DNA from: an uncultured delta proteobacterium
GTDB taxonomy: Bacteria > Myxococcota > Myxococcia > SLRQ01
DNA: 64,000 nucleotides
Direction of reading: 5' to 3'
Assembly: GCA_963727485.1 (NCBI GenBank)
Contig: CAVSGM010000002.1
Coordinates: forward strand, 1,823,779-1,887,778
Shown here: positions 1 to 64,000 of the stretch, in pieces
How positions within the stretch are numbered: the stretch's first letter is position 1
Layout: each line of letters begins with the position of its first letter
The notes under the pieces: model-generated
Seen by the model: the letters and a program-made list of their open reading frames with translations, nothing else
Databases searched by the model: none
What the model was told of the DNA's origin: nothing
Program-made: the position numbers and the translations under genes

Positions 1-909
1 GTCCGGGAGGCCGTCGGGGGCGAGGTCGGCCTTGCCCACGCTGTGGGAGGGGTCGATGCACACCGGCAGGCGGCTCAAGCGCCGCACCACCGGGACGTGG
101 GCGAAGTCCACGAGGTTGCGGTGGGGGGCGCCGAGGTGGGTCTTCACGCCCCGGAGGCAGAACACGATGTTGGGGTTGCCCTCGCTGGCGACGTACTCGC
201 AGGCGTTGAGCGACTCCTCGAGGCTGATGCCCATGCCCCGCTTGAAGAGCACCGGGAAGCGCTGCTGCTGGCCGACCTCCTTGAGGAGCTCGAAGTTCTG
301 GGCGTTCCGCGTGCCGATCTGGAGCATCACCCCGGTGGGGTTGCCGGCCTGCTCCAGGGCCTCGGTGATCTCGGCGACGTGGCGCGCCGAGGTGACCTCC
401 ATGGCGATGACCCGGATGCCGTGGCGGCCGGCGCTCTCGAAGACCCAGGGGAGGCACTCGGCGCCGAGGCCCTGGAAGTCGTAGGGGCTGGTGCGCGGCT
501 TGTAGGCGCCCATGCGGGTGGTGGTGACCCCGGCGGCGGCCAGCGCGGCGAGGGTCTGGTCCACGTGCGAGACGGTGTCCACGGCGCAGAGGCCGGCGAA
601 GACGTGGAGCTGCTTCTCGTCGAAGGCGACGCCGTTGTAGGTGAAGCCCGGGGTCGGCGCGTCGGGGACGTGGCGGCCGATGAGGCGGTAGCGGCTCGAG
701 ACCCGCACCACCGAGAGGACCCCGGGCAGCTCGCGGAAGGGCTCCAGGGGCACCAGCCGGGTGTTGCCCACCAGGTGGATCTCGACCAGCGCCTGGCCCT
801 CGCCGGTGAAGGCGTGGCGGTGCGGGGTGACCCCGGGGTAGGTGGCGGCCAGCCGCATCACCGCGGCTTCCACGGCCTCGGTGGCGTCGGGGGCGAGGGT
901 GATGACCAT
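1..909 (-). CDS. aroF: 3-deoxy-7-phosphoheptulonate (DAHP) synthase, class I-beta with N-terminal regulatory domain; 3' end outside window
   Basis: Manual minus-strand translation from ATG 909: MVITLAPDATE...FAGLCAVD...MGAYKPRTSPYDFQGLG...LQIGTRNAQNFELL...FKRG...DPSH. Not in the ORF track because the stop lies outside the window. Confidence 0.9.
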   Translation of the reverse strand, partial: MVITLAPDATEAVEAAVMRLAATYPGVTPHRHAFTGEGQALVEIHLVGNTRLVPLEPFRELPGVLSVVRVSSRYRLIGRHVPDAPTPGFTYNGVAFDEKQLHVFAGLCAVDTVSHVDQTLAALAAAGVTTTRMGAYKPRTSPYDFQGLGAECLPWVFESAGRHGIRVIAMEVTSARHVAEITEALEQAGNPTGVMLQIGTRNAQNFELLKEVGQQQRFPVLFKRGMGISLEESLNACEYVASEGNPNIVFCLRGVKTHLGAPHRNLVDFAHVPVVRRLSRLPVCIDPSHSVGKADLAPDGLPD

Positions 910-973
910 GGGCCAGAGGATAGCGCGTATCCGCCTCGACCTCGCCCGCGGGCGCCGCTATGCTCCCGCTGCC

Positions 974-1657
974 GTGCGCAACGCCCTCCTCGAGCCCGCC
1001 CGTCGGGCCCTCGCCCTCGCCGGCGCCGCGGCGATCGTCGCCGGGTGCAGCCCGGCGCCCCAGACGCCCCCGGTCGCCAACGCCGCGCCCTTCGCCCGCT
1101 TCTCCGCGCCCTCCCGCGTCGCCGACGGCGCCGAGGCCCGCTTCGACGCCAGCGGGAGCTTCGATCCCGACGGCACCCTCGTCTCCTTCCGCTTCACCTT
1201 CGGCGACGGCACCCCCGACGCTTTGAGCGGGAGCCCGGCGGCGACCCACGTCTTCCACGGCCCCGGCGACTACCCGGTGCACCTCACCGTCACCGACGAC
1301 GCCGGGGCCACGGGCGAGGCGGTCCACACCGTCCACGTGAGCCTCGTCGCCCCCGACCCCTGCAGCGACGCCGCCCCCTGCCCCCTCACCCAGGTCTGCG
1401 ACACCGGCACCTGCTACAACACCGGCCCCGGGGACGCCTGCGCCTCCGACGCCGACTGCACCGCCCCGGGCACCGGGTGCTACGGCGGGGCCTGCGTGCC
1501 CCCCGAGTGCCAGGTCGACGCCGACTGCGGCACCGGCGCCGAGTGCCGGGGCGGCCTCTGCCAGCCCCTGCCCACCTTCGACGGGGGCACGGTGACCGAC
1601 GGCGGGACCTCGACCGACGGCGGCGTCACGGACGCCGGAACCGGAGACGGCGGATGA
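974..1657 (+). CDS. PKD-domain lipoprotein with Cys-rich C-terminal repeats
   Basis: Lipobox IVAGC; PKD motifs FDASGSFDPDG, FTFGDG, HVFHGPGDYPVHLTVTDDAG; repeated CxxDADC units. GTG 974 is in frame with ORF 842..1657. Confidence 0.75.
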   Translation: MRNALLEPARRALALAGAAAIVAGCSPAPQTPPVANAAPFARFSAPSRVADGAEARFDASGSFDPDGTLVSFRFTFGDGTPDALSGSPAATHVFHGPGDYPVHLTVTDDAGATGEAVHTVHVSLVAPDPCSDAAPCPLTQVCDTGTCYNTGPGDACASDADCTAPGTGCYGGACVPPECQVDADCGTGAECRGGLCQPLPTFDGGTVTDGGTSTDGGVTDAGTGDGG

Positions 1658-2316
1658 CCCGAACGCGCCTGGTCCTCCTTCTCGGCGCCTGCGGGGCCCT
1701 GGGTCTCGCCCTGGCCGCCTGCCCCGCGACCCCGCCCCCGGGGAACGTGCAGCTCGGCGAGTACCTCGTCGACGCCCATCGCCAGGACGGCGGCACCTGC
1801 GTCCTCAGCGCCAGCGACGCCCAGGGCAGCCAGTTCCAGTTCTGGGCCCGCCTCGGCGCCGACGCCGACGGCGGCACCGCCTACCTCACCGTGGCCCAGC
1901 CCCCCACCGCCGTGGCCCAGCAGCCCCGCCGGGGGACGATCCACGACGGCACGCTCCTGTTCACCAACGAGCAGATGCAGAACATCCAGACCTGCGGCTG
2001 CCTGGTGGACGTGACCGAGACCATCGCCCTCACCCCCCTCGCCGGCTCCGTCGACGGAGGCACCGGGGCCAGCGACGGCGGCACGCCCGACGCCGGCCCC
2101 GCCGACGCCGGCCCCGCCGACGCCGGCAGCGGCCCCATCCCCGGCCTCCCCCCGACCGCCGACCTCACCCACGTGGTGGGCACCATCGGCTACCACCTGG
2201 TCAGCGGCGGGAGCTGCGCGCCCCCGGTCGACGGCGGCGTCCTCCCCGACGGCGGCGTCGCCGGGTGCAACCTCCCCTGCGACTTCGGCTACGACCTCTC
2301 CGGCAAGCGCCAGTAG
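1654..2316 (+). CDS. hypothetical lipoprotein with DAGP/DGG linker
   Basis: ATGA overlap with previous stop; signal peptide and lipobox LALAAC; PDAGPADAGPADAG low-complexity tract. Confidence 0.7.
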   Translation: MTRTRLVLLLGACGALGLALAACPATPPPGNVQLGEYLVDAHRQDGGTCVLSASDAQGSQFQFWARLGADADGGTAYLTVAQPPTAVAQQPRRGTIHDGTLLFTNEQMQNIQTCGCLVDVTETIALTPLAGSVDGGTGASDGGTPDAGPADAGPADAGSGPIPGLPPTADLTHVVGTIGYHLVSGGSCAPPVDGGVLPDGGVAGCNLPCDFGYDLSGKRQ

Positions 2317-2328
2317 GCGCCGGGCGGG

Positions 2329-3841
2329 TCACTCCGGGTCGTCCTCGGGGGCCGCCGGGAGGCGGACGATGACCTCCGTGCCCCCGCCGGGCCGATCGGC
2401 GACCTCGATGCGCCCGCCGAGGGAGGTGACCACCCCGTGGGCCGCGGCGAGGCCGAGGCCGGTGCTGCGCTCGCCGTCCCAGGCGTCGCCGTCCCAGGCG
2501 GAGAAGAAGGGATCGAAGACCCGCCCCCGGAGGTGCTCGGGGATCCCCGGCCCCCGGTCCAGGACCGACAGGCGCACCCGGCCGGGCTCGCCGGGGCCGG
2601 TGACCACCGTGACCTCCGGGCGCCCGGAGGCGGCACCGGCGCGCAGGGCGTTGGTCACCAGGTCGAGGATCACCTGGGCCAGGTGGGTGCGGTCGCCGAG
2701 GGCCCGCGGCGCCGGGTAGTCCTCCCGGACCAGGGTCGCCTCCCGCCGCAGGCGAGGGGCCGCCAGGGCCAGGGTGCCCGAGACCACCTCCGCCAGGTCC
2801 ACCGGCTCGACGCGGGCGCCGCCCCCGGTGGCGGCGAAGGTCCGGAGGCCGCCGATGACCCGCCGGGCCTGGGCCACCGCCTCCAGGGCCTCGGCCAGGG
2901 CCTCCTGGAGGTCGTCGCGCACCGGCGGGGGCACGCCTTGGCCGAGCTCGGCGAGCTCGGTGGAGACGAAGCCCAGGGTGGCCTTGATCACCGCCAGGGG
3001 GTTGTTGAGCTCGTGGGCGGCGCCCCCGGCGAGGGTGCCCAGGGCGGCGAGGCGGTCGGTGGTCACCAGGCGCCTGGCCAGGTCCCGGCGGGCGGTCCGG
3101 TCCTCGAGGACGGTGAGGCCCGCCGGGCCGGCGTCGAGCTCGAGGCGCCCGGCGGGGACGGCGTCGAAGAGGGCCTCGGCGCCGTCGGCCCGGACCCACC
3201 GGGACTCCCGGCGCTCGGGGACGTCGGTGCCCGCGAGGAGCCGATCCATCCGCGCCCCCGCCTGGGGCCGGTCGTCGGGGTGGAGGAGATCGAGGACCGG
3301 GAGGCCCAGGAGGGCCGCCGGGTCGTCGTGGCCCAGCATCCGGGCCAGGGGGTCGTTGCCGTAGGCGATGGTCCCGTCGTCGCGAACGACGAGGACCCCC
3401 ACCGGGAGGTGGTCGAGGACCCGGCGCAGGGCCGCCTCGGTCCGGGCGGAGCGCTCCCGCGCCTCGGTCTCGTCGGTGACCTCGACGCTCTGCCCCACGA
3501 CCCCGCCGCCCTCGCCGGGGTAGGGGTACTTGAAGTTGATGAAGTGCCGGCGCCGGCCGCCGACGGTCACCCATCCCCGGCTCACCTGGGGGAGGCCGGT
3601 CTCGAGGACCGCCCGGTCCACCGCCCGCAGGGCCCCTCCCTCGTCGGGGCCGAAGACCTCCAGGTCGGAGCGGCCGAGGAGCTCCGACGGGTCCCGGCCG
3701 GTGAGCGCCCCGAGGGCGGCGTTGGCGAAGCGGTACCGGCCCTCGGCGTCCTTCACGTAGGCGGGGGTCGACGCCTCGTCGAGGAGGGTCGAGACGTGGG
3801 CCAGGAGGGCGTCGGCGGCGGGGTCGGGAATCGTTGGGCAT
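2329..3841 (-). CDS. PAS-domain sensor histidine kinase (one extra base near the start)
   Basis: Two PAS-like segments, H-box [31 protein letters not shown]. Removing one base at GAATC 3828-3832 joins ATG 3841 ([13 protein letters not shown]) to ORF 2329..3756. Confidence 0.85.
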
Positions 3842-3933
3842 CCTTGGGAGCGATTCTACCCACGCGGTGCCCCCTCGCCAGCCCCTCCCCACGACCATGG
3901 GGTCCACCGGCGCCCTGGTCTATGCTCCTCGCC

Positions 3934-5028
3934 ATGGCGAGCACCACCGGCGTCCTCTTCCGGGTGACCACCTTCGGCGAGAGCCACGGCCCCGCGGTGG
4001 GGGTGGTCCTCGACGGCTGCCCGGCCGGGCTCGAGGTCGACCTCCAGGCGGTGCAGGCCGACCTCGACCGGCGCCGCCCGGGGCAGGGGCCGCTGACCAG
4101 CCCCCGGCAGGAGCGGGACCGGGTGGAGGTCCTCTCGGGCCTCAAGGACGGGGTGACCCTGGGCAGCCCGCTGACCCTCCTGGTCCACAACACCGACGCC
4201 CGCCCGGGGGCCTACGACCACCTGGCGCACGTCTACCGCCCCAGCCACGCCGACTACACCACCGAGGCCAAGTACGGCCGCCGGGATCACCGGGGCGGGG
4301 GCCGGGCCAGCGCCCGGGAGACCGTGGGCCGGGTCGCCGCCGGGGCCGTCGCCCGGGCGCTCCTCGCCCGGGACTTCGGGGTGGAGGTGGTCGGCTGGGT
4401 GGGCTCGGTGGCGGACGTCGACGCCGAGGTCGACCCCCTCACCGTCACCCGGGAGGCGGTGGACGCCCAGGCGGTGCGCTGCCCCGAGCCCGGGGCCGCC
4501 GGGAAGATGGCCGAGGCCATCGAGGCCGCCCGCCGGGACCGGGACACGGTGGGCGGGGTGGTCGGCTGCGTGGCCCGGGGGGTGCCCGCGGGGTGGGGCG
4601 AGCCGGTCTTCGACAAGCTCACCGCCGACCTCGCCAAGGGGTGCATGAGCCTGCCCGCCGCCCGGGGCTTCGAGGTGGGGCTCGGCTTCGCGGCCACGCG
4701 GATGCGCGGCTCGGCCCACAACGACCCCTTCGTGATGGCCGGCGGCCGGGTCCGGGCGCCGTCGAACCGCAGCGGCGGGATCCAGGGCGGCATCTCCAAC
4801 GGCGAGCCGGTGCTCTGCCGGGTGGCCTTCAAGCCGGTGGCCACGATCTTCCAGCCCCAGCAGACGGTCACCGACACCGGCGAGGCGGTGGAGCTCACCG
4901 CCAAGGGGCGCCACGACCCCTGCGTGCTCCCCCGGGCGGTGCCCCTGGTGGAGGCGATGGTGCTGCTCACCCTCGCCGACCACGCCCTGCGCCAGCGGGC
5001 CCTTGGACCCGCTCCATCCTCGGCGTGA
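3934..5028 (+). CDS. aroC: chorismate synthase
   Basis: [52 protein letters not shown] signatures. Confidence 0.97.
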
Positions 5029-5235
5029 GGTGCTCGCCGTCGGGCGGCGGGTGCGTCACCGTCGATGATGCGGCGACCAGGCCTCCCTCGGCACCCCTCT
5101 GAACGCGTCACGTTGGGATACGTTGGGGCGGATTGCCCCAGTGGGATACGTTGTGACGCATTCGACGGGTCGACCACCCCGCGCCGCCCGGGCACGGCTG
5201 ATCGAGCCGCGAGGCGCCGTCCGCCACAGGCGCCT

Positions 5236-6100
5236 TCAGGGTCCGTCGGCGCCGGCGAGGTAGTCGGGGTAGCGCAGCTCGACGCCGAAGACCGCCTTGG
5301 CCTTGGCGTTCGTCACCCGCTTGGAGCCCAGGAGCGTCGGCGACGGGGCCTCGCTGGCCGGGGCCACCTCCGGCGCCGGGAGCCCGAGGCGCCCGGCGAG
5401 GAAGGTCGCCACCTCCCGGAGGGACGCGGGCCGGTCGTCGGCGAGGTTGTAGATCCCCGAGGCGTCGGGGTCGGCGGCGAGGGCGCGGGCGAGGGTGGCG
5501 ACGATGTCGTCGACGTGGATCCGGTTGAGGAGGTTCTCGCCCCCGCCAAAGAGACGCACCCGGCCGGCGCGCAGGCGCCCCTCGAGCCCCCGGCCCCGGC
5601 CGTAGATCGCCGCCAGCCGCAGGACGATGCCGGTGGCCCCGAGGCTGCGCGCCCCCTCGAGGAACACGGTCTCCGCGTCGAGGCGGGCGGCGGCGCGATC
5701 GGGCCCGGGGTCCACGGGGCTCTCCTCGGTGACCTCGCCGCCGTCGCGCTCGGCGTAGACCCCGGTGGTGGACAGGTAGATGAGCGCCCGGGGCGCGGCG
5801 GCCGGCGACGACGTCGAGGACCGCCCGGGCCCCGGCGTCCCGGCGCGGGTCCGGGCCCACCGGGGGCACGGTGTGCACCACCACCGCCCCCTCGGGGCAG
5901 ATATCGCCGAGGCCCTCCGTCTCGGGAAGTGCACACACCGCGACCTCGACGCCCCGACCGGCGAGCTCCTCGGCCCGGGCGGGATCGCGGAGGGTGCCAG
6001 AGACGGCGATCCCGTGGCCCCGGAGGGTGCGCGCCAGGTGGGCGCCCACGTGGCCGAGACCGACGACGACGACGGGCGGGGGCGCGGTGGCATCGGGCAT
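5236..6100 (-). CDS. NAD-dependent epimerase/dehydratase (atypical SDR, YeeZ-like); frameshift near 5790
   Basis: N-terminal VVVGLGHVG in ORF 5108..6253 continues as IYLSTTGVY...LRLAAIYGRGR...NRIHVDD...YNLADD...YPDY in ORF 5236..6441. Confidence 0.85.
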
Positions 6101-6225
6101 GCAGCGTCCATAGCACGGCGCCGGGCCGGTCGCACCCGGACGCACCCGGGGCCGAAAAGTTGACCGATCCCCACCCTGGGCGACGATGGACGGGCCCGGC
6201 GACCTCCGCCGGACGAGGAGGGAAC

Positions 6226-6597
6226 ATGGACGCGATCCGAACCGAGACGGCACCCGCCTCCACCGCCGTGACCTCGACCCGCAGGGCGCCGGCGAGCGCC
6301 GAGCGCCCGCCCCGGGTCCACGCCGACCTCTCCGTCGAGGTCCGCACCCGCCAGGGCCCGGTGTTCCGCCCGGTGCGCGACCTGTCCCTCACCGGGCTCT
6401 ACGTGGCCGGCCTCCGGGCGCCGGTGGGCCACGAGATCCACCTGACCCTGGCGTTCCCCGACGAGGCGCCCCTGTCCCTGCGGGGCCGGGTGGTCCGCTG
6501 CGACCCGGGGACCGACGCCGGGGTGGCCATGGTCTTCAGCCGCATCGGCTGGGACGACATGCTCACCATCGCCCGGTACCTGGCCCCCCGGATCTGA
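6226..6597 (+). CDS. PilZ domain protein (c-di-GMP receptor)
   Basis: RxxxR-like ERPPR and DxSxxG (DLSLTG) motifs, GRVVR; SD GAGGAGG upstream. Confidence 0.85.
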   Translation: MDAIRTETAPASTAVTSTRRAPASAERPPRVHADLSVEVRTRQGPVFRPVRDLSLTGLYVAGLRAPVGHEIHLTLAFPDEAPLSLRGRVVRCDPGTDAGVAMVFSRIGWDDMLTIARYLAPRI

Positions 6598-6618
6598 GTG
6601 GGGTCATAGCCGACCCAT

Positions 6619-6648
6619 TTTACAGTCAGACTGTGAATTCTCTACACT
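6619..6648 (+). promoter_or_regulatory. putative sigma70 promoter with overlapping palindromic operator
   Basis: TTTACA (6619-6624), 18-bp spacer, TACACT (6643-6648); perfect inverted repeat ACAGTC-A-GACTGT at 6622-6634; locally AT-rich. Confidence 0.55.
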
Positions 6649-6690
6649 GACGGACGTCCTCGCCGGGGAGACACGCCAGGACCCCGACCC

Positions 6691-7131
6691 TTGACCGACG
6701 ACCCCTCCGTACCCGAGAGCCCCCCCGCCGAGCCCACCTCGGGCCGGCGACGATTTCTCCGGGAGGGCGCGGGGATGCTGGCCCTCGGGGCCCTCGCCGT
6801 GGCGCCCGGCGGCCGCGACCGCGCCCTCGACGCCCTCCGGGGCCGGGTTCGCACCGTGCGCCTGGGCAGCGCCCGGCCCCACCCGGCGCCCGGTGTCAGC
6901 GCCCGGCGCGCCGGTGACGAGCTGGTGGTCTCCATCCCCGGCGCCGATCCCGGCGTCGCCCTCAACGAGACCGCCGCCCAGGTGTTCCTCGCCTGCGACG
7001 GCCGGCGCACCGTCGACGCCATCGCCGCCTCGCTCTGTCGGCGCTACCGCGTGTCGCCGGCGCGGGCCCGCCGCGACGCGGGGGCGGTGGTCTCGGCGCT
7101 GACGCGCGCCGGGTGCCTCGTCCTCGGCTGA
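6691..7131 (+). CDS. PqqD/RRE family protein with N-terminal twin-arginine (Tat-like) signal
   Basis: SGRRRFLREGAGMLALGALAV followed by the PqqD pattern LNETAAQVFLACDGRRTVDAIAASLCRRYRVS...DAGAVVSALTRAGCL. Confidence 0.8.
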   Translation: MTDDPSVPESPPAEPTSGRRRFLREGAGMLALGALAVAPGGRDRALDALRGRVRTVRLGSARPHPAPGVSARRAGDELVVSIPGADPGVALNETAAQVFLACDGRRTVDAIAASLCRRYRVSPARARRDAGAVVSALTRAGCLVLG

Positions 7132-7158
7132 TCCCCGGCGTCCCCGCTCCGGGGCCGC

Positions 7159-7369
7159 TCAGGGCCGGCTGGGGGCGCAGGGTCCCGACGGGCGAGCAGA
7201 TCTGGGGGTGGCAGGCGTAGGGTCCGCAGCTCGAGGACGGCGCCGCCCGGGGGATGGGGATTTTGATCGACCGGATCCGAGGGCGGACGTACTTCTTGAC
7301 CCCGTCGACGATCGCCTCCTCGGCGGCCTCCAGGGCCTCGTCCTCGATGTCGTTGCGGTCGTCGCTCAT
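7159..7369 (-). CDS. putative RiPP precursor peptide (69 aa after removing one G at 7180-7182)
   Basis: Acidic leader, KKYVRPRI motif, core SSSCGPYACHPQICSPVGT(CAPSRP*). As sequenced the ORF runs to 6962 and overlaps the convergent PqqD gene; a 1-nt correction gives TGA at 7159-7161 and a fourth CxP unit. Confidence 0.65.
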
Positions 7370-7375
7370 GGTCCG

Positions 7376-9085
7376 CTACCAGGCGGTGGACCAGGTCAGG
7401 CGCCAGCCCGCCGGGAACCGCTCGAGCCAGTACTCTACCACCTGCGTGGTCTCCCGGTCGCCCTGGTCGGCGGTGCGCAGGGCGTGGACCAGGACCTCGG
7501 GGTAGTTGCGGGTGCCGGTGGTGTAGACCGAGAGGATCCGGGTGTGGACGGTGGCGTCGGTGTCGGTCCGGCCGGTGGCGATCCGGGCCCGGGCGGCGTC
7601 GTCGAGGGCGTCGCAGTAGAAGCCGTCCATGGTCGCCCGGTAGGCCTCCGGGTCCCGGGCGTTCACCGCGGCGTCGGCGTCGTGGATCACCCGGGCGATG
7701 GCCGCGCGGTCGGCGTCGGGGACCGGGGTGGGCGGCTGGGAGAGGTAGGGGGCCAGGGCGTCCTTCCAGGCGGCGCGGAAGGCGTCGAGGCCCTCCCCGA
7801 CCACGTGCTGGAGCAGGTGGTCCATCGCCCGGGCCAGGGAGGGGCCGTCGCTGACCTGGTCGCCGAGGGTGTCGACCAGGGTCCACCCGTGCCAGGTCAC
7901 CGCGGCGGCGCGCCACAGCTCCAGGAGCTTCGCCCGGCCGTAGCGGGAGACGAAGAGGCTCACGAACGAGCCGTCCCGACCGTAGTTGCGGCCATAGACG
8001 TCGCTGTCCTCGAAACCGTAGCGGTAGGTCGCGTTCTCCTCGCCGGCGACCAGGTCGTCGGCGTAGGCCTGGTGGCGGTCCCGGCCCGAGCCGTCGAGGT
8101 AGACCGCGAGCCCCTCGTCGAGAAACGGCAGGTGGTCGGTCTTCCCGTCGACGGCGGTGGCGAGGACGTGGGTGAGCTCGTGGCCGAAGTGGTGGCGCTC
8201 GTAGCTGTCGTCGCCTTGGAGGTAGAGGACGTCGACCTCGTGCTTCCAGGGGAAGGCCTGGCCCACGCTGTAGCCGTGGGCGAAGGCGGCCATGCGGTTG
8301 GGCGAGAGGACCACGGTGATCCGCGGGCGGGTGGTCAGGCCCAGGAACTCGCTGATGCGGTCGTAGGCCCGCTGGCGATCCTGGAAGATGGGGTCGAGGT
8401 CGGCGGCGGCGGCGGTGCCCGGGAGGTAGCGCAGGTCGAAGGGGCCGCGCTCGGTGTCCTGGTAGGCGACGCCCGCGTAGGTGGGGACGTCGGCGCAGAG
8501 GACCGGCGCGATCGGGCCGCCCGCGTCGCCGCCGGCGCCGGGGCCGTTGTCGTTGCCCGCGGTGCCGGGGCCGTTGTCGCTGCCCGCGGCCCCCTGGCCG
8601 TTGCCGTTGCCGTTGCCGAGGCCGCTGTCCGGGCCGGCGCCGGTGCCGCCGGTGTCGCCGTTGCCTCCGGCGGTGCCGTTGCCTCCGGCGGTGCCGTTGC
8701 CTCCGGCGGTGCCGCCCGCGCTGCCGCTGGCGCTCCCGCCCTGGTTGGCGCTTCCGTCGTCCTCGCTGCCGGTGCGCGGCCCGGCGCCCGGGACGCCGTC
8801 GAGGCCTCGAAGGTGCAGGCCCCCCGGGAGGCCCGGACGGACGGCGCGCCCAGGCCGGGTCCGCCAGCCGGGGAGGGCGCCGGGGCGGGTGGCCAGGGAC
8901 GCCACCGGGACGCGCAGCGCGCTCGGCGTCGCCACCGGGCGGGTCGCCGCCGCCGGGGCGCCGCCGGCCGTCGCCGGGCTGGCGGCGGTCGTGGTCGGGG
9001 GCGCATCGGTGGGCGGCGCCGCCGGGGCGGTGCAGGCGGCGGCGAGGAGGACGAAGGCGAGGGACGGGGGGGCGAGTCGGCGCAT
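7376..9085 (-). CDS. lipoprotein zinc metallopeptidase (gluzincin/peptidase MA-like) with Gly/Asn-rich linker
   Basis: Lipobox LLAAAC; HFGHELTHVL followed by FLDEGLAVY (HExxH...E); stop 6 bp upstream of the precursor start. Confidence 0.75.
   Translation of the reverse strand: MRRLAPPSLAFVLLAAACTAPAAPPTDAPPTTTAASPATAGGAPAAATRPVATPSALRVPVASLATRPGALPGWRTRPGRAVRPGLPGGLHLRGLDGVPGAGPRTGSEDDGSANQGGSASGSAGGTAGGNGTAGGNGTAGGNGDTGGTGAGPDSGLGNGNGNGQGAAGSDNGPGTAGNDNGPGAGGDAGGPIAPVLCADVPTYAGVAYQDTERGPFDLRYLPGTAAAADLDPIFQDRQRAYDRISEFLGLTTRPRITVVLSPNRMAAFAHGYSVGQAFPWKHEVDVLYLQGDDSYERHHFGHELTHVLATAVDGKTDHLPFLDEGLAVYLDGSGRDRHQAYADDLVAGEENATYRYGFEDSDVYGRNYGRDGSFVSLFVSRYGRAKLLELWRAAAVTWHGWTLVDTLGDQVSDGPSLARAMDHLLQHVVGEGLDAFRAAWKDALAPYLSQPPTPVPDADRAAIARVIHDADAAVNARDPEAYRATMDGFYCDALDDAARARIATGRTDTDATVHTRILSVYTTGTRNYPEVLVHALRTADQGDRETTQVVEYWLERFPAGWRLTWSTAW
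8657..8714. repeat. 18-bp tandem repeat (about 3.2 copies) encoding TAGGNG
   Basis: GCCGTTGCCTCCGGCGGT x3 read directly. Confidence 0.9.
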
Positions 9086-9261
9086 GCCCCGGGTAAGAGC
9101 AGCGGCCGTGCCACCGGGCCCGAACCGGGAAGCGCCAATGGTTCCGAGGATCTGGGGGCTGCGCGGGTGAGGATTGCCCGGGTCGGCGGGGCCGGGCGGG
9201 TCACCTGGCACCCGGCCCGCGGGGACCCGGGCCCCGCCCCGCCGTGCTATGCTCCGTGCGG

Positions 9262-11524
9262 ATGGCCCGGGCTTCCCTTCCCATCCTCGGCACGGGGGCG
9301 GTGGCACCAGCGGCGCCCCGGCCCCTGCGGTTCGCCTGGCTGGAGCTGACCCACCGCTGCAACCTCCAGTGCGACCAGTGCTACACCAACAGCACTCCCC
9401 GCACGCCCCTGGGGAGCCTGCCCACCGAGCGCTGGCACCGCCTCCTCGAGGAGATCGTCGCCGCCGGGGGGAAGACGGTGCAGTTCACCGGCGGTGAGGC
9501 CACCACCCACCCGGACCTGGTCCCGCTCCTCGAGCACGCCGCCGGGCTCGGCCTCGCCGTCGAGCTGTTCACCAACGCCACCCGCCTCGACGACGCCCTG
9601 ATTCGAGCGCCTCGCCACCCTCGGGGTGGCGGTGGCCACCTCGCTGCACAGCCACGAGGCGGCGGCCCACGACGCCATCACCCGGACCCCCGGGAGCCAC
9701 GCCCTCACCGTCGACGCCATCCGCAGGCTGGTCGCCCGGGGGATCGAGGTCCGGGTCGCCGGGGTGCTCATGGCCGGCAACGCCGACCACGGCCCGGCCA
9801 CCGAGGCCCTCATCCGGCGCCTCGGCGTCCTCACCCCGTTCAAGACCGACCCGGTGCGCCCCACCGGCCGGGGGCGCAAGGCCGAGTCCCCGGCCGAGGT
9901 GGCCAGCTGCACCGTGTGCGACGACGGGACCTTCCAGGCGATGCACACCGATCCCGCGGGCCCGGCGCCGTCGACCTGCTGGGACGGGCGCATCGCCGTG
10001 AGCCCCCGGGGCGAGGTCTACCCCTGCATCTTCAGCCGCGGGGCGAAGGTGGGCAGCGTCGCCGACACCCCGCTCCCCCAGGTCCTCGCCCGCGGGCCCC
10101 TCGCCGGGCTCTGGGCCCTGACCACCGACGACGTCCCCGAGTGCCGGGACTGCGACCGGAAGGGCGTGTGCTTCGACTGCCGGGCCCTGCCCCTCACCGC
10201 CCTCGGCGACGTCACCGCCAAGAACCCCCGGTGCGACTACGTGCCCCCGGCCAGGCGCCCCAGGCGCCCGCGCCCCGAGGCGGCGAGGGTGCGCCCGGGT
10301 CTCCTGGGCCGGGACCTGGCCGGCGAGCGGCTCCTGGTCGACGCCGCCACCGCCCGGCTCCACCGCCTCGACGCCGGGGCCGCGGCGATCCTCGACGCCC
10401 TGGCCGCCGGCGCGTCGGAGGCCGCCCTCGCCGCGGGCCTCACCCGGCGCTTCGGCCTCGCCCCGGACGAGGCGGCCTCGGAGATCGCCACCGTCGCCGA
10501 CGGCCTCTGGGACGCGGGGCTCCTGGTGGACCCCGCGGGCCGGGACGTCACCGGGGACCGGGTCCTCGCCGGCGTCGCCCCGCCACCGGTGCCCGACGCC
10601 CTGGGCCTGGCCGCCGGCGCCGCGGACCCGGCGGCCGGGCGCGCCGTCGCGGACACCCCCGCCGCCGAGGTCCCCCGGCGCGCTCTCCTCGGCCTCCTCG
10701 GGCGCACCGTGGCCCTCGCCGCCGACGCCGCCGCCTGGGCCGAGCTCGAGGCCCTGCTGGCCCCCCTGGCCGCCGACCCCGGGGCCACCCCCGAGGCCAC
10801 CATCTCGGTGGTCTCCCGCCGCTCCGCCCCCCACCTCGGGGCGCTCCACCACGTCCTGGTCGACGGCCGGCAGGTCCGGGCGGTGCGGACCCCCGGCGCC
10901 CTGCGCTCGGCGGTCGAGGAGGTGCTGTGCACCCTCGCCGCCGAGGGCCAGGGCGACCTGCGCCTCCACGCGGCGGTCCTGGTGGGCCCCGCCGGGGCGG
11001 TGCTCATCCCCGGGGCCTCTGGGGCGGGCAAGAGCCTGCTCGCCCTCGCCGGGGTCGCCGCGGGCCTCGGCTACGGCACCGACGAGGCGGCGCGGATCCC
11101 GCTGGTCGGCGAGGTGGTGGTCGACGCGCTCCCCAAGCCGGTGACCGTGAAGGCCGCGGGCCGGCCCTGGGTCCCCCCGGCGCTGACGGCCCGGTGGATC
11201 CCCCCGGACGTCGCCGACCCCGACGACTACGCCTGGGTGCCGCTGGTCGGCAGCGCCCCGGCGCCGGTGGTGGCGGTGGTCCTCCCGGATTGCTCCGGCG
11301 CCACCGAGGGCCTCGCCCCCTGCGAGGCCGGCGACGCCGCCGAGGCCCTCCTCGCCGGGGTCTTCAACCTCGGCGGGGCGGGGGTCGCCGCGGGCCTCGA
11401 GGCGGTGTGCCGCCTGGTCGAGGGCGCGGCCTGCCTCCGCCTCGACACCCGGGACCTCCCGGCCGCCGGGGCGCGCCTCGCCGAGCGCCTCGGCCAAGGC
11501 GCGGCCCGGGGCACCGGCACCTGA
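9262..11524 (+). CDS. radical SAM/SPASM enzyme fused to PqqD/RRE and HPr-kinase-like domains (one extra T at 9600-9604)
   Basis: CNLQCDQC at 9358-9381, TGGEA, FTNA; SPASM CWDG...GEVYPC...CRDCDRKGVCFDC...[23 protein letters not shown]...LTRRFGL...LWDAGLL; kinase LHAAV...GASGAGKS...GTDE. Confidence 0.85.
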
Positions 11525-11537
11525 GCTTCGCCGGGCG

Positions 11538-13165
<1,628 letters not shown>

Positions 13166-13356
13166 GGGGGCCTCCTCGGTTGCAGGTTCGGGGGCGCAAG
13201 ATACACATCTGCCTGCGGTGATCCACCCCGCGCGCGTGCCGCGGTGCGTCGCGCGGCGGCCTCGGTGGCGCGTCGCCGCGGCGGGGCCGAGGCCGCGGCC
13301 CGCGGCTTGCCGCCGGGGTCCCGGTGGCTAGAAGGGCGCCTGAGGGGGAACGCGAG

Positions 13357-14487
13357 ATGGACACGCGACGCTGGCTGGGCCTCGCTCTTTCGATCGCCAC
13401 GCTGACCGCCGGCTGCGGGAAGCCCGCCGAGCTCGCGGTGGGCACCTACAATGCCGGCCTCGCCACCGGCTATGTGCCCTGGGCGGCACAGCGGGCGCCG
13501 AAGGTCGCCTCCGGGCTCGCGGCCCAGGACCTCGACGTCCTCTGCGTCCAGGAGGTGTGGTCGGCCGACGACGTCGCCCGGGTGAAGGCGGCCACCACAG
13601 ACCGCTACGGCGAGGCGGTCTTCCTCGATCCGGATCCCGGGAGCGCCGCCGCCCTCGAGCCCGCGTGCACCGGCGCCGAGCTCGACCCCCTCCAGAGCTG
13701 CGCCGAGGCCAGCTGCGCCGGGGTCCCGGTGGACCAGCTCGCCGGCTGCGTCCTCGACCAGTGCGGCGTCGAGTTCGCCGCGGTCTCCCAGAGCTGCTCC
13801 ACCTGCCTCGCCGCCAACATCGGCGCCAGCTTCTCGGAGATCCGCACCGCCTGCACCACCGGCGGCTCCGGCAGCTACGCCTTCGGCGGGAGCTTCGGGA
13901 TCGGCCTGCTCACCGGCCTCCCGGTGCAGGCCACCAGCCACGTGGTCCTCGACTCCACCTACAACCGCCGGGCGGTGATCCACGCCCGCCTCGACGCCGG
14001 CGCCCTCGGCGAGGTCGACGTCTACTGCACCCACCTCTCGGCGATCTTCTCCAACATCCCCTACCCGGGCGAGGGGAGCTGGGAGGCGGAGCAGGGGGCG
14101 CAGATCCAGGCGATGCACGCCTTCGTCTCGCGCACCGCCGGCGCCGGCAACCCGGTGCTCGTCCTCGGCGATCTCAACTGCGGCCCGAAGGCCACCTCGG
14201 CCAGCGCCGAGGCCGAGGCGAACTACCAGGCGGCCCTGGCCCCGGGCTACGCCGACCCCTACGCCGCCACCTCCGGGGCCACCTGCACCTTCTGCCAGGA
14301 CAACCCCCTGGTGGGCGCCTCGGGGACCTCGGTGCTCATCGACCACGTCCTGGTCCGGGGCGGGCTGAAGGCGGTGGACAGCGCCCGGATGCTCACCGAC
14401 GAGGTGACCTACGAGGCCGATGGCGCGACCCGGCAGACCCCCCGCTCCGATCACTACGGCCTGAAGGTGGTGCTCCAGGCGAAGTAG
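13357..14487 (+). CDS. endonuclease/exonuclease/phosphatase family lipoprotein with Cys-rich insert
   Basis: Lipobox LTAGC; GTYNAG, DVLCVQEV, THL, LGDLN, IDHVLV, SDHYG. Confidence 0.88.
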   Translation: MDTRRWLGLALSIATLTAGCGKPAELAVGTYNAGLATGYVPWAAQRAPKVASGLAAQDLDVLCVQEVWSADDVARVKAATTDRYGEAVFLDPDPGSAAALEPACTGAELDPLQSCAEASCAGVPVDQLAGCVLDQCGVEFAAVSQSCSTCLAANIGASFSEIRTACTTGGSGSYAFGGSFGIGLLTGLPVQATSHVVLDSTYNRRAVIHARLDAGALGEVDVYCTHLSAIFSNIPYPGEGSWEAEQGAQIQAMHAFVSRTAGAGNPVLVLGDLNCGPKATSASAEAEANYQAALAPGYADPYAATSGATCTFCQDNPLVGASGTSVLIDHVLVRGGLKAVDSARMLTDEVTYEADGATRQTPRSDHYGLKVVLQAK

Positions 14488-14552
14488 CTCGGGTGGAACC
14501 CCATGGCTGCGCTCCCGGCGCCCCTGATCTACGCTGGCTTCGGGAGATCACC

Positions 14553-15254
14553 ATGGTCGAGATCGTGATGGACGGCCCGGGGAAGAACGCCCTGGGCAGC
14601 GGGATGATGGACTTCCTCCGGGGGCGCCTCGAGGCCGCCGACGGGGCGCCGGTGCTCCTCACCGGCGCCGGCGACGCCTTCTGCTCGGGCCTCGATCTCC
14701 GGGAGGTGGCGAGCCTCGACGACGCGGGGATGGTCGCCTTCCTGGAGCGGCTCGAGGCCACCTGCGCCGCCCTCTTCGACTACCCGGGCCCCACCGTCGC
14801 CGCGGTCAACGGCCACGCCATCGCCGGGGGCGCCATCCTCGCCCTGTGCTGCGACGTGCGCCTCGCCTGCGACCGGGAGCGGCCCCGGATCGGCCTCAAC
14901 GAGGTGGCCATCGGCCTGCGCTTCCCGCCGGCGATCCTGCGCATCGTCCGCCACCGGCTCCCCCCCGAGCACCTCGCCGAGGTGCTCCTCGGCGCCGGCC
15001 TCCACCCGCCCCGGGAGGCGGCCCGGGTCGGCCTGGTCGACGCCGTCGCCGACGACTGCCTCGCCGAGGCCCGCGCGCGCCTCGAGGCCCTCGCCGCCCA
15101 TCCCCCCGCCGCCTACGCCGCCACCAAGGCCGACCTCGGCCGGGGGGTCACCGCGGTGGACGACGTCGAGCGCCGCCGCTTCGCCGAGGAGGTGGCCCCG
15201 GTGTGGACCTCCCAGGCCACCCGGGACCGGGTCCTCGCCGCCCTCGGCCGCTGA
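14553..15254 (+). CDS. enoyl-CoA hydratase/isomerase family protein
   Basis: FCSGLDL, AAVNGHAIAGGAILALCCD, GLNEVAIG. Confidence 0.92.
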   Translation: MVEIVMDGPGKNALGSGMMDFLRGRLEAADGAPVLLTGAGDAFCSGLDLREVASLDDAGMVAFLERLEATCAALFDYPGPTVAAVNGHAIAGGAILALCCDVRLACDRERPRIGLNEVAIGLRFPPAILRIVRHRLPPEHLAEVLLGAGLHPPREAARVGLVDAVADDCLAEARARLEALAAHPPAAYAATKADLGRGVTAVDDVERRRFAEEVAPVWTSQATRDRVLAALGR

Positions 15255-15272
15255 CCCCGCGGGACCGCCTCC

Positions 15273-17426
15273 GTGAGCAGCATCGCCCAGTCCCTCCTGA
15301 CGGTCCTCACCGCCGACGCCCTGCTCACCGCGGCGTTCGTCTACCTCTACCGCCAGGACCGGGTGGCCTACCTGCGCCTGTGGGCCTGGGCCTGGGTGAC
15401 GGTGGAGCTGCGCCACGGGCTGGCCTTCCTCGCCGCCATCGGGGTGGGCCCGAGCCTGCCGCTGCTCATCGGCATCGAGCTGGCGACCCCGATCTCGCTG
15501 CTGCTGGTGGTCGCCGGCACCCTGGGCTTCCTCGGCCGGCGGCTCCACCCCCTGTGGATTGTCGGCGCCGCCCTGGCGGCGGCCTGGGCCATCGGCTGCC
15601 AGATTGTCGGGGCGAGCCTGCTGGTGACGCGGCTCCCGATCTTCTGGCTCCTGGGGCTGGCCATCGCCTGGGCCGGGTGGATCTTCCTGCGCCGGGTGGG
15701 CCCCTCGCCCGGGGCCCGGGTCACCGGCGTCGCCCTGGTGGTCCTGGGCCTCCACCTCCTCGACCACCCGTTCCTCCGGGACGTGGCCTGGTTCGCGCCC
15801 TGGGGGTTCTGGCTGGCGTCGCTGGCCGCGATCGTCGCCGCCCTGGGGATCATGGTCCTCCACTTCGATCGGACCCGGGTGCGCCTCGGCGAGAGCGAGG
15901 CCCGGTACCGCTCCCTCTACGAGAACGCCCTCGAGGGGATCTTCGTCGCCACCCCCGAGTGGCGCCTCGCCGAGGGGAACCCGGCGTTCCTCCGGCTCCT
16001 GGGCGCCGAGGGCCCGGGGGCGGTCGCGGCCCTCGACGTCCGGGCGGCCCTCTTCGCCGACCCCGTCGAGCTCGAGCGCCTCGACGAACGCCTCGACGCC
16101 GACGACGTCGCCACCTTCGACGAGGTCGCCTGGCGCCGCCTCGACGGGGCGCCGCTGCGGGTGAGCCTCGACCTGCGCCGGGTCCGCGACGGCACCGGCG
16201 AGGTCACCCACCTCCAGGGCCTGGTCCGGGACGTCACCGAGCGCCGGCGCCTCGAGGAGGCGCTGCGCCAGTCCCAGAAGATGGAGGCCCTGGGCCGGGT
16301 CGCCGGGGGCGTGGCCCACGACTTCAACAACCTGCTCACGGTGATCCTGGGGAGCACCGACCTCCTCGACCGCCGCCTCGACGGCCAGGATCCCAACGGG
16401 CCGGTGGTGGCGCAGATCTCCGGGGCCGCCGAGCGCGCCGCCGCCCTCACCGGCCAGCTCCTCGCCTTCAGCCGCCGCCAGGTGCTCCGCCCGGCGGTGG
16501 TGGACCTGGGGGCGTCGGTGCAGCGCGGCGCCGAGATGCTCCGCCGGCTCATCGGCGAGGACGTCACCCTGGGCCTGGAGGTGGCGCCGGTGCCCCTGCC
16601 CATCCGGGCCGACCCGGTGCAGCTCGAGCAGGTGCTCCTCAACCTCGCGATCAACGCCCGGGACGCCATGCCCGGCGGCGGCACCCTCACCCTCCGGGTC
16701 CTCGCCGATGCCGGTCGCGCCTGCCTCGAGGTCGAGGACACCGGCGAGGGGATGGACCCGGCGACCCTGGAGCACGTCTTCGAGCCCTTCTACACCACCA
16801 AGGATCCGGGCCGGGGCACGGGCCTGGGGCTGGCGACGGTCTACGGCATCGTCACCCAGAGCGGCGGCGAGATCGCGGTGGAGAGCCACCCCGGGCGCGG
16901 GAGCACCTTCCGGGTGAAGCTCCCGCTCGCCGAGGGGGCCACCGAGGTGCGCCCCGAGCCCCCGGGGCCGCCGGCGACCCCCGCCCCGGCGGCCCGGGAG
17001 ACCCTGCTGGTCGCCGAGGACGACGAGGCGGTACGCCGGCTGGTGCAGGAGATCCTCGAGGAGGCCGGCTACCGGGTCCTCGCCGCGGACACCGGCGAGG
17101 TCGCCCTGGCGCTGGCCGCCGCCCACGACGGGGCGGTGGACCTGTTGGTCAGCGACGTGGTGATGCCGGGGATGCGGGGCCCCGACCTCGCCGCCCGCCT
17201 CGCCGAGGCCCGGCCCGGGATCCCGGTGGTCCTGATGTCCGGCTACGCCGACCACGACCTCGCGCTCGGCGCCGGGACCCCGGCGTTCCTCGCCAAGCCC
17301 TTCACCCCCGAGGCCCTCCTGGAGACGGTGGCCCGGGCCCTCGCCGGCCGCCGGCGCGCGGGCCCGGTGGCCGCCGGGGCCTATGCTTGGTCTCATGGGG
17401 ACGGGGGGGTCCCGGAGGATGGGTGA
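15273..17426 (+). CDS. membrane-bound hybrid sensor kinase (TM helices-PAS-HisKA-HATPase-REC)
   Basis: About six hydrophobic segments, QSQKMEALGRVAGGVAHDFNNLL, NARDAM, GTGLGL, receiver EDD...SDVVMP...KPF. Confidence 0.93.
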   Translation: MSSIAQSLLTVLTADALLTAAFVYLYRQDRVAYLRLWAWAWVTVELRHGLAFLAAIGVGPSLPLLIGIELATPISLLLVVAGTLGFLGRRLHPLWIVGAALAAAWAIGCQIVGASLLVTRLPIFWLLGLAIAWAGWIFLRRVGPSPGARVTGVALVVLGLHLLDHPFLRDVAWFAPWGFWLASLAAIVAALGIMVLHFDRTRVRLGESEARYRSLYENALEGIFVATPEWRLAEGNPAFLRLLGAEGPGAVAALDVRAALFADPVELERLDERLDADDVATFDEVAWRRLDGAPLRVSLDLRRVRDGTGEVTHLQGLVRDVTERRRLEEALRQSQKMEALGRVAGGVAHDFNNLLTVILGSTDLLDRRLDGQDPNGPVVAQISGAAERAAALTGQLLAFSRRQVLRPAVVDLGASVQRGAEMLRRLIGEDVTLGLEVAPVPLPIRADPVQLEQVLLNLAINARDAMPGGGTLTLRVLADAGRACLEVEDTGEGMDPATLEHVFEPFYTTKDPGRGTGLGLATVYGIVTQSGGEIAVESHPGRGSTFRVKLPLAEGATEVRPEPPGPPATPAPAARETLLVAEDDEAVRRLVQEILEEAGYRVLAADTGEVALALAAAHDGAVDLLVSDVVMPGMRGPDLAARLAEARPGIPVVLMSGYADHDLALGAGTPAFLAKPFTPEALLETVARALAGRRRAGPVAAGAYAWSHGDGGVPEDG

Positions 17427-17427
17427 C

Positions 17428-17709
17428 ATGGCCGAGAGCACCGACAGCCTGAAGCGACACCTCGACGAGCTGAAGCAGGCCCTCGACGACGCCGAGGCCA
17501 TCGACCCCCACACCCTCGACGAGCTGCGGGACACCCTCGACGCCATCGACCGGCAGCTCGACCGCATCGGGCCGAGCGCTCCGGCGGCCGAGGCCGGGAC
17601 CATGGTCGAGCGCCTCACCGGGGGGGCCTACCGCCTCGAGGCGTCGCACCCGGACCTGGCGCTCGCCCTCAACCGCATCGCCGAGAGCCTCTCGGCGATT
17701 GGCATCTGA
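17428..17709 (+). CDS. DUF4404-like small helical protein
   Basis: C-terminal EASHPDLALALNRIAESLSAIGI pattern; GGAGG upstream. Confidence 0.7.
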   Translation: MAESTDSLKRHLDELKQALDDAEAIDPHTLDELRDTLDAIDRQLDRIGPSAPAAEAGTMVERLTGGAYRLEASHPDLALALNRIAESLSAIGI

Positions 17710-17825
17710 GGCCCCGCCGGTCCCCCGGGACCGGCCTTGACAGCCTTCCGGGGGCATGCGACCCGAGGAGGGGAAGGCCGTACGCTCTCCGCCGCAGTCG
17801 AGCCGTCACCCCTGGGAGGGATCCG

Positions 17826-18164
17826 ATGCGCAAGCTCGTCGCCGCCGCTCTGGCCCTGGTCGTTCTCACCGCGAGCACCGGGTGCGCCAGCACCATCCTG
17901 ATCAACAGCCAGCCCCCGGGCGCCAAGGTCTTCGTGGACGGCGCCTACCTCGGCACGGCCCCGGCGAGCTACACCGACACCGCCATCGTGGGCACGGTGC
18001 ACCAGGTGAAGCTGACCCTCCCGGGCTACCGGGACCAGATCGGCTTCTTCGGCCGGAACAGCCAGTTCAACGCCGGCGCCTGCATCGGCGGGGTGTTCCT
18101 CCTGGTGCCGTTCCTCTGGATCCTCGACTACCCGGCCCAGGTCACCTACCAGCTCCAGCGCTAG
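17826..18164 (+). CDS. PEGA-domain lipoprotein
   Basis: Signal peptide ending STGC; INSQPPGAKVFVDGAYLGTAP...LPGY. Confidence 0.8.
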   Translation: MRKLVAAALALVVLTASTGCASTILINSQPPGAKVFVDGAYLGTAPASYTDTAIVGTVHQVKLTLPGYRDQIGFFGRNSQFNAGACIGGVFLLVPFLWILDYPAQVTYQLQR

Positions 18165-18195
18165 GCGCCGGTGCCCAAGGCGCCCGAGCCGGCGG

Positions 18196-19344
18196 TCAGC
18201 GGATGGTGATCCGCACCGGCCAGAAGGTCGAGCCGCCGTCGTCGCTCCAGGCGATGACGAAGTAGAGGGCGTTGCCGTTGTGGGGCGCGTTCGCGGGGAC
18301 GTGGACATCGAGGTGGACGGTGTCCCCGTTGTTCATGGTCGCGGTGTCCATCTGCGGCTGACCGTCCCAGTCCTCGCTCCAGGTGAAGGCCTGCACGTGC
18401 CAGTCGCTGCGCTTGGCCGCGGACCACCCGTGGATGGGAACCTTCAGGTCCTGGCCCTGCTGGCCCCAGACGATCCGGGCGGCGGTGGGCGTCACCCCGA
18501 ACTGCACCGCGGTCCCGGCGGGGACGCAGGGATCCGCGTTGCCGGCCTTGGCCGCGGAGTTGGACCAGGTGCGCTGGTAGGTCTCGCCGTCCTCCACGAT
18601 GTCCAGGCCGATGCACTCGTCGCCGACCTCGCCGCCCAGGTACGACCAGGGGTTGGCGACGTCGGTGATGAACCAGCCCGGGGCGGTGCGGTACCAGGGG
18701 TCGGTGGCCGCCTCGATGAGCTCGTGGGAGGCGGCGGACTCGATGTAGGACCACTTGCTGAAGTCGCCGGGGCACTCCGGGAGGACCGCGTAGGGGAAGC
18801 GGTCGCCGGTGAAGTCGGCCTCGGAGTGGAAGCCGGCGAAGGTCGAGCAGCTGGCGGAGCCGTGGTAGCCCGAGAGGATGGGCACCCCGGGGCTGTAGAA
18901 CACCATGTAGAGGATCGGGTCCTCGCCGGGGGCGGCCTTGGGGAGGTCGCCGGCCTGGATGTGCTGCTCGATGAAGTTGGCGGTGCCGGTGTCCGAGGCC
19001 ACGTTGGGGCCGTTGGAGAACTCGAAGTTCCCCTCGTAGGTCCCGTTGCCCACGCCGTAGGCCTCTCCGGCGGCCTTCAGCCACTTCGAGCCCACGACCT
19101 TCTGGCCGAACTGCTGCACCTGGGAGGTGTAGTTGTAGCCGGTGAAGGTGATGGTCACCACGCGGGGGTGGGCCAGCACCGCGCCGCCGTGGTCGACCAC
19201 CTCCGGGTAGGCGGCGTGCTGGGCCGGGAACTCGGGGGGCGGGGTGCCGCCGTCGGTGCCGCCGCCGCCGCCCCCCGGCGAGGCCGGGCCACAGGCGGCG
19301 AGGAGGAGGAAGCTGGCGGACACGGCGGCGGCGATCGACTTCAT
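18196..19344 (-). CDS. hypothetical lipoprotein with SHELIEAATDP motif
   Basis: Lipobox LLAAC; VVDHGGAVL, FAGFH, SHELIEAATDP, GEVGDEC. Confidence 0.7.
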   Translation of the reverse strand: MKSIAAAVSASFLLLAACGPASPGGGGGGTDGGTPPPEFPAQHAAYPEVVDHGGAVLAHPRVVTITFTGYNYTSQVQQFGQKVVGSKWLKAAGEAYGVGNGTYEGNFEFSNGPNVASDTGTANFIEQHIQAGDLPKAAPGEDPILYMVFYSPGVPILSGYHGSASCSTFAGFHSEADFTGDRFPYAVLPECPGDFSKWSYIESAASHELIEAATDPWYRTAPGWFITDVANPWSYLGGEVGDECIGLDIVEDGETYQRTWSNSAAKAGNADPCVPAGTAVQFGVTPTAARIVWGQQGQDLKVPIHGWSAAKRSDWHVQAFTWSEDWDGQPQMDTATMNNGDTVHLDVHVPANAPHNGNALYFVIAWSDDGGSTFWPVRITIR

Positions 19345-19490
19345 TCGGACGGCTCCTGGACTTCGGCGGCGGCGGGAAAGGCCGAAGGTTGCCCGAGATC
19401 AGGGCCTTCTGGCAATGCAAAGCTGGCGCCGAGGCCCCGGCGTAAGGGGGGGCGCCCGGGATCCCGGGGCCCTGGCGGGGCGGCGTGCCC

Positions 19491-20024
19491 CTAGAACCCG
19501 ATGCCCAGGAGCACCGAGACGTTGGCCCACAGCGGGCCGAAGCCCGGCGGCGCGGTGAGCCAGCTGGTGACCCCGGCGACCACCTCGGTGTCCACCGCGA
19601 AGTGGTCCGAGAGCCAGAGGGCGTAGTCGAAGCCGGCGAGGGCGTCGATGCCCACCGCCGGGGCCCCGTTGGCGTCGAAGCTCGCCCCCCGGGCCCCGCC
19701 GAGGATCACCAGGTGGAAGACCCCGGAGCGGTCGCCGGCGTCGGTGGTGGCCAGGGTGACCACGTCGTAGCCCACCCGGGCGTAGACCGAGCTGACCACC
19801 AGGCCCAGGGCCGCCCCGCCCTCGAGCTCCACCGGCCGCAGGGTGGTGAGGTCGACGTCGAGGCCCACGAAGTCCGGCCCGCCGCCGGTGATCGCCCGGA
19901 TGGCGACGTGCCCCGGCGGGGTGGCGTCGTCGGCCCGGGCGGCGGAGGCGACCGAGGCCGCCAGGACCGCCGTGGCGACGGCGACGAGCCCCCGGCGGGC
20001 CGCCGCTGCCGGCCGCGGGCTCAC
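19491..20024 (-). CDS. hypothetical exported protein, possible small beta-barrel
   Basis: GTGA overlap with upstream stop; signal peptide ending ARA; alternating strands; C-terminal Phe (LLGIGF). Confidence 0.55.
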   Translation of the reverse strand: MSPRPAAAARRGLVAVATAVLAASVASAARADDATPPGHVAIRAITGGGPDFVGLDVDLTTLRPVELEGGAALGLVVSSVYARVGYDVVTLATTDAGDRSGVFHLVILGGARGASFDANGAPAVGIDALAGFDYALWLSDHFAVDTEVVAGVTSWLTAPPGFGPLWANVSVLLGIGF

Positions 20025-22024
20025 GCGGCGTCCTGCCCCGGGGTGTCGAGGCCGTCCGGGGGCAGGGTGATGTGGCCGGCGAGGGCGCTGGCGGCGACCA
20101 CCAACGGCGAGGCGAGGTAGACCTGTCCCGGCCCGCTGCGCCCGGGGAAGTTCCGGTTGATCGCCGAGATGCTCACCGTGCCCTCCTCGTAGCTCACCCC
20201 GGGCCCCGCCCGGATGCACGCCCCGCACGAGGGGTTGATGAGGGTGGCGCCGGCCTTCTCGAAGAGGGGGATGTAGCCCTTGGCCTCGGCGTACTGCTTG
20301 ATCTTCTGGGAGCCGAACTGGATGAAGAGCTGCACCCCGTCGGCGACCTTGCGGCCCTCGGCGAGGGCCTGGCCGAGGACGGCGGCGTACATGTCCATGT
20401 CCGCCATCTTGCCCCCGGTGCACGAGCCCCCGTAGGCGATGTCGACCTTCACCTTGCCGCCCACCTTGGCCTCGAGGTCGGCGAGGGGGATGCCGTTCCG
20501 GGGGTCGCCGGGGGTGGCGACCATGGGGTCGACCTCGGCGAGGTCGACGTGGATCTCGTGGGCGTACTCGGCGCCGTCGTCGGAGCGCAGCAGCCCCGCC
20601 CGGGCCGCCTCGAGGTCCACGTCGGGGCGCACCTGCTTCAGCCAGGCGAGGGTGACCTCGTCGGCCTCGATGATCCCGGTGAACCCGCCGGCCTCGACGG
20701 CCATGTTGGTGAGGGTGGCGCGCTCGTCCATGGAGAGGTCGGCGAGCCCCTCGCCGGTGAACTCCAGGACCTGGCCGATGCCCTGGCCGCTCTTGATGTA
20801 GTCCTGGGCCATCACCAGGAGGATGACGTCCTTGGCGGCGACCCCGGGGCGCCGGCGGCCGGTGAGCTTCACCCGCACCGTCTTCGGCACCTTCACCCGG
20901 ACGTCCCGGGTGTGCCAGGCGCCCGCCATGTCCGTGGAGCCGACCCCGAAGGCAAACGCCCCGAGGGCCCCGGCGGTGCAGGTGTGGGAGTCGGTGCCGA
21001 GGATCACCTGGCCGGGGAGCCCGATGTCCTCGAGGATGGCGTTGTGGCAGATGGCCTCGGAGCCGCCCTCGGCGCGCTCGCCGTAGAGGCGGATGCCCTG
21101 CTTCTCGCAGAACTCTGCCTGGGTGGTGGCCAGGCCCTGGGCGCGCTTCAGGAGGCCCTGCTGCTTCTGGGCCTCGGGCATCACGTCGCCGATGAAGGTG
21201 AGGTGGTCGCGGAAGGCGTAGACGCTCGAGGTGTCCTGCACCCGGGCGTCGTCCCCGAGACCCTGGCGGAAGAGGGCGGCGGCCATGGGGGTGACGTACT
21301 CGTGGGAGAAGCGGACGTCGGTGCGGATGAACAACGCGTCGCCGGGGGCCACCGCCTCGATGCCGGTGGCGCCGGTGGTGGCGTCGGCGATGGCGTGGCG
21401 GGCGATGATCTTCTCCACCATGGTCATCGGCCGCTTGCCGGTGGGGATCGCCGGGGGCGACACCTCGCCCTGGAGCCTGGCCTGGTTGTAGGCGAAGAGC
21501 CCGCCATGCTCGACCACCGCCTGCGAGATGGGATCCATCCCCTTGGTGAACTCGGCCAGCGGGATCTCCTCGCCGGCGAGGATCCGCGGCACCAGCGAGA
21601 GATCGGTGCTGGTGAGCAGGCCGATGTTCACGCAGTTCTGGCCGTAGATCTTCTCGATGCTCTCGGCGATGACCAGCTTGATGCCCGCGGTGAGCTCGGC
21701 GTAGGGGGCGGTCTCCCGGGAGGAGCCGCAGCCCTTGCTCTTGCCGCTGACCACCACCTCGGCGCCGAAGTGCTTGACCCCCAGGTGCTCGGCGGCCTTC
21801 TCGCGCATCCCCACGTAGCAGTACTCGCCCAGGGTCTCGTCGTAGAAGAAGCAGACCCACCCCGGGGTGATCTCGTCGGTGGAGATGTTGTCCATCCGCG
21901 GCCGGTCCGGGTCCCAGTCGAGGATCTTCCCCTCGCCGAGCTGGGCCTTCACCAGGGACGGGTCGCCGGTGAGGTAGAGGACCTTGCCGTTGAAGCGGAT
22001 CTTGTCGGGTCTCTTGGTCGCCAT
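20021..22024 (-). CDS. aconitase/isopropylmalate dehydratase family protein with N-terminal swivel (LeuD-like) domain
   Basis: DNISTDEITP, GCGSSRETA (swivel); FSHE, DH, GTDSHTCTAGALG, GGSCTGG, PSCGACI, NRNFPGRSG, YLASP. Confidence 0.88.
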   Translation of the reverse strand: MATKRPDKIRFNGKVLYLTGDPSLVKAQLGEGKILDWDPDRPRMDNISTDEITPGWVCFFYDETLGEYCYVGMREKAAEHLGVKHFGAEVVVSGKSKGCGSSRETAPYAELTAGIKLVIAESIEKIYGQNCVNIGLLTSTDLSLVPRILAGEEIPLAEFTKGMDPISQAVVEHGGLFAYNQARLQGEVSPPAIPTGKRPMTMVEKIIARHAIADATTGATGIEAVAPGDALFIRTDVRFSHEYVTPMAAALFRQGLGDDARVQDTSSVYAFRDHLTFIGDVMPEAQKQQGLLKRAQGLATTQAEFCEKQGIRLYGERAEGGSEAICHNAILEDIGLPGQVILGTDSHTCTAGALGAFAFGVGSTDMAGAWHTRDVRVKVPKTVRVKLTGRRRPGVAAKDVILLVMAQDYIKSGQGIGQVLEFTGEGLADLSMDERATLTNMAVEAGGFTGIIEADEVTLAWLKQVRPDVDLEAARAGLLRSDDGAEYAHEIHVDLAEVDPMVATPGDPRNGIPLADLEAKVGGKVKVDIAYGGSCTGGKMADMDMYAAVLGQALAEGRKVADGVQLFIQFGSQKIKQYAEAKGYIPLFEKAGATLINPSCGACIRAGPGVSYEEGTVSISAINRNFPGRSGPGQVYLASPLVVAASALAGHITLPPDGLDTPGQDAA

Positions 22025-22074
22025 GGCCGGGGCAATATGGATCACCGCCCCTGGGTTCGCCAAGACCCGTCGCG

Positions 22075-22452
22075 TCAGGGCTGGGTGTCGCCGCGGAAGC
22101 GCGCCTGGAGGAAGAGCAGGCGGGTGCCGCCGATCTGGATCTCGTCGAGGTGGCGCAGGCGCTCGCGGACCCCCGGCTCCAGGGTCTTGGTGTTCACCCG
22201 GGTGCCGTTCTTGGAGTGGAGGTCCACCACGCTGGCGACCGAGCCGGTGACGTAGATGACCAGGTGGCGCTTGCTCACCTCCTCGTCGTCCACCCGGAGC
22301 GCCGCCTCCTCGCCCCGGCCGACGACGGTCTCCGGCCCCAGGAGGCGGTAGACCTCGTTGGGCCGGGCGCCCTCGACCACGGCGAGCACGAAGACGTTGG
22401 GGGCGCCAAACGGCGGCACCGGCGCGGCCATCTCCCGGGTCGAGTCGTCCAT
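22075..22452 (-). CDS. FHA domain protein
   Basis: VVGRG, VSKRH, DLHSKNGTRVN, DEIQIG. Confidence 0.88.
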   Translation of the reverse strand: MDDSTREMAAPVPPFGAPNVFVLAVVEGARPNEVYRLLGPETVVGRGEEAALRVDDEEVSKRHLVIYVTGSVASVVDLHSKNGTRVNTKTLEPGVRERLRHLDEIQIGGTRLLFLQARFRGDTQP

Positions 22453-22472
22453 GGCCGGGGATGGTACCAGCT

Positions 22473-23676
22473 TCAGCCGCCGAAGAACGACACCAGCCGG
22501 TCGTGCTGCCGCCGGCAGTCGGCATAGGCCAGGTCGATGAGGTCCCGGGCGTAGGGGCCATGGAAGAGCAGGTAGCTCACCAGGTCCTCGTCGCCGAGGT
22601 TGGAGCCGGCGAGCTGGCGCAGCAGGCGTCCGGCGAGGCCCCCGGCGCTGGCGGCCGCCGGCTCGAGGTGGTCGGTGGCCAGCGCCCCGATGTCCTGGCT
22701 GGGGGCGAGGTTGACCTCCTCGATGCGCCGGAAGGCGGTGCCGAACCAGGGCGAGCGCAGCTCCGAGAGCTGCTCGACGAAGGTGTCGCCGAAGCGGGCC
22801 CGGGCGTCGTCGATGGCGGCGTTGAGGTGCTTGAGGCGCGAGAGGTCCTGCTCCACCTGGTCGAGGAGCAGGGCGTTCAGGACCTTGCCGAAGAGGAAGG
22901 GCGCCGAGGGGTAGCGGTGCTCGTCGTCGCCGGGCTCCCCGGGGGGCGGGGGCGCCGGGGTCTCCGGGTGGTGGCGCAGGGAGACCACCAGGACCTTGTC
23001 GGCGCCGAGGGCGAGCGCCGGGAGCAGGGGGGTGTTCTGGCGCAGGCCCCCGTCGCAGTAGAGGCGGTCGCCGAGGCTCACCGCCGGGAACACGATGGGG
23101 ATCGCCGCCGAGGCCAGGGCGTGGCGGGGGCCGATGCGCGCCGGGTGCACCTCGAGGAGCGGGTGGCCGTCGAGGGCGACCTCGACCCCGGGCCGGCACT
23201 GGGTGAAGAGGGTGACCATCCCGTCGGAGATGCGGGTGGCGGTGACGGTGAGGGCGTCGAGGTGGCCCTCGGCGAGGTTCCGGCGGATGCGGGCCCAGGG
23301 GGTGCGGTGGGTGACCAGGCGCTCGAGCGGCTCGGCCCGCAGCAGGCTCATCCGGCCGTCGAGGCCCCCGAGGAGCCACCGGGGGATTCTGGAGGAGGTG
23401 GCGCGCCGGGAGGCGGAACACGTCCTCGATGGACAGCTCGCCCCAGAGGGCCGCGAGGTCGTCGGCCTGGCGCCCGGGGTCGTGGGCGGTGGCGGCGAGG
23501 TAGCAGGCGTTGATGGCGCCGACGCTGGTGCCGCAGACGACGTCGAAGCGCGGCTGGGTCCCCAGGGCGCGGGCCACCTCGGTGCGCAGGTAGCGGATGA
23601 CCCCGGCCTCGTAGGCCCCGCGCGCGCCCCCGCCGGCGAGGATCAGGGCGAGGCGGGGCGGTCGCTGGCGGGGCAT
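22473..23676 (-). CDS. patatin-like phospholipase (one extra base at 23385-23389)
   Basis: GGGARG, GTSVG, ASAAIP, DGG motifs split over ORFs 22075..23676 and 22473..23351. Confidence 0.88.
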
Positions 23677-23715
23677 GGGGATCGCAGCCTATCATCTCGC
23701 CCCCGGAGACCCACC

Positions 23716-24405
23716 ATGCCCCGCACCCTCGACGTCGCCACCAGCTGGATCGCCTCCATCCTCTCGCTCGGCGCGGGCCTCGAGGCCCGGTCCGCCGGCG
23801 CCCGCCCCGAGGCGCCGGTGATCCTCTACGAGTTCGAGGGCTGCCCCTTCTGCCGCCGGGTCCGGGCCGCCCTCTCCGAGCTCGACCTCGAGGCCGAGAT
23901 CCGCCCCTGCCCCAAGGGCGGCGCGCGCTTCCGCCCCGAGGTGGCCCGGCGCGGGGGCAAGGCCCAGTTCCCGTTCCTGGTCGACCCGGCCACCGGCGCC
24001 GAGCTCTACGAGTCCTCTGAGATTGTCGCCTACCTCTACGACCGCTACGGCGACGGCCGGCCGCCTCTGACCCTGGGGCCGGTGGGGCTCTTGCCCTTCC
24101 AGCTCACCTCGGTGGCGCGGGGTCTGGCCGGGGTCCGGGTCCGGCCCTCGTCCGCGCCGGCCCGGCCCCTCGAGCTGTGGAGCTTCGAGGCCTCGCCCTA
24201 CTGCCGCCTGGTCCGGGAGACCCTCTGCGAGCTCGAGCTCCCCTACCGCCTCCACAACGTCGCCAAGGGGAGCCCCTCGCGGCCGGCGTTCGTGGCCCGG
24301 TCGGGGAAGATGCAGGTGCCCTACCTGGTGGATCCCAACACCGGCGAGGCGCGCTTCGAGAGCGCGGACATCTGCGACTACCTCCGGCGCACCTACGGGG
24401 CGTGA
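23716..24405 (+). CDS. tandem GST-N/glutaredoxin domain protein
   Basis: Two repeats: FEGCPFCRRV...QFPFLVDP...YES and FEASPYCRLV...QVPYLVDPN...FES. Confidence 0.88.
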   Translation: MPRTLDVATSWIASILSLGAGLEARSAGARPEAPVILYEFEGCPFCRRVRAALSELDLEAEIRPCPKGGARFRPEVARRGGKAQFPFLVDPATGAELYESSEIVAYLYDRYGDGRPPLTLGPVGLLPFQLTSVARGLAGVRVRPSSAPARPLELWSFEASPYCRLVRETLCELELPYRLHNVAKGSPSRPAFVARSGKMQVPYLVDPNTGEARFESADICDYLRRTYGA

Positions 24406-24563
24406 TCGGGCGCGGGGGCGCCTCCCCGCCGGCGACCGGCGCCGCCAGGTAAGGTGGCCGGGGGGCGCGGCCGAGGGTCGGTGAAGTGCCCGGTTGTCCC
24501 GCCGGGCGCTCCGCCGCAGGCTCGAGGCGCCGGAGCCCGAGACACCCCTGAGAGGTTCGCCCC

Positions 24564-25091
24564 ATGCGACACGCAAGGCCTTCGCTCCATCGATACACCA
24601 CCGCTTCGCTGCCCCTCCTGGCCGCGGGCCTCCTCGTCGCCGCCTGCGGCGGGGTCTACGAGGGCGGCGGGGCCACGACGCCCGTCGCCACCACCGTCTG
24701 CAGCTCCGGCCAGCAGTGGACCGGCGGCGGCGAGGGCTCCTCCCAGATGAACCCGGGCATGGACTGCATCGCCTGCCACGCCCGGGGCGAGGGGCCGAAC
24801 TTCACCGCCGCGGGCACGGTCTTCGGCGACGCCCACGACGCCGATCGCTGCGTCGGGGTCTCCGGGGCGGTGGTGAAGGTCACCGACGCGAACGGCCAGG
24901 TGCTCCAGGCCACCACCGGCGCCACCGGGAACTTCTACCTGCGCGGGACCCTCGCCTTCCCCGTCCACGCCCAGGTCACCTACGACGGCAGGACCCGGGC
25001 GATGGTCGCCGCCCAGGCCACCGCCGACTGCGCCGGCTGCCACACCCGGGCCGGCCTCAACGGGGCGCCCGGGCGCATCGTCGCGCCCTAG
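24564..25091 (+). CDS. di-heme c-type cytochrome lipoprotein
   Basis: Lipobox VAAC; two CxxCH motifs (CIACH, CAGCH). Confidence 0.8.
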   Translation: MRHARPSLHRYTTASLPLLAAGLLVAACGGVYEGGGATTPVATTVCSSGQQWTGGGEGSSQMNPGMDCIACHARGEGPNFTAAGTVFGDAHDADRCVGVSGAVVKVTDANGQVLQATTGATGNFYLRGTLAFPVHAQVTYDGRTRAMVAAQATADCAGCHTRAGLNGAPGRIVAP

Positions 25092-25176
25092 CAGCCCCCG
25101 GGCGACGAGCCCCCACAGGCGGGTTCCCCTCCCGTGCCCCGGGCGCCGCCGGGCCTAGGCTGCGCCCGTGGGTCGA

Positions 25177-26529
25177 GTGAGCGCAGCGCGGCTTCGGGCC
25201 CTGCCCGGGCAGGGTCCCGGGCCCCGCTTCGGGGCCCACCCCCTGCTCCGCGCCGCCGGGGTGGGCGTCGCCGCGGTGGCGGGCTACTGGGTCCTGGAGA
25301 GCGCGGTCCACGCCTTCGTCCTCCACCGCGGGACCTTCGCCGAGGCGCTCCGACCCTCGAGCGGAAACGAGCTGTGGATGCGCGGCCTCATCGCGGCGCT
25401 CCTGCTCCTGGTCAGCGCCCTGGTGTTCCTCCGGCCCGCCCCGCGTCCGCCGGAGGACGTCGCGCTCCTCGGCCGGGTGGTGGAGGCGGCGAGCGAGGGG
25501 GTGCTGATCACCGACGCCCTCGGCCGGATCCAGTACGTGAACCCGGCCTTCACCCGGATCACCGGCTACGCCCTGGCCGAGGTGGTGGGCCGCACCCCGG
25601 CGGTGCTCAAGAGCGGCGCCATGGATTCCGGCCTTCTACCGGGGCCTGTGGGACACCATCCGCGCGGGCCAGGTGTGGGTGGGCACCCTCACCGACCGGC
25701 GCCGGGACGGGCGCTTCTACCCGGCGGTCCTCACCATCGTCCCGGTCCTCGATCCCCAGGGCCAGGTCCGCCACTACGTGGGGATCCAGCGGGACGAGAG
25801 CGATCGGACCGCGCTCTCGGCCCGGGCGGACGAGGCGGAGAAGCTGGCCCAGGTCGGGCGCCTGGTCGGCGGGGTGGCCCACGACTTCAACAACACCCTG
25901 ACCACGCTCAACGCCCTCTCGGATTCTCGCGTCCCGGGAGGCGCGGGGGAACGCCGACCTCCAGGCGCTCCTCTCGGGGATCGACGTGGCGGTGGACGGC
26001 GCCGGGGCCCTGGTGCGCCAGCTCCTCGACTTCCTCCGGGAGGACCACCCCGAGCTGCCGGTGGGGCGCCTCGACCTGGTGGCCTTCGCCCGGCGGGTGC
26101 GCCCGGCCCTCGAGGCGCTGGTGCCCGAGGCGGTGGCCTTCGAGTACGTGCCCCCGCCGCCGGGGACGGTCGCCCGCGCCGACGCCCACGGCCTCCAGCA
26201 CCTCCTCGCCAACCTCTTGCTCAACGCCGTCGACGCCGTCGCCGACCAGGCGGCGCCCCGGATTCCGCCTGCGCTTCGGCGCCGGCTTCGAGGGCGGCGT
26301 CGGCTCCCGCGACCTCGCCATCCAGGTGCGCGACAACGGCCCGGGCATCCCCGAGGCGCGCCGGGAGAGCATCTTCGAGCCCTTCTTCACCACCAAGGAC
26401 GCGGGCAAGGGCACGGGGCTGGGGCTGCCCAGCGCCCGGGAGACGGTGCGCCGCTTCGGGGGCGAGCTCGTCCTCGAGCACACCGGGCCGGAGGGGACGA
26501 CGTTCACGGTGCGGCTGCCGGTGGGCTAG
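25177..26529 (+). CDS. PAS sensor histidine kinase (three extra bases at 25624, 25922, 26261; start uncertain)
   Basis: YVNPAFTRITGY, GGVAHDFNN, LLNAVDA, DNGPGI, FEPFFTTK, GTGLGL; frames join when GATTC is read as GATC at all three sites. Confidence 0.85.
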   Translation: MSAARLRALPGQGPGPRFGAHPLLRAAGVGVAAVAGYWVLESAVHAFVLHRGTFAEALRPSSGNELWMRGLIAALLLLVSALVFLRPAPRPPEDVALLGRVVEAASEGVLITDALGRIQYVNPAFTRITGYALAEVVGRTPAVLKSGAMDSGLLPGPVGHHPRGPGVGGHPHRPAPGRALLPGGPHHRPGPRSPGPGPPLRGDPAGRERSDRALGPGGRGGEAGPGRAPGRRGGPRLQQHPDHAQRPLGFSRPGRRGGTPTSRRSSRGSTWRWTAPGPWCASSSTSSGRTTPSCRWGASTWWPSPGGCARPSRRWCPRRWPSSTCPRRRGRSPAPTPTASSTSSPTSCSTPSTPSPTRRRPGFRLRFGAGFEGGVGSRDLAIQVRDNGPGIPEARRESIFEPFFTTKDAGKGTGLGLPSARETVRRFGGELVLEHTGPEGTTFTVRLPVG

Positions 26530-27239
26530 CTGACCGCGCCGCCGAGCCTGGCCGCCAGGGCGTCGAAGAACGCCCGGATGCGCTTGGCGTTGGTCCCCAG
26601 GTCGCCCTTGCCCACCCGGGACCGCGAGCGCATGTCGACCTTGGAGCCGCCCCCCTCGCCCGGGGCGATGCGCACCACCACGTCGTCCTTGAACCGGAAC
26701 AGCCTGGTGGTGGCCACCGCCTGGAAGGCGTAGTCCTTGGGGTCCTCGTCGACGATCTCCCACCGGGGCCAGGCCTTGGCGAGCGCCAGGGCCGCCTCGT
26801 AGACCTCCGCCGGCGCCGCGGTGAGGTGGAGGGTCTGGACCTCGGGGTAGCTCTTCCTCACCACCGCCTTGAACGGCTCGGGGTAGGGGTGGTCGTGGGC
26901 CAGGAAGTGGGGCGGGGCGGCGAGGTCGGTGGTGATGTCGTTGATCGCGGGCATGCCGGCTCCAGAGTGGGCCGCGAGGGCCAGGGTTGCCAGGGGGAGG
27001 GCGCCGAGGACGAGGCCCACCAGGGCGCGCCGACGGCTGCCGCGGAAGAGGGCGATGACGGCGAGGATCACGGCCACCAGGCCGACCACCCCGGCGAGGA
27101 GGAAGACGTCGAGGCCGGCGAGCGGCGGGAGGCCCGCGTGGGCGAGCGCCGGGCCGGCGACGATCAGGAGCAGCGACAGGAGGCCGAGGCCCTGGGCGAA
27201 GCCCCCCCGGCGCCTGCGGGTCTCGAGGGTGGCGGTCAT
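26526..27239 (-). CDS. DUF1499 domain membrane protein
   Basis: PAINDITTD, FRFKDDVVVRI, DMRSRSRVGKGDLGTNAKRI. Confidence 0.85.
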   Translation of the reverse strand: MTATLETRRRRGGFAQGLGLLSLLLIVAGPALAHAGLPPLAGLDVFLLAGVVGLVAVILAVIALFRGSRRRALVGLVLGALPLATLALAAHSGAGMPAINDITTDLAAPPHFLAHDHPYPEPFKAVVRKSYPEVQTLHLTAAPAEVYEAALALAKAWPRWEIVDEDPKDYAFQAVATTRLFRFKDDVVVRIAPGEGGGSKVDMRSRSRVGKGDLGTNAKRIRAFFDALAARLGGAVS

Positions 27240-27967
27240 GATCCCTCCGGGAGCCTTGCGGCGGCGGCGCGATCGAGGAGGTAGCGCAGGCGGCCGGCGC
27301 CGGGGTCGATGCCCTGGGCCGGGAGCCGCGCCACGTCCCGGGGGCCTTCGATCACCTGGTTCACCGCGTCGGCCTTCCCGGCGCCGGTGACCAGGAAGCA
27401 CACCGCCTTGGCGGCGTTGAGCACCGGGTAGGTGAGGGTCACCCGCCACAGGTCCGGGTCCGCCACGTGGACCGGCGCCGCCCACCGCTCGCGCTCGTCG
27501 AGGACCGTAGAGCCGGGCCACAGCGACGCGGTGTGCCCGTTGTCCCCAAGCCCGAGGAGCACCAGGTCGAAGCGCGGGGCGTCGCCGAAGTAGGCGCGCA
27601 GGTCCGCCTCGTAGGCCGCCGCCGCCTCGTCGGGGTCGCCGTCGCAGACGATGGGGTGGAGGTTCGCCTCGGGGAGGCCCACCACGTCGAGGAACGTCTC
27701 CCGGGCCAGGCGCTGGTTGGAGCGGGGGTCGTTCGCCGCCACGCAGCGCTCGTCGCCCCAGAACACGTCCACGTGCTGCCAGGGCACCTCCTCGAGGTAC
27801 GCGTCGCCGAGGAGGTCGTAGGCGCGCTTCGGCGTCGAGCCGCCGGAGAGGGCCACCGCGAAGCGCCCGTGGTCGGCGAGGGCGGCCCGGGCCGCGGCGG
27901 CGAAGCGCTCGGCGAGGGCGTGGGCGGTGGCCTCGGCGTCGTCGTGGACCTCGATCACCGGCTTCAC
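27236..27967 (-). CDS. pgl: 6-phosphogluconolactonase
   Basis: ALSGGSTP, FWGDERCV, LLGLGDNGHTASLWP, RVTLT. Confidence 0.93.
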   Translation of the reverse strand: MKPVIEVHDDAEATAHALAERFAAAARAALADHGRFAVALSGGSTPKRAYDLLGDAYLEEVPWQHVDVFWGDERCVAANDPRSNQRLARETFLDVVGLPEANLHPIVCDGDPDEAAAAYEADLRAYFGDAPRFDLVLLGLGDNGHTASLWPGSTVLDERERWAAPVHVADPDLWRVTLTYPVLNAAKAVCFLVTGAGKADAVNQVIEGPRDVARLPAQGIDPGAGRLRYLLDRAAAARLPEGS

Positions 27968-29478
27968 GCGTCGTCCTCCGGGAGCGAGGGGGTCACCCAG
28001 CTGCGGCCGTCCCGGGCGATGAGGGTCTCGGCACCCTCGGGCCCCCAGGTCCCGGCGGGGTAGTTGGGGAAGTCGCTGGCCGGGGCGTCGGCCCAGGCGT
28101 CGAGGATGGGCTGGATCACCGACCACGCGGTCTCCACCTGGTCGGCGCGCATGAACAGCGTGGCGTCCCCCTGCATCACGTCGAGGAGCAGGGTCTCGTA
28201 GGCCTCCGGGGGCTTGTCCCGGAAGGCGTCGGCGTAGATGAACTTCATCTCCACCGGCGACAGGCGCAGCTGCTGCCCCGGCCGCTTGGCCTGGAACCGC
28301 AGGAGGATCCCCTCGTCGGGCTGGATGCGCAGGAGCAGGCGGTTGGGCTCGAAGCCCGCGGTGGCGCTCGCCGGGAAGCTCTTGTGGGGCACCGGCCGGA
28401 AGTGGATGCAGACCTCGGAGACCCGGCTCGGCAGGTGCTTGCCGGTGCGCAGGTAGAAGGGCACGTCCTGCCACCGCCAGTTGTCCACGAAGAGCTTGAG
28501 GGCGGCGAAGGTCTCGGTGCCCGAGTCCGGGGCCACCTGGGGCTCGTCGCGGTAGCCCTGCACCTTGTCGCCCTGGAGCCACCCGCCGGCGTACTGACCG
28601 CGGACCGCGACCTCGGCGACGTCCTCGGGGGCGATGGGCCGGATGGCGCGCAGCACGTCCACCTTCTTGTTGCGGATCTCGTCGGCCTCGAAGGAGACCG
28701 GGGGCTCCATGGCGATGAGGCAGAGCATCTGCAGGAGGTGGTTCTGCACCATGTCCCGCAGGGCCCCGGCGCCCTCGTAGTAGCCGCCGCGATTCTCCAC
28801 CCCCACCCGCTCGGCGACGGTGATCTGCACGTGGTCGATGTAGCGCCGGTCCCAGATCGGCTCGAAGAGCGCGTTGCCGAAGCGAAACGCGAGGATGTTC
28901 TGGACCGTCTCCTTGCCCAGGTAGTGGTCGATGCGGAAGACCTGCTTCTCCTCGAAGACCCGGGTGAGGTGGCCGTTGAGCTCCTTGGCGCTCGCCAGGT
29001 CGTGGCCAAAGGGCTTCTCCACCACGATGCGCTCGCGCTCCCGGTCGTGGCAGAGCCGCGCGGCGTCGAGGCGCGGCGGGATGACCTCGATGAGCGCCGG
29101 CGGGGTCGCCAGGTAGTAGACCCGGCTGGCCCGGGCGTCCCACTTGTCGTCGAGGGCCTTGAGCTTGTCGGCGAGGGCCGCGTAGGTCTTCTTGTCGTCG
29201 AACTCGCCGACCAGGTAGTCGAGGTGCCCGGCGAACTCCTCCCAGGCCTGCGGGTCCAGGTCGCCGTCGGTGGTGTCGTCGACCCCGTCGTGGAGGTGGT
29301 CCCGGAACTCGGAGGGGTCCATGCCCTTGCGGTCCACGCCGATGACCGCGAACTCCTCGGGGAGCCAGCCGTCGGCGTGGAGGTGGAAGACCGCGGGGAT
29401 GAGCTTGCGCCAGGTGAGGTCGCCCCCGGCGCCGAAGATCACCAGCGCCGTGGGGCCGGGGTGCTTGCCGTTGTGCAC
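27964..29478 (-). CDS. zwf: glucose-6-phosphate 1-dehydrogenase
   Basis: IFGAGGDL, EKPFG, RIDHYLGKE, RDMVQNH, LRTGK. Confidence 0.97.
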   Translation of the reverse strand: MHNGKHPGPTALVIFGAGGDLTWRKLIPAVFHLHADGWLPEEFAVIGVDRKGMDPSEFRDHLHDGVDDTTDGDLDPQAWEEFAGHLDYLVGEFDDKKTYAALADKLKALDDKWDARASRVYYLATPPALIEVIPPRLDAARLCHDRERERIVVEKPFGHDLASAKELNGHLTRVFEEKQVFRIDHYLGKETVQNILAFRFGNALFEPIWDRRYIDHVQITVAERVGVENRGGYYEGAGALRDMVQNHLLQMLCLIAMEPPVSFEADEIRNKKVDVLRAIRPIAPEDVAEVAVRGQYAGGWLQGDKVQGYRDEPQVAPDSGTETFAALKLFVDNWRWQDVPFYLRTGKHLPSRVSEVCIHFRPVPHKSFPASATAGFEPNRLLLRIQPDEGILLRFQAKRPGQQLRLSPVEMKFIYADAFRDKPPEAYETLLLDVMQGDATLFMRADQVETAWSVIQPILDAWADAPASDFPNYPAGTWGPEGAETLIARDGRSWVTPSLPEDDA

Positions 29479-29479
29479 G

Positions 29480-30903
29480 CTAGTCCTCCCACTCGGTGTG
29501 GAACGTCCCCGCGTCGTCGACGCGCTCGTAGGTGTGGGCGCCGAAGAAGTCGCGCTGGGCCTGCACCAGGTTCGCCGGCAGGTGCGCCGCCCGCAGGGCG
29601 TCGAAGTAGGCCAGCGCGGTGGCGAAGCCCGGCGCCGGGATCCCGATGCCCGCGGCGGTCTGCACCACCTGGCGCAGGGCGCCCTGGAGCGAGGCGACCT
29701 TCTGCGCCCAGCCCCGGATCGAGGAGCAGGTTGGTGCAGATCCGGGCTTCGCCCGGTAGGCCTGGCGCATCTCCTCCAGCAGCGCCGCCCGGATGATGCA
29801 CCCGCCCCGCCAGATGCGGCTGACCACCTCCAGGTCGAGGTCGTAGCCGTAGTGCTCGGAGGCGTGGGCCGAGCTGGCTCATGCCCTGGGCGTAGGTGAC
29901 GATCATCGCCGCGTGGAGGGCCTCGCCGACCTGCTCGACCAGGGCGTCGACGTCGCCCTGGTAGGTGGGCTTGGGGCCGTCGAGGGCCTCGGCGGCGGCC
30001 TGGCGCTCGGTCTCGAAGGCCGAGAGGTTCCGCATGGCGACCGCCATGTCGATGGTGGGCACCGGGACCCCGAGGGTGAAGGCGTCCTGGCTGGTCCACA
30101 TCCCCGTGCCCTTCTGCCGGGCCACGTCGAGGATCACGTCGACCATCCGCTTGCCGGTGCGGTCGTCGTCCTTGGTGAAGATCTCGGCGGTGATCTCCAC
30201 CAGGAAGCCGGCGAGGTCGCCGGTGTTCCAGGCGCCGAAGATCTCCGCCAGCCGGTCGTTGCCGATCCCCGCGCCCCGGTGCATCAGGTCGTAGCTCTCG
30301 GCGATGAGCTGCATCAGCCCGTACTCGATGCCGTTGTGGACCATCTTCACGTAGTGGCCCGCCGACCCCGGCCCCAGGTGGGCCACGCAGGGCTCGCCGT
30401 CCACGTGGGCCGCAGCAGGCCTCGAGGAGCGGGCGCACCCGCTCGTAGGCGTCGGCGGGGCCCCCGGGCATCATGCTCGGCCCGTGGCGGGCGCCGCGCT
30501 CGCCCCCCGAAACGCCCATGCCGAAGAAGTTGAGGCCCTTCTCGGCGAGGGCCTTGGCCCGGCGGTCGGTGTCGGTGAAGTGGGAGTTGCCGCCATCGAT
30601 GATGAGGTCGCCCTTCTCGAGGAACGGCTCGAGGCTGCCGATGACCGCGTCCACCGCCTTGCCCGCGGGGACCAGCATCATCACCACCCGGGGCTTCTTC
30701 AGCAGCTTCACGAAGGCCTCGGCCTCGCCGGCGGTGTGCACCGGGGCCTTGGCCGGGGCGCCCTCCTTGGCGAGCGCCGCGACCTTGTCCTGGTCGAGAT
30801 CGTAGCCGGCCACCGCGAAGCCGTGGTCCGCCATGTTGAGCAGCAGGTTTCGGCCCATGACCCCCAGGCCCACCATTCCCAGCTCTGCACCCTCTGCCAT
30901 CAC
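29480..30903 (-). CDS. gndA: NADP-dependent 6-phosphogluconate dehydrogenase (several frameshifts)
   Basis: GLGVMG, IDGGNS, GVSGGE, VKMVHNGIEYG, QKGTG, IWRGGCIIRA, QAQRDFFGAHTYER across three ORFs. Confidence 0.93.
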
Positions 30904-31529
30904 GTCTCCTCAGCGTCGTCGAGGCCCAGGGTCGCCAGGGCCGCGCGCGTGGTTTCGATGTCGGTGTGGTGGATCCCGTGGAGCCCCAGGCCCCGGCCCA
31001 CCTCGATGAACAGCGCCCGGTCGTCGAGGTAGACCACCTCGTCGGGACGCACCTGGGTGACGTCGAGGGCGAGGCGGTAGAGGTCGAGATCGGGCTTGGC
31101 GACCCCGGCGAAGCACGAGGCCACGAACACGTCGAACAGGTCCATCAGGTCGAAGGCGCGGATCCGGTACTCGGTGAGCTCCCGGCTCTCGTTGCTCACC
31201 GCGCAGACCTTGAGGCCGTGACGCGCCTTGAGCCGGAGCATCAGCTCCTTCATCCCCGGGAGCGCCGCCGACTGCTCGAACATGAACTTGCGGAACGCCT
31301 CCCGGGTGAAGGTGCGCTCCTTGTGGAAGACCACGTAGGTCAGGTAGGCGTCGATGTCGTACTTCCCGGCCTCGTAGCCGCGCACGTACTGGTGGTGGCG
31401 CTCGTCGAAGTCGCCCGGGTCGATCCCGAAGCGCTCGGCGGCCAGGGCCCGGGCGTGGCGGTCCCAGCCGTTGGTGAGCAGGACGCCGCCGACGTCGAGG
31501 AAGAGGGTGGTGATCCCGGTGTCGCTCAT
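30900..31529 (-). CDS. HAD-family phosphatase
   Basis: [19 protein letters not shown]. Confidence 0.88.
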
Positions 31530-34379
31530 GCCGTGTGCTCCCCGAGGACCGCCTCCAGCATCGCCTCCAGGGCCTTCAGCCCCGCCTTGACGTCACCGCC
31601 GAGGTGCACCCGCAGGGCCCGGCGGTCGTGCTTCACCAGCGCCCCCAGATCGCCCAGGGCCTGGGCCCGGCGCAGCTTGTCGAAGGAGTAGGCCTCGCCG
31701 TAGACCTCCAGGTCCTCGGGGGGATCCACGGTGAGCTGGAGGAAGTGGCCGGTGTTGGGCCCGCCCTTGTGGAGCTGGCCGGTGGAGTGGAGGAACCGGG
31801 GCCCGTAGCCGAGCGTGGTGGTGGCGTGGGTGGCGGTCATCAGGTGCCGGCGCATCCGGGCCAAGGCGGCGTCGGTGGCGGCGTCCTCGGTGAGGTAGGC
31901 CATGATCGCCACGTAGCGCCCGGGGCCGGCGCCGTCGAGGAGCGCCTTGAGCAGCGCCTCGCCGCTCTCGCCGCCGGTGTCCGAGTAGAACGACAGGGGC
32001 CCCTCGGTGAGCGAGGGCTTGGGCTCGGGCACCAGGCTGGTGAGGCGCACCTCGTCGAGGAGCCGTGCGGTGTTGTCCTTGCTCTCCTGGACGTTGGGCT
32101 GGTTGAAGGCGTTGATGCCCAGGATCGACCCGGCGGTGGCGGTGGCGATCTCCCAGCGCATGAACTCCTGGGCCACGTCGAGCTTCTCCTCGAGGTGGAT
32201 GCGCACCAGGGGGTGGCCCGCCTTCGCCAGGGCGTCGGCGTGGGCGGCGAGGTCGGGGTCGTCGTGGCCGGCGAGGGTGAAGTGCACGAAGACCCGGTCG
32301 TCGCCGTAGACCGCCGGCTCGCCCACCGGCTCCAGGGCCACCGGGAGGATCCCCTTGCCCTCCTTGCCGGTGCTCTCGGCGATGAGCTGCTCGAGCCACA
32401 TCCCGAGGGTCGAGAGGACGCCCGGCATCAGGAAGGTGACCTTGTCGCGGCCGGCGAGGGCCAGGGTCCCCAGCGCGGTGCCCAGGCGCACGCCCGGGTT
32501 CTCCGTGGCCGGGACCATGCCCATGCAGGCGTGGGCCATGCGCCGGGCCCGGGAGAGCAGCGCCTCCACGTCGAGGCCGGCGAGGGCCGCGGGGACCATG
32601 CCGAAGAGCGAGAGGGCCGAGTAGCGCCCGCCGATGTCCGGGTAGTTGGTGAGCACGTGGCGGAAGTGGCGCTCGATGCCGAGCTCGAGGAGCTTGGTCC
32701 CCGGGTCGGTGATGCCCACGAAGTGCCGGCCGGCCTTCGCCGCGTCGTCCCGATAGACCTTCAGGAGCTCGCCGAAGAAGTAGCTCTGGAAGGCCAGGGG
32801 CTCGGTGGTGGTGCCCGACTTGCTGGCGACGATGAACAGGGTCCTCTCCAGCGGCACCTCGTGCTCGATGCGGGCCACGGTGGCCGGGTCGGTGGTGTCG
32901 AGGACGTGGAGGGTCAGGCCACCGGCCTGCTCGCCGAAGGTCCGCGCCAGGGTCAAAGGCGCCAGGCTGGAGCCGCCCATGCCCATGTGGACCACGTGGG
33001 TGTAGCCCTCGGCCTTCACCGTCTCCACCAGGTGGCGGATCTCCGGGAGCCGCGCCTCCATCTTCTCGGCGACGTGGAGCCAGCCGAGCGCCCCGCGGAT
33101 CTGCGCGCCGCTCTTGGGATCGTCCTTCCACAGGGTCGGGTCCTTGCGCCACAGGCGGATGGCGAAGTCCTGGTCCTCGAGCTGCTTCGCCTTGGCCTCG
33201 ACGGCGTCCGCGTAGCGCCCGAGCTCGAGGCGCTGGGTGTCGAGGCGCCCCTCGAGGGCGGCCCGGCGCTCCTTCTCCAGGGTGGCCATCAGCTCCTCGA
33301 AGGGGCGGACGAACTTGTCGACGCCCTCGTCCACCAGCTGGCCGGTGGTGATCCGCTCGAGGTCGATGCCCAGGTCGCCGAGGCCGGCGAGGGTCTGCTC
33401 GGCGGCGTCCACGTCACGGGTGAGCCGCGCCTCGGGATCGCCGTGGTCCCGGTAGGCGTCGAGGGTCTCCACCGGGATGGTGTTGACGGTGTCCTTGCCG
33501 ATGAGCCCCTCGACGTAGCGCACGTCGGAGTAGGCGGGGTTCTTGGTGGAGGTGCTGGCCCAGAGGAGGCGCTGGGTCTGGGCGCCGGCCTTCGCCAGCT
33601 TCTCCCAGCGCTCGCCGGCGAACAGGCCCTGGTAGCGCTGGTAGGCGACCTTGGCGGAGGCGAGGGCCACCTGGCCGTGGAGGGCCTCGGCCTCGGCGGC
33701 GTGCTCGGCGCCCGGGTGCATCTGCGCCTCCAGCAGCGGATCCACGGCGACGTCGATGCGCGAGAGGAAGAAGCTGGCCACCGAGGCGATGCCCGTCAGC
33801 GGCTGGCCGGCGGCGTGGCGGTCCTCGAGGCCGCCGAGGTAGGCCTCGGCCACCTCCTGGTAGCGCGAGAATCGCGAAGAGCAGGGTCACGTTGACGTTG
33901 ATGCCCTCGGAGATCAGCTGGCGGATGGCCGGGAGGCCTTCCTGGGTGGCGGGCACCTTGATGAGGACGTTGGGTCGATCGAGGGCCTGCCACAGGCGCC
34001 GGGCCTCCTCGAGCGTCCCCTCGGTGTCGTGGGCGAGCTTCGGGCTCACCTCCAGGCTCACGTAGCCGTCGCGGCCGCCGGTCTCGTCGTGGACGGGCCG
34101 GAACACGTCGGCGGCGTCCTGCACGTCCTTCACGGCGAGGCGCTCGTAGATGTGGCCGGCGTCGAGGCCCGCCTTGGCGTCCTCGGCGATGGCGTCGTCG
34201 TAGTCGTGGCTCCCGCCGATGGCCTTCTCGAAGATCGAGGGGTTGGAGGTGACGCCGGTGATGGCGTCCTCGTCGCGCAGGCGCTTGAGCTCGCCCGAGG
34301 TGAGGAGGTGGCGGCGGATGAAGTCCAGCCAGAGGCTCTGGCCCAACGCGTGGGCCCGGTTCAGGGGGCTGTCGCTCAT
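31526..34379 (-). CDS. tal-pgi: bifunctional transaldolase/phosphoglucose isomerase (one extra base at 33869-33873)
   Basis: [38 protein letters not shown]; then [49 protein letters not shown]. Confidence 0.92.
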
Positions 34380-34834
34380 GACGTGTGTCCTTCCTCTTCC
34401 ACGGCGCGGACCTTGGCCAGGCGCCGCTGGTGGCGCTCGGCGCCGGAGAAGTCCGCGGCGAGGAAGCGTTCGACGATCTCCCTTGCGAGGGACGGGCCGA
34501 CGACCCGGCCCCCGAGGCAGATCAGGTTCATGTCGTCGTCCTCCACGCCCTGGTGGGCGGAGAACGCGTCGTGGACGAGCCCGGCGCGCACGCCGGGGAT
34601 CTTGTTGGCGACCACCGAGGCCCCGACGCCGCTGCCGCACAGGGCGATGCCCCGGTCGACCTCGCCTCGGGCGATGGCGCGGGCGAGCGGCACCACGAAG
34701 TCGGGGTAGTCGTCGCCGGGGTCGAGGGTCTTGGCGCCAAAGTCGACGAGCTGGTGGCCGGCGGCGGCGAGCCAGCGGGCGAGCTCGGTCTTGAGCTCGA
34801 AGCCCCCGTGGTCTGCGGCGAGACCCAGGCGCAT
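34376..34834 (-). CDS. rpiB: ribose-5-phosphate isomerase B
   Basis: ADHGG, DDYPD, CGSGVG, ANKIPGVRA, ERHQRR. Confidence 0.93.
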   Translation of the reverse strand: MRLGLAADHGGFELKTELARWLAAAGHQLVDFGAKTLDPGDDYPDFVVPLARAIARGEVDRGIALCGSGVGASVVANKIPGVRAGLVHDAFSAHQGVEDDDMNLICLGGRVVGPSLAREIVERFLAADFSGAERHQRRLAKVRAVEEEGHTS

Positions 34835-35796
34835 CAGCCCTCCACCTCCTCCAGGGCGTAGGCGGCGGCGCCCACGACCCCGGCGTCGCCCCCGAGCTCG
34901 GCGGTGGTCACCTCGAGCCTGCGGGTGGCGGCGCCCAGCGCCCGGGTCTTCACGGCCCGGGTGACGGTGTCCACCAGATCGGGGATCCCGAGCGCCACGC
35001 CCCCGCCGAAGACCAGCCGGCAGGGGTTGAAGGCGTTGACCAGGCCCACCGACCCGGCGGCCAGGGCCTCGCCGGCGGCGGCGAGGAGCTTGCGCGAGAG
35101 GGCGTCGCCAGCCTCGGCGGCCTCGGCGACGTCCTTGGTGGTCAGCTTGGAGAGGTCGCCCCCGGCGCGGCGCAGGAGGGTGGCGCCGGCCTCGGCGTCG
35201 GCAACCGCGGCGTCCCGGGCGTCCCGGGCGATGGCCCAGCCGCCGGCCAGCGCCTCCAGGCACCCCTCGTTGCCGCAGGTGCACCGGGGGCCGCCCATCT
35301 GCACGGTGAGGTGGCCGATCTCGCCGGCGGTGTTGGAGCAGCCGTGGAGCAGCTCGCCCCCGCTGACCACCCCGCCGCCGATGCCGGTGCCCACGAACAC
35401 GCAGAGCAGGTCGTCGACCCCGCGCCCGGCGCCGTGGCGCCACTCCCCGAAGGTGGCGGCGCGTACGTCGTTGGTCACGTAGACGGGCAGGCCCAGGGCC
35501 TGGTGGAGGTCCTCGGCCAGGGGCACGTCGTGCCAGTCGAGGTTGGGCCCGAAGATCACGGCGCCGGTGTCGTCGTCGATCTGCCCGGCGACGCCGATGC
35601 CCAGGGCGGCCGGGGCGCCGTCGCCGTCACCGAGGGCCTTCACCGCCTCGACGATGGCCTCGATGACCGCCTTGGCGCCCTGGTCCGCGTGGGTGGGACG
35701 GCGCGCCTTCTCCAGGATCCGCCCGTCGGCGGACACCCGGCCCACCTCAATCTTGGTCCCGCCGAGGTCCACCCCGACGGCCCACCTGCCTGCCAT
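34834..35796 (-). CDS. glk: ROK-family glucokinase
   Basis: GVDLGGTKI, NDVRAA, GTGIGGG, GEIGH, CTCGNEGCLE. Confidence 0.9.
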   Translation of the reverse strand: MAGRWAVGVDLGGTKIEVGRVSADGRILEKARRPTHADQGAKAVIEAIVEAVKALGDGDGAPAALGIGVAGQIDDDTGAVIFGPNLDWHDVPLAEDLHQALGLPVYVTNDVRAATFGEWRHGAGRGVDDLLCVFVGTGIGGGVVSGGELLHGCSNTAGEIGHLTVQMGGPRCTCGNEGCLEALAGGWAIARDARDAAVADAEAGATLLRRAGGDLSKLTTKDVAEAAEAGDALSRKLLAAAGEALAAGSVGLVNAFNPCRLVFGGGVALGIPDLVDTVTRAVKTRALGAATRRLEVTTAELGGDAGVVGAAAYALEEVEG

Positions 35797-35934
35797 CATC
35801 CACCTCCGTCCAGGTCGCGATCGCGTCCAGGGGACCGCATATCCCGGACGCGGACACTTAGATAGGGCACGGGCCTGCGGGCGCTAGGGTGGGGGGGCTT
35901 ACAATCGGGTAGGGTGGACCCTTGGTGGGGGGCC

Positions 35935-37005
35935 ATGACGCGCTTTGAGTTCCAGATCGACCGTCGCGTGCTGGAAGAGGACCGCAGCATGGATCCCGGG
36001 ACCGCCAATCCCGCGGCGCTGGAGGAGACCTACTTCATCATGCCCGTGCGTCTCGAGGTGGAGGGGCACGAGCTGCTCGCGAGCCCGGAGCCGGGCGGCG
36101 ACCCCTGGATGCACCTCCCGCTCCTCGACATGGTCGAGCTCGTCGAGCGGGTGCGGACACTCGCAGAGGACGGTGCCGTCAGCCACTCGTTGCCGGGCTC
36201 GGGGTGGAAGCTGCACCTGGTGCGCCGCGGTGCGGAGCTCGAGGTGCGCTCCACGGTCAACGGGGCGCAGGTGGTGGTTCCCTATGACGCGTTCCTCGAG
36301 GCCGCGCTCACCTTCCGGGGCGAGGTCCTAGGCTTACTCGCCCGGGAGGTGCCCGAGCTGCGGTGGCTCCCGTCGGGAGACGACGCCCGGTGCCGGGCGA
36401 TGATCCTCGAGGACGACCGTCGCCCCTTGTCTATGGAGGGCCTGCTCGAGGAGCTGGCGCCGGCGGGGATCGGGCTCCTCCAGCCCGGTACTGGGAAGGC
36501 CTGGGTCGAGCCGGCGCCCGGGAGGCGCCTCGAGGTCGACCCGGAGGTGATCGCGACGTCACTTACCCTCGTCACCGAGCTCCGCCCAATCCTGTGGTCG
36601 GACAGCGGGGTGGAGGTGCCGTGTCGGGTGGCGAACCTGGGTGTCCTGCGCTGCGTCGACCTCGACATCTCGGGGCCCGCCGCGGAGGTGCAGGCGGCGG
36701 AGCGCCTCACCGAGGCAGTGATCCAGATGTTCCGGAGGCGGCGCGAGGCGGGCCAGCTCGGCGACGGCGGCCTGGTGATCGATGTCCATGGCCTGGCGCC
36801 GGGCGTCGACTGGCCTGAGCTCTTCTCCGACCACACGGTTCCCGAGGGGCTCGGGACGCGGTGGCGCTGCCCGGACCTCGTTGTGGTCCCCACCTCCCGG
36901 GTCGACGCCTTCCAGGGCGAGGACCAGGTGCCCCTCGGCGATGGTTTCGTCGCCGTGGGGCCGCTTGCCGCGAAACTGAGCGGGCGCCTCGAGGTCGACA
37001 AGTGA
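35935..37005 (+). CDS. hypothetical two-domain protein; C-terminal half homologous to the putative immunity gene at 62185-62822
   Basis: Shared blocks VEP..G.RL, LVTE, GVEVPCR, GGLV.D, W.ELF..H..PEG.GTRW..PDL, GDG..A.GP. Confidence 0.7.
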   Translation: MTRFEFQIDRRVLEEDRSMDPGTANPAALEETYFIMPVRLEVEGHELLASPEPGGDPWMHLPLLDMVELVERVRTLAEDGAVSHSLPGSGWKLHLVRRGAELEVRSTVNGAQVVVPYDAFLEAALTFRGEVLGLLAREVPELRWLPSGDDARCRAMILEDDRRPLSMEGLLEELAPAGIGLLQPGTGKAWVEPAPGRRLEVDPEVIATSLTLVTELRPILWSDSGVEVPCRVANLGVLRCVDLDISGPAAEVQAAERLTEAVIQMFRRRREAGQLGDGGLVIDVHGLAPGVDWPELFSDHTVPEGLGTRWRCPDLVVVPTSRVDAFQGEDQVPLGDGFVAVGPLAAKLSGRLEVDK

Positions 37006-37619
37006 GATTGCGGTGGGCCGAGATCTACGAGGCTGTCGATCGACCCTTCGGGCTCGGCCGCCTCGAGGCGGAGCTGGCGCCCACGGGTCTGACGCTGGAG
37101 CGGCCCGGACACCGGGCAGCGGTCTCCGTCGCGGGGCCCGAGTACTACACGGAGGTCCCCCGCGAGACCCTCTGCGCTGCCGGTGATCTCGCCACCGCCA
37201 TCAGCTTCGCTCTCTGGTGGCCGGACGACGTCGATACCTACTGCGGGGTCCGCCTCGAAGGCCGGGTGCGACACATCGTCATCGACGTGGGAGCATCGAG
37301 GTGGGACCCGAAGCACCAGAAGAGCCTGGCGCGGACCGTGGCGGGCATGGCCGCAGCCCGCCTCCGCGATGGATCCCTCGTCGGCTATGCCTACGACCCG
37401 GAGGCGGTGGCGGAGGCCGCCGACTGGGGTGAGCTATTCCTCGGTGGGAGGCTTCCGGAGCGTCTCGGCCGGCTCGGCGAGGCATGGCTCTGGCCACGGG
37501 TCGTCCTTGCCAGGGCGGAGCTGGAACCAGTCTTCGAGGGGATGAAGGTCGTGCGGCAGCAAGGCGGCATGGTCGCGGTGGGCACCGACGCCCGCCGCTG
37601 GCGGCGCGGGAGGCCGTGA
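37002..37619 (+). CDS. hypothetical protein, paralog of the putative immunity gene at 62938-63549
   Basis: GTGA overlap; aligns end to end (RWA.IYE..RPFGL, WWPD..DT.C, YDP.A, ADW.ELF, WPRVVLA, GGMVAVG...RRWRR). Confidence 0.75.
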   Translation: MRLRWAEIYEAVDRPFGLGRLEAELAPTGLTLERPGHRAAVSVAGPEYYTEVPRETLCAAGDLATAISFALWWPDDVDTYCGVRLEGRVRHIVIDVGASRWDPKHQKSLARTVAGMAAARLRDGSLVGYAYDPEAVAEAADWGELFLGGRLPERLGRLGEAWLWPRVVLARAELEPVFEGMKVVRQQGGMVAVGTDARRWRRGRP

Positions 37620-37620
37620 G

Positions 37621-38109
37621 ATGACGGTAGGCTTTCATCGGCGCGGTGATCCGGTTTCAGTCTCCAGCCTGCGCTCTGTCGTTCCGTCCGCTGAAGCCGG
37701 GCTTCACGAGGACTGGCTGCAGTTCCTCCGGGCTGGCGACGGAGGGAGGCCTGAGCCGAACGAGTTCGCCATCGCCGACGACCGCTCGTCCACGATCGTG
37801 GAGCTTCTTGGCCTGCAGGAGGTTCGTCGGTCCTTCGCCCTCCTGAAGGACGAGCTGGGGGGCACCCTCCTGCCCGTCGCTTCCGATGTCGTGGGGAACT
37901 ACGTGTGTCTCGGCCTTGGGGAAGAACGGTCCGGGGTGTACTTCTGGGACCACGAGACGGGGTGCATCGACCTTCTCGCGGACACATTCTCGGCGTTTCT
38001 CGAGGCCCTCCGGCCGTTCGACCCAGCCGCGGTGGAGCTGAAGCGCGGCCAGGTCATCAGCGCCTGGATCGACCCCGAGCTCCTGGCCGCCGAACGCAAG
38101 AAGAAGTGA
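37621..38109 (+). CDS. SMI1/KNR4 (SUKH) family immunity protein
   Basis: WLQFLRAGDGG, LLPVASDVVGNYVCL, GVYFWDHE, LADTFSAFLEAL. Confidence 0.85.
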   Translation: MTVGFHRRGDPVSVSSLRSVVPSAEAGLHEDWLQFLRAGDGGRPEPNEFAIADDRSSTIVELLGLQEVRRSFALLKDELGGTLLPVASDVVGNYVCLGLGEERSGVYFWDHETGCIDLLADTFSAFLEALRPFDPAAVELKRGQVISAWIDPELLAAERKKK

Positions 38110-38209
38110 TGCCCGGGATGCTCGAGGCGTAGGAGTACTTGGTCATCCGCCTCTTCCTACTCACGGGGTTTACGGTGTGGCGGGATTCGGTGGTACGCCG
38201 GTCACCGGC

Positions 38210-39130
38210 TCAGCGCCAGCTCGGCGGCCAGCTGCCCGCCAGCTCCACGTAGGCGGCGATCGGCTGGCCGATGAAGTCCTTGCCGTTGGCGGTGGCCGCG
38301 AACATCGCGTCACCGGAAAAGAGCAGCTCCTCGCGGGCGTCGAAGTGGTAGGTGACCACCGCCGGCTTGACCGGGGTGAGCTCGGTGGCCCCGGGGTCGA
38401 GGCGGCGGAGGCCGGAGCGGCCCGTGCCCACCCAGAGCTGGTCGAAGCGCTTGGCCACGCAGTGCAGCGGGAGGTCGAAGGGACCGCGCCGCTCCCAGCT
38501 GTCGAGCGCGCCGGCCAGGATGTGGTCGTTCCCCGTGCCGCAGGCGTAGATCTCGTCCTCGCTCACCACGAAGACCGAGCCAAGCGCGCCCTTCGTCGGT
38601 GAGGCGACCGGGCTCCAGCCCTGCCCGGTGAAGCGCGAGATGCTGCCGCCGCGGCCGACGGTCAGGATGAGGTCCGGATGGATCCCGTGCATCGCCAGCA
38701 CCGGCTCCTCGGGGGCGGCGATCTCCTGCCAGCTCCCGTCGGCGCCGCGCAGGAACATGGCGCCGCGACGGCCGCCCGGCGCCAGGCCCCAGGCAAAGAC
38801 GAGGTCGTGGCCATCCAGGCCCCAGACGCCCGAGAAGGTCCCCGCGTAGTTGAAGACCTCCCAGTCCTCGTCCTCCGGGTAGAGCCGCCAGAGGATCGCG
38901 CCGCCCTGATGGGTCACGAAGATCGCGCCGGTGGCCGAGCGCCAGATCCCGCTGAAGCTCCCCGGAGTGGGGATCATGCACGCGGCGCCCTTCCCGCGCG
39001 ACTCGAAGATGTGGGACTCGCCAGTGCGCAGGGAGAACGGCTCGTCGGCCTCCCAGCGCTGGGCGATGCACACGGCGTCCCTGAGGTGCAGGCCGCTGAC
39101 CTGGCCGAAGGCATGCTCGTAGCTCCCCAT
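38210..39130 (-). CDS. hypothetical beta-propeller-like repeat protein
   Basis: Repeated units of about 40 aa (SGIW, SGVWG, AMHG, GSVF...IYACG). Confidence 0.6.
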   Translation of the reverse strand: MGSYEHAFGQVSGLHLRDAVCIAQRWEADEPFSLRTGESHIFESRGKGAACMIPTPGSFSGIWRSATGAIFVTHQGGAILWRLYPEDEDWEVFNYAGTFSGVWGLDGHDLVFAWGLAPGGRRGAMFLRGADGSWQEIAAPEEPVLAMHGIHPDLILTVGRGGSISRFTGQGWSPVASPTKGALGSVFVVSEDEIYACGTGNDHILAGALDSWERRGPFDLPLHCVAKRFDQLWVGTGRSGLRRLDPGATELTPVKPAVVTYHFDAREELLFSGDAMFAATANGKDFIGQPIAAYVELAGSWPPSWR

Positions 39131-39476
39131 TCCACTCGCTCTCCAAAGGGCCCGAGCCTCGGGCGTTGAGGAAGATCGCGCGATGCTAGTCGCGCCCCTC
39201 GGCTGCTACAACTCTGCCGGGCCGCCGCCGGCGGCCACCTTCCCGACCTGCCCATTCCTGTGCACCAGGGGCAGGGCGCCCCGGCGAGAGGGCAAGTGGC
39301 TTCGCGCCCGGTCGATCAGGTCCTCCACCCGTTGGGAGCAGGCAAGGAGGCGACGGCCGGAGCCAACCAGTCTTCGCGGTTGTTCAACGGGCCGGACTCG
39401 GCCACCTACACCGTTCCCTTGTGGCCTACATCCCTTAGGTAGGTAACCTGAAGGACAATGGGGCACTTGGAGACGC

Positions 39477-40778
39477 ATGGGAGGACCGAGGGGCGGGCGT
39501 AGAGGTCGGGGGGCAGTATGCGTGGCGGGCGTGTGGCTGGGTGTGTTGGCCCTGGGCGCGTGTGGTCCGCAGAAGCCCGGTGTGCCCGACGGCGGGTCGA
39601 ACACGCCGCCGCCGCTCCTCCTGCAGGCAGCGGGCGGTAGCTACGGCGGCGGTGGCTCCCTGGGGCTAGCCCTCCTGGCCACCCTACGGGACCGGCAGGG
39701 AAGCGGGCCGTCGGGGTCCTGGACGCTCCAGGTTCTCGACCCGACGGGAACGGCGGTGGCCTCTGCGCCCTACGACGCAGCGGGGCCAGGCTCGTTCCTT
39801 GTGGGCTGGTGGGACGACGGCGCCTACGCGGCCGCCCCGGGCTATCAACTCGCCGCGATCCCCGGCGGTGGAGGCCAGCCGCTCGCCATCGCGCTTCACC
39901 TGGCCGCCAGCACGCCTCTCGTCATTCCGACGCCCAGCCTGTCCCCCGACGGAGCCACCCTGAGCTGGCCCGCGGTCCCGGGCGCGGCGGTCTACCGGTG
40001 CCAGGTCAGCGACAGCAGCGGCATCGTGGACCTCGGGTGGAGCGCGACTGCCTCCTGCGATGTCTCGGCGCTGCCGGACGGGAGCTACCTGGCGTCCATC
40101 GTCGCTGCCTCCGCGGACCCGAACACCGTCTCGCAGGAAGCCGGCCAGGACCCCGCGCTGCCCGCGAACTTCGACGTCTCCGCGGGGCACCTGGGCTTCG
40201 TGCGGGGGGCGTCGCCAGGAACCATCGATGCGGTCGGTGGCTCCTTCTCCGACGGGACCGATGAGGGTCTCGCCTTCTGGATTGCCCTGCGCCAGCCGGA
40301 TGGGACGCCCACGGGCACCGATTGGACCGTGACCCTGACAGGTCCCGGCATCGACGCCGCCGCACCGCTGACCGTGAGCTATCCGGGATCGGAGCTGCAG
40401 GCGCTCTTCTGGAGCTATGACGTGCCCCCGAGCCTCGGCACCTATCAGGTGATGGCCACCGACGGCACGGAGACGCTGAGCACGCAGTTCTCCGTGAACC
40501 CGCCGGCCCCGCTCGACGTACCCGCTGGGGTTCAGGCCTCGACCCGCGGCAACGGGACGGTGGAAGTCTCGTGGTCGCCGGTGATTGGCGCCACGAGTGA
40601 GCTTGTGGCGGCGTACCGGAAGGACGACGGCTCCTTCGTGGCGGCGCAGTGGGTCGGGGGCAACAGCGCCAGCTTCCCGAGCGGCACCCTGCCCTCGGGA
40701 GTCACGGTGGAGCTCTACGTCGACGCTACGAACGCCGACATGATCTCGGGTGCGGTCCCCGGGACGGTGGCGGTCTAG
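39477..40778 (+). CDS. internally duplicated fibronectin type III-like lipoprotein
   Basis: Lipobox LALGAC; two similar halves (AAGGSY/AVGGSF, GLA...LR, WT; LSWPAVPGA/VSWSPVIGA). Confidence 0.65.
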   Translation: MGGPRGGRRGRGAVCVAGVWLGVLALGACGPQKPGVPDGGSNTPPPLLLQAAGGSYGGGGSLGLALLATLRDRQGSGPSGSWTLQVLDPTGTAVASAPYDAAGPGSFLVGWWDDGAYAAAPGYQLAAIPGGGGQPLAIALHLAASTPLVIPTPSLSPDGATLSWPAVPGAAVYRCQVSDSSGIVDLGWSATASCDVSALPDGSYLASIVAASADPNTVSQEAGQDPALPANFDVSAGHLGFVRGASPGTIDAVGGSFSDGTDEGLAFWIALRQPDGTPTGTDWTVTLTGPGIDAAAPLTVSYPGSELQALFWSYDVPPSLGTYQVMATDGTETLSTQFSVNPPAPLDVPAGVQASTRGNGTVEVSWSPVIGATSELVAAYRKDDGSFVAAQWVGGNSASFPSGTLPSGVTVELYVDATNADMISGAVPGTVAV

Positions 40779-40812
40779 AGAACACGTATCAGCCGGTGGA
40801 GGTGGTGGTGCC

Positions 40813-43800
40813 ATGACGGGATCGGGCGCGGTAACGAGAGGCAGGACCCTGGCAGTGCTCCTGACGTGCGGAGCAGTTCTGGCCGGTGGCTGTACCGGCA
40901 ACGATGCCGCTCCGGGGCCCGACGACGTGCGCCTGACCCCCATCTCGATCACGGGCCCCGGCGGAGGTGTGGCCAACCGCCTGGTCGATCGGGACACGAC
41001 CACTCGGGTCCCGGTCACCGGTTCGATGACCGTGACCCTGGACTTCCGTCACGCCGCCGAGCTCTCCCGGGTGAAGGTCTGGGGCAGCGGCGTCGAGGTC
41101 TCGGGGCCCTCGGTCATCTCGTTCGACGCCGACGACCAGGCTTGGACGGCCGGGAGTCTCGAGGTGCGCGCGGCGAGGAAGTCGCTGAAGGTCACCCTGA
41201 CGGCCCAGGGACCCGACGCGTGGGTCGGGGAGCTGGAGGTTTGGGGGCACGGGCGCTCGCTGGCGCCCCACGGCCTTGGCGGGCTCCTGGGCCAGACGCC
41301 TCAAGCCCTCTCGGCCACCGAGAACGTCCAGGTGGCCATGGGCGCGCCGGCGAACGTGGTCCTCTCGCCCGATGCCAAGGGGCGGTGCGCGGTCATCTCC
41401 CTGGCGTACCCGGTTCCCCTGGGGCGGCCCAGGCGGGCGTACCTCGTCTACGAGACCAACGCGCCGCGCGCTGTGGTGCTGCAGCGCAGCCTCGATGGCG
41501 CGGCACCGGTGGGCGGCCTGTGGCTGCCCCCCCAGGCCTCGCCCCACACCGTCGCCGACGAGCTGGACCCGAGCGACCTCACCGGGAGCGACGCCGTGCA
41601 GCTCTGCCTGCCGGCGAGCGCCGACCAGCCGGTCTCCATCGACCGGCCGCGGCTGGTGATGCCCCTCGACGACGGTCTCTACCCGATGGATCGGGCCTCC
41701 CGCGGCGATCCTGGCGAGCCCCACCGGGCGGGGTGGCCCGGTGCCCATCGCGGCGGGAAGCTACGCCCTCGACCTCCAGCGTCCCGTGGACGTCGAGAGC
41801 GTGGCGGTCACCGCCGACACCCCGGCGGTCCTCTCGGGGATCGGTCTGGTGGCACCGTCGGGGACCGCCGACCTTGGCGCGGTCAACCTGCCCGCTGGGC
41901 GCACCGAGGTGCACGCCAGCGCACGACGGGTCTCGGCGGTGGCCCTGAAGGTCGCGCCCGGGAGTGGGCGCGGCGGGGCGCTCGTGCTGGATGGGCTCGA
42001 GGTGCGGGGCAGCTCCGTTGGGGGCCGGGTCACGTCGCCGCGGATCGTGGTCACCTACCCGCGTCTCCACCAGGCCGGGGGCCGGCTCGTCGGCGAGCGG
42101 TTCGGAGACCAGGCGTACCTCGAGGGTTGGGCCGAGTCGCCCGCGGGGCCGGGACGCGTGAAGGTGGCTGGAGTCGACGCCACGCTGCCGGGCGGTGCCT
42201 TCGGAACGCCGCTCCAGCGGCCGGCGGACGCCACCGGCTCCTGGGCCGTGACCCTGGTAGCGACCTTCCCCGGGGGCGCCACGGCGACACGTACCATCTA
42301 CCTCGACGACGACGAGTCGGGATCCCTCGATTCGGGCACCGGGGCGGCGGGCACCAGCTCGAGCGACGACGCCAAGTACGGCAAGGAGAACCAGAGCAGC
42401 TGGGGCAAGGTGACCCCGGACAAGGGCGGCACGGTCACCCTGGGCACCGAGGTCCGCTTCGACGCGCCGGCGGGTGCGGTGAGCAAGAACGTGCTCATCG
42501 GCATCACCCACAAGGGACCAGAGGTGGTTCCGCCGCTCGACGCGGGGATGGTGAACGTCACCGCGCCCCACGCGGCCGGCTACCGGTTCCTGCCCTCGGG
42601 CCAGCAGTTCAAGAAGCAGGTGCACGTGACCCTGCCCTACGACCCGGCGCTGCTGCCCGAGGGCGTGCCGCCGTCGGACGTCCTCACCTACTTCTACGAC
42701 GAGAAGGCCGAGCGGTGGGTGCCACTGCCCCGGGACCACGTCAACGCGGCCCGCCACCGGGTGGTGAGCCTCACGACCCACTTCACGTTCATGATCAACG
42801 CGGTGCTGGTGCTGCCGGGGCACCCGACGCCCGCGTTCCTCAACCCCACATCCATCAAGAGCCTCAAGGCCGCCGACCCCAGCGCCGGGATCGATCTCAT
42901 CCAGCCGCCCGGGTTCAATAGCCAGGGGGCGGCGCGAGGTGGGCTACCCGATCCGGCTGCCGCCTGGGCGTGGGGCGTACCAGCCGTCGCTGGGGCTGAC
43001 GTACGACTCCTCGTCGGGCGACGGGTGGCTGGGGGTCGGGTGGCAGCTTCCAGTGTCCAAGATCACCATCGACACGCGCTTTGGGGTGCCTGACTACGAT
43101 GGGAACGAGCGGTACGCGCTCGATGGCGACGACCTGGTTCCGATGCCGGTGTCGACGACGGCCTCGTGTGTGGACGGTTTGCCTGGGCGGGTCTACCGGC
43201 GCCGCGTGGCCTCGGGCTTCGACCGCATCGTCCGGTGCGGCTCGGACGTCACCAGCTACCACTTCGAGGTCACCCGGACCGACGGGACCCTCCTAGTCTA
43301 CGGCACCGACGCCTCGTCCCGTCTCGCCGCCGCGCATTCGCGAAACGACCTGCTGGCGAGCTACGGCGCCACGACCTCCGCCAAGGCCGGAGCCATCGCC
43401 ACCTGGTACCTGGGCGAGGTCATCGATCCCAACGGGAACGTCACCGAGTACCAGTACGACGCCGACGACCTCACGCCGGCGGGTGGTGAGCCGTCCCGGC
43501 AGGTCTACCTGGCGCACATCGTCTACACCGGGCGTGGGGACCGTCGGGCCGGCACGGTGAGCGCCAGTGGACCCTTCACCGTCGACCTGGTGTCCAGAGA
43601 CACAGACGACGACGGCAACCCGTGGAAGGACATCAACGTCTCGGGGCGCTTGGGGTTCAAGGTCGAGACCCGAAAGCGGCTGGTGGAGATCGACGTCAGG
43701 CGGGGCTCGCACGTCATCCGGTCGTACAGCCTCAAGTACGAATACGGCGACTTTGACCGGTCTCTCCTGACGCACATCACCGCCTATGGCGAGGGGGGCA

Positions 43801-46800
43801 CGACGGGTGGACACGTGTTCTACGCGCACTCGTTCTCCTATACGCAAAAGGATCATGAACCCGGTGGCAACACCGTCCACGCCTTCAAGGGACCCACAGC
43901 CTGGCCGACTCAACTGGGACGGACGGATCCCAATGACCACGCCGGCATCAGCTCCAGCCTGGAGACGTCGGACACCGCGCATGTCTATACCGGGATCGGC
44001 GTCACCTGGGACAAGGGGCTTGGGTCCGTCGGTCTCCGCGTCGGCCAAGCCCGGGGTACAAGCACCACACGGGCCTCCCTGGTCGACCTGAACGGGGACG
44101 GCCTTCCGGACCGCCTCACCTGGCCCGGTGCGGCTCCGAACGGAGGCGGTGCGGGCGCCCCTCAGATCTACTTCAACGAAGACCACAGGGGTCTTCAGCC
44201 TTCGCGGGCTGTGAGGGCCGTCCTGGCCTCAGCTGGCATCCAGCTACCGTCCAAGAAGCAGTCGCTGGGAGTGGCGGCATTCTCGGCGACCCCGCCGGCC
44301 TGGGACCCTGCGGTCAATGCCAGCTCGGTCACCGTGAATGGCCTGACATCCCTCGGTTCCAGCGAGTCTACGACCTTGGACGGAGAGGTCGAGCTCGAGG
44401 CAGGGATTGGCGTCGTCGGCGTCTCCGGGAGCTACGGAATCTCCTCGACGACCTCGACGTCGCGAGACTACCTGACGGACGCGAACGGGGACGGGCTCGT
44501 AGACCTGGTGTCCGGAGGCATCGTGGACTTCAACCAGGATCGCTCGTCGATGAGCCCCAACTTCACCTTCGCACCCTACTTGACGATGAAGGGCCACGGG
44601 GTGGGCGGGCCCGGCACCGACACGGCGGCAACGGATGCCAAGAAGAACGCCGCGGCTAAGGGCATCCCGGCGGACGTGTTCACCGAGTGGACTGCGCCCT
44701 GGCCCGGCACCGTCCACGTGTCCGGTCCCCTGAAGTTCAAGAAGCCGTCTACCGCAGACTGTGGCAGCAACGGGGCCACCGACGGTGTCCGGCTCCAGGT
44801 GTTCCACTACACCCCCGGCAACGCGGCCACCCGCCTCGTGGAGGTGGACAAGCCCTACTGCAAGGACCAGGGGAACCCGAGCCCGGTCGGCGTCGGTGAC
44901 GTCAGTGTGAAGCCTGGCGACCGGCTCTACTTTGTGCTCTCCACTCTCAAGGACGTGCCCGTCGGCGCCAACGGGAGCCAGGGCCTCCTGCCCCTCGAGG
45001 AATTGAGCTACGACCCGACCATCACCTACACCGGGTCAATCGTCGGAGAGGACGCACGCCAGCCGGACGGGGCGGATATCTACAGCTTCCACCCGGCAGC
45101 CGACCTTCGTCTGGCGGGCGGACCGGTCTTCGCGGTCACCGTCGCCCACACCGGGACCGTCGCCCTCGACACCGCCCTGGACAAGAAGACGACGGCCGAC
45201 GATCTCCGGGCGTGCATCGAAATCTTCGATCCGACCACGAAGAAGCAGCCCCACCTCGATCGCCCTTGTCGGCCTACCGACCCGCACCTCGATCTGAGGG
45301 CCGACGAGAGCTTCTGGAACGCGCCCGTGCTCCTGCAGAAGGAGCTCAATCTCAAGGCGGGGACGCAGCTGGTCTTCCGTATCGAGTCGGATCTGCCCTT
45401 CGATCCCAAGCGGGTGCGGTGGCGGATCCACGGGCGGCTAAAGACGCTCTGCGACAGCCCGGGGAGCTGCAACAAGGCAGATCCGTCGCTCGAGAATCTG
45501 AAGTTCGAGGCGGTGCCCTACATCCCGCTCCACGACCGGCTCCTCCAGTTCCACCGGCCAATCAACCCCGGCATCGAGGCGCCGCCTCCGAAGCCCCTCA
45601 TCATGGGCGCGAACGGCACTCTGACCATCGTGTCCCATCTCGATGGAACGCAGCTCACGCCTGCCATCGGGTCCTTCGTCTACGCCGCCGTACAGGCACC
45701 TGGACACCTCCTCTACAAGCGCCTTCTCCTGCCCGGCGGGAGAGGAACCGAGACCACGCACGTGACGGTCACGAAGGATGAGCCGGTCTACTTCGAACTT
45801 CACGGATCGCGGTCTTTTGACTACTCCGGGTCCGGCCCGTGGAGGGTCGACGCCTACCTGACCACGATCGACGCCAAGGGCAAGAAGAAGACGGTCCAGC
45901 TCGATCCCATAGTGGCCGCCACAGCTGACGCGCCAGGCTTCGTGCCGCCGTACTACCGGGCGGAGCCGGCGTGGAAGCCACACCCGGAGGTCTCCGGCGG
46001 TTTCCACCACCTGGCGTACGGGATCTGGCGGGCGCCGAACGACGAGCCCTTCGATCCGAGGCTCCTCGAGCCGCCGCAGACCGACGACTGGCCCAGCGGC
46101 GACCCGGCGGCTCTGCTGAAGCGGAAGGACGAGCTCGAGAAGACGGATACGCAGCGCGCCAAGCAGGCCCGGTACCTGGCGCCGCTGGTCGCCGCTCCAG
46201 CGGGGTGCCGGTGCTGGGAATCGGGCGGCAGGTGCTCTACCCGACCGACACGTCGGCGTACGTGAGCCCAGACGGATTTGCCTTCGTCACGGCGGGTTTG
46301 ATGAGCGCGGCCCGAGGTGGCGTGTATCGGCACAGTGGTGGAGGGGACATCGAGGCGCAGCCAGCGTTCTTCGACATCGGAACCCTCGACGACAGCAGCC
46401 TGGCGGATTCCACCTCGGCCGGGCTGTCGGTCGACGTCAAGTTTCCTCCACTCAAGGTGAGCCTGAGCCTGGGGCTGTCCTACACGCACACGGAGGTGCT
46501 GAACCAGACCCGGGACCTGAACGGCGACGGCTACCTGGACGCGATCTCCCCACTGGACAACGGGCGCCAGTGCGAGCTGACGAACCCCGCGGATTCTCAA
46601 GGGCGGTGCCGGGTTCCCCTGCCCCATCCCGGAGGTGACCGAGAACATCTCGGGTCGGCTCGGCATTGGGACGGGGATGCCCATCCAGGCGATGTCGGCC
46701 CACTCGTCGGAGGTGTCGGCCCAGTCCGGCACATCCGTGAGCATCGGTGGCGGAGTGGGGGTGAACCTGGCGGCGGCCACTCAGCGGCTCGTGGACATCA

Positions 46801-49800
46801 ACGGCGACGGGATACCTGACAAGGTCGAGACGGTGCTTGCCAAGGATGGCCCCTACTTCAAGGTTCACCTCGGGCTGGGACACGGATTCGCAGCCGGCGA
46901 GGACGACATCCCCATTCGGGACTGGGGTGTCGGGGACCCAACGGCTCTCGGATCCCTGGGTAGCGAGATCAACAGTGCCACTCCGGTGAACAAGGACGCT
47001 GATCAGGCGGGCGTCATCGCCTCGCTCACTTCGAATGTCGCCCACATCCTCAGCCGAGATGTCGTGCGCCGGCGGTTCGGGATGTCGCTGCAGATCAACG
47101 CCGGTGTCTCGGTGGGCGACTCATTCTCTGCAGACGCGGTCTGGTCGACCACCGGGTCGGTCACCGAGGTCGACCTGGTGGACGTGACGGGCGATGGGTT
47201 GCCCGACTACCTCTGGCGGTTCCCCGGGAAGCCGCTCTACGTCCAGGTGAACGAGGGCTATGGCTTCTCGAAGCCGCAGGTTTGGGCGGTACCTGGGAGC
47301 GGAACGGGCCTGGCGCTGCCCGGCCCGTTCGCCGCCCTCGCACAGCTGCCCGCAGAGAAACTCGTCAGCGGGATCTTCGGCCCCAACGAGACGCTCGACG
47401 CTCTCGAGGCGACGGGTTCGGTCAGCAAGGAGCCGCAGGTCGGGTTCTCCACCACGCTCGCAATTCCGATCGGTCCGGGAACGCCGTGGGTCTACATCGG
47501 CTTTGGTGAGACGCAGGAGGCGGATGAGAATCAGCAGCAGTCAGGTCTCCTTCATGGACGTGAACGGAGACGGGTTCGCGGACCAGGTCATCAAGGAGCA
47601 GGGCCTTGCCGACGGCAGCGACACCAAGATGTACGTCCGCGAGTCTCAGCTCGCAGGCGGAAATCTCCTGTCGGAGATCAAGCGCCCCCTAGGCGGCCGG
47701 ATCGAACTAGCTACAAGCCCGCCGGCAACACCGTGGACATGCCCCGAGCCCGCTGGGTGCTCACTTCGGTCAAGGTGAACGATGGCCACGGCACTGGGAC
47801 GGGGCACGTGCTCACCTCGGCGGCGTACTACCGGGGCGGACGATACCTGAGGCGGGAGAAGCAGTTTGCCGGGTTTTCGCTTGTGGCCGTGGAGCGTCCG
47901 GACCACGCAGTGGACATCCGGCACTACCACAACGAGTCGGTGCGGAAGATGGGGCTCCTCCAGTCCGAGGAGCTGAGGGACCCCAACGGTCGGCTGTTCA
48001 CGCGGTCCACCAACCAGTACCGACGGACCGCCTTCGAGGGCGATGCGCCCGATTGCGTCGGGTCGGTCCCGATCAACCTCCGCGACGCCCGGGGGCCGAC
48101 GAAGCAGGACTTCTGCGAGTCGTATGCGGAGCTGCTCAACCGGACCACCACCACCGAGTACGAAGGCAGCACCAAGGACGCAGCCGACCTCTCCCACGCC
48201 ATCACCACCGAGCAGGACTTCAAGTACGACGCTTACGGGAACGTCACGTCGTTCTGGGACAAGGGGGATGTCGACGACAGCAACGACGACATCTACGCCA
48301 CGGTGGACTACTACACGGACGACGCGGCAGCCACCGGGCTCTACAGCGTGGCGCGACCCCAGCACCTCCATGTCTACGAGGGCCAGGACACGAGCGGCAC
48401 CCTGGTGCGTGAGCGAGGGGCCCGCTACGACGACGTCGGCAACCTGAGCGAGCTGGCATCGCGCATCGACGCGTCGACGTGGGCAATCACGAACCTCACC
48501 TGGTACCCGAACGGCAACCTGGAGTCCGTGACAGGCCCCAAGAACGCCAAGGGCCAGCGATACAACGTGGCCTATCGGTACGACGGGACGGTCCACACCT
48601 ACCCGGTGAGGATCCGGGACAGCTTCGGCCTCACCTCGCAGGCGACCTACGACGTTGACCTGGGCAAGGTCCTCACCATGACCGACGCCACGGGCAGCGA
48701 GATGAAGCGGACGTATGACCCCTTCGGGCGCCTCAAGACGGTGGCTGGGCCCTACGCGTTGGCGGCCAAGGACGTGTCGGAGCGGATCTCGTACCGGCTC
48801 GGGAAGGGGCTGTCCGCGGCGATCACGAAGAACGTGCCCCACGTGAGCCCGGGCAGCGGTGGGACTGCGTCCAAGCTTGCCCCGCTGGTGACCTCCATCT
48901 TCGTGGACGGGCTCGACCGGGTGGTGCAGACGCAGAAGACGGCGGACGTTGGCGGCACCGTCGGCCGCTCGGTGTCGGGCGAGGTCGTCTTCGACGTGAT
49001 GGGCCGGGTGGCCAAGCAGGGCCAGTCCTTCTTCGACGAAACGGTAGGTAGCTACCCCTTCGTGTCGCCCAGGCTCATCCACCCCACCTCCTTCACCTAC
49101 GACGTCCTCGGGCGGCAGACGAGGGTGGTGGCGCCCTTCGAGCCGGGCGAATCGGCGGTCACGACGACGGCCTACAGCATCGACGCGCACGGTTCGGGCA
49201 CGCCGGGCCGCCACGTGGTCAGTGTGACCGACGCCGACGGGAACAAGCAGGTGAGTCGCCAGCGCGCCCGCGGCGAGACTGTGGCGGTGACGGAGCATCA
49301 GGGCACCGGTGGGAAGAGCCCGGTGGCCACTACCCGCTACACCTTCGACGCACTGGGTCAGCTCCACCACATCATCGACAACGCGGGCCACGTGACGTCG
49401 ATGACCTACGACGACCTGGGCCGGCGGACGTCCCTGGACAACCCGGATGCGGGCCTGACGACGTACCGCTACGACCCGAGCGGGAACCTGGTCTCCAAGG
49501 TGACGCCGAACCTGAGCGCCAAGAGTGAGGCCATCGACTACAGCTACGACTTCAACCGGCTCACGGACATCGACTACCCGGAGACGGGCAAGGTCCGCTA
49601 CGCGTACGGCTCCCCCGGCGCTCCCCACCATGCGGCGGGTCGGGTGACCAAGATCAAGGACGACGCGGGGACCGCGACCATGGCCTACGGGGCCCTCGGC
49701 GAGGTCGTGGACAAGGTGCGGACACTGCCACCCCTGCGCCCCGGCCAGGGGGCCGAGCGGTTCGAGCTGAAGTACCGCTACGACAGCCTGGGGCGGATGC

Positions 49801-52053
49801 AGACGATCACCTACCCGGACGGCGAGGTGGTCAGCTACGCCTACGACGCCGGCGGGCAGGTCAACCAGGTCACGGGCACCGTGCGGGCGGACCACTGGAA
49901 CCCCACCGGCCAGGTGACCTACGTCCAGAGCCTGACCTACACGGTCTTCGGGGCGCGCAGGCACCTGGAGCTCGGCAACGGCGATACCTCGGACTACGGC
50001 TACGACGCGCTGACCCGGCGGCTGACGAGCCTGGAGACCCGGGCGCACACAGGACGGGAGCTGCAGAAGCTCACCTACGACTACGACCGGGTGGGCGACA
50101 TCCTCGGGGAGTCGAACGGGATCGGGCCGGCGACGGCGGAGCACAGCGGGCCCACGGAGTACCACTTCCAGTACGACGGGGCCTACCGGCTCACCCACGC
50201 CACGGGGACCTCCCAGGCGCGGATTGGGGTCACCGACAAGTACGACGCGACGTACAGCTACTCGCCGATCCACAACATGGGCGAGAACAAGGTGGTCCGG
50301 TCGATCACCTCGACGCTCGGGGGGACGCCGGTCACCGACTACCCGAAGCAGACGAACCACGACTGGAAGTACACCTACGACCCGACCCACCCGCACCAGG
50401 CGACGCGGATCGGCGACAAGCTGTTCCAGTACGACCCCGACGGGAACCTGACGACGGCGTGCCGGGCGGACGCGAAGCACCCGGATAGCTGCCAGGGGAA
50501 CTCGGACCACCTGCGGCGCCTCTACTGGGACGACGCGGACCGGCTGAGCGCGGTGGTGGACACCCAGGGCCGCCGGGTGACGCGGTTCGTGTACGACGCG
50601 GGCGGGAACCGGGTGATCAAGGAGGGTCACCTGGGCACCAGCATCACCGTGGGCCCGTACTTCAACCTGCGGCGGAACCGGCTGGCGAGCGTGCACGTGA
50701 TGGTGGGCGCGACGCGGATCGCGACGCACCTCGAGGGGGTGCATGGATGGGGCGCGCAGGGCCCGACCGCGCACCCGGGGTCAGGCGGGGGCGTGCCGGG
50801 GCAGGGCACCGGTCCCCAGAACACCAACGGCTGCGACCCGAGCAACTACCAGCCGCAGAAGTGCCCCATCGACGCGAGCGGGAGCCCGATCGCGGTGAGC
50901 GGGGGCGACGAGGTGGGCCGGCCGCACACGTACTTCTACCACCCGGACCACCTGGGCTCGACGAGCTGGGTGACGGACGAGGCGGGGCGGGTGCGGGAGC
51001 ACGTGCTGTACTTCCCGTACGGGTCGGTGTGGCGGGACGCGAAGAACGACGCGGAGGGGGCGCCGCCGAGGACGCAGGCGTTCCTGTTCACGGGGAAGGA
51101 GTACGACCAGGAGACGGGGTACTACTACTTCGGGGCGAGGTACTACGACCCGCAGGTGGCGCGGTGGCTTTCCGTGGACCCGTTGCCCGTCGGGAAGGGG
51201 ACCGACGCGCTCCATCTGGCCCTCTATGTCTACTCCGGCTGGTCTCCGGTGACGCTGGTGGATCCCGACGGCCGGAACTGGTTGACGGACCTGATCCTGG
51301 GCCGAAAGCCCATCCAAGAGGGAGCAGCCTATCAGCAGTTCGAGGCTGCCTGGCAGTCCGCGTCAAATCCTTCGAACACGTGGGCGGGGCGCATCGGTGA
51401 TGGAGTACTTGGCACCCTTGCTGGGCTTGTCGCTCTTCCCGAACACTACGCTGCGCTGCCGCTTGCCAACGTGGTGTACACCATCAGGCACCGGGGAGCG
51501 AGCACGCTGACTCACGCTGGACTCGCATACCACGCGGCGATGGCGGGGCAATGGGGCGACTTCACCCTCCAGTGCCTGTACGTGGTACGGGATGGCGCAG
51601 CGACGCTGGATGCTGTGCTCTCGCTGGCCGTCATGGCAGACCCCGACCTTGCGCACCTTGAGCTGCGGATGCCGAAGCTCGGGTCGTCGCTGAGTGACGA
51701 AATCGACGCGGCGTTCGCGCAGGGCCGAGTGAAGTCCGGCACGATGGTTCGCTTCACAGACAGCGGTGGGGCACTGGACGGAAGTGGGCCAAGAGAAGGC
51801 CAAGGGTCGATTCTGGTACCATGACAACCTCAAGATTCCCGGCGCAGGGCCAAATGGGGAGATGGTCGACCTTCGAACCCATTCGCCGAACCCAACTGCG
51901 CCGGACGGAACGTACTCGCAAGGCAACTACACCACACAGATCAACACTAGAGGCACGCCGAAGCTATACAGGCTCCCGGATGGACAGTGGAAGGACCTGA
52001 ACGACATGTCCGCGGCCGAGCGTTCTGCAGCACACTATCCGGCAGGGAATTGA
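40813..52053 (+). CDS. giant Rhs/YD-repeat polymorphic toxin: signal peptide, ZU5-like domain, SpvB/TcdB-like domain, FG-GAP repeats, YD repeats, Rhs core, Ntox30-like tip (about 7 frame breaks)
   Basis: Joined ORFs 40750, 41741, 42939, 45971, 46635, 47260, 51766. Motifs: YPIRLPPGRG..QPSLGLTYDS..GDGWLGVGW; DLNGDGLPD-type repeats; YD.LGR; YHPDHLGS; FTGKEYDQETGYYYFGARYYDP; SPVTLVDPDGR; tip LRTHSPNP...AAHYP. Confidence 0.85.
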
Positions 52054-52054
52054 C

Positions 52055-52360
52055 ATGGAGCGCTTCTCCAAGAGGCATTTCCTTGAGGCGGATGAAGACC
52101 AACGGAAGGAGCTGTGTGAGGAGCTCTCCGACATGCTCTCGCTCCGACTCCGGTCGGCGCCCAGCTTCCATGCGGGCGTCCTGGATTGCATCGGTCAGCT
52201 ACGGTCCGAGGGACATGATCTCTGGAGTTTCGACGAGGGCGACGATTTCGAGCTGTGGTGTCCAGACTACAGCCAACCCAGTGGGCCCGGCTTGGTACTC
52301 ACCTTCGATATGCCGGCAAAGGTGACTGTCCAGTGGTCGTCCGCCGAAGCCGGCGTCTAG
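52055..52360 (+). CDS. putative cognate immunity protein of the main Rhs toxin
   Basis: Small acidic ORF starting 1 bp after the toxin stop; assignment is positional. Confidence 0.65.
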   Translation: MERFSKRHFLEADEDQRKELCEELSDMLSLRLRSAPSFHAGVLDCIGQLRSEGHDLWSFDEGDDFELWCPDYSQPSGPGLVLTFDMPAKVTVQWSSAEAGV

Positions 52361-52386
52361 CGTACGGCAAGCACGCAGCCACGGAC

Positions 52387-53659
52387 TGGGCCTGCCCCGG
52401 TTTGGTGGACACCCGAGAGCAGGCGATGATGACCTGAGGGAGTCCACATGCCGAGACGGAAGCGAAGGTACTTCACCCCTGAGTTCAAGGCCGAGACGGT
52501 TCGGTTGATCCGCGAGTCGGGCAAGTCCGTGAACCAGGTCTTCCGAGAGCTCGACCTCAACGAGACCGCCGTCCGCGAGTGGGTCAAGCGGGCCGAGATC
52601 GACGAAGGCCGGGGGCCTCCAGGCGCCCTGACCACCACCGAGCGCGAGGAGCTGCAGCGCCTGCGCCGCGAGAACCGCGAGCTGCGGATGGAGCGCGAGA
52701 TCCAAAAAAAGGCGACGGCCTTCTTCGCCAAGGAAAGCAAGTGAGGTACCGCTTCGTCCACGCGAAGAAGGCCCTGTACCCCCTCACCGTGCTCTGCCGG
52801 GTCCTGAAGGTCTCGCGCAGCGGCTACTACGCCTGGTCCCGTCGCCCCGTCTCGAAGCGAGAGCTGGACGACGAGGTCCTTGGGGTCGAGGTCGCGGCCA
52901 TCCACGAAGAGAGCCGAAGGACCTACGGCAGCCCCCGCGTGCACGCCGAGCTGCGAGCGCGGGGCAAGCCGGTGAGCCGCAAGCGCGTGGCCCGGCTGAT
53001 GCGGAAGCGAGGCCTTGAGGCCCGTCCGAAGCGGCGTTTCCGGCGGACCACCGACTCGGACCATGCTCAACCGATCGCCCCCAACCTCCTCGACCGGAAC
53101 TTCATCGCAGTGGCGCCGAACCAGAAGTGGGTCACCGACATCACCTACATCCGCACCTGGGAGGGCTGGCTCTACCTGGCGACGGTGCTCGACCTCTTCT
53201 CGCGCCGGATCGTGGGTTGGGCCATCGCGGACCACCTGCGCACCGAGCTCGTCCTCGACAGCCTCAAGATGGCGCTGGGGCGCCGGCTCCCGGAAGACGG
53301 GCTGGTGCACCACTCCGACCGCGGGAGCCAGTACGCCAGCGGCGACTACACCGAGGCGCTCAAGGCCGCCGGGATCGTCTGCAGCATGAGTCGCAAGGGC
53401 AACTGCTGGGACAACGCCGTCGCCGAGAGCTTCTTCTCGACCCTCAAGCTCGAGCTGCTCTACCGGCAGCCGTGGCCGACCCAGGCGAGGGCCAAGGCGG
53501 CGGTCGTCGAGTGGATCGAGGTCTTCTACAACACCAAGCGCCGGCACTCGCATCTGGGCTACAGGACGCCGGCGGAGCATGAGAAGCTGTTTCACACCAA
53601 CCCGGAGAAGCTGCTGCTAGCAGCGTAACGAAACTGTCCACGAAACCGGGTCAAGCCCA
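52387..53659 (+). mobile_element. IS3-family insertion sequence
   Basis: 25-bp IRs TGGGCCTGCCCCGGTTTGGTGGACA (52387-52411) and TGTCCACGAAACCGGGTCAAGCCCA (53635-53659), 22/25 match; 5'-TG...CA-3' ends; no clear target duplication. Confidence 0.93.
52448..53628 (+). CDS. IS3 transposase OrfA (52448-52744) and OrfB (DDE), joined by -1 frameshift
   Basis: FTPEFKAETV HTH; WVTDITY, HSDRGSQY, DNAVAESFF; A7G slippery site at 52704-52711. Confidence 0.92.
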
Positions 53660-53787
53660 CACCTCACCTCTACGCGGCGAAGCACGCCGGTCGCAATCGT
53701 GTGGTCGCGGGAACGCCCTTGGACTCCGCGGATTTGCTGATAGCGTCTCTCCAGGTGTAACGTAGGGAAAGATGCCTGGGTGTCGCG

Positions 53788-53970
53788 TGTTGGCACCGCT
53801 AGGATTCTGATCCATCCACCGCTCAGAAACTTAGCCACTCCCAGCCCCCCGCGTCCGGTAAGCCTGTGTTTGTCGAAGACCCAGGCCTCGGAGGAGAGGA
53901 TGCTGGAGGTGGCAGAGGTGCCACGTAGTCCGACACAAGGTTCTTGTCGAGGGGCGCAGCCAGCGGCAGG
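53788..53970 (+). mobile_element. degenerate left-end fragment of an IS21 element
   Basis: Highly similar to the reverse complement of about 59899-60080 (IR plus first istA codons MLEVAEV). Confidence 0.88.
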
Positions 53971-54052
53971 AAGTGAAGCGGGCGGGCACACCGGAATAGA
54001 ATCGGGGACCGGAGATGGCTAACTTAGACTCTCATCTCAGAAGGAGCATGCA

Positions 54053-54748
54053 ATGACGAAGTCGGGGCAGGTCCTAAGCACGTCGATCGTCGTGGTCGTC
54101 GTCGTTGGGCTCGCTGCGGCAGGGTCTTGGGCCCAACATCGCCACATCCAAAGGCAGGCAGCTTAGAAGCGCCTTCAGACGTTCCGGGAACAGGAGGCAC
54201 ACAGTGAAGTCGAGACTAACCTGAAGAAACTCTTCGTGGATGAAAAAGAGTACTTCCAGGCACACGACCGCTGGAGCCCTGATTTCTCAACTATCGGATT
54301 CAATCCTTAGCGTGGGAACCTCTACTCGTACTTTCTAGCAGTTAGTGGCCCTACAGATCTAAGGACAACGGGGAAGGATGATGCGCCTCCACATGTCGTG
54401 GTGATCTCGGCAGATCGGTGGGACGTGGTGGACTCGGTGGATGTATATGCGAGGCATGACGCACCAACGGATCTGCGGCTGGCTGGCTGCCCAACCCGTC
54501 TGCGGGCATACAATCACTCCAAGCACCTGCCCGACAAGGTTGAGACACTTAAGGTTGGAGTCTCTGGATCCGGTGGGCCTGCATCTCGGTCCTTCGTGGC
54601 TGTCGCGGTCGGAAACCTCGACCAAGATCCAACTCTGGACTGCTGGTCCATCTCCAGCGCCGATAGGGTTGGACCCAATGACTACGAAAACCCGGGTCCG
54701 ATTCCAGCGGGGATGCCCTGGATGGATCAGGACGACGTGGACGAGTGA
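54053..54748 (+). pseudogene. type IV pilin-like gene (Myxococcus PilA-like globular domain) with two in-frame TAG codons, possibly sequencing errors
   Basis: SD AAGGAG; hydrophobic N-terminus; SEVETNLKKLF..EK.YF...DRWS..F..IGFNP*RGNLYSY and GNLDQD.T.D.W.I resemble PilA; TAG at 54164 and 54308. Confidence 0.65.
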
Positions 54749-54941
54749 TGCGTGCTCGACGCGCCCTCTGTACCAACGTGAGTGAAACAGCTCCAGCGCC
54801 GTCGTCAGGCCGCCCAGGTGCGCGGATAGTTCCGGAAACGAGTATAGCTAACAGGTTGGATTAGCAGCGGTTTTCAATGTCTGATAATATCTCTTATGTC
54901 TACTCCGACCATGTCGGAGCGCTGGGATATGCTTTACTTGG

Positions 54942-55787
54942 ATGCGCGGGCCTAGTGACTTTCCTCCTCCCCTGAACGAGACCTTCCGTCAGGACGTCCT
55001 GAAGGTCTTGGCGACGCTCACTCCTCGGGAAGAGTTCCTGATGAGAGGCCGGCTCGGGGTTGATCCCCGATTCCCGTCCGCCGAGGACCTCGCGGAGCAC
55101 ATGGGTCTCTCGGTCGCGGAGCTCGACGACGTCTACGCCTCGGCCGTAGCGAAGCTGAGGCATCCTTTGCGTTGGCGTCGCGTGGATGCGCGATGGCGGC
55201 AGTATGCGCGCGACATCTTTGCGGATTGGCTCATCACGGACGAGGCCGACGCCGAACCCCCATCTGACCCTCGGTCTGACGAGGAGCGTCTAGAGCGGGT
55301 GCAACCCGTCTTGGCGACCATAGAGAGGGTCACGCCGGAGCTCTTGGCACACCTGAAGGAGTGCAATGACGACCTCGAGATGATCCCGCCACCAGTCGTC
55401 GAGCAGTTGGTTGCCGAACTCCTCGCCGGAAATGGTTGGCACCACGTGGAGGTTGTGGCGCGGAATGCCGAAACCTCCGCGGATATCCTCGCAGTGCGCC
55501 GAGATGCCTTGGGTATTGAGACCACCTACTTCGTTGAGGTCAAGCGATGGAAGGACAAGGTCGGCATCGAAGTGATCAACCAGGTCGTCGGAGCGATGGA
55601 GCTTGAGCAGACCCGTTTTGGGTGGAACATGGGCCTCGTGGTGACCGTGGCTGGGGCCAAGCGCTTCCGCAAGATCACTCCGGAGGAACTCCGGCTCAAA
55701 CACGTCCACGTCCGGGAAAAGCGGCACATTGTGTCATTGCTGGGAACCTACCGGCCCACCCCGTCCGGCCTGTGGCTTCCAGACTGA
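54942..55787 (+). CDS. Mrr-like PD-(D/E)xK restriction endonuclease with N-terminal sigma70 region-4-like domain
   Basis: VLATLTPREEFLMRGRLG...AKLRHP; EQLVAELL...G, ADILA, FVEVKRWKDKVGIEVINQVVG, GLVVT. Confidence 0.75.
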   Translation: MRGPSDFPPPLNETFRQDVLKVLATLTPREEFLMRGRLGVDPRFPSAEDLAEHMGLSVAELDDVYASAVAKLRHPLRWRRVDARWRQYARDIFADWLITDEADAEPPSDPRSDEERLERVQPVLATIERVTPELLAHLKECNDDLEMIPPPVVEQLVAELLAGNGWHHVEVVARNAETSADILAVRRDALGIETTYFVEVKRWKDKVGIEVINQVVGAMELEQTRFGWNMGLVVTVAGAKRFRKITPEELRLKHVHVREKRHIVSLLGTYRPTPSGLWLPD

Positions 55788-55944
55788 GTTGCCGGTCCTC
55801 GAGGGGTCGCCGCGCGACCCCGGGGGCCTGCGCCTGGGCGCCGGAGGCGTCCGGGCCAGTCGCGCCTCGCTCCGGGAGCTGCCACCAGAGGTCACGCTTG
55901 CCTCGGTCCCTGCGGTCGTCTAGGGTCCGGTCTCGTAGATTGTT

Positions 55945-56259
55945 GTGAACTTCTTGTTAGCGGGGATCCCCATGTCCGTCCTCGACCGTGCCATCTCGCT
56001 GTCCGTCAGTGTGCAGAGCGACCAGGCCGTCTGGGCACAGGAGCAGGTCGGGCACGGTCCTGGTCAGTGGGCAAAGAACCTCTCGCAGGTCTTCCGGCGC
56101 GGGCTCACCGTGCTCTGGCGCTATGGGGACGTGGCGGAGGACGTCAGGGCGGCTCTCGAGGCCGACCGACAGGCCCTCGGCCTCAATCCCTACGCCTACG
56201 CCCAGCACGTCTTCACGGCCTACGCCGAGCAGCTCCCCAAGGGGAAGCGGAAGCGCTAG
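55945..56259 (+). CDS. hypothetical protein
   Basis: ORF with plausible composition; stop overlaps the convergent ORF. Confidence 0.4.
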   Translation: MNFLLAGIPMSVLDRAISLSVSVQSDQAVWAQEQVGHGPGQWAKNLSQVFRRGLTVLWRYGDVAEDVRAALEADRQALGLNPYAYAQHVFTAYAEQLPKGKRKR

Positions 56260-56543
56260 AGGAAGATGACGACCCGGGGTTCGAGTTCGATGGCAGTCGT
56301 CGGCTCGATCTCCGTGCCTGGTGCAGACGTTTGCAGGACCTCGGCCACCATAGCGTGCGCCTTGGCCGGTTTCGTCGAGTAGCCTGCCAGTGCCTTGTCG
56401 AGGAGCTGGCGCTGATGATCGTCCAGGTCCCGGTGGTTCAGGATGTCCTCGACGAGCTCGGCGACGGCCTGGGCGGCCTCCGCTTTGCGTAGGGATTCCT
56501 GGATGTCCTTGTTGCGTGCTTCAAAATCGGTACGTGTTGTCAT
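56256..56543 (-). CDS. hypothetical helical protein
   Basis: SD GAGGAG before ATG 56543; 95 aa. Confidence 0.5.
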   Translation of the reverse strand: MTTRTDFEARNKDIQESLRKAEAAQAVAELVEDILNHRDLDDHQRQLLDKALAGYSTKPAKAHAMVAEVLQTSAPGTEIEPTTAIELEPRVVIFL

Positions 56544-56816
56544 TGAGTTCTCCTCAGCATGGGTGGAACCGGCCTCGCTCTGGACGGCCGGCTGGGCGGC
56601 CATCCGCCGATATCCATTAGGTTGCTACTCTCGGGAGACTTCTGGCGGGGGAGCAGCTGGTCGGGTCTTGCCAAATGGGGGTTCGTACTTACGCTTGATC
56701 AGCGACAATTGCTTCTGCCGGTCGCATTGAGTCACCCGTTTTGCTACCGGGGACTCGAACGTTGCCTCATCTAAACTGCTACCCGGGAACGCCCGGGAGG
56801 ACAGATGAGGAGAGGC

Positions 56817-57635
56817 ATGAGCAAGGACGCGCGCAACGAGCTGGTCAGCGCCATCGCTCGTCGATACCAGGTGTCAGGACGCAAAGAGAAAACGCGAATC
56901 CTGGACGAGTTCGTCGCTGTCACCGGGTACCACCGGAAGCACGCTCTGCGCGTGCTAAACACAGGTATGGCAGAGAAGAACGGCAAGCCAACCGGGACGC
57001 GCGCCAGGATCTACGACGAGGCCGTCCGTGAAGCGCTCGTGATCCTCTGGGAGGCTGGCGACAGGATGTGTGGCAAGCGTCTCAAAGCAGCCCTGCCCGG
57101 GCTGCTGCGAGGCCTGGAACGCTACCATCACCTGTCGGTCGACCCGAGTGTGCGCGAGAAGTTGCTCGCCATGAGCGCGGCGACGATCGACCGAGCACTG
57201 TCGCCGGCACGGCGTGGTGCGAAGGGAGGCGCGCGAAGGCGAAGGGCGAACAACCACGTCATCAAACGCCAGATCCCAGTCCGCACGTTCGCAGACTGGA
57301 GTGAAGATGAGCCCGGCTACTTCGAGGCTGATTTCGTGGTTCATGCGGGCGGCTCTCTTCGAGGCTCTCCGATCCACTCCTTTGTGCTGACCGATGTCTG
57401 CTCGGGGTGGACGGAGATGGTGCCCCTCATCGTCAGAGAACAGTCGCTTGTGGTGGAGGCGCTGCGCATTCTGCGGCGCCAACTGCCCGTGCCCATGCTC
57501 GGGTTCGACACCGACAACGACGGCGCATTCATGAATGAAACCGTGCTCTCGTACTGCAAGGACGAGGGCATTACTCAAACGCGTTCGCGCGCATACCACA
57601 AGAACGACCAGGCGTGGAGCGAACAGAAGAACGGC
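56817..57635 (+). pseudogene. rve-type (ISNCY-like) transposase truncated by IS21
   Basis: EKTRILDEFVAVTGYHRKHALR, PGYFEADFVVH, FDTDND, TRSRAYHKNDQAWSEQKNG, then the IS21 IR begins at 57636. Confidence 0.85.
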
Positions 57636-57732
57636 TGTTTGCAACGCTCGGAAACTTAGCCAGGGCAACGGTCGGAAACTTAGCCACCCCGAGCCGGTTT
57701 GAGATTGAGGGTACATCACGCGGTAGGTCACC

Positions 57733-58500
57733 TTAGGCGGACTTCTTGGCCTTGGTCCGGCCCTGCTTGCGGGTGCGGTAGGACTCGCCCTTGGTCGTGA
57801 GGATCTCGGCGTGGTGGACGAGGCGGTCGAGCAGGGCGGTGGTGAGCTTCTCGCTGCCGAAGACCTGCACCCACTCGCCGAAGGACAGGTTGGTGGTGAC
57901 GATCGTCGAGCGGCGCTCGTAGCGGTCGGACAACAGATTGAAGAGCAGCTCGCCGCCGGCGCGGTCGAAGGGCACGAAGCCGAGCTCGTCGACGATGAGG
58001 AGGTCGACGCGCTGGTAGCGCCGATGGAGCCGCGAGAGCTCGCGGTCGTCGCGGGCCTCGAGGAGGCTACGGACGAGGTCGGCGGCGCGGGTGAAGGCTA
58101 CGCGCTTGCGGCGCCGCGCGGCCTCGACGCCCAGGGCGATGGCGAGGTGGGTCTTGCCGGTGCCGATGGGCCCGGCGATGACGACGTCCTCGGCGGCGTC
58201 GACGTAGTCGCAGGCGGCGAGCGCGGCGACCTTGGTGCGGGCGACGCCCTTGAGGGCATCCCAGTCGAGCTGGTCGAGGGTCTTGATCTCGGGGAAGTGG
58301 GCCTCGCGCAGGCGCCGGCGGCTGACGGCGTCGCGCCGGCCGATGACCTCGGCCTCGAGGAGCTCGCGCAGGTAGTCCTCGTAGGTCCAGCCGCCGTCGG
58401 CCGCCTGACGCGCGAGTGGAGCGTAGTCGCGCAGGAAGCGAGGGAGCTTGAGGTCCCGGCAGAAGGCGGTGATGACCGCGTCACGGGCGGGGTCACTCAT
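57733..58500 (-). CDS. istB: IS21 helper ATPase
   Basis: [35 protein letters not shown]. Confidence 0.95.
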
Positions 58501-59968
58501 GGCCGCCTCCCGCGAGCAGGCGGTCGAAGTCGGTGGCGCGCGCCGACTCGACGTGGTGGGCGGCGAGGAGCTCGGGCACCGGATTCGCCGCGGGCGTAGC
58601 GGCGGCGGGCGGCACCATCGCGACGAGGTCGAGACGGTCACGTCGCAGCGCCTCGCGCACCGCAACGGCGACAGGCGCCTCGCCGTGGTCGACCACGGCG
58701 GCGAGGACCCGGGCGAAAGCCCGGGCCCCGTCGGCGGGGCCGTGGGTGTCGACGAGGAGACGCCACAGGGTGTCGTAGGGCGCCCCGAGCTCGGCGAGGA
58801 GCTCCGGGGCGACCTGCCTGACCGCCTGGGGCTTGTGGGCGAGCTCGCGGAGATAGTGCCGGTAGCGGATCGACTGCTCGCCGAAGCCGCGGCGGGGATG
58901 GGTGACGACCTCGCCGCGGCAGACGAGACGCACGTCCTCGGGCCCGACGAAGGCGGTGGCGTCGAGGTGCGCCCAGTGGCTGGGGACGGAGTACCAGGCC
59001 GTCTCGATGCGGACCCGCGCCGAGCTGCTCACCGAGACCGGCACGATTCTGCGGGCCTCGAAAGGCTCCGGGAGGCGGAGGAAGCGAGGCCGCTCCTCCT
59101 CGAAGCGCTCGGCGACCGTGCGTCCCTGGGCGTCCTTGCGCCGGGGCATGTCGGCGTCGAGACGCGCGAGGAGCGCCGTGGAGATCTCGCGCAGCGAGGC
59201 GCCCTGCGGGATTGGGGTGAGGTGCTGCAGGCGGATGCCCTTGCCGCGGGCCTCGACGCCGCCCTTGTCGTGGCCGGTGCCGGGCCGGGCGAAGCACGGC
59301 TCGAACAGGTAGTGGCTCACCAGCGCCTGGAAGCGCGCGGTGAGCTCGCGCTTGGGCAGGACGACCTTGGCCACCGCCGGCTTGAGATTGTCGTAGATCT
59401 CCCTCAGGGGCACGCCGCCGAAGTGGGCGAAGGCGCGGACGTGGCCATCGAGGAAGCTGACCTGGTCGCAGCGGTCGTAGAGCCAGGCGAAGTCGCGGCC
59501 GGAGTACATCAGCCGCATCAGGAACATCCACGCCTTGCGGCGCCCGTCGCCGACGTCGACGACGACCTCGAAGAAGTCGACCTGCGCCTCATCGCCGGGC
59601 CGGTGGACCAGCGGGACGAAGACCTCGGCCCGCCGCCGCCGGCGCTCGCGGAGGTAGTCGCGGACGGTGGTGATGCCGACCTCGAAGCCCTCGTCGAGGA
59701 GCTGGCGGTGGATACGGCTGCCGGTGAGCCGCTGCTTGGGCGTCACCCGGTCGCGCCACTCGAGGATCAGGTCCTCGATTCGGCCTCGGACCCGGTCGCG
59801 CACCGGCGTCGGACGCGGCCTGGTCTCGACGCGCCGGGGCTCGCTCTGGTCCAGGTACTTGCGGACCGTGTTTCGGCTGACGCCCATCTCGAGGGCGACC
59901 TGCCGCTGGCTACGCCCCTCGACAAGAACCTTGTGTCGGATTACGTGCACCTCTGCCACCTCCAGCAT
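58493..59968 (-). CDS. istA: IS21 transposase
   Basis: [35 protein letters not shown]. Confidence 0.95.
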
Positions 59969-60080
59969 CCTCTCCTCCGGGGCCTGGGTCTTCGACAAAC
60001 ACAGGCTTACCGGATGCGGGGGGCTGGGGGTGGCTCAGTTTCTGAGCGTTGGATGGCTTAGAATCCTAGCGGTGCGAACA

Positions 60081-60319
60081 CATGGCAGCGGATCCGGATT
60101 CTCGCTGCACAGATGGACGATATGGGCGTCAAGCTCGAAAGGACACCTACTGGGTTGGCTCCAAGAAAGCCACCGAGCGGCTGGACATGGCATCACGAAT
60201 CGCAACCGGGGACCATGAGGCTCGTGCCAAGCGCTGAGCACACGCCGGGATCACCTTTCTGGCGAGTTCTTCACCCAAATTCGGGCGGGCGTGGTGGCTA
60301 CTCGCTGTGGGGGAAGTAA
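60081..60319 (+). pseudogene. orphan toxin tip, WHH-type HNH/EndoVII nuclease, 5'-truncated by IS21
   Basis: GWTWHH....GTMRLVP...H.......LHP...GG...WG. Confidence 0.8.
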
Positions 60320-60324
60320 CTGGT

Positions 60325-60606
60325 ATGGATACGCTCTTGAGTGTAGCGGGCTCACTTGGAGCCTACGATGATGAGAAGACCATATATGCGGTGCCGCCGT
60401 GGACCCCGAGTTCCGTCGCGGTTGTGGCCTTCGAACCACCCGGAGGTGGGCTGCCCAAGGAAGCGGTCGAGATCGGTGCGACGTACTTCATCGAAATCTT
60501 CATTGCCCAGGAGTTTCTAGCCGGATGGCGTCAGCTTGAGGGGCGTATGGCTACGGAAGAGGAGGCATGTGAGCGACTTATCCTCTACGCAGTTAATGAT
60601 GCATGA
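60325..60606 (+). CDS. putative immunity protein for the WHH tip
   Basis: Small acidic ORF directly after the toxin stop, ending RLILYAVNDA; assignment is positional. Confidence 0.6.
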   Translation: MDTLLSVAGSLGAYDDEKTIYAVPPWTPSSVAVVAFEPPGGGLPKEAVEIGATYFIEIFIAQEFLAGWRQLEGRMATEEEACERLILYAVNDA

Positions 60607-60679
60607 ATCGGGTGCCCATCCTGCCTGAGCGTCCTCTGTCCGCGGGTAGCTGGTACCTTCCTGCGGGACGCTTGTCTAC

Positions 60680-61405
60680 AACCTGACGACGGCGTGCCGG
60701 GCGGACGCGCAGCACCCGGATAGCTGCCAGGGGAACTCGGACCACCTGCGGCGCCTCTACTGGGACGACGCGGACCGGCTTAAGCGCGGTGGTGGACACC
60801 CAGGGTCGGCGGGTGACGCGGTTCGTGTACGACGCCGGGGGGAACCGGGTGATCAAGGAGGGTCACCTGGGGACCAGCATCACCGTGGGCCCGTACTTCA
60901 ACCTGCGGCGGAACCGGCTGGCGAGCGTGCACGTGATGGTGGGCGCGACGCGGATCGCGACGCACCTCGAGGGGGTCCACGGGTGGGGGGCGCAGGGCCC
61001 GACGGCGCACCCAGGGTCAGGCGGGGGCGTGCCGGGGCAGGGCACCGGTCCCCAGAACACCAACGGCTGCGACCCGAGCAACTACCAGCCGCAGAAGTGC
61101 CCCATCGACGCGAGCGGGAGCCCGATCGCGGTGAGGGGCGGCGACGAGGTGGGCCGGCCGCACACGTACTTCTACCACCCGGACCACCTGGGCTCGACGA
61201 GCTGGGTGACGGACGAGGCGGGGCGGGTGCGGGAGCACGTGTTGTACTTCCCGTACGGGTCGGTGTGGCGGGACGCGAAGAACGACGCGGAGGGGTCGCC
61301 GCCGCGGACGCAGGCGCTGCTGTTCACAGGGAAGGAGTACGACCAGGAGACGGGGTACTACTACTTCGGCGCGAGGTACTACGACCCGCAGGTGGCGCGG
61401 TGGCT
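60680..61405 (+). repeat. near-identical direct repeat of Rhs core 50445-51169
   Basis: Sequences align from AACCTGACGACGGCG to GCGCGGTGGCT, mostly third-position differences. Confidence 0.95.
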
Positions 61406-62188
61406 AGCACGGACCCTTTGCCGATCGGCAAGGGGTCCGACGGGATCCAGCTATCGCTCTACGCCTACGTGAGTTGGAGTCCGGTGGCCCTTCTGGATCC
61501 GGACGGCCTCGACGGTGAAGACCCAGGTGTCAAGGAAGCCAAGCAGGCCAGGGGCTACCTGGCCAGGAACGCCAAGCAAGCGCTCAAGGAGGCCGGTCAG
61601 GTCGCTGATGTCGGATGTACGCTGATCAGGCCGTGCAGTGCCGTCGAACTCGCGAGTGGTACCACCCTGACGGGGAAGCCGCTCTCCACGCGAGAGCGGC
61701 TCGTGGGAGTCGCCTGGCTCGGTGCTAGCCTCATCATCCCAAAGCTCGGATCCGCCAAGAAGGCGGCGAAGGCCGACAGTTGGTACCGTAGGCTTGGGCG
61801 TTGGCTCAAGTTCTGGAAGCGCGGAAAGAAGGTTGAACGAGACGCAGCAGAGGCAGGGAGGGTAGCCAACGTCATCGGCAGCCTTCGAGAAAAGGTGGTG
61901 GCAGAGCTTACCGGGGGGAAGGTCTCCCACAAGTCAATCCTGACCCCGCACGGCAAACTTGATGTGGACGTCGAGGACCCGCTAGGTAGCCTGATTGAAG
62001 TCGGTGGGCCGGGCAAGATCATGAAGAGGAGCAGGTGGGGTACTCAACTAAAGAAGCTCACATGGGCTGCCGAACAGCGCGGTGTGACTGCGCAGGTCTA
62101 CCTCGAAAACGGTACTCCTGACTGGGTCATCGAGAAGGCCCAAGAGTGGGTTGGGGTGGGGAATGTGCACGTATTCAACATGCCATGA
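60680..62188 (+). pseudogene. orphan Rhs core plus alternative C-terminal toxin (REase-fold-like)
   Basis: SPVALLDPDGL; pre-toxin-like GTTLTGKPLSTRER; G..RE..V...DVD......IEVGGPGK; frame break at 61404-61407. Confidence 0.78.
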
Positions 62189-62822
62189 TGCGCAGATGGC
62201 ATGATGACAAGAGCAACGCAATGCATTGTTTCCGGGTAGTTCTTTTTGAGAGCGAGCGTCGTGACTTCACGCTGACAAGTCTAAGGGTAGATCTGGACGC
62301 CGCTGGTCTCTCCCTGGTGCAACCGAACTCGGAGCGGGTGGTGGTGGAGCCAACTTCAGGCCACCGGCTCGTATGTAGCAGCGATGACCTCAGGGCTTCC
62401 CTCGGTCTTGTGACTAGATCAGGATCATCACATGGACGGGAGCAGGCGTCGAGGTGCCGTGTCGCATAACAGCGTGGGGTATTCTCCGTTCATTCGACCT
62501 CGATGCTTCGGGGCTCGCCGGGCATCGGCGCGCCGAGGAAACCCTTCTTGAGGCTGCTGTCCGGATGATTCAGGTGAGGCTCCGGGAGAGGACGCTTGGC
62601 GGTGGGGGACTCGTGGTCGATACCGACCTTGGTGCCGCCGATGTGGAGTGGCAGGAACTCTTCCTCAATCACAGGATGCCGGAAGGCCACGGGACGCGGT
62701 GGCACCGCCCTGATCTCCTCCTTGTCCCCGCGCGCATGGGCGACTTGATCGCAGATCAGGAGCGGGTCGCAGTTGGAGATGGATACTTGGCCGCGGGCCC
62801 ACGGGCGGCAAGCATGACGTAG
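62185..62822 (+). CDS. putative immunity protein 1 (one base missing near 62415)
   Basis: ATGA overlap with toxin stop; the corrected join LVTEIRIITWTGAGVEVPCR matches paralog LVTELRPILWSDSGVEVPCR. Confidence 0.7.
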
Positions 62823-62937
62823 TCCATGGAATACGGCGCGCGGTTCGGTACAGGCTGGGCGTGCGCCTCAAGAACCAGGTCTCAGCACGGGGTGTATGGG
62901 GCTCAGTGCGGGCCCAATTGGCTTGGAAAGAGAAGCA

Positions 62938-63549
62938 ATGAGGGATAGGTGGGCATTGATCTATGAGGATATCGAGCGCCCGTTCGGGCTTGAGAGCCTA
63001 GCCGCCGAGCTTCAGCCGGCTGGTGTTCGGATAGAACATCCGGAGCGCAATGCCGCTGTGGCCATAGTCTCTCCGAGCTATGGCACAGATGTGTCTCGGC
63101 GCACGCTATCCACGGCTGTACGTTTGGCTACCGAGATCAGCTTTGTCTTTTGGTGGCCAGATGGAATGGACACCTTCTGCAGCATTCATCTCCGTTCCCA
63201 GCTGCGCACGATCGCGATAGGGCTGCCGGATCACACAACCTATCCCGTTCAGGCGCTGGCGCTGGGAAAGACGCTGGCAGCAATGGCCGGAGTGCGCCTT
63301 CGTGAAGGGACGCTGAGGGGGTATGTCTACGATCCCGATGCAGCGTCCGAGGTGGCCGACTGGGACGAGTTGTTCTTCGATGGGCACCTGCCAAGGCGCT
63401 ACGGCAACCTCGGCGAAACGTGGTCTTGGCCTCGTGTCGTCCTCGCGCCATCGGAGATGCGGCCAGTCTTTGAGGGGTTGAAGGTAGTCCATCAACGGGG
63501 CGGCATGGTCGCAGTGGGGCCTTTCGCTCGAAGGTGGCGACGGAAGTAG
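62938..63549 (+). CDS. putative immunity protein 2
   Basis: Follows the toxin/immunity pair; paralog of 37002-37619. Confidence 0.7.
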   Translation: MRDRWALIYEDIERPFGLESLAAELQPAGVRIEHPERNAAVAIVSPSYGTDVSRRTLSTAVRLATEISFVFWWPDGMDTFCSIHLRSQLRTIAIGLPDHTTYPVQALALGKTLAAMAGVRLREGTLRGYVYDPDAASEVADWDELFFDGHLPRRYGNLGETWSWPRVVLAPSEMRPVFEGLKVVHQRGGMVAVGPFARRWRRK

Positions 63550-63681
63550 CGCGGCATGTCGACAGCGTCCAGGCCATCCACCGCGATCAGATACTGTCCA
63601 TCAGCCACACCAGCCGACGCGCACCGGTCGAAGGGCGCCGACGCCGATGTTCCGGAATAGGTAATCGCGCTACAGCCGAAT

Positions 63682-64000
63682 TCGGGCCGGCGACGGCGGC
63701 GCACAGCGGGCCAACGGAGTACCACTTCCAGTACGACGGGGCCTACCGGCTCACCCACGCCACGGGGATCTCCCAGGCGCGGATCGGGGTCACCGACAAG
63801 TACGACGCGACGTACAAGCTACTCGCCGATCCACAACATGGGCGAGAACAAGGTGGTCCGGTCGATCACCTCGACGCTCGGGGGGACGCCGGTCACCGAC
63901 TACCCGAAGCAGACGAACCACGACTGGAAGTACACCTACGACCCGACCCACCCGCACCAGGCGACGCGGATCGGGGACAAGCTGTACCAGTACGACCCCG
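63682..64000 (+). repeat. start of a further orphan Rhs module, repeat of 50122-50439
   Basis: TCGGGCCGGCGACGGCG...TACCACTTCCAGTACGACGGG...CAGTACGACCCCG near-identical to the main Rhs gene; runs off the window. Confidence 0.93.

What the first reader, a model, noticed from the sequence alone, without database searches (positions are those of the whole stretch)
6619..11524. Candidate undescribed RiPP system: rSAM-RRE-kinase fusion, Tat-RRE, lipoprotein peptidase and CxP-repeat precursor
Seen: four adjacent genes between housekeeping neighbours (PilZ, pruA). They encode a PqqD-like protein with a twin-arginine N-terminus, a small Cys/Pro-rich peptide, a lipoprotein HExxH peptidase co-oriented 6 bp upstream of it, and a divergent radical SAM/SPASM enzyme with extra RRE and kinase domains. 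Established: RRE/PqqD domains bind RiPP leaders, SPASM enzymes crosslink peptides (sactipeptides, ranthipeptides), and HPr-kinase-like enzymes phosphorylate precursors in paeninodin-type lasso clusters. Inference: a crosslinked and phosphorylated peptide with extracytoplasmic leader processing. I do not recognise this combination from a characterised class. No transporter is present in the cluster.
Basis: partly seen in the sequence, partly recalled or inferred. Interest (0 to 1): 0.9.

Follow-up and report, generated by a model that had tools for sequence, protein, structure and literature searches.

The report
Cys-x-Pro peptide cluster with export-tagged chaperone
Four genes in an uncultured, probably myxobacterial genome encode a small cysteine-proline repeat peptide, a three-in-one enzyme that likely cross-links and phosphorylates it, and a peptide-binding helper carrying the export-signal-like tag that relatives keep on the peptide itself, so the helper may ferry the finished peptide out of the cell.

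Summary
The cluster is real. Two frameshifts (7187, 9602) are assembly errors by public runs, giving a 69-aa precursor (YxxPxI leader, four Cys-x-Pro units) and a 753-aa radical SAM/SPASM-RRE-HprK fusion. The layout recurs in 2 of 4 other genomes of the family. It is an offshoot of a wider unnamed family (precursor, rSAM, PqqD, HprK as separate genes; 22 loci in Myxococcota and Zetaproteobacteria) that this scan noted before on other DNA. New here: in the wider family the precursor carries a Tat-like signal (22 of 25) and the PqqD does not (0 of 26 rows). In this variant the precursors lack it (0 of 3) and the stand-alone RRE carries it (3 of 3, plus two database homologues; genome background 1.4%). 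Most likely the fusion installs Cys thioethers and phosphorylates Ser, and the RRE hitchhikes the precursor through Tat. None of this chemistry, binding or export is shown, and curated Tat HMMs did not hit. The lipoprotein M1-like peptidase is optional: absent in one relative, beside a cluster in 1 of 23 metagenome loci. No named family fits. New variant of a known kind; interest 0.7.

The parts
6619..6648 (+). Sigma-70-like promoter site upstream of the RRE gene (TTTACA-18-TACACT)
   Evidence: 2 sites found against a shuffle mean of 0.0; TTTACA also lies upstream of the G002 RRE. Consensus match only.
6691..7131 (+). Stand-alone RRE (PqqD family) with Tat-like N-terminus, 146 aa, TTG start
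   Evidence: PF05402 E 1.7e-12; AF2 model pLDDT 79-94 over residues 61-146, TM 0.87 by target to lasso B1-leader complex 6jx3; homologue P0182 has Met at the same start.
6742..6816 (+). Twin-arginine motif (GRRRFL) and hydrophobic region of the RRE
   Evidence: Passes a recalled TatFind-like rule, as do G002 and G003; P0182 and P0189 also have RRxFL plus 15-16 uncharged residues; TIGR01409 and Pfam Tat models did not hit.
7159..7369 (-). Precursor peptide, 69 aa once the extra base at 7187 is discounted; YxxPxI leader motif at 7274-7291; core with four Cys-x-Pro units at 7162-7228
   Evidence: orthologous peptides with 4 and 6 CxP in G002 and G003; third-position GC 0.95; no Pfam or NCBIfam family above cut-off.
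7376..9085 (-). Lipoprotein metallopeptidase, 569 aa: lipobox-like Cys18, Gly/Asn linker, M1-like gluzincin domain (HELTH at 8168-8182) and C-terminal NTF2-like domain; accessory
   Evidence: pLDDT 94; fold matches to M1 aminopeptidases and NTF2 domains, E about 1e-3. Coupled to the precursor in G000 (6 bp) and G002 (ATGA overlap); not found in G003.
9262..11524 (+). Fused maturase, 753 aa once the extra base at 9602 is discounted: radical SAM (CxxxCxxC 9358-9381), full SPASM (about 9983-10246), RRE (about 10331-10525), HprK-like kinase (about 10934-11155 and on)
   Evidence: same fusion in G002, G003 and P0016.

Best explanation
This is a conserved peptide-maturation cassette in which the fused radical SAM-RRE-kinase likely grips the precursor's YxxPxI leader, likely cross-links the four Cys-x-Pro cysteines as thioethers and phosphorylates a serine, after which the stand-alone RRE, which carries a twin-arginine-like signal, would take the leader and carry the folded complex through the Tat translocase. 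Where present, the lipoprotein M1-like peptidase would then cut the leader outside the cytoplasm, replacing the signal-peptidase site that relatives carry on the precursor. Shown: genes, domains, motifs, synteny, and the complementary placing of the Tat-like signal. Inferred, with my odds: the peptide is the enzyme's substrate (0.85), thioether chemistry (0.5), phosphorylation (0.55), Tat hitchhiking on the RRE (0.4), leader cleavage by this peptidase (0.45).
For: Synteny PilZ, RRE, convergent precursor, divergent fusion in G002 and G003. The fused domains stand in the same order as the separate genes rSAM, PqqD, HprK in relatives. Among the 22 closest loci: kinase 20, PqqD 21, Cys-rich precursor with RR..YxxP leader 19; among the 58 more distant rSAM loci of the same call no such precursor. 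G443 is an intermediate: Tat-leader precursor, rSAM-RRE fusion, separate kinase. Tat-like rule: unfused-type precursors 22 of 25, fused-type precursors 0 of 3, fused-type stand-alone RREs 3 of 3, unfused PqqDs 0 of 26 rows, genome background 38 of 2756. TatC is in G000 and in 5 of 5 cluster genomes tested. YxxPx[LVIFA] is the motif bound by discrete lasso/LPP RREs, and an HprK kinase phosphorylates a core Ser in LPP (PMC13381572). Kinase His, Walker A and acidic motifs intact in 8 of 8 checked. Ser precedes the first CxP Cys in 16 of 28 precursors against 18 of 91 later units. Best PDB match is the sactisynthase SkfB; the six active-site-proximal positions, mapped by eye, read Y,T,F,S,I,F against Y,T,F,S,Q,L in SkfB and Y,T,I,S,K,L in StsB. 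Tat hitchhiking of partner subunits is established (PMC4273604 abstract start; PMC13673990 passages). M1 proteases remove RiPP leaders (AplP; PMC10885120 passages).
Against: No curated Tat model hit any of the three RREs, and among 20 unfused-type precursors scanned only weak, under-cut-off Tat-type hits appeared (5 of 20); the rule I used is recalled, not a tool. Only three fused-type loci have context, and they are kin. A database gene call starts the G003 RRE after the RR motif (P0183). The RRE helix is flanked by arginines on both sides and could be a plain or uncleaved anchor. A profile of 19 unfused-type precursors did not place the window's (frameshifted) frame among the top 10 of 67,692 frames of its genome, although it ranked the G002 and G003 precursors first in their loci, so homology of the two precursor types is only weakly shown by sequence. 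Y,T,F,S are common in SPASM enzymes, so the chemistry call is soft. Ser directly precedes the first Cys in only 1 of 3 fused-type precursors. The peptidase is usually found away from such clusters.
Confidence: 0.45

Rival explanations
1. Same RiPP maturation, but the RRE's N-terminal helix is a membrane anchor that tethers a cytoplasm-facing RRE, localising the precursor at the membrane; export, if any, uses an unlinked transporter.
For: No Tat HMM hit; many Arg follow the helix; no clear signal-peptidase site in the window's RRE.
Against: RRxFL/RRxLL is kept at the n/h boundary in 5 of 5 long RREs down to 34-38% identity, and appears on the RRE exactly where the precursor lacks it.
Confidence: 0.2
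2. The Tat-RRE is exported alone (cleaved, or anchored like a Rieske protein) and acts outside as receptor or presenter that hands the leader to the lipoprotein peptidase, or as a self-protection binder; the peptide leaves by another route.
For: Uncleaved Tat anchors exist (class III substrates; PMC13673990); the RRE gene has its own promoter-like site and is transcribed against the precursor; 139-147-aa PqqD clusters resembling it occur in other phyla (score 0.94), so it may be a recruited module.
Against: No alternative exporter in the cluster; the precursor's loss of its h-region is then unexplained.
Confidence: 0.15
3. The radical SAM enzyme does something other than S-C crosslinking (epimerisation, C-C bond, backbone or Pro modification), and the cysteines stay free for disulfides or metal binding after export. 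This concerns chemistry only and is compatible with either export route.
For: Positions 5-6 of the proximity profile (I,F) match neither SkfB, StsB nor CteB; unfused relatives have a reduced SPASM domain with the same CxP cores; no maturase equivalog reaches its cut-off.
Against: Regularly spaced cysteines (5 apart in 43 of 91 intervals) beside a SPASM enzyme whose best structural relative is SkfB.
Confidence: 0.4
4. The peptidase is a passenger gained beside the precursor in the G000/G002 lineage and has a general periplasmic role. This concerns the peptidase only.
For: Not found in G003; 22 of 23 metagenome loci lack an adjacent rSAM, several beside signalling genes; in 3 of 22 unfused-type genomes it is present, but 3 of its 4 copies there have no cluster gene in the fetched flanks.
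Against: Translational coupling to the precursor in two genera; in the class it was found in 2 of 368 genomes, both cluster carriers; an independent unfused cluster (L016) also has it next door and L015 has a CxP precursor about 10 kb away.
Confidence: 0.4
5. Not a RiPP: the peptide is an unmodified small metal-binding protein and the enzyme acts on something else.
For: Cys/Pro-rich repeats resemble generic low-complexity proteins (weak keratin-type Pfam hits).
Against: YxxP leader, two RREs, and linkage to this rSAM clade in 19 of 22 loci against 0 of 58.
Confidence: 0.06

Closest known systems
Sactisynthases SkfB (PDB 6efn) and StsB (NF045574; PMC10288494)
   Same: rSAM with SPASM/twitch domain plus RRE and a Cys-rich precursor; best PDB match; 4 of 6 proximity positions shared with SkfB, 3 of 6 with StsB by eye.
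   Different: Far under the StsB cut-off (53.5 against 625 bits on the N-terminal piece); C-terminal RRE and kinase fused; CxP repeats rather than a Cys/Gly hairpin; Tat-like RRE; linkage untested.
Linear polyphosphorylated peptides (LPP) and paeninodin-type lasso tailoring (PMC13381572)
   Same: YxxP leader, discrete RRE, HprK-like kinase; NTP_transf_5 in 9 of 22 unfused relatives.
   Different: The LPP paper's text has no radical SAM (0 occurrences); LPP uses an SpI peptidase and an MsbA-like exporter; here no NTP transferase, no ABC exporter, no lasso cyclase.
SynChlorMet cassette (TIGR04248-04252)
   Same: PqqD, HprK-like protein, SPASM rSAM and Cys-repeat precursor (cassette composition as given in earlier scan notes).
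   Different: One rSAM, not two; all Scm models far under cut-off or absent; CxP rather than CxxG repeats.
HPr-rel-A cassette (TIGR04352, TIGR04353)
   Same: Best kinase match (E 1.1e-9) and weak PqqD_rel_X match.
   Different: 37.9 against 200 bits and 21.1 against 35 bits; carries an rSAM and a Cys-repeat precursor.
Tat hitchhiker co-translocation (hydrogenase, PaoABC; PMC4273604, PMC13673990)
   Same: A signal-less partner would cross with a signal-bearing folded carrier.
   Different: Known cargoes are enzyme subunits; I found no RiPP precursor-RRE case in the searches listed.
AplP-type M1 leader peptidases (PMC10885120)
   Same: Zn gluzincin fold with HExxH..E; leader removal precedent.
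   Different: Here a small secreted lipoprotein with an NTF2-like domain; no sequence match to any PDB chain.

Membership tests
RRE-dependent rSAM/SPASM RiPP system | rSAM with CxxxCxxC and SPASM cysteines | tested here: met
   Pfam PF04055 and PF13186 over cut-off; CWxG, PC and CxxC..CxxC motifs in 4 of 4 fused enzymes.
RRE-dependent rSAM/SPASM RiPP system | RRE domain and linked small precursor with RRE-type leader motif | tested here: met
   PF05402 twice; RRE fold; YxxP invariant in 14 of 14 aligned precursors.
RRE-dependent rSAM/SPASM RiPP system | Enzyme modifies the peptide | not testable with these tools
   Needs co-expression and MS.
Sactipeptide / ranthipeptide | Cys S to C-alpha or C-beta/gamma thioether | not testable with these tools
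   Chemistry only.
Sactipeptide / ranthipeptide | Sactisynthase-like catalytic-proximity residues | tested here: inconclusive
   Y,T,F,S,I,F mapped by eye: 4 of 6 with SkfB, 3 of 6 with StsB, 1 of 6 with CteB.
Sactipeptide / ranthipeptide | Score over the cut-off of a named maturase model | tested here: not met
   StsB, AlbA, SkfB models far under cut-off on the two pieces.
SynChlorMet | ScmA, ScmC, ScmD, ScmE, ScmF over cut-off; two rSAMs | tested here: not met
   ScmD 12.4/100, ScmE 29/400, ScmF 32/400 bits; no ScmA or ScmC hit listed; one rSAM.
LPP | SpI peptidase, NTP transferase, MsbA-like exporter, no rSAM | tested here: not met
   None of the three in the cluster; rSAM present.
HPr-rel-A cassette | TIGR04352 and TIGR04353 over cut-off | tested here: not met
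   37.9/200 and 21.1/35 bits.
Tat substrate (the stand-alone RRE) | Z-R-R-x-phi-phi motif followed by an uncharged h-region | tested here: met
   Consensus from PMC13673990; 3 of 3 orthologues and 2 database homologues.
Tat substrate (the stand-alone RRE) | Hit to curated Tat signal models | tested here: not met
   No TIGR01409 or Pfam Tat hit for the 3 RREs.
Tat substrate (the stand-alone RRE) | TatC-dependent export | not testable with these tools
   TatC is present; export needs an experiment.
M1/gluzincin leader peptidase | HExxH plus downstream Glu and gluzincin fold | tested here: met
   HExxH in 11 of 13 homologues; fold matches to IRAP and aminopeptidase N at E about 2e-3.
M1/gluzincin leader peptidase | Constant linkage to the precursor | tested here: not met
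   2 of 3 fused-type loci, 1 of 22 unfused loci.

The most novel reading that the evidence does not exclude
A RiPP pathway in which the leader-binding RRE is itself the export carrier: the Tat signal that relatives embed in the precursor's leader has been handed to a second RRE, which hitchhikes the cross-linked, phosphorylated Cys-x-Pro peptide through Tat to a dedicated lipoprotein peptidase, while a single rSAM-RRE-kinase polypeptide does all the cytoplasmic chemistry.
Probability: 0.35. Interest if true: 0.88.

Novelty: new variant of a known kind. Interest (0 to 1): 0.7.

Why it matters
RREs are known as cytoplasmic adaptors that deliver precursors to enzymes. An RRE that also exports its precursor would add a new step to RiPP biosynthesis and give a transporter-free way to secrete engineered peptides. 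The natural pair of architectures (signal on the precursor against signal on the RRE, with an intermediate in G443) makes Tat routing of RiPPs directly testable with a two-residue change. The 753-aa fusion with a 69-aa substrate is also the most compact entry to the chemistry of an unnamed, widespread Cys-x-Pro precursor family.

Tried and rejected
No RNA holder was listed for the region. Word-indexed homologue search with the G003 fusion returned only the window's own protein; the HMMER search of representatives was informative. The mixed rSAM alignment A2 had no conserved stretch for a locus scan, so the scan used four unfused enzymes (A3) and is biased to that type; it covered about 24 of 64 parts of the collection. 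One nucleotidyltransferase query was out of frame, so the 9 of 22 count rests on one query and is a floor. One search was circular (the alignment contained the query) and is not used; one search replaced it. Searches of the classes of G443 (1 of 18, itself) and G438 (0 of 22) found no more fused enzymes; the gene context of P0016, P0182 and P0189 could not be fetched. ESM Atlas on an unfused precursor gave unnamed or Cxxx-repeat-named clusters at 0.91-0.92 with few shared features, a lead only. No second precursor with this leader and two or more CxP was found in G000. Rejected: SynChlorMet, LPP, HPr-rel-A membership; a pseudogene reading (both shifts absent in public runs); the 135-aa reading of the peptide. 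Paper searches with no hit; one search listed 25 of 58 papers, none of the 25 with 'twin-arginine translocation'; one search gave one genome paper (listing only).
Full report
Observation. The window is G000:C2:1823779-1887778 of a 5.55-Mb, 73% GC assembly. Its class holds genomes whose records are titled Myxococcales (L067 and L069 have the contig lengths of the G352 and G356 loci), so I infer Myxococcota. Between PilZ and an aldehyde dehydrogenase lie four genes: a PqqD-family protein (6691-7131 +), a small peptide (ATG 7369 -), a lipoprotein peptidase (7376-9085 -) and a radical SAM gene in two frames (9262-11524 +). Contigs of public runs lack one base at 7187 (2 of 4 runs laid; the other two have no depth there) and one at 9602 (3 of 4; the fourth has no depth there). 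Each is one low-depth contig per run and one run may be the source sample, but the runs agree and the intact orthologues confirm the frames. The peptide is then 69 aa with four CxP units, ending in the frame shown, and the enzyme is 753 aa.

Conservation of this layout. Of 4 other genomes in the family, G002 and G003 carry the fusion at 48-53% identity. Both have PilZ, then the long RRE, then a convergent CxP peptide (4 and 6 units). G002 has the peptidase overlapping the peptide's start codon, though its cluster is split over three contigs; G003 has the peptide directly divergent from the rSAM with no peptidase. G004 has PilZ with no cluster gene in about 1.5 kb of flank. Among 1.84 billion representatives only three proteins match the fusion across its kinase end: the window's own, a frameshifted near-copy and P0016 (757 aa, 41%). 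The fusion is therefore rare: four independent sequences.

The wider family. Weaker hits in a search of 368 class genomes and the peptidase scan led to clusters with the same parts as separate genes: precursor, rSAM, PqqD, HprK, sometimes NTP_transf_5. A genome scan with four of these enzymes gave 80 loci. In the 22 best (Myxococcales, Polyangiaceae, Kofleriaceae, Zetaproteobacteria and others) I found a kinase in 20, a PqqD in 21, an NTP transferase in at least 9 and a Cys-rich precursor with an RR..YxxP leader in 19; two of the three misses are a short contig and a contig edge. Three of the 22 repeat loci already held. The 58 weaker rSAM loci gave no such precursor. The best hit of an unfused enzyme in G000 is the window's gene (E 1.9e-27, next 5.9e-18). 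In a FastTree of 76 of 129 collected domains (subsampled by id), fused enzymes form one clade (1.0), unfused enzymes with a reduced SPASM another (1.0), both apart from the more distant, largely acidobacterial set; the deeper branches are only moderately supported. G443 is intermediate, with a full SPASM fused to an RRE and a separate kinase. Earlier notes of this scan describe the unfused, Tat-leader type on other DNA (e1-3932191, e1-5131682, e1-8275246); I had reached it independently, and they are not independent evidence.

The signal swap. Unfused-type leaders read RRxLLK, a hydrophobic stretch that contains YxxP, and often AxA (17 of 25). With a TatFind-like rule written from recall, 22 of 25 pass (24 of 25 when one position is relaxed). 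The three fused-type precursors keep YxxPx[IL] 19-21 residues before the first Cys (21-22 in 11 of 25 unfused) but have a polar, basic stretch in place of the h-region (best 12-residue hydropathy 0.39-0.64 against 1.3-2.2) and fail the rule. Their stand-alone RREs pass it (3 of 3), no unfused PqqD does (0 of 26 rows, 24 distinct), and 38 of 2756 gene-like frames of G000 do. Two further long RREs keep RRxFL and the h-region (P0182, P0189; 2 of the 17 hits besides the G002 and G003 records). The general motif Z-R-R-x-phi-phi is from PMC13673990 (passages). Against this: curated Tat models hit none of the RREs and only weakly 5 of 20 unfused precursors; one database call starts the G003 RRE after the motif; the three loci are kin; and a profile of 19 unfused precursors missed the window's frameshifted frame in the top 10 of 67,692 while ranking the G002 and G003 peptides first in their own loci. 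Atlas clusters of 139-147-aa PqqD proteins in other phyla and scan note e1-6544238 (not checked) suggest that Tat-RREs are a reusable module, so 'recruited' may be truer than 'moved'.

Enzyme and peptidase. The fused enzymes have the full SPASM cysteine set and intact kinase motifs (8 of 8 kinases checked). The best solved relative is SkfB. Using the six landmark positions of PMC10288494 (abstract and sections 7-10 read; supplements not opened), mapped by eye, the enzyme shares 4 of 6 with SkfB, 3 of 6 with StsB and 1 of 6 with CteB, which leans to a sactionine but is not specific. In LPP an HprK kinase polyphosphorylates a core Ser behind a YxxP leader (PMC13381572: abstract, first quarter of Results, passages); Ser precedes the first CxP in 16 of 28 precursors here, including the window's, but in neither G002 nor G003. 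The stand-alone RRE folds like lasso B1 proteins bound to leaders, which is expected of any PqqD. The peptidase models confidently (pLDDT 94) as an M1-like gluzincin with an NTF2-like tail; 12 of 13 homologues have a loosely defined lipobox and 11 of 13 HExxH. It occurs in 2 of 368 class genomes, both with the cluster, in 3 of 22 unfused-type genomes, adjacent in one, and beside an rSAM in 1 of 23 metagenome loci, many of them short. It is linked more often than a rare gene should be, yet dispensable. M1 proteases do remove RiPP leaders (PMC10885120 passages).

Mechanism and comparison. I commit to: cytoplasmic thioether formation and Ser phosphorylation by the fusion, hand-over of the YxxP leader to the Tat-RRE, hitchhiker export, and leader removal by the lipoprotein where present (0.45 for the whole chain; 0.85 that this is a RiPP system acting on this peptide). 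It works like an RRE-dependent sactipeptide pathway with LPP-type tailoring, but fails membership of SynChlorMet, LPP and HPr-rel-A on tested features, and no Pfam or NCBIfam model covers the precursor. I found no description in the open library (searches; passages of PMC12710340 and PMC7470986, mention no Tat or HPr case; PMC12710340 notes Sec signal peptides on DUF2282 precursors). Subscription journals and the large supplementary datasets of those papers were not seen and may list these enzymes.

Verdict.

Noticed in passing
L065:9307-9549, L070:2069-2305, L072:3071-3340, L073:5762-6001: A subclade of unfused-type precursors has a lipobox-like QAGC/QGGC after the Tat-like h-region instead of AxA, so these may be lipid-anchored modified peptides.
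   Followed up: no
L075-L080, L082, L086, L087: Zetaproteobacterial members have longer, Lys-rich cores with up to 15 Cys and only 2-3 CxP; L076 has two precursors in tandem.
   Followed up: partly
L015:125-319 (-): CxP precursor about 10 kb from a peptidase homologue, followed by a gene cut by the locus edge that may be the rSAM.
   Followed up: partly
L163:9759-9977: In G438 the precursor lies after the kinase, followed by a convergent nucleotidyltransferase-like gene.
   Followed up: no
window 6622-6634: Short perfect inverted repeat (ACAGTC-A-GACTGT) inside the promoter-like site of the RRE gene; not seen in G002.
   Followed up: no
window about 8590-8730: Gly/Asn/Thr repeat linker in the peptidase; one contig of run X3 has 18 gap letters across this region, perhaps a repeat-number variant.
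   Followed up: no
window 5780-5840 and about 11990-12020: The neighbouring epimerase-like and aldehyde dehydrogenase genes also change frame, consistent with long-read assembly errors.
   Followed up: no
G000:C2 about 1516000-1563000: At least eight radical SAM-like hits cluster within about 47 kb.
   Followed up: no
G000:C3:627823-628065: Another PqqD-like hit elsewhere in the genome (E 2e-5).
   Followed up: no
L089-L146: Many of the distant, largely acidobacterial rSAM loci have kinase and PqqD genes upstream and an NTP transferase nearby, a separate HprK-PqqD-rSAM family without CxP precursors.
   Followed up: partly
L011:7085-8626 and 1960-2823: In G003 the fusion is followed by a second radical SAM gene and, further on, a NifH-like ATPase gene; unrelated to the G000 layout.
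   Followed up: no

Follow-up and report, generated by a model that had tools for sequence, protein, structure and literature searches.

Organisation of the locus

The window, i.e. the whole stretch of 64,000 nucleotides that was analysed, contains at 6691..7131 on its forward strand an open reading frame with a TTG start that encodes a protein of 146 aa. The domain family and fold of this protein as PqqD/RRE are established: the Pfam profile PqqD (PF05402) matches residues 89-142 with an E-value of 1.7e-12 and 47.9 bits against a cut-off of 23.4, and the AlphaFold2 model, in which the 10-residue blocks from residue 61 onwards have pLDDT values of 82-96, has the domain order strand-strand-strand-helix-helix-helix. 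The modelled strands (63-65, 70-74, 77-82, 85-91) and helices (93-101, 108-119, 123-139) show the three-stranded sheet and three helices that were taken as the mark of a winged helix, and the fold matches PqqD (5sxy), the lasso B1 protein 6jx3_B and TbiB1 (5v1u) with TM-scores by target of 0.76-0.88 and rmsd values of 1.6-2.0. Residues 1-40 are modelled with pLDDT below 50 and are followed by a helix at 41-59. A sequence-only reading of this DNA had described a twin-arginine motif, GRRRFLR, and a hydrophobic stretch, MLALGALAV, ahead of a PqqD pattern; this layout is borne out, with the motif at residues 18-24 and the stretch at residues 29-37, both N-terminal to the domain. The protein is referred to as Tat-PqqD below, and the features of the locus are collected in Table 1.

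Table 1. Features of the Tat-PqqD locus, in positions of the window
Feature	Position	Strand	Basis
Promoter-like site, TTTACA-18 nt-TACACT	6619..6648	+	9/12 consensus matches, consensus match only
Twin-arginine-type signal region, residues 1-41	6691..6813	+	Motif, RR conservation, pLDDT <50, GC3 0.86
Arg-rich linker, predicted helix residues 41-59	6811..6876	+	Charge count, block pLDDT 57-71, alignment
PqqD/RRE winged-helix domain, residues 63-146, and stop codon	6877..7131	+	PF05402, AlphaFold2 model, fold matches
Precursor peptide gene, convergent with the PqqD gene	7159..7369	-	Frames, alignment with the G002 and G003 precursors, metagenome contigs
Predicted lipoprotein metallopeptidase	7376..9085	-	N-terminus MRRLAPPSLAFVLLAAAC, HELTH, G002 orthologue
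Radical SAM/SPASM enzyme with fused PqqD domain (no signal) and HprK-related P-loop domain	9244..11524	+	Profiles, G003 fusion

The Cys/Pro-rich precursor has an acidic N-terminus, a leader motif KKYVRPRIRSIKIP (YxxPxI) and a core of C-x-P-x-x repeats. Together with its counterparts in two related genomes, G002 and G003, it shares [KR][KR]Y[VL]xPx[IV]R[ST] and CxPxx cores, with Y27, P30, R33, C48, P50, C53, P55, C58 and P60 invariant in the alignment; none of the three has a signal peptide, and the leader in the window contains no clear AxA. The precursor frame as assembled extends to 6962. Contigs from the metagenome runs X1 and X3 are one base short at ~7187, which shifts the reading to a frame that stops at 7161-7159. 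The 135-aa antisense frame 6962-7369 was rejected as an overlapping gene, as the coding signal ends near 7169 and the contigs lack the base at 7187.

The peptidase gene lies upstream of the precursor gene, its stop codon 6 nt before the precursor ATG. Its predicted product has a Gly/Asn/Thr/Ala low-complexity linker and a HELTH motif ~302 residues after the Met of MRRLAPPSLAFVLLAAAC, and matches Peptidase_MA_2 with 22.8 bits, below the cut-off of 32.4. G002 has an orthologue in the same position (39% identity, E 2.1e-69), and the window peptidase as query found none in G001, G003 and G004.

The enzyme matches the Radical_SAM, SPASM and PqqD profiles and, below cut-off, the HprK-related TIGR04352 (41.3 bits vs 200). 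Its reading frame in the window is broken in two near 9602, where contigs from runs X1, X2 and X4 are one base short; its G003 orthologue is a single frame of 784 aa, with identities of 71% and 52% to the two parts. The fused PqqD domain occupies about residues 236-300 of the frame that starts at 9626. Because the enzyme has a PqqD domain of its own, the RRE of Tat-PqqD looks spare. The lack of a transporter, which the sequence-only reading had set out to explain, holds for the part searched, as no transporter family was found in window positions 1-17.4 kb. Among the ORFs scanned there was no Pfam match to a lasso cyclase or B2 protease.

The start codon

An ATG at 6775 within the frame has the better Shine-Dalgarno match, with GGAGG at 6 nt; ahead of the TTG, an uncommon start codon, there is no more than an AGGA at 8 nt. 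If translation began at this ATG, the product would be an ordinary cytoplasmic RRE of 118 aa with the RR motif left in a 5' leader, the very outcome that would have undone the twin-arginine proposal. The comparison with relatives makes this highly improbable: the two closest homologues, at 77% and 62% identity, have Ile or Leu in place of Met29, which the ATG encodes, whereas their GRRRFL is identical at the protein level and their called starts (MIDDP, MSKPK) align with the TTG. Furthermore, G002 has neither ATG nor GTG from its TTG to the RR motif, and GC3 in the window rises from 0.50 in the 18 in-frame codons 5' of the TTG to 0.86 in codons 1-28 and 0.96 in codons 29-146, so that the coding signal runs from the TTG onwards. 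The DNA itself is confirmed independently by a metagenome contig (run X2, record 9) that spans 6500-6811 with zero differences. The promoter-like site is located in the 93-nt gap (60% G+C) 5' of the frame; two such sites occur in 6400-9600 compared with a mean of 0.0 in 50 shuffles.

A twin-arginine-type signal

Tat signals follow a consensus of the type S/T-R-R-x-F-L-K. In Tat-PqqD, a variable n-region of acidic residues and Pro leads into S-G-R-R-R-F-L-R (residues 17-24, the RR at 6745-6750), which agrees with such a motif, and the h-region GAGMLALGALAVAPGG follows as 16 uncharged residues of Gly/Ala/Leu type (residues 26-41) with a mean Kyte-Doolittle value of 1.43 and a best 19-residue window of 1.15. 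Such weak hydrophobicity is more in keeping with a Tat signal than with a stable membrane helix. The c-region is ambiguous, the only possible A-L-A site (residues 34-36) lying inside the h-region. A Tat-like rule was formulated as [RK]R.[hydrophobic]x2 followed by at least 12 uncharged residues with a mean Kyte-Doolittle value above 0.8, and 1.15% of 20,000 composition-preserving shuffles of residues 2-60 agree with it. A Sec signal was considered and dropped in view of the conserved RR and the Gly/Ala-rich h-region; a lipoprotein signal was rejected since the h-region does not end with a Cys. The genome encodes one TatC (222.4 bits, over cut-off) and three TatA/B/E proteins (TatA_B_E matches over cut-off).

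R19 and R20 are invariant in an alignment of six relatives, and in four of these the h-region has 16-24 residues with Kyte-Doolittle means of 1.5-1.8. The relative L022, in which SRRALLRGLGGLAVVLGTG was seen, is left out of the figures for h-region and charge as a wrong, upstream RR had been picked in it. The linker behind the h-region shares a motif R..RL...RP with the relatives, with R57, L58, R62 and P63 conserved.

Relatives in other genomes

In the phylum of the window, the full match of signal plus domain occurs only in G000, G002 and G003 among 401 genomes; 21 other loci read there have PqqD frames without an RR/hydrophobic extension, and a search of genome contigs with a single PqqD protein gave no relative. 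Two genomes of the same family contain three more copies, which read SRRDLI, RRRLLG and SRRALL, each followed by an uncharged stretch. An N-terminal extension of at least 25 aa is present in 53 of the 151 nearest PqqD proteins, and 20 of these 53 fit the Tat rule, including Lys-rich proteins of low GC that keep the RR (SKRRFLKL, ISRRSLL, FSRRVFL) and end in AxA.

A distant class, around a Syntrophaceae MAG, has full-length matches in 23 of 201 genomes sampled and shows the layout [S/T]RRxF[L/M/I], a weak h-region and often AxA. Clear sites at the end of the h-region in distant members are AFA-K, ALA-N, AAA-R, LMA-D and AWA-F. RR is present in 16 of the 17 distant N-termini read and KR in the remaining one; four of the 21 distant loci (L101-L104) are absent from this count since the Tat-PqqD ORF was lost there to the ORF overlap rule. 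The sequence-only reading would have fallen had the RR motif varied among homologues. Instead, the RR/h-region layout is conserved in near and very distant relatives.

The same comparison bears on the possibility that the N-terminus stays uncleaved and keeps the RRE attached to the inner membrane, where maturation would then take place. The segment could be an anchor inserted by Tat, or a reverse signal-anchor with the domain on the cytoplasmic side. The c-region in the window without a clear cut site would agree with this, as would the net charge over the 30 residues after the h-region, which is +5 in the window and +5 to +8 in five relatives and which by the positive-inside rule favours a cytoplasmic C-terminus. 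However, an h-region of only 16 residues with so low a best window is short and weakly hydrophobic for an anchor, four of the distant h-region ends (AFA-K, ALA-N, AAA-R, LMA-D) are canonical AxA sites, and the strictly conserved [ST]RRxF[LMI] corresponds to the Tat consensus and not to a generic anchor. A membrane tether is therefore regarded as unlikely.

Gene neighbourhoods and the nature of the ligand

Radical SAM/SPASM genes are found in 10 of 13 distant loci and a plain PqqD gene stands beside Tat-PqqD in 9 of the 13, while ABC_tran occurs in a single one, 5 kb away. The commonest neighbours are AAA_22 (10 loci), HD_5 (10) and LMWPc (9); PF14907 nucleotidyltransferase genes are present in five. 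A ScmC/HprK-like protein of ~300 aa is also common, with six of eight tested matching TIGR04249 weakly. Three of the 13 loci (L098, L100, L115) combine Tat-PqqD with genes for HprK-like, HD, LMW-phosphatase and PEP-CTERM-type ATPase proteins and have no radical SAM gene within 5 kb, so that Tat-PqqD may have a role other than RiPP export in these loci; L100 has DUF3485 and TPR genes, and L115 has these and exosortase EpsH. For a second Tat-PqqD copy, in G003, the 19 kb read contain neither a radical SAM gene nor a precursor or peptidase.

From these neighbours it could be argued that Tat-PqqD is part of an HprK-related kinase system (HPr-rel-A or SCM-like) of exosortase/PEP-CTERM-type envelope loci, that its ligand is not a radical-SAM-modified peptide, and that the link to the precursor is secondary. 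The AAA_22, HD_5 and LMWPc genes, the ScmC/HprK-like protein, the three loci without radical SAM genes and the HprK-related domain of the window enzyme would all agree with such a role. Against it stand the direct adjacency of the Tat-PqqD gene to the precursor and radical SAM genes in the window, in G002 and on contig C16 of G003, the frequency of radical SAM/SPASM genes in the distant loci, and a Cys-rich precursor in 15 of 21 of them, which together leave this role rather improbable.

The distant precursors are recognised by [LA][PA]YEPP, within the stretch read in 15 of the 21 loci, and carry YEPPxIxDL. In all 14 that are readable past the first motif, A-[HYF]-A follows 5-8 residues on, and there is no hydrophobic core. 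A degenerate LPYEPP DNA pattern matched 36 of the 201 genomes, and a reversed control pattern also matched, scattered. Twenty LPYEPP matches were fetched from genomes without Tat-PqqD, G598 being left out: 19 are chance matches in unrelated frames and one is a real orphan precursor of the distant type, in G518, a genome with no PqqD match at all.

A predicted complex of RRE and leader

Co-folding of residues 41-146 with precursor residues 1-62 lends weak support to binding, with an ipSAE of 0.41 (0.41, 0.41 and 0.40 in three runs), while the best of three controls scored 0.00. At least 90% of contacts agree between the runs and the partner pLDDT is at least 48, a result that cannot tell the Tat-RRE from the fused RRE. 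Of 157 solved complexes, 116 reach the ipSAE mark, against 2 of 215 mismatched pairs, but with a score of 0.60 or less only 18 of the 157 do so, together with both mismatches that pass. As RRE-leader complexes have already been solved, the pass of the predicted complex may reflect likeness only.

A model of export

Tat exports folded proteins, sometimes together with bound partners. A PqqD/RRE helper that lies in a peptide-modifying cluster and has a conserved Tat signal would thus be likely to ferry the modified peptide out in place of a transporter, and piggy-back export of the leader-bound peptide is what we infer as the best reading. Tat-PqqD may well bind the precursor leader after modification by the radical SAM enzyme and carry the peptide through Tat as a passenger, to which we assign a probability of about 0.5. 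In this model, the fused RRE of the radical SAM/SPASM-HprK-like enzyme would recruit the precursor and modification would take place in the cytoplasm. The leader would then pass to the free Tat-RRE, and the folded RRE-peptide complex would leave via Tat in hitchhiker mode. Outside the cytoplasm, the leader would be removed by the lipoprotein metallopeptidase; the clusters of the distant Syntrophaceae type would instead rely on an AxA site of signal-peptidase type within the leader.

Several features of the gene cluster fit the Tat-carrier idea: a YxxPxI precursor that has no signal peptide, a second, signal-less RRE on the enzyme, the neighbouring gene for a predicted lipoprotein peptidase and the lack of a transporter family in the 17.4 kb searched. 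The distant class repeats the arrangement, with precursors that have putative AxA cut sites and no hydrophobic core. Counted against the carrier reading are the ambiguous A-L-A of the window and the lack of a clear AxA in its precursor leader, the Shine-Dalgarno match of ATG 6775, the orphan copy in G003, the failure to find the peptidase in that genome, the three distant loci with no radical SAM gene within 5 kb, the weakness of the predicted complex and the G518 precursor without a PqqD protein.

The peptidase and the orphan copy also enter into a different proposal, namely that the protein is exported by Tat alone and works outside without cargo. Its task there might be to hand a precursor that arrives by another route to the lipoprotein peptidase, to retain the leader after cleavage, or to serve as a receptor or immunity factor. 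The evidence for the signal is the same as for the carrier reading, the peptidase is predicted to be a lipoprotein, and the orphan copy of G003 would need no cluster. Yet with precursors that have no signal peptide of their own and no exporter nearby, the way of the ligand to the outside is unaccounted for. Moreover, for the use of Tat over Sec by a cofactor-less domain of ~100 aa, the simplest explanation would be that it must leave folded with something bound. We consider export without cargo to have a small chance of being correct.

The carrier reading can be extended to a split signal peptide, in which the RRE gives Tat targeting in trans and the leader gives only the YxxPxI docking site and a cut site. 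Cys-rich peptides modified by radical SAM enzymes would thereby have an export route that needs no transporter and that recurs in at least two distant lineages; this extension is put forward more tentatively. RREs are treated as cytoplasmic docking modules, and ABC or other dedicated transporters are usually held responsible for the export of RiPPs. If the mechanism holds, the RRE would gain a new job as an export chaperone and Tat a new class of passenger in the form of a leader-bound modified peptide. The absence of transporters from such clusters would be explained as well, genome mining would have a marker for clusters with products that act beyond the cytoplasm, and engineered strains could be given a compact two-part tag with which to export modified peptides.

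Comparison with known systems

Tat-PqqD shares domain family and fold with PqqD (5sxy) and with discrete RREs such as the lasso B1 proteins 6jx3_B and TbiB1 (5v1u). To our knowledge, the RREs described so far are cytoplasmic and have no signal peptide, whereas Tat-PqqD has an N-terminal extension of 60 residues with a Tat-type signal. Among the titles and abstract openings of the open-access literature, no paper connects PqqD/RRE proteins or the export of RiPPs with Tat signals.

Lasso leaders use a motif of the YxxPxI/L type to bind B1 proteins, and the precursor leaders described here carry a motif of the same type. On the lasso B1/PqqD profile NF033530, Tat-PqqD scores 28.1 bits, short of the cut-off of 70 for that family, and in contrast to lasso clusters the cluster in the window has a radical SAM/SPASM enzyme and no Pfam match to a cyclase or B2 protease.

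The SynChlorMet (SCM) system offers a further likeness, as the distant Tat-PqqD clusters have ScmE-like (TIGR04250, 221 bits) and ScmF-like (TIGR04251, 327 bits) genes, both below the cut-off of 400, as well as ScmC-like (TIGR04249, 30.5 bits vs 125) and ScmD-like (TIGR04248, 39 bits vs 100) genes. The window enzyme unites the same parts in one protein, i.e. radical SAM/SPASM, a plain PqqD domain and the HprK/ScmC-like P-loop domain. Tat-PqqD is an extra, second PqqD protein and not ScmD: the window protein has no match to TIGR04248 at E <=0.1 (cut-off 100 bits), and its distant relatives score 20-30 bits. The HPr-rel-A system (TIGR04352 with the PqqD chaperone TIGR04353) likewise pairs a PqqD-family protein with an HprK-related kinase; the kinase-like domain in the window stays far from the cut-off of the former, as given above, and Tat-PqqD falls below that of the latter (14.4 bits, E 0.056, cut-off 35).

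The closest parallel to the proposed mechanism is found in Tat hitchhikers such as the large subunit of E. coli hydrogenase-2, which is exported with HybO, or DmsB with DmsA. The logic is shared, in that a partner with a signal takes out a signal-less partner bound in the cytoplasm. The known hitchhikers are stable, cofactor-containing enzyme subunits, whereas the passenger proposed here would be a modified peptide of 60-70 residues that is held by its leader on a domain of ~85 residues, with the leader cut afterwards.

A PqqD protein with a twin-arginine-type signal

The window's protein, here called Tat-PqqD, is a true PqqD/RRE with a conserved Tat-type signal and lies in a radical SAM peptide cluster. 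The cluster also holds a further RRE that has no signal, a precursor that likewise lacks a signal but has an RRE-type motif, and a predicted extracytoplasmic-type peptidase; there is no transporter nearby. GRRRFLR and the hydrophobic MLALGALAV, which the sequence-only reading had noticed ahead of a PqqD pattern, were both confirmed, at residues 18-24 and 29-37. The Pfam family PqqD (PF05402) covers residues 89-142 at 47.9 bits (gathering score 23.4; E-value 1.7e-12), and three NCBIfam models remain sub-threshold: lasso PqqD NF033530 (28.1 against a cut-off of 70), PQQ PqqD (23.4 against 46) and HPr-rel-A PqqD (14.4 against 35). In an AlphaFold2 model with six relatives as input, residues 1-40 have a pLDDT below 50, a helix spans 41-59, and from residue 61 there is a strand-rich sheet with three helices (block pLDDT 82-96). 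Foldseek matched the modelled domain to PqqD (5sxy) and to lasso B1 (6jx3_B and 5v1u), with TM by target of 0.76-0.88 and rmsd of 1.6-2.0. The Pfam score, the model and these matches make the PqqD/RRE identity solid.

Coordinates of the features in the window and in related genomes
Feature	Location	Coordinates	Strand	Remarks
PilZ-domain gene	window	6241-6597	+	43.1 bits; directly upstream of the Tat-PqqD gene
Candidate sigma-70-like site	window	6619-6648	+	TTTACA-18-TACACT; consensus match only
Tat-PqqD ORF	window	6691-7131	+	146 codons, open frame, start TTG
Precursor gene	window	from 7369	-	convergent with Tat-PqqD; acidic N-terminus, KKYVRPRIRSIKIP, core with C-x-P-x-x repeats
Peptidase linker	window	~8520-8750	-	Gly/Asn/Gly/Thr/Ala repeat
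Radical SAM/SPASM enzyme	window	from 9244	+	a fusion that includes a PqqD domain of its own and an HprK-related P-loop domain
Aldehyde dehydrogenase gene	window	11538-13445	-	split in two frames; Aldedh profile positions 7-334 in 11900-13165, 333-459 in 11538-12029
Second radical SAM gene (HxsC-like, below cut-off) and 720-aa lipoprotein with Cys-rich repeats	L021 (G003:C16)	2825-4987 and 5085-6626	-	
Small gene similar to the PilZ gene, at its position	L021 (G003:C16)	9769-10131	-	
Orphan Tat-PqqD	L022 (G003:C15)	9093-9551	-	second copy in G003; flanked by SpoVR/DUF444 genes and an M23 peptidase gene
Orphan precursor	L139 (G518:C49)	9489-9722	-	LPYEPP...AYA type; between a chemotaxis receptor and housekeeping genes

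Start codon and signal

GC3 in the frame of the ORF is 0.50 over the 18 codons before the TTG, 0.86 over codons 1-28 and 0.96 over codons 29-146, and a transcript from the sigma-70-like site would take in the TTG. Two close homologues (77% and 62% identity) came out of a word-indexed search of 5.8 billion proteins; both have called starts that align with the TTG and an identical GRRRFL. Six-frame reading of two other genomes of the same family, G002 and G003, gave three further copies: the first reads LSRRDLIGGLLGAGSAAILVGALQ, the second RARRRLLGLGASALLLAAAPPAPALALG with a TTG start and no ATG or GTG ahead of the RR, and the third has a GTG start immediately ahead of SRRALLRGLGGLAVVLGTG. The RR motif, whose conservation the sequence-only reading had singled out for checking, is upheld, as R19 and R20 are invariant in an alignment of six sequences. 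When residues 2-60 of the window's protein were shuffled 20,000 times, 1.15% of the shuffles satisfied the Tat rule ([RK]R.[hydrophobic]x2, then at least 12 uncharged residues with a mean Kyte-Doolittle value above 0.8); for eight other members the share was 0.5-3.5%. An independent metagenome contig from run X2 shows no difference from the window over 6500-6811. GC3, the promoter-like site, the homologue starts, RR conservation, the shuffles and the X2 contig point to the TTG as the start. The counter-case named in the same reading, a true start at ATG 6775 (Met29), has the better ribosome-binding context, with GGAGG 6 nt ahead; before the TTG there is only AGGA, at a distance of 8 nt. GC3, however, rises at the TTG, and Met29 is replaced by Ile in one of the closest homologues and by Leu in the other, which makes the downstream start highly improbable.

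After the RR follows an uncharged stretch of 16 residues (GAGMLALGALAVAPGG, mean Kyte-Doolittle 1.43), and the window's genome encodes TatC (222 bits) and three TatA/B/E genes. The segment could also act as a membrane tether. The only AxA-like site in this copy is A-L-A at 34-36, and the 30 residues after the h-region carry a net charge of +5; the best 19-residue Kyte-Doolittle window of the h-region reaches 1.15, a low value if it were to form a stable membrane helix, and a tether is considered unlikely.

The gene cluster of the window

Homologues of the precursor lie at the same place in G002 and G003. Y27, P30, R33 and the core Cys and Pro positions are invariant among the three precursors, none of which has a signal peptide. 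As assembled, the window's precursor frame extends 170 nt into the PqqD gene, and one base at ~7187 is missing in metagenome contigs of runs X1 (4.17 of 4.17 depth) and X3 (2.58 of 2.58). Without this base the frame reads GPCAPSRP and stops at 7161-7159, in agreement with the end of coding-like GC3 and with the G002 and G003 peptides, whose tails are short.

The peptidase gene ends six nt upstream of the precursor's ATG. Its product is a predicted lipoprotein with the N-terminus MRRLAPPSLAFVLLAAAC, a low-complexity linker and a HELTH motif, and scores 22.8 bits with Peptidase_MA_2, under the cut-off of 32.4. An orthologue with 39% identity occupies the same position in G002; none was found in G003 with the window's peptidase as query, and no MA-like peptidase was seen in the G003 cluster (L021). 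Metagenome contigs stack up and break at the linker, where the depth reaches 18.6 and several loose ends occur.

The radical SAM fusion is broken into two frames near 9602, and its G003 orthologue is a single 784-aa frame; one base at ~9602 is missing in contigs of X1 (2.2 of 4.2 depth), X2 (3.3 of 5.9) and X4 (3.3 of 3.3). Relative to these short-read contigs the window carries an extra base at both places, each disrupting one frame, and the two are either assembly errors or true frameshifts in this strain. The split aldehyde dehydrogenase gene may be another one-base discrepancy of this kind.

The missing transporter of the sequence-only reading was borne out: none of the ORFs in window 1-17.4 kb matched a transporter family. 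Neighbouring genes in this stretch encode a DAHP synthase, a PKD lipoprotein, histidine kinases, chorismate synthase, an epimerase, a PilZ protein, aldehyde dehydrogenase, an EEP-family protein and enoyl-CoA hydratase. The window and G003 are also syntenic for the epimerase and chorismate synthase genes on the flanks.

Distribution of Tat-PqqD

A six-sequence profile gave 5929 matches at E <=0.001 among 1.84 billion representatives, and the best 150 of the 5929 were examined, each protein being anchored on its PqqD domain by a domain-only HMM. The signal was included in the profile, so the ranking is tilted towards signal-bearing proteins. Among these best 150 plus the protein P0001, fewer than 25 residues precede the domain in 98 of 151 and at least 25 in 53; of the latter, 20 fit the Tat rule, 8 carry a hydrophobic stretch but no RR and 25 have neither. 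One of the 20, P0039, was rejected as a signal, its motif lying deep within a long protein, and another protein, P0008 (DRRRFLGRALLF...), fails the rule solely through an Arg that breaks its h-region. In P0144 a Tat-type signal is followed by ~170 residues of Pro/Thr-rich repeats (PTTPA), with the PqqD domain last. Several Lys-rich, low-GC members among the best 150 of the 5929 retain RR and an h-region ending in AxA (SKRRFLKL, ISRRSLLTASL...SEA-R, FSRRVFL...LMA-D, QDRRYVML...AFA-K), and the RR as a mere high-GC Arg artefact is therefore disfavoured.

Across 401 sampled genomes of the window's phylum, the full signal-plus-domain match occurs only in the genomes G000, G002 and G003, and 21 other loci read there are plain PqqD genes. 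In the class around a Syntrophaceae MAG (locus L064), full-length matches occur in 23 of 201 sampled genomes. The 17 N-termini read there follow [S/T/A/Q]-R-R-x-[F/L]-[L/M/I/F], with one KR variant; one member bears the source name 'PqqD family protein [Syntrophales bacterium]'.

Distant clusters

The clusters of this class repeat the message of the window's cluster more clearly. At L064, the Tat-PqqD gene overlaps the start of a ScmE-like radical SAM/SPASM gene and a Cys-rich precursor comes next, with ScmC-like, ScmF-like and ScmD-like (plain PqqD) genes on the other strand; all these Scm-like genes score under the NCBIfam cut-offs. A Pfam scan of 150 ORFs within 5 kb at 13 further loci found radical SAM, AAA_22 and HD_5 in 10 each, plain PqqD and LMWPc in 9 each, NTP_transf_5 in 5, and ABC_tran in one, 5 kb off and adjoining an AMP-binding enzyme. 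Of the AAA_22 proteins, the one tested is similar to the XrtA/PEP-CTERM ATPase TIGR03015, at 252.7 bits where the cut-off is 324.5, and neighbours of ~300 aa match ScmC weakly in 6 of 8 cases. Around the Tat-PqqD genes of the distant loci L098-L117 a cassette recurs, made up of a PEP-CTERM-type AAA_22 ATPase, a low-molecular-weight phosphatase, an HD_5 protein, an HprK/ScmC-like protein, a PF14907 nucleotidyltransferase and a Kinase-PPPase.

An [LA][PA]YEPP precursor is present in 15 of 21 distant loci within the stretch read (16 copies). All 14 copies readable beyond the motif continue x-I-x-[DN]-L and have A-[HYF]-A 5-8 residues further, followed by Q, A or D; Cys-x-x-G-S-type repeats come after this, and none of the 14 has a hydrophobic core. 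Judged by these motifs and the missing core, the distant leader appears to combine a docking motif of the YxxPxI kind with a putative signal-peptidase-type site, the sole predicted signal core of the locus being on Tat-PqqD. As a check on this coupling, 20 precursor-pattern matches were taken from genomes without Tat-PqqD: 19 were chance, and one, in G518 of the same class, was a real precursor standing alone. No radical SAM gene lies in the last 7.3 kb of the 12.3 kb stretch around it, and the G518 genome has no PqqD match at E <=0.001.

Proposed export model and relation to known systems

Folding Tat-PqqD residues 41-146 with the window's precursor residues 1-62 gave an ipSAE of 0.41 (0.41, 0.41 and 0.40 in three runs) against 0.00 for the best of three controls, with at least 90% of contacts agreeing and a partner pLDDT of at least 48. 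Among solved complexes 116 of 157 reach the ipSAE mark, as do 2 of 215 mismatched pairs, and 0.41 sits in the <=0.60 range, where only 18 of the 157 and both passing mismatches reached it. Because solved RRE-leader complexes exist, the prediction weakly suggests a likeness at most, and it has no power to separate the RRE of Tat-PqqD from that of the enzyme.

The favoured model, to which we give about one chance in two, is that the free RRE would grasp the leader of the modified precursor, that the pair would exit through Tat and that the leader would be taken off outside the cytoplasm. The main facts that such piggy-back export leaves unexplained are the orphan G003 copy (L022), with neither a radical SAM gene nor a YxxPxI precursor in the 19 kb read around it, and three distant loci (L098, L100 and L115) where radical SAM genes are absent within 5 kb. 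Export of the RRE through Tat without cargo would suit the orphan copy, but has against it that the precursors lack a signal peptide of their own and that no exporter lies nearby, and is improbable. DUF3485 and TPR genes are present in L100 and L115, in the latter together with an exosortase (EpsH) gene, a setting for a role in an HprK-related or exosortase-linked system not concerned with this cluster's peptide; set against the radical SAM genes and precursors elsewhere, this is decidedly unlikely.

No paper tying Tat signals to PqqD/RRE proteins or to RiPP export was found in the largely open-access literature searched. By their cut-offs, the window's protein falls outside the curated ScmD, HPr-rel-A PqqD and lasso B1 families; it would work like the partner that bears the signal in a Tat hitchhiker pair.

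Follow-up and report, generated by a model that had tools for sequence, protein, structure and literature searches.

Sactipeptide systems (i.e., SkfB/SkfA, StsB/StsA, and GggB/GggA of streptosactin) use an RRE-dependent radical SAM (rSAM) enzyme with a SPASM/Twitch domain. Streptosactin contains unnested rings in which the Cys at position i is joined to the alpha-carbon at i+3, and sactisynthases use an open cluster site, as described in PMC8172795 and PMC8326336, respectively. Ranthipeptide enzymes, including that of the CrpC/CrpA pair (PMC13692751), are also rSAM/SPASM proteins with an RRE that act on repeated Cys motifs. HprK-like kinases occur in other systems. According to PMC13381572, the kinase of the linear polyphosphorylated peptide (LPP) system polyphosphorylates Ser3 of a core behind a YxxP leader, and the kinases of lasso peptides act on a C-terminal Ser (PMC9266682). 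An rSAM/SPASM, PqqD, and HprK-like protein kit is found in the SynChlorMet and HPr-rel-A cassettes (TIGR04250/04251 and TIGR04352/04353).

The window analyzed here, a 64,000-nucleotide stretch from an uncultured delta proteobacterium of the Myxococcota, contains a locus that comprises, from left to right, a PilZ gene, a stand-alone RRE gene (plus strand), a precursor gene (minus), a metallopeptidase gene (minus), and a divergent fusion enzyme gene (plus) (Table 1). In its mode of action, this pathway would come closest to that of a sactipeptide to which an LPP-type kinase has been added. The rSAM CxxxCxxC motif, the SPASM/Twitch cysteines, and the RRE of the fusion enzyme are all present, and the His, Walker A, and TDE motifs of its kinase domain are intact.

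Table 1 Features of the locus (positions in the window)
Feature	Position	Strand	Basis
Stand-alone RRE (PqqD, E 1.7e-12); N-terminal twin-arginine signal-like segment, motif at ~6742-6759	6691..7131	+	Domain match, conservation
Precursor peptide gene, 69 aa without the extra base at 7187	7159..7369	-	ORF, codon GC, read contigs, homologs
Core with four Cys-x-Pro units (C48, C53, C58, C64)	7159..7228	-	Repaired reading
One-base insertion error of the assembly	7187..7187		Missing from one X1 contig and one X3 contig
Ser45-Ser47, predicted kinase site right before the first Cys	7229..7237	-	Ser conservation
YxxPxI leader motif (Y27-I32), predicted RRE-binding site	7274..7291	-	Conservation, consensus in PMC13381572, leader model
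Putative lipoprotein metallopeptidase, lipobox-like LAAAC, HELTH	7376..9085	-	Peptidase_MA_2 match weak, below cut-off
rSAM-SPASM-RRE-HprK-like kinase fusion, 753 aa without the extra base at 9602	9262..11524	+	Domains, intact homologs
Fusion enzyme, CxxxCxxC	9358..9381	+	
Fusion enzyme, SPASM	~9983..10234	+	
Fusion enzyme, RRE	~10331..10525	+	
Fusion enzyme, kinase motifs	~10934..11155	+	
One-base insertion error splitting the enzyme gene	9602..9602		Missing from single contigs of X1, X2, and X4

The locus departs from each of the described systems. Sactipeptide systems lack the array of 2 to 10 Cys-x-Pro (CxP) units, the fused kinase, the C-terminal RRE, the Tat-like signals, and the tail-fused forms of the present family, and sactipeptide maturase models score far below their cut-offs with a fusion homolog (P0004; 58 versus 300 for SkfB, 63 versus 850 for AlbA, and 80 versus 625 for StsB). 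The LPP system and the PadeK paeninodin-type lasso kinases resemble the locus in their YxxPx[V/I] leader, RRE, HprK-like kinase, and Ser near the core N terminus (PMC13381572 and PMC9266682). LPP has an SpI peptidase and an MsbA-like pump and no rSAM enzyme, whereas in the window the kinase is fused to an rSAM enzyme and the core is a Cys-Pro repeat; among the seven locus proteins scanned, there was no SpI-type leader peptidase, MsbA-like pump, or NTP transferase, an rSAM enzyme being present instead. The lasso kinases target a C-terminal Ser (PMC9266682), whereas the Ser of the window precursor precedes the first Cys, and the macrolactam cyclase and B2 peptidase of lasso peptides are absent among the same seven proteins. 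Models of the SynChlorMet and HPr-rel-A cassettes score far below cut-off (59 versus 400 for ScmE, 58 versus 400 for ScmF, and 51 versus 200 for HprK_rel_A), and none of the ScmE, ScmF, ScmD, ScmC, and ScmA models exceeds its cut-off. No NCBIfam family reaches its cut-off for the catalytic role of the enzyme, for which generic Pfam domain models alone pass, and no NCBIfam model matches any of seven precursors tested. A literature search conducted largely outside subscription journals found no description of a CxP rSAM-kinase family, as judged by titles and the first lines of abstracts, and the window family is absent among the displayed rows of one supplement table of PMC10288494.

The precursor gene is disguised by a frameshift. 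Its minus-strand ORF from the ATG at 7369 reads as quoted in the initial annotation, has the GC content of a coding frame at the three codon positions (0.62/0.51/0.95), and is the single match in the whole 5.55-Mb genome to a YxxP followed by three closely spaced CxP units. The initial annotation attributed the frameshift to one extra base in the GGG at 7180-7182 and called for the reads over 7178-7184 to be inspected. We compared short-read contigs of four runs (X1 to X4), of which X1 and X3 come from two studies and X2 and X4 have no contig over 7187. Contigs of X1 (6956-7595; 1 mismatch, 1 gap, depth 4.2) and X3 (7140-7641; 7 mismatches, 1 gap, depth 2.6) both have one base fewer, the absent one being at 7187, and a synonymous change at 7262 is common to the two; both are of low depth over the site, and X1 may be the source sample. 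The extra base is thereby confirmed, but its site lies about 5 bases from the proposed one, and a repair within the GGG was dropped. The frameshift is an assembly error, as seen in low-depth contigs from two studies.

Reading through 7187 yields the claimed 69 aa, with CxP units at C48, C53, C58, and C64. Residues 62-63 are Gly-Pro, not the Gly-Thr given earlier (i.e., Pro63); placing the extra base one off from 7187 would alter residue 61 and leave residues 62-64 unaffected. The C terminus of the homolog in genome G002 has the same Gly-Pro-Cys-x-Pro pattern as the repaired precursor. As anticipated, the repair removes the 170-bp overlap of the unrepaired frame with the convergent RRE gene and leaves a 27-bp gap. 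The hidden 69-aa CxP precursor is a real gene. A single-sequence search with the peptide found P0001 alone, a near-identical copy with a different frameshift.

The second single-base error splits the enzyme gene. Contigs of X2 and X4 bridge the site at 9602 by more than 31 bases and that of X1 by 24, and intact fusion homologs exist (P0004, P0005, and the homolog in G003). The start codon of the stand-alone RRE (TTG 6691) was assigned from conservation in three loci. Downstream of the enzyme, on the minus strand of the window (11538-13445), a P5C dehydrogenase-like gene is split over two frames, probably by another assembly indel.

We found the enzyme in two of the four other genomes of the source's family (G002 and G003). 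Both keep the PilZ gene, the stand-alone RRE, and a convergent precursor with four (G002) or six (G003) CxP units; in G002, the enzyme and the precursor lie on two separate short contigs. Y27, P30, R33, S45, and three CxP units are invariant in all three family precursors (i.e., those of the window, G002, and G003). An ortholog of the peptidase is present in G002, and the window query found none in G003, G001, or G004. In G003, a second rSAM gene (L012, 7085-8635) starts at the stop of the fusion enzyme; with this gene present and the peptidase absent, the product of G003 may receive another modification.

Across 401 Myxococcota genomes, the enzyme was matched at E<=1e-35 in 11, of which 8 have a CxP precursor (the window genome, G002, G003, and five further Myxococcota); the other three (G310, G319, and G353) lack a CxP array and branch apart in the enzyme tree. 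Four genomes (G129, G151, G349, and G120) encode the enzyme, RRE, and kinase as separate genes, hereafter the split form, and two of these split loci (G349 and G120) include a nucleotidyltransferase (NTP transferase), a gene in common with LPP and missing from the window locus. In G354, a CxP precursor is present and no kinase was seen within 8.5 kb. As a natural control, the leader and a kinase gene are retained in two genomes (G259 and G374), of which G259 also has an RRE; neither genome has a CxP array or an enzyme match at E<=1e-35. The leader thus accompanies the RRE and kinase, and the CxP array accompanies the rSAM enzyme. A search of G259, G374, and G419 with P0206, run without a positive control, gave no match.

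A profile of five split-type precursors retrieved 68 proteins, all unnamed or "hypothetical" except for one stray DUF label; the set includes a few of the query peptides and was analyzed as sequences, apart from gene context. They carry 2 to 10 CxP units each, spaced mostly 5 to 7 residues apart, and 319 of their 338 core Cys residues are in CxP. The distance from the leader Tyr to the first Cys has a mode of 22, versus 21, 19, and 21 in the window family. Scans of metagenomes (4 loci, all distant) and genome contigs (51 loci, 1 close) found no credible CxP precursor at the distant loci. Atlas searches gave unnamed clusters with weak recognition scores, and cluster look-ups returned no useful names. 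This is an unnamed peptide family across uncultured myxobacteria.

Several other loci were encountered. Tat-leader peptides with an HprK-like gene, lacking an rSAM gene and CxP units (L098, 1447-1680; L099, 1429-1635), represent LPP-like systems in Myxococcota. Other YxxP-leader, Cys-containing precursor candidates lie near more distant rSAM/SPASM genes (L077, 3621-3845; L079, 487-678, with an HprK-like gene also nearby) and form a separate family. A His-Gly-Ser repeat precursor on the minus strand of contig C2 of G000 (~1555400-1555750), amid seven rSAM matches at 1524824-1563108, resembles a His-Xaa-Ser system. Another stretch of C2 with a CxP-like repeat was rejected as the wrong strand of a His-Gly-Ser repeat gene.

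The match of the fused RRE to two RREs of lasso systems (TfuB1 and TbiB1), together with the invariance of Y27, P30, and three CxP units in all three family precursors, upholds the proposal of a precursor with a YxxP RRE-binding leader. From the RRE class and the conservation of the motif, the fused RRE would very probably bind this leader. For the Cys residues, a role as cross-link donors is the best inference, and each Cys would probably form a short, unnested thioether ring. Among the acceptors, the backbone alpha-carbon three residues on appears most likely, if tentatively so, with Pro shaping the turn as in the i to i+3 rings of streptosactin; Pro itself would be the alternative, so that the invariant Pro would be either a turn-former or the acceptor.

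By sequence, the nearest solved structure in the PDB is the sactisynthase SkfB (5.8e-21 and 1.1e-28), which is also the best fold match to the predicted model of a fused-tail relative (1.4e-13). At the six catalytic-proximity positions defined in PMC10288494, all five fusion enzymes have Y,T,F,S,I,F. In the alignment, the corresponding residues of SkfB are Y,T,F,S,Q,L; those of StsB are Y,T,I,S,K,L and those of the ranthisynthase CteB are F,F,T,S,H,Q (the latter two from PMC10288494). The fusion profile shares four of six residues with SkfB, three with StsB, and one with CteB; positions 5 and 6 match no characterized enzyme compared. This profile would tentatively favor chemistry at an alpha-carbon. 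The +1 and +3 positions of CxP accept 16 and 20 residue types, Gly included, a tolerance that suits a backbone acceptor. Counting against the thioether reading, the open cluster site could be occupied in the fusion enzymes by an additional Cys or CxxC located upstream.

The near invariance of Pro at +2 (319/338) is also what a chemical acceptor would show, and the Cys might instead form a ranthionine, with its bond going to a carbon other than the alpha-carbon, whether in the Pro ring or in the side chain at +3. We consider this unlikely. CrpC makes ranthionines on Cys repeats (PMC13692751), and Asn and Asp are the commonest residues at +3 (84 and 34 cases in precursors; 20 and 40 in tails), but +3 takes 20 residue types, with Gly in 21 cases, and is Y, Q, V, and S in the window. 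A conserved acidic acceptor is lacking; no Asp, Glu, Asn, or Thr is conserved at a fixed offset from Cys. The proximity profile is nearer to SkfB and StsB than to CteB, and the PapB model reaches 48 to 51 bits against a cut-off of 340 for two relatives. Unlike in ranthipeptide systems, the substrate is a short peptide or the enzyme's own tail.

The target motif of anaerobic sulfatase maturases (anSMEs), which are also SPASM rSAM enzymes, is CxPxR, opening with the CxP of the present family, and their catalytic Asp follows a SPASM Cys. The last CxP unit of the window and G002 precursors fits CxPxR, and at +4 of the last CxP, Arg occurs more often than any other residue (14/68), as would suit oxidation of the Cys at C-beta to formylglycine or a thioaldehyde-derived ring. 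This alternative is very improbable: only 22 of 333 CxP units overall have Arg at +4, Ile or Val stands where anSMEs have the catalytic Asp, the anSME match (7.8e-11) is far weaker than that to SkfB (1.1e-28), and the substrate is a repeat peptide rather than a sulfatase.

Cys-Pro arrays resemble metal-binding tracts. This likeness would suit a reading in which the Cys residues remain free or pair as disulfides for metal binding, with the enzyme working at another site (e.g., by epimerizing a backbone alpha-carbon), as would the presence of the epimerase EpeE among the fold neighbors and the disorder of the CxP tail in the model (pLDDT ~40). It is nevertheless quite unlikely, in that CxP arrays are absent where the enzyme is absent and even Cys numbers show no bias (38/68, p 0.40), which makes obligate disulfide pairing unlikely.

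We identified a C-terminal tail of at least three CxP units in 22 of 152 enzyme relatives, in which 148 of 155 tail Cys residues are in CxP, and such tails also occur on plasmid enzymes of Streptomyces, Amycolatopsis, Rhizobium, and Paraburkholderia. Repeats in this position represent the substrate motif fused to the enzyme. In the model of a fused-tail enzyme, the disordered tail (pLDDT ~40) carries no docking information. FastTree grouped 26 of the 27 enzymes with tails and 7 of the 8 linked to precursors in one clade (support 0.972). With 73 of 216 rows, IQ-TREE did not reproduce this clade (5 changes; present in 0% of bootstrap trees) and left the deep nodes open. We accordingly do not claim a single clade of all CxP-linked enzymes, or a single origin, only relatedness and a shared motif. 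P0041 (RRE-rSAM-SPASM; 527 aa), whose last 70 residues hold 11 CxP units, lies outside the main tailed group, and from its position, tail fusion may have arisen more than once. On Streptomyces plasmids, two CxP-tail rSAM genes (L085, 2462-4525; L086, 2459-4560) lie directly upstream of a protein-L-isoaspartate methyltransferase (PIMT-type) gene; as their tails have Asp/Asn, a second tail modification is possible.

The initial annotation had taken several Ser residues (the SSS run, S59, and S67) as kinase targets. For the run, this is in line with conservation, with Ser at -3 from the first Cys in all three family precursors and at -1 in 63 of the 68 relatives (Thr in 3). S59 is not invariant across the family, S67 is without a counterpart in G002 or G003, and both were dropped as general kinase sites. 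The conservation of serine points to the LPP pattern, with S45-S47 as the predicted kinase site, and the HprK-like domain would quite probably (poly)phosphorylate the Ser that precedes the first Cys, in the manner of LppK acting on Ser3 of the LPP core. The likely product would be a string of small thioether rings plus phospho-Ser within S45-S47.

Under a TATFIND-like rule, a Tat signal is a twin-Arg motif followed by an uncharged run of at least 13 residues. This rule called Tat-like signals in 47 of 2,674 genome ORFs as background. Among precursors, it called 55 of the 68 of split type versus none of the three of the window family; among stand-alone RREs, it called all three of the window family versus none of three from split systems, a pattern that rests on three loci. 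TatC is encoded in all five genomes. Since the family precursors lack a signal and the separate RRE has one, piggy-back export is suggested. The stand-alone RRE would tentatively bind the peptide once it is finished and serve as its carrier through Tat, after which the lipoprotein peptidase, encoded directly upstream of the precursor and a candidate leader peptidase, would remove the leader outside the cell. The product would likely be a surface or secreted peptide.

For the export step, the N-terminal segment of the RRE may instead stay uncleaved and anchor the protein in the membrane, keeping the peptide there for the peptidase or some other exporter, a serious contender short of being probable. 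An Arg-rich stretch follows the hydrophobic segment in all three RREs, and no Pfam or NCBIfam Tat-signal model matches the Tat-like segments. Two RREs, moreover, coexist in LPP/lasso loci without an export role (PMC13381572). Against the anchor, the twin-Arg motif is kept in all three RREs and occurs on the RRE exactly where the precursor has none, and a transporter gene was not seen among the flanking ORFs by reading. The G002 segment, the only one of the three RRE signals to resemble a precursor-type signal (those of the window and G003 do not), scores 18.5, versus a median of 19.0 for precursor signals and a best background of 0.3. The simplest reading is that the peptide would leave piggy-back through Tat and lose its leader to the lipoprotein peptidase; an RRE anchored in the membrane has roughly the same likelihood.

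A model of the stand-alone RRE with the leader scored 0.45 versus 0.00 for the best control, with 92% agreement of contacts between runs and a partner pLDDT of 51-52. Of the solved pairs, 116/157 reach the mark applied, as do 2/215 of the mismatched ones, and likeness to solved RRE-leader complexes may explain the score; the model lends weak support to leader binding by the stand-alone RRE. Among the 68 precursors, 17 have a lipobox-like Cys after the hydrophobic stretch (e.g., P0156, P0166, P0169, and P0174), as does L090 (7307-7549); this subgroup suggests membrane-anchored lipopeptide products. A small-x-Ala site precedes Ser in 43 of the 51 without such a Cys.

The precursor hidden by the error belongs to a real, undescribed rSAM-kinase peptide family; its chemistry and export are predictions. 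We lean slightly toward the explanation as a whole, in which the leader would be bound, the Cys residues cross-linked, Ser45-47 phosphorylated by the fusion enzyme, and the peptide carried through Tat by the separate RRE. Two single-base assembly errors (7187 and 9602) hide the whole pathway from annotation. With one 753-aa enzyme and one 69-aa peptide, the locus is a compact, testable entry to an unnamed rSAM peptide family, and it connects this family with short, anonymous "radical SAM proteins" that are encoded on Streptomyces and Amycolatopsis plasmids and bear Cys-Pro tails; these proteins may be self-modifying. A wider and more doubtful suggestion is that Cys-x-Pro "bead-string" thioether peptides make up a large class not yet described, in which a new Cys-to-Pro cross-link may occur, and that this class has three forms: a precursor with a Tat signal, a self-modified enzyme tail, and a signal-less precursor hitch-hiking via Tat on an export-chaperone RRE. 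An acceptor at or next to Pro could be new chemistry, and if the RRE is a Tat carrier, this would be a new role for the RRE domain and a usable export tool.
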